The notes: generated by a model from the sequence alone, not told the origin. A stretch of 64,000 nt of DNA from Catajapyx aquilonaris (GCA_000934665.2 KZ538036.1:1-64000); one strand, 5' to 3'. Positions 1-64,000 are shown, counted from the first letter of the stretch. Made by a program: numbers and translations.

Positions 1-3000
1 CATCTCATTGACTGACTTTGTACATTTTATGTCGTTATAAGAAGGGGCCTCTAACATGATCCTGCCCCGGGCCTCAGACAAGCTATGCAGGGCCCTGCCT
101 GATATATTGTACTGTATCAAAAAAAATTGCTGGTTTATAGGCCTACCCGAACAATGTAGCAATTCCGCTTATTTTCGTAATTTTAGTGATGATGACAAAA
201 TTTCAACAAAAATCGCAATATGCTTCTGACATGAATGAAAATGTTGAACCACCTTGCATTTCAAACGAGCAATTTTAGCCAGATGTAATATTTTTCTTGC
301 CGCTTAACAGTCAAAATTTGCATGCAAAATACCTGGTATTGTGTCCAAAAAAAATAGCAGATTTATACCCGAGAAAATGTTCGCTATTGGCTGCTTTCAC
401 ACTGCACTGCAGTTTGCAATATTATATTTTTTCGTGGTCTGCCAATCTTAAAAATGCAAATATGCGCAACGGAAACAATGGGAAACTAACGAACAGTTAG
501 GCTTTTGGCCATTTAAAAAAACGCTTCATTCAACCCTGAAGTTTGAACAAGCGTTGCGATTTATGTCAATGAATACTAATGAATTGCTGAGGAATTACCA
601 ACTCCTGACCTATAATATACTGTATAGAGATATTTTTAGAAAAAAACCCCTTCTGAAAATTACAGTACAGCGCTTGGCTCCATAATTCAGACTCTAATTC
701 TAAAAGGTCGCCTCAGCCTCAACTTTGGGGCCCAAATAGAAAGTTCCTCCAGGTCTAATACCATGTTCCCGCCATGTTTCAAGATAGACGTCTGAAACTA
801 AAATAGGAACACAGGGCTATGGGTCTCTCTAGCGCTTCCGGACATGCAGTATTCAAACTATGCGCTCAAACTGGCAAGAAGGCTGCTTCCCCACAAAGGT
901 TAAGTTAATTAGACAGCAGGGGAAGAAGAAAGTTTTTGAACCCAATTAACGTCAACTTTTCGAGAGAGAAGCTGGAACCGAATAAAAGGGCATGAAGATT
1001 TTAAAAGTACGGTCACGAAACTGATGCAATAATCAGATGTAAAAAAATATCTCCATTTTTATGTTGGAAAGCATAGGTTTTGTTCCTCATGTATTAAGGA
1101 AAGGGGAAGCTGCGGTGGAGCTAAAGATTGGATCATTAAAGTTCCATGGTCTGTAAACGTTTGAACACCAATGCTCTTTTAGGGAGGTCTTCTGGGAGTT
1201 TAGTATGGTAGAGAGGGAGCTCCAGCCCCTAAGGCGTTACATTAACTGGTCGAAGGTGTATACACAGGCTGTGGAAAGTTGGCACGTGCCGACGTTATGG
1301 TTACAAAGCCAGCCCCATGTCGATTAGGTGAGGGCATGTGGGGAAAATGGACTCAAGTTGTTTGTTGCCGACGAGCACCGACTGATCAGTGGCTGTGAAT
1401 AGTGTGCCGCAACAACATGCCCGAGTTGTTCACAAACTGTGCAGTAAAAGAATATGTAATCAACATAAAAAATCAACACTTTTAATATGAATCCTCAGTG
1501 TCTTGAGCAATATCCCAGAACTTCCTTCTTTGTTTGCCAAGCAATTTTTTTCTGAAGGAGCTTTCAGTTCCCCATTTTTTTTTTTCCAGTCTCCTGCTCC
1601 AAGTCTCACGTCTCCCCATCAATTCCTCGCCTCGAACAGAACACTCAAACAAGAAGCTGAAATTACTTACAGCGTGCTGGGAGTCGCCCTTTGAAACTTA
1701 ATCACCAGAGGAGCGCTAAATAAAAGCTCGCCTTCAATACAGTATTGTCCTTTTCAGAAGCTGCAAAGAAGGGGCTAATATTTGAAAAGCAGCACCCTTG
1801 GAGACGGGGGGGAGCAAGATGACTTTCCTCCCCTAAGCAGATCCGCTTGCAAATTGGCAGTTCCATTATGGAGGTGAAGTCCTGCGGGTAAGATGGGGGA
1901 TCAATAGGTGTATCTATTAAAAGTAAGATGAGGAAAGGAGGATGAAATAAGGGAGACGTAATAAGAGAAGTAGTCTCGACGATCCAACATACATTATATT
2001 TTTAAACATAAATTAAAGTGTGTTTAGAGACACAACATGTGGTACAGCAGTGCGACTACAACCTGAAAAGGCATGTAATCCACACTTAAATCAATTGCAC
2101 TGTTGAGTTCACAAATGACAACCGTAGCTGCAGAGATGGAAGAAATCAGTTGTACTTTCACTAAAAGAGCAGACCGGGGAAAAAGCAAAAACTGGCACTC
2201 GTTACGAATAATCTCATGAAATACTCTTAATTCCACCGCATGGGCCAAAAAAAAAAAGTGATGTATTATTACCCAACCTAAAATCCTTCCAAAACATGAG
2301 TCAAAAACACCCAACGTATCCATAAAACACTGTTCAGTCCAGTCACATCTCTTTGTACTCTGTACCGCACAAATGCAACCGTTGAACCCCATTAAACCTT
2401 TGAAAACAGTAACATCTTGGAATGAACGTCCAACAGAGTTTGCTTTCACAAAACGTGAGGCTAGAAGGTGGCTAAACATACGGTACATTAAAAATAACAG
2501 CAAGGATTAAATCCTTTGACTTTTTAAATAACTTTAACCTCACAAGTCACAACCGCTGGCTGGGGTGGGGGGAAGGGAAGGAACGGGGAAGAAACAAAAA
2601 TAAATGTCTAACTATAGGTCGCCAATACGATTGTGGACCCAACAGTAGAGTGCAAGTAGTGGTAATTATGGTACTGATATGAACTTTTTTTTATTTTTTA
2701 TAATCAAGCCAATTTGAGCAAAAGTGGTTAGAGTAATGTTTGGATTAAGAATGCATAGTTTTGGAAGCGAGTGTAAAAAGATAGAGTGTAGTTATACACT
2801 ACAATGTACCATAATTATTTATTTTCCTGGAGGAATTAAAAAGGGATCCAGTCTCAGAGATTTGTTAAAGATTGGAATGGGTGTAGAAAGCTGCACTCTT
2901 GACCAAAAATAACTGCCTCTTACACTTCAAAGGGAAGGGACGATGATCGTGAGTAACGCTTACGATGGGAGGAGGGGGGGGGGGAGGGGGGACAAAAATA

Positions 3001-3360
3001 AAAAGTCAACACATGAGGGAAGAGGTGACCATCAATGTCCAGCACTTTTGATCCACCTGTTTGCAGTCCTTCCCCTACACCAAGGCAAAAAAATTGTCCA
3101 CACACATACATATAGTATTCTATTCACAACTCCGGGAAGATGGGGAGGGAGGATCGGTGGGGATTTCCACATACACGCACTCACACACACTCACTCATCC
3201 GGTTCTTACCTCATCCGCTTTCCCTCTTGCATTTGTGAAAAAATAGGGAGCTACACTTTGGCACTGGACAGTCAACGAGTTTATATCTCACAAATGCACT
3301 GCTGCAAACTCCCAACGGGTGAGATTATCTGACACTGTGTTCCACGACGGTGTACATTTA

Positions 3361-53167
<49,807 letters not shown>

Positions 53168-53268
53168 TTTCGCCCCGACTGATCCCGACCGATCACATGG
53201 AGAGGCGGGGGGAAGGAAGGCCAAGAGCAGTGGAGGGGGGGTGGACGAGGGATGGGGGGGATTGGGGG

Positions 53269-53486
53269 NNNNNNNNNNNNNNNNNNNNNNNNNNNNNNNN
53301 NNNNNNNNNNNNNNNNNNNNNNNNNNNNNNNNNNNNNNNNNNNNNNNNNNNNNNNNNNNNNNNNNNNNNNNNNNNNNNNNNNNNNNNNNNNNNNNNNNNN
53401 NNNNNNNNNNNNNNNNNNNNNNNNNNNNNNNNNNNNNNNNNNNNNNNNNNNNNNNNNNNNNNNNNNNNNNNNNNNNNNNNNNNNNN
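53269..53486. other. Assembly gap (218 N) flanked by poly-G
   Basis: N run; hides the PDE3 5' UTR/promoter and possibly extra N-terminal codons. Confidence 1.
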
Positions 53487-53635
53487 GGGGGGGGGGGGTC
53501 AATTACTGTATTAAAAAGTGCATTGTATTAAATTGATATCCTATTGTAGTTTATACACATTCTCATGATGATGATGATGATGATGATAGTCCTTTGGTGG
53601 TGGTGGTGGTGATATTTATATAATAAGTAAATTTC

Positions 53636-53920
53636 GGGCCGACGAAGCAGATTGGCATTAGTGGATAAGGCGTCCGACTGCTAATCGGGCGGTCCTGGGC
53701 TCGAATCCCGGGGCCGGCAACTCTGACAGTGGTTTTCTGTGGTTTCCCACGGTCCTTCCAGGAAAATTCCGGAGTTGCTTCCGTAATTAATAGGCCACAG
53801 CCGCTTTCTTCCGTCCCTATCCTATCCGAAAAAGCGCAGTAAAATGAAAGCAAAGAGTTCCAGCTGCAAAACAAAACTTCCCCCCCTAAAGAGCCTATAG
53901 GCTGATATAACGGGGTATGA

Positions 53921-54004
<84 letters not shown>
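53636..54004 (+). mobile_element. tRNA-derived SINE with (ATT)n tail
   Basis: tRNA-like head (TGGCATTAGTGGATAAGGCGTCCGACTGCTAATCGGG...GGCTCGAATCCC), body GTGGTTTTCTGTGGTTTCCC...TAGGCCACAGCCGCTTTCTTCC typical of arthropod SINEs, ~28 ATT units, possible TAAATTTC TSD. Confidence 0.75.
53921..54004. repeat. (ATT)n microsatellite
   Basis: About 28 perfect trinucleotide units. Confidence 0.95.
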
Positions 54005-54005
<1 letters not shown>

Positions 54006-54613
54006 GTATAAATAAATTTCTAGTAGGGTTATTACTTTTTGAGATATCGACATGCCGTACAGTACTGGACGTCTGGACATATTAGCAGTCCGTTTATTTT
54101 TGTTATTGGGAGTTCAAAATAGGCAAATTTTATCTACACGTAATGAGCGATTTTTTCATAATTTAGGTTTGGGGCAACTGTAATCACCAATCAGCCATTT
54201 CACTAATATGATGCAATAATTAACACTTTTCTTTTTAAATTACAAAAACTGCAAACTAGCTAGTTCAAATATGGCGGGAAGTCTTTGACTGCATGAAACA
54301 TGGCTGCCTTTTTTGAAGCCTGCGCCATATGCCTATATGCGCGTTTTAATTGCATCATCCCTGGTTCTGAGAATCATTGTCCGACGAACTTCGTTGAAAC
54401 GTTCGTCTGTCGTTTTCCGCATTGTTCTGAGAGTCCGTCGAACTCACCGTTGTTTGAAGGAGCATCGGTCGTACACCCAGGTACAGGAGAAGGTGGCACT
54501 GTTTGGAGGGCATAAACTTCGATTGCCCTACTTTGCATTGTTAGGAAGTTCGTTACATGTCGACATTCTAGTTTAATTTTTTTGTGTTTGTAATTTCTAG
54601 TTAATTTAGAGAC

Positions 54614-55112
54614 ATGCCGAAGGTACGTCGTAGTCGCAAGCCACCTCCAGATGGTTGGGAGCTGATTGAGCCGACGCTGGAAGAGCTGGAGCAGAAGATG
54701 CGAGAGGCGGAGACGGAGCCTAACGAGGGGAAGAGGAAGGTCGAGAGCCTCTGGCCCATATTTAAGATCCATCATCAGCGGTCCAGGTACATCTTCGACC
54801 TCTTCTTCAGGCGGAAGGCCATCTCCAGGGGTAAGTCAACACACGTCATGGACACAAAAGGGACGAAACTGACTTGTTCATTCCGCATTTGCAGAGCTGT
54901 ACGATTACTGCATCAAATCTGGGATTGCCGACAAGAATCTGATTGCCAAATGGAAGAAACAAGGGTACGAGAATCTCTGCTGCCTCCGCTGCATCCAGAC
55001 CCGTGACACCAATTTCGGGACAAACTGTATCTGCCGGGTGCCCAAGAACAAACTGGAGGAAGGTCGCATCGTTGAGTGCATCCATTGCGGATGCCGAGGA
55101 TGCTCCGGTTAA
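54614..55112 (+). CDS. BUD31: Protein BUD31 homolog (G10), spliceosomal, 144 aa
   Basis: Exons 54614-54830 and 54895-55112 (64-nt GT-AG intron); [22 protein letters not shown]...[27 protein letters not shown]...[12 protein letters not shown]. Confidence 0.98.
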
Positions 55113-55251
55113 AAACCGGGACATATCGTACACAGGACATTTCCGCAACATTGTGATTTTTTTCCCCCATTATTTTGCCATTACTAAGTTCTCTTTCATT
55201 TTGTCATGTATGTTTCAGGAAAGATGTAATGTACAAGGTTGACTTTAAAGC

Positions 55252-55257
55252 AATAAA
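55252..55257 (+). terminator. Polyadenylation signal AATAAA, probably of BUD31
   Basis: AATAAA 140 nt after the BUD31 stop codon. Confidence 0.6.
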
Positions 55258-55407
55258 AATGATTGATAAGACAACCTTGATTGTACCTTGAAGGCACTTA
55301 CGCGTTAGATTAAGTTATCCGAAATGCCAAAAGGCGCGTAGCGATAATGATTTGTACCGATTAAATATCAATTGGCGATACCTTTTACATCAGCAGTTTG
55401 GGAAAAA

Positions 55408-57677
55408 ATGAACCACCTGTTGGAATGGGTCGTTTTATTGGCCTCTCTTTCTATCGCCTGCGGGGCAAGGCCTAATATAATCTTCATAATCGCAGATGAT
55501 TTGGTGAGTAATTGAAACTTGTCGGTACACAATTAAAGTAATATGGAAGGCATAACAAGCAGGCATCTTTTTACTGTAATGGACATGTAATAAACTATTT
55601 GCATATAAGTCTTGCATCATGTCTTCAAGTCGAAACTACGACGATCATGATTTTAGGGCTGGAACGATGTAGGTTTCCACGGCTCGGACCAGATCCCCAC
55701 TCCTAACATTGATGCTTTGGCGTACAATGGAATTATTCTTAACAATTACTACGTGACTCCGCTATGCTCGCCATCCAGAAGCGCAATTCTCACTGGAAAA
55801 CATCCCATTCATACAGGTAGGTTCATCCATTCATCTACTTCTATCACACGTTAATTCATCATTTCTAATATTCAAGGAATGCAACACAATGTGATATGGG
55901 CACCTCAACCGGAAGGTTTGCCACTGAGTGAAAAGATAATGCCGCAGTACATGAAGGACTTGGGTTATGTTACTCGCATTGTTGGTAAATGGCATCAGGG
56001 CTTCTACAAAAAGGAATACACGCCCACATTCAGAGGTTTCGATTCTCATTTTGGATACTGGACTGCACATCAAGATTATTACGATCATACCGGAGAAGGA
56101 TTTGTAAGTTGAACATTATTGGTTCCAAACTACATATTTTTGCAGGGTCGTTTGGTTAATTGTTTAAAAACTATCAAGCTGTGGATTAAACCGAATTCTC
56201 ATCATTCATCCCTTTTACTTTTAGGGTTACTGGGGATTGGACATGCGACGTAATATGAGCGTAGCATGGGATACTGCGGGAAAGTATGCGACTGATATGT
56301 ACACAGAAGAGGCAGTGGAGCTGATCTCACAGCATGATGAATCCAAGCCGCTCTTCATGTACTTGGCCCATTTGGCATGTCATTCGGCCCATCCGTACCA
56401 ACCTATGCAAGCTCCAGCTGAAGTTGTAGCCAAGCTGGACTGGATTAAGGATTACCAGAGACGGATCTTTGCTGGTAAAGTGTGCTGCTGTTTTAGTCGG
56501 TTGGTGTCTGTGTAATTCGTGATTTAATAACAGCGATGGTGACAAAATTGGATGAATCTGTTGGGGAGGTGATGACAGCTCTGAAAGAAAAAGGCATGCT
56601 GGAAAATTCCATTGTCATTTTCTCGACTGATAACGGAGGAGCGCCTGGTGGAATGAATGACAATCATGCCTCAAACTGGCCATTGAGAGGTGTAAGTCAT
56701 AAAGATTTTTTGAGTTGTCAAGCTCAAAACCGACGCTTTCATTTCTGCAGGGTAAGGTGTCGCATTTTGAAGGCGGAGTCAGAGGCACCGCATGCATTTG
56801 GAGTCCACTCTTGAAACAGCATAATGTCGTTTCAAACCAAATGATGCATCTGCAGGACTGGCTTCCAACACTCTACTCTGCTGCAGGTAATTGCTGTCAA
56901 ATATTTTTGCAACCTCATTTTAAAATGCTAATGCTAATTTTGGACTATTGCTCTACCATTACACCTGAAAATGCAAAATAACCTGATGTTATCAACAGGG
57001 GGAGACCCAAAGGATTTGGGTGAAATTGATGGATTGGATATGTGGAAAACACTGTCCGATGGAAGTGCCTCTCCTAGGACAGAGTTTGTCGTTCAGATCA
57101 ACCCAATTCTACAAAATGGAGCCATCCGAGTAGGGGACTATAAGATCGTGTTTGGAACGCAGTGTAAGTATAGCCACATCTTTTCGACCACAATGCAAAC
57201 CTAATGAGCACGTGATTACGTGAATTAGTGCCACTTATTCTGGATGACATCTACTACGCCAGCTGGTTCGGACCATCTGGAAGACACAACCTGTCCCTGA
57301 ACCCTCTTCCGGATTACAATGTGTCTGAAGTGCTAACCAGCCCTGCAGGAGTCGCCTTGTCATCTGTTGTGACCCCACCAAACCCAGACCAAGTCTTGGA
57401 AATCCGCGAGGAAACTCAGATCCACTGCACTGGAGAGCCTCCCATATATCCGTGCAATCCGAACCATCAGATATGCATGTACAACATCAAGGAGGACCCT
57501 TGTGAGCATCACGACATTTCCACAGAGCAGCCTGATGTCTTTGATAAAATGATGCAGCGGTTTAGGGAGATCAATGCCACTGTGGTTCCACCTATGAACG
57601 AACCATTTGATACCATGTCAAGCCCTAAGTACTGGGGCTATGCTTGGAGCTGTTGGAAGGACGAGAACCCAGAATAA
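55408..57677 (+). CDS. ARSB: Arylsulfatase B-like (ARSB/I/J group) sulfatase, copy 1, 546 aa
   Basis: Exons 55408-55503, 55657-55816, 55877-56103, 56225-56474, 56534-56691, 56751-56886, 56999-57163, 57229-57677; signal peptide, [17 protein letters not shown], formylglycine motif [29 protein letters not shown]. Confidence 0.93.
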
Positions 57678-58361
57678 TATTCCCGCAAGTAGGATCCATT
57701 AGCAAAATCAGTTTCTTCTCAAATGGTCCTATTTGTGTACTGAATAATAAATGCAGCTAATCCGGCAGTGGCATGAATGAGTTATTATTGTCCCAATTGT
57801 GGTGCGGAACTACCACACATTCTAACTGCGAACAATTCTTCCTTCCTGGCAATTATTTTGCTACTTTTTATACACACTTCAAATGTCAACACAATGTTTA
57901 TAACCTCCTGGTTTTTGATGTACAAGGTCCTACAAGTGTCTGTGAGATTAAATACCAGTGTATTGCAAAATTTCATACAATATTGGCCTCTGCTCACCTT
58001 TAATCAGTCAATGGTTGCTCATCACGTGAAATGTTCGAAGTCATTGCTTCCGTGAGTACAGAGAATTTTCAAATCATCACACTTACCCACTGAATGTGCA
58101 TCTTTTACAAACTTCTTTAATTCATTAATTCAGTTGAAAATTCATGTACAAAAAATTGGTACACTGCTAATTTTTCATGTACTGTCCATGTACAGTTCTA
58201 ACGTTCAAGGTTCACTGCACAGCAATAAGTGATTGACATAAGTTTTTTGAGTGCACTTGTTAGATTAAGTTGGCTGATATGGCAAAGATATGTAATGATA
58301 ATGACTTGCACCTCTTAAATATAGCTAGACCATGCCTAGTGCATCTTCACTTTGAGAAAAA

Positions 58362-60747
58362 ATGACCAAGCTGTTGGAATTGGTCATTTTCTTTGCCTCT
58401 CTTTCTATAGCATGCGGGGCAAGGCCAAATATAATCTTCATATTAGCAGATGATTTGGTGAGTAATTAAAATTTGTTGGTATACCGGTACATATTTAGAG
58501 CAATGACCATGATTGAATTTGTTAGACTTTTAACGTTTTGTGTTATTAGTGAATTGTCATAAGGAGGCATCTTTTTGTCATAACTCCAAATCATAAACTG
58601 CCATGGACTTAACATTTTATGTACCGCATTTGCATAGAGGTGAACACATCATATTGTTTTCAAATCAAACTCATAAAGATCGTTATTTCAGGGCTGGAAT
58701 GATGTAGGTTTCCACGGCTCGGACCAGATCCCCACTCCCAACATTGATGCTTTGGCATACAATGGAATTATTCTTAACAATTATTACGTGACTCCGCTAT
58801 GCTCGCCATCCAGAAGCGCAATCCTCACTGGAAAACATCCCATTCATACAGGTAGCATAGTCATTATTAATAGCACCAGATTTTAGGCTATCACACACTG
58901 GTTAATCTTTATAATTCAAGGAATGCAACACAATGTGATATGGGCACCTCAACCGCAAGGTTTGCCATTAAACGAGAAGATTTTACCACAGTACATGAAG
59001 GACTTGGGTTACGTTACTCGCATTGTTGGTAAATGGCATCAGGGCTTCTACAAAAAGGAGTACACGCCCACATTCAGAGGTTTCGATTCCCACTTCGGAT
59101 ACTGGACTGCACATCAAGATTATTACGAACACTCTGGAGAAGAATATGTAAGTTGAATGCATTACATTACTGAATTATTACATATTTGTGCATGGCGCAG
59201 TATGGTAAACTAGAGGTGTTTGGTTAATAATTTAAAACAAAATGCGTTAAAGTCAAACTTAATGCTAAGGATTAAACTAAATTCTCATCATTCATCCCAT
59301 TTACTTTTAGGGTTACTGGGGATTGGACATGCGACGTAACATGAGCGTAGCATGGGACACTGTGGGAAAGTACACCACTGATTTGTTCACTGAAGAAGCA
59401 GTGGAGCTGATCTCACAGCATGATGACTCCAAGCCGCTCTTCATGTACTTGGCCCATTTGGCAGTTCATTCGGCCCATCCGTACCAACCTATGCAAGCTC
59501 CAGCTGAAGTTGTAGCCAAGCTGGACTGGATTAAGGATTACCAGAGACGGATCTTTGCTGGTGAAATGTGCTGCTGTTTTAGTCAGTTGGTATCTGTGTA
59601 ATTCGTGACTTATTAATAACAGCGATGGTGACAAAATTGGATGAATCTGTTGGGGAGGTGATGACAGCTCTGAAGGAAAAAGGCATGCTGGAGAATTCCA
59701 TTGTCATTTTTTCAACTGACAATGGAGGACCACCAGGTGGATTTAATAACAATCATGCCTCGAACTGGCCATTGAGAGGTGTAAGTCAGTATGTTATTTG
59801 TAGTTGTCTAGCTTTAATCCAAAACAATAATTTCTGCAGGGTAAGGTGACTTATTTCGAGGGCGGAGTCAGAGGCACCGCATGCATTTGGAGTCCACTCC
59901 TGAAGCAGCATAATGCCGTGTCAAACCAAATGATGCATCTGCAGGACTGGCTTCCAACACTCTACTCTGCTGCAGGTAACTGTTGTTGTCTTAAATAACG
60001 TCAAGATTTTACAGAAGAATCATTATATTATGGTACCTGAAAATACACAGTAGCCTAATCTGATTAACAGGAGGAGACCCAAAGGATTTGGGTGAAATTG
60101 ATGGATTGGATATGTGGAAAACACTGTCCGATGGAAGTTCTTCTCCTAGGACAGAGTTTGTCGTTCAGATCGACCCAATTCTACAAACTGGAGCTATCCG
60201 AGTCGGAGATTACAAGATTGTGTTTGGAACACAGGGTGAGTAGTCACATCTTTTCAAACACAATGCGAGCGTAATGAGCATGTGATTTCCTGAAATAGCG
60301 ACTCGCATTCAGGATGACACCTACTACTCCACCTGGTTTGGACCATCCGGAAGACACAACCTGTCCCTGAACCCTCTTCCGGATTACAATGTGTCCGAAG
60401 TGCTAACCAGCCCTGCAGGAGTCGCCTTGTCATCTGTTGTGACCCCACCAAACCCAGACCAAGTCTTGGAAATCCGAGAGGAAACCCAGATCCGCTGCAC
60501 TGGAGAGCCTCCCATATATCCGTGCAACCCAAACAATCAGATATGCATGTACAACATAAAGGAGGACCCTTGTGAGCATCACGACATTTCCACAGAGCAG
60601 CCTGATGTCTTTGATAAAATGATGCAGCGATTTAGGGAGATCAATGCCACTGTGGTTCCACCTATGAATCAACCGATTGATCCCATGGGACACCCGAAAT
60701 ACTGGGGATATGCCTGGAGCTGCTGGAAGGACGAGAACCCAGAATAA
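58362..60747 (+). CDS. ARSB: Arylsulfatase B-like sulfatase, copy 2 (tandem paralogue), 546 aa
   Basis: Exons 58362-58457, 58692-58851, 58921-59147, 59311-59560, 59623-59780, 59840-59975, 60071-60235, 60299-60747; same exon lengths and motifs as copy 1, frame intact. Confidence 0.93.
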
Positions 60748-61650
60748 TAAATGTACAAGTACGATCCATTAGAAAAATAAATTTGTTCTCAAAAGGTCCT
60801 ACCAGTATCATATTATGCAACAGTAATTGTGCAGTTCTTATCCCCTTCGATGGGATTGCGTTGTTAAAATGGGTAAACAGATATGGGAATGTGGTCCTCT
60901 TCGACGAAAAATAATTAATGAAAATGAGAAAATATTAGTGGAAAAGGCTGAAACACAATATAAATGAGGTTGAAGTAATACAATTGAATCATCATACGTT
61001 GCATAATTTATGGATGGTTCCATAATACAGGACATTGTTCGATATAGGAAATAAAGCTTAGTTTCCAAATTGCATTGTAAAGACACTCCTGAGATTCACA
61101 GACTCATATAAAGTTCAATTAGGCATTGTGCATTTATGGAAAACCGTGTTTCCAACACAAAAAAATACTGCTTCGAAAACTTTGTCGCATCACAGTTGGT
61201 TCAGGTGTCTAATCTACATTGAGGAACACACGCCCACAAGTGATATCCAAAATAGTTCACCACCTCGTTGCCCTCTTTTAAATATATCGGATCACTCCTG
61301 CATAATTATTATAAATGAAACCCTACTCTCTCCTGGGAAATATAATCATTAAGAAAGGCACATTTATGCATAAATTGCAACATGGCAGCAACACCTTTTG
61401 GTCATTCGGATGTAATCCGAGGCGCATGAGTGTTTATTTGCTCCTCTAATAATCGGTCTCGCACTTGGAAGTTTGTCATGCCAGCTATACATTGCAGGTG
61501 AAACTCTCTGGATGTTAAAATTGGCTGAGAAAATATGCTGACATTCTTATCATATTGGATGGATATTGCGGACTCATTGCATTTAAAAAATTGTCACAAC
61601 GTGTTGGAAATAATAAAAAAACGTACCCAAATACTGCATAGAATCTGTTA

Positions 61651-63822
61651 TCACGTGGTCCCCGGCCGATCCTCGGAGGGCGTTTCATCCTCACTTTTTT
61701 TAACACTTCCAGTGGATTTGGAAGAACCTGTCCTCAATAGCTTAATATTACTGGAATCTTGGAGTTTAGGGGCAGAAGCACTGGAACTGAGCCCCTTCTT
61801 TATCTGCGAGGCGAATTGACGGAAGGTTCTCTTTGGACGTTGGGAAGGAGATCCCATTGAAGGAGATCTTGAAGTGAGCTCCTCCTTCTCAATGCTGGGG
61901 ATACTGTCAGTGTCAGGGCCTCTGTATGGACGCTCCCGAGGCTCAGATAGAGTTGGACTGTTCTCAAGGCTGGGATGGTCCGCTCCCTGAAATATGCGAA
62001 CGATTTGTGTTTCACATTGCAATATGTCAGCAAAAAGCAAAATTTTATAATGAGTGAATGCCTACCTGCATGTCTGATGCAAATATTTGGAAAACAGTCG
62101 GTCGAGGAGGTTCCCCCTTGACTGACACAATGGTAGTCAGATTCTCGTCCAGTTCAGGTATAACGTCAGTAAGTACAGCAGGTCTTGCAGACAGATTCCC
62201 ACTACTTGGGATGTGCTCGATGCCTTTGGTATCTTCCGCTAGGCTACGCTCTCTGGTGAAGACCCTTCGGATAATAGAAGCAATGGACCCAGAGGCAGCC
62301 CTGTTCAACTGGCCAGTACTGCTGGCCAAGGTTGACCTACTGGCATTTGACCTAAGGCTTGGTCGGCGGGAGTGGCGGCTGCTGAGGCGGCTCAGTCGGC
62401 TTAGGCTGCGCTTTATGGGTGAGTCAGATGGGCTGCCCTGCATTGCACACATTTATTATTATTGTGTGTGTACAGTATTTGGCCAGTATGTCATCAGTAT
62501 TATAGTCACATATTCACTGCACTTACTGTATGTCACATTGCGATACACAGGAACAAAGTTATGATTTCCCCAAAGTCCTTTCAACATGAACCCTCACTCA
62601 ATCAGTTCAACATTTTTAAAAAAAGCCAAGAAAAGAAATGGTTAGTAAAAGCCACCACCTCTGGTTAGTACAACTTACAAGACAGCTTACAGGGGAGTCA
62701 AAGACGTCGTCTTTGTCAGGGGCTAGGAGGGCTTCCTCTTCTGGCACCGCAATCCTCGCAGTGGATGCCTCTGGAGGCTCCTCTCTGTACTGCTCGGCTG
62801 CCAGTGTGTAAGGAAGCTCCACTGGAAGAACCTCATCCCAATACTGATCCTTTATCAGCTCAGGATGCTCATGATGCATTTCGTCCACTATTAAGTACGA
62901 CACCTGAGAATTTTTTTAAAATGAAAAAAGTGGGTTATATTGCATGAAGGCAATCAGTAGGATTTATCAGAAGGGAAAATCACTTGAATCCCAAATTGTT
63001 TACATAATATGATGCATTTTCAACCAGTAACAAATGCACTGGATTTCTGAAGTGATTTTACCTTTCCTATAACTGCACTATGATCAAGTGTAATGTATGT
63101 TGTCTGATCTTCATCACTTCCAATAATTATTGCACAGATATTACACAATATGGCTTTATTAATAATTGTCCAGAATGCACTGAATTTATCTGTGCTACAA
63201 TTTCACTGCCATTTGGTGACATCTTATTATTCCATAGTTATTAAAGGCTTTCATATCTCAGTGTTACAATTCATAATAGTACATTATTGAGATTGATATT
63301 ATCTAATATACTGCACTGTCATACATGATCCTACATGCTATGTTTTTTTGACAACATTATTACTGCACTTGTGTTGAGTGTTTATTACATTCTACATGAT
63401 AAACCACTAACTATATTAACTAAAATAAACCACACACAGTTACTTCCTGGGACATGTTGGTGTGAATCAGAGGAATCGCTCGACTGCACTTGCACACACT
63501 TTTAGTCAATGGAGAATAAAGCGACAACGTCTGTATATGTACTCACAGTGAGGTTGCGGTCTGTAAGCCAGTTGAGTTCAAAATCATCATCGTCATCTCC
63601 GAAGGGATTCAACAGGGACTCGGCTACTTTTAACCAGCCCATATAAAAAAAGAACTGCAGTAGCAGGGGGGGAAGCGCTTTAATATGGGGGAACACTAAT
63701 CAGGTGGGACTCACCTTCAGGTTTCTATCCACCAACCAGCTGATCTCAAAATCATCATCGTCCTCACCGAAAGGGTTAATCAGCGTCTCAGCTACCTTCA
63801 GCCAACCCATATAGAAAAAGAA
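61651..63822 (-). CDS. Best1: Bestrophin Ca2+-activated chloride channel, 3' part (5' exons lie outside the window)
   Basis: Exons 63822-63715 (A) or 63654-63547 (B), then 62903-62691, 62437-62066, 61986-61651; motifs [17 protein letters not shown][ED]DDDDFE and [30 protein letters not shown]. Confidence 0.93.
63547..63654 (-). CDS. Best1: Bestrophin Ca2+-clasp exon, variant B (tandem duplicate)
   Basis: [36 protein letters not shown]; 108 nt; acceptor ctactgcag, donor ACT|GTGAGT. Confidence 0.88.
63715..63822 (-). CDS. Best1: Bestrophin Ca2+-clasp exon, variant A
   Basis: [36 protein letters not shown]; 108 nt; acceptor ctcttgtag, donor AAG|GTGAGT. Confidence 0.9.
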
Positions 63823-64000
63823 CTACAAGAGAGGAAACAAAGGTGCTGTAGAGAAAGAGACAGTTGAGAATAACAGACATGCTGTTGTGATGACACCAAG
63901 CCCAAGAGACAGGAATGTCCTTTAAAAATCAGACAACTTTACGTGCAATCTTTTTTGGCACTCAATCTTGCACATATTCATATTAACATTATTAACTGTC

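Follow-up and report, generated by a model that had tools for sequence, protein, structure and literature searches.

Can an arthropod bestrophin exchange the part of the channel that carries its Ca2+ clasp by splicing in one or the other of two neighboring exons? The question arises from a 64,000-nt stretch of DNA of Catajapyx aquilonaris (GCA_000934665.2 KZ538036.1:1-64000, here called the window), in which two tandem exons, termed A and B, encode two versions of this segment. Bestrophin channels use the Ca2+ clasp as their activation switch, and human disease mutations have a hot spot there. The window contains just the final portion of the Bestrophin domain, the N-terminal exons being located beyond base 64000.

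Two Tandem Exons of Equal Length and Phase

Exon A (63715–63822, minus strand) is 108 nt long and in phase 0-0, has a TAG acceptor and a GTGAGT donor, and is the copy present in the observed mRNA. Exon B (63547–63654, minus strand), which is skipped in this mRNA, is likewise 108 nt long and in phase 0-0, with an open frame, a CAG acceptor, and a GTGAGT donor. The intron between them (63655–63714, minus strand) is 60 nt long and runs from GTGAGT to CAG; no joint that removes it is found in the public run described below. Two 108-nt phase 0-0 exons, 60 nt apart and each with a YAG acceptor and a GTGAGT donor, had been called in the original prediction for this locus, and we reproduced their coordinates and peptides exactly.

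The copies are identical at 80 of 108 nucleotides and 29 of 36 amino acids, with no stop codon or indel, and 13 of the 29 identical residues use different (silent) codons, the same counts as had been given before. The repeat has a 168-nt period and a 119-nt unit, which takes in the exon and, at either end, ∼5 nt of splice signal. When we searched for further copies with tblastn, as had been suggested, the 64-kb window, which ends 178 nt upstream of A, returned A and B only and no third copy. In the A-B intron, a branch-point-like motif (CTGAT) lies at a distance of 15 nt from the A donor, the pyrimidine tract in front of B is C-rich, and the acceptor tract of A is T-rich. The donor context is better in A (AAG/GTGAGT) than in B (ACT/GTGAGT). 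Passages of PMC3923563 name equal or similar length, homology, the same frame, and conserved splice sites as the marks of mutually exclusive exons (MXEs). A and B are neighboring, equal in length, homologous, in the same frame, and flanked by compatible, conserved splice sites.

Downstream of B lies a 643-nt intron (62904–63546, minus strand), which forms part of an 811-nt intron in the A-form mRNA. It is followed by a constitutive exon (62691–62903, minus strand, 71 codons; joints seen in RNA) that encodes the conserved cytosolic segment after the clasp, by an exon for a serine-rich C-terminal tail (62066–62437, minus strand, 124 codons; joints 62436/62690 and 61985/62065), and by the last coding exon (61651–61986, minus strand, 111 codons and a TGA stop), with a 3′ UTR reaching to ∼60997. 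No Pfam family matched the serine-rich tail exon, and the C-terminal exon, used as a query for close relatives, yielded 1020 candidates, none of them at E ≤ 0.01 (no relatives of at least 218 aa).

Both Copies Encode the Ca2+ Clasp with the Same Direct Ligands

Both peptides match the Bestrophin family (Pfam PF01062, cut-off 24.2 bits), A with 70.4 bits over profile positions 281–316 of 324 and B with 68.1 bits over positions 281–315 of 324. They align without gaps to residues 281–315 of human BEST1 (PDB IDs 8d1o and 8d1i), such that exon position i corresponds to BEST1 residue 280 + i, and exon positions 13 and 20 are therefore the equivalents of residues 293 and 300. The encoded segment begins in the last part of TM4, continues through the Ca2+-clasp loop, and reaches into the helix after it, and its original placement at BEST1 ∼281–316, covering the TM4 end and the clasp, is borne out by the Pfam match and by the 8d1o and 8d1i alignments. 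Both copies contain the sequence NPFG(E/D)DDDDF, aligned to BEST1 296–305, and the equivalents of Asn-296, Asp-301, and Asp-304 as well as the whole acidic run are present in A and B.

Comparison of A with B revealed the changes T293S, I295L, E300D, I307L, S308N, V311T, and K316T (BEST1 numbering), among them the T/S and E/D differences at the 293 and 300 equivalents that had been read from the sequence before. According to passages of PMC8496536, Ca2+ is directly coordinated by the side chains of Asp-301 and Asp-304 and by the carbonyls of Ala-10, Gln-293, and Asn-296, whereas Glu-300, Asp-302, and Asp-303 make no direct contact with the ion. Since Asp-301, Asp-304, and Asn-296 are common to A and B, residue 293 contributes its backbone only, and Glu-300 is not a ligand, the direct ligands defined in these passages are the same in both copies. 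The differences map to the second shell and to the following helix, and none of them concerns a side-chain Ca2+ ligand. The proposal that A and B provide “different Ca2+ sensors” is thus too strong when held against the ligands in that source. A differing Ca2+ sensitivity of the A and B forms is plausible, and mixing of the two isoforms within one pentamer is speculative. The segment resembles the vertebrate BEST1/BEST2 clasp (8d1i, 8d1o, 4rdq, 6vx5; passages of PMC8496536) in its gapless alignment over 281–315 and in Asn-296, Asp-301, and Asp-304; it differs in that the vertebrate clasp segment is known in a single version, whereas two versions are found here.

To which bestrophins the gene belongs is indicated by the next exon (62691–62903), which matches 379 of 439 candidate proteins at E ≤ 0.001. 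All named proteins in the 120 matches listed are insect bestrophins, with 65–81% identity, and an exon of the neighboring arylsulfatase gene is nearest to arthropod clusters. Because every named match listed is from insects, we assign the gene, as judged by these similarities, to the arthropod bestrophins (Ca2+-activated anion channel family) and not to vertebrate BEST1, which serves as a numbering reference only. The protein collections searched contained no protein of Catajapyx aquilonaris or a close relative.

Exon B Appears to Be Constrained at the Protein Level

We compared A and B by the Nei-Gojobori method, the dN/dS-type check that had been called for, and found 16.3 synonymous differences at 20.3 synonymous sites (pS 0.80, beyond saturation) against 11.7 nonsynonymous differences at 87.7 sites (pN 0.13; Fisher test on rounded substitution counts, p = 1.7e-8). 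When A was evolved neutrally in a simulation, an open frame together with at least 29 of 36 identities was retained with P = 0.37 at d = 0.1, 0.012 at d = 0.2, and 1.3e-4 at d = 0.3, and in 0 of 200,000 cases at d = 0.5. As synonymous saturation puts the divergence far above 0.3 per site, B was held by selection on its protein sequence through most of its history as a duplicate.

A position-specific scoring matrix (PSSM) was built from 161 distinct clasp segments of retrieved relatives. A scores 132.8 and B 133.1, with a consensus score of 147.0 and a range of 105.6–147.0 for the real segments, 56 of 161 of which fall below either copy. Seven random residue changes (stops excluded) were made to A 20,000 times without once reaching the score of B, and the reverse test gives the same result. 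The five departures of B from the consensus all fall in variable columns of the family. By these scores, neither copy looks more decayed than the other. The original reading of an old duplication with purifying selection on both copies is therefore supported by pS and pN, by the PSSM, and by the simulation, with the qualification that a recent neutral phase of B, with d up to ∼0.1, is possible.

Spliced RNA Joins Exon A Directly to the Next Exon

Transcripts were represented by one public run at the contig level, which is not recorded as RNA yet proved to contain spliced contigs. The run contained 0.56 of the sampled words of 61600–64000, and three of its contigs matched 61000–64000 with 0 differing letters. 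Contig 1 (1634 nt, depth 11.2) is spliced, with blocks at 61000–61985, 62065–62436, 62690–62900, and 63712–63773, and reaches 3 nt past 61000. All three joints have CT..AC ends, corresponding to GT..AG on the minus strand. When the cut is shifted by +3, the last joint leads from 63715 to 62903: the next exon follows A without interruption, and a single 811-nt intron, made up of the 60-nt intron, B, and the 643-nt intron, is removed. The junction from 63715 to 62903 that had been predicted is thus present, an A-only mRNA exists, and B is not a constitutive exon. Constant co-inclusion of A and B, which would have spoken against the original prediction, is refuted, as contig 1 skips B. A 79-nt intron of the same gene is also spliced in this run.

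Two further contigs are unspliced: contig 2 (255 nt, depth 2.1), which reads across the 62903 acceptor, and contig 3 (266 nt, depth 4.3), which is collinear with the genome from 63445 to 63710. Contig 3 spans B, 56 of the 60 bases of the A-B intron, and 102 nt downstream of B, and is unbroken at the splice sites of B. The pair is not an allelic artefact of the assembly, a concern raised at the outset: A and B differ at 28 of 108 nucleotides, and an RNA-derived contig spans B with 0 differences. No joint at a splice site of B and no A-B joint (63715–63654) were reported in this one contig-level run, in which contigs drop rare forms, coverage of A may be thin since contig 1 ends inside this exon, and 63138–63444 and the bases above 63773 are without cover. 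Of the junctions proposed as a check, the one from 63715 to 62903 was therefore seen and the one from 63715 to 63654 was absent, both as expected, whereas the expected B junctions were not found in the run. Use of B in mRNA is probable from the selection acting on its codons.

A Candidate Mutually Exclusive Pair

Taken together, we lean, with little more than even confidence, toward the view that A and B form a mutually exclusive exon pair that arose by tandem duplication in an arthropod bestrophin gene. A would be the default exon, with its better donor context, its T-rich pyrimidine tract, and its direct splice to 62903. B would be a substitute kept by selection and used in a tissue, at a stage, or under a condition outside the run, and a subunit made with B would keep the direct Ca2+ ligands and differ in second-shell residues. 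We infer that the two exons exclude each other and that the A and B forms differ in Ca2+ sensitivity or gating. Of the mutual exclusion claimed originally, the part that held in the one run is that co-inclusion is not constant, whereas B spliced into mRNA was not seen there. A more far-reaching version, in which B replaces A in particular cells, the 60-nt spacing makes joining of A to B physically impossible, and the clasp versions, which differ at 293, at 300, and at four positions of the helix that follows, provide subunits with different Ca2+ affinity or gating that co-assemble in one pentamer, is in our judgment doubtful.

What might keep A and B apart? A suggested cause is the 60-nt intron, which would place the branch point used by the B acceptor too close to the A donor. 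Exons 2 and 3 of alpha-tropomyosin are the classic MXE pair of this steric-interference type; in the Catajapyx pair, the exons are 60 nt apart and the best branch-like motif, CTGAT, is located 15 nt from the A donor. Passages of PMC5740500 set the criterion for steric interference at a donor-to-branch-point distance of <50 bp and report it for 57 (9%) of the human clusters analyzed there. In a 60-nt intron any branch point lies <50 nt from the A donor, so that this distance is necessarily reached by the branch point of B; the <50 criterion is a human one, and the branch point is a motif guess. Unlike in the human pairs, the intron has to be seen against those of Drosophila and other short-intron arthropods, which splice introns of ∼60 nt normally. 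Such introns, and the 79-nt intron that this gene itself splices, leave steric exclusion unproven.

A choice between A and B through RNA structure was considered and rejected, the fold of 63440–63900 having a z-score of 0.58, with 76 of 100 shuffles folding as well. An 11-nt, 91% complementary, AU-rich inverted repeat pairs the 5′ end of B (63638–63648) with the middle of the 60-nt intron (63679–63689). The pairing would loop out the pyrimidine tract and acceptor of B, and the repeat is within chance expectation.

Among the other readings, the one in which B is a retired exon, through most of its history a working alternative or the original, that is no longer spliced and has not yet decayed, is possible but in our estimate improbable. 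B is skipped in the sole RNA evidence and is present there in unspliced RNA only, but one contig-level run cannot show absence. Its donor has a weaker exon context (ACT/GT) than that of A (AAG/GT), and a threonine at position 31, as in B, is found in 1 of the 161 distinct segments; A, however, bears an equally rare residue (serine at position 28, 1 of 161), and B retains its two splice sites, its frame, and all conserved columns, with profile scores equal to those of A. A neutral phase with d up to ∼0.1 would be compatible with the simulation (P = 0.37–0.88).

A non-coding role, with B conserved as a decoy exon or as a splicing-regulatory element for the long intron after A, would account for strong splice signals in an exon that is nonetheless skipped, and the 11-nt, 91% inverted repeat between the B 5′ end and the 60-nt intron could be read in the same way. 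We consider it quite improbable, as the codon-wise pattern of 13 silent changes, saturated synonymous sites, and replacements in variable columns is a signature of translation, and the fold is no better than that of shuffled sequences. Least probable of all is that some transcripts contain both exons and encode a subunit with a duplicated TM4 end and clasp. Double inclusion keeps the frame (108 nt), so that nonsense-mediated decay cannot police or remove an A+B mRNA, and 60-nt introns can be spliced in many arthropods, but a second helix end and clasp would disrupt the topology, and the fold is conserved residue by residue. Moreover, no 63715–63654 joint is seen, the dominant contig skips B, and the annotated proteins examined contain no diverged tandem copy.

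The Clasp Segment and Exon Substitution in Relatives

The mutually exclusive pair that we favor can be compared with known systems. Passages of PMC3923563 and PMC5740500 give Mhc, Dscam, and 14-3-3zeta as examples of MXE clusters in arthropods. Like the MXE clusters of Hatje and Kollmar, A and B are neighboring homologous exons of equal length that encode the same structural element, with one joined and the other skipped; unlike in those clusters, one form is seen in RNA here, no competing RNA structure is detectable, and bestrophins are not among the genes named in these passages.

Another likeness is offered by the bestrophin-4 isoforms X1–X3 of the leafhopper Macrosteles quadrilineatus (P0251, P0098, and P0248; NCBI models), which are equal in length (713 aa) and have one homologous block swapped. 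In contrast to the Catajapyx pair, the block comprises residues 62–115 (TM2 region), with 13–18 differing residues per pair, and the clasp segment is identical in all five Macrosteles quadrilineatus isoforms examined. X1–X3 show a pattern like that of a three-exon MXE cluster at the TM2 exon, and arthropod bestrophins thus appear to use exon substitution, at the TM2 exon. We found no paper describing such a cluster in the leafhopper.

We found no description of a bestrophin with mutually exclusive or tandem-duplicated exons in the literature searched; supplementary tables of MXE catalogues may list one. The word bestrophin has 0 occurrences in the main text of PMC5740500, and the passages of PMC2151570 that deal with splicing or exons concern human variants and RT-PCR primers and make no mention of alternative exons of dBest1. 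Ten 90% clusters of arthropod bestrophins list 47 members, 41 of which were compared (6 fragments or other-species members were left out). None of these 41 isoforms has an alternative clasp within its species, as all isoforms of a species carry the same segment. With the original prediction it had been stated that no described bestrophin MXE was known to its author at this position, which agrees with the literature found and with the 41 annotated isoforms.

We scored 237 proteins (the A and B window peptides included) for the number of clasp segments: 213 have one, 19 none, 4 two, and 1 three. Those with several copies represent either fusions of whole genes or exact repeats, and their copies lie 78–568 aa apart. 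As tandem exon pairs we rejected P0003, P0004, P0124, P0125, and P0126, which are fused whole genes with copies 321–568 aa apart; P0123 was rejected as a diverged pair, being an exact 78-aa repeat, and P0311 as a two-clasp protein, its second stretch being spurious and one copy real. P0275 (341 aa) is a bestrophin fragment with an exact 49-aa tandem repeat over the TM4-clasp segment and comes from another organism; either the exon was duplicated there very recently, or the assembly or gene model is at fault.

When B was searched against 1.84 billion representatives, 1762 matches were obtained at E ≤ 0.001. Two matched stretches occur in 4 of the best 150 of these 1762 (two fused genes, P0275, and P0311), and none of the best 150 contains a diverged 36-aa tandem copy. 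A look for copies in related genomes had also been recommended. The segment is encoded in 14 metagenome loci, 0 of which have a second clasp copy; L001 and L002 are the only close ones (86–89% identity, with flanks of 661–2425 nt), and no close relative of Catajapyx is among the loci. Other contig scans returned 8 weak chance matches in bacterial MAGs (genome contigs) and 0 in viral contigs. A duplicated clasp exon is not a general arthropod feature, the relatives compared including no close kin of Catajapyx.

B is identical to Drosophila bestrophin-4 at 33 of 36 residues, from which we considered that A and B might be two ancient clasp types of different insect paralogues. The idea was dropped, as 81 distinct segments show every combination of the residues at positions 20 and 27. 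In an alignment with P0153 and P0178, several arthropod relatives lack the phase-0 intron before FFFYMGW and have one open reading frame from MGRQ through the clasp. The same intron seems to be present in P0205, where a 63-nt insert (21 codons) is read through in frame. The exon boundary behind the clean 36-codon module is thus itself lineage-variable.

Were the more far-reaching version true, no alternative-exon switch would have been described before it at a bestrophin Ca2+ clasp. A pair of interchangeable clasp exons, both kept by selection, would represent a natural experiment on how second-shell residues tune Ca2+ sensing. Bestrophins would then join the ion channels that have been diversified in arthropods by exon substitution and not by gene duplication. 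The device itself is already well known, above all from arthropod ion-channel and muscle genes, and at present the pair is one more candidate for it, with A confirmed and B based on sequence conservation only.

Neighboring Genes in the Window

Two tandem arylsulfatase genes are located at 55338–57677 and 58292–60747 (plus strand), with a period of ∼3.05 kb and 81–94% identity by block. Their exons match Pfam Sulfatase, and Sulfatase_C remains below threshold (20.2 bits, cut-off 30.9). The second gene converges on the bestrophin gene, and ∼250 nt separate its end from the 3′ end of the bestrophin transcript. An assembly gap (a run of Ns at ∼53260–53500) lies inside a long GC-rich open frame (52175–53527, minus strand) for which Pfam gave no match. 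At 54605–55006 (plus strand, 91.8 bits) lies the first exon of a gene for the splicing factor BUD31, and a cyclic-nucleotide phosphodiesterase exon at 7396–7740 (minus strand; PDEase_I, 42 bits).
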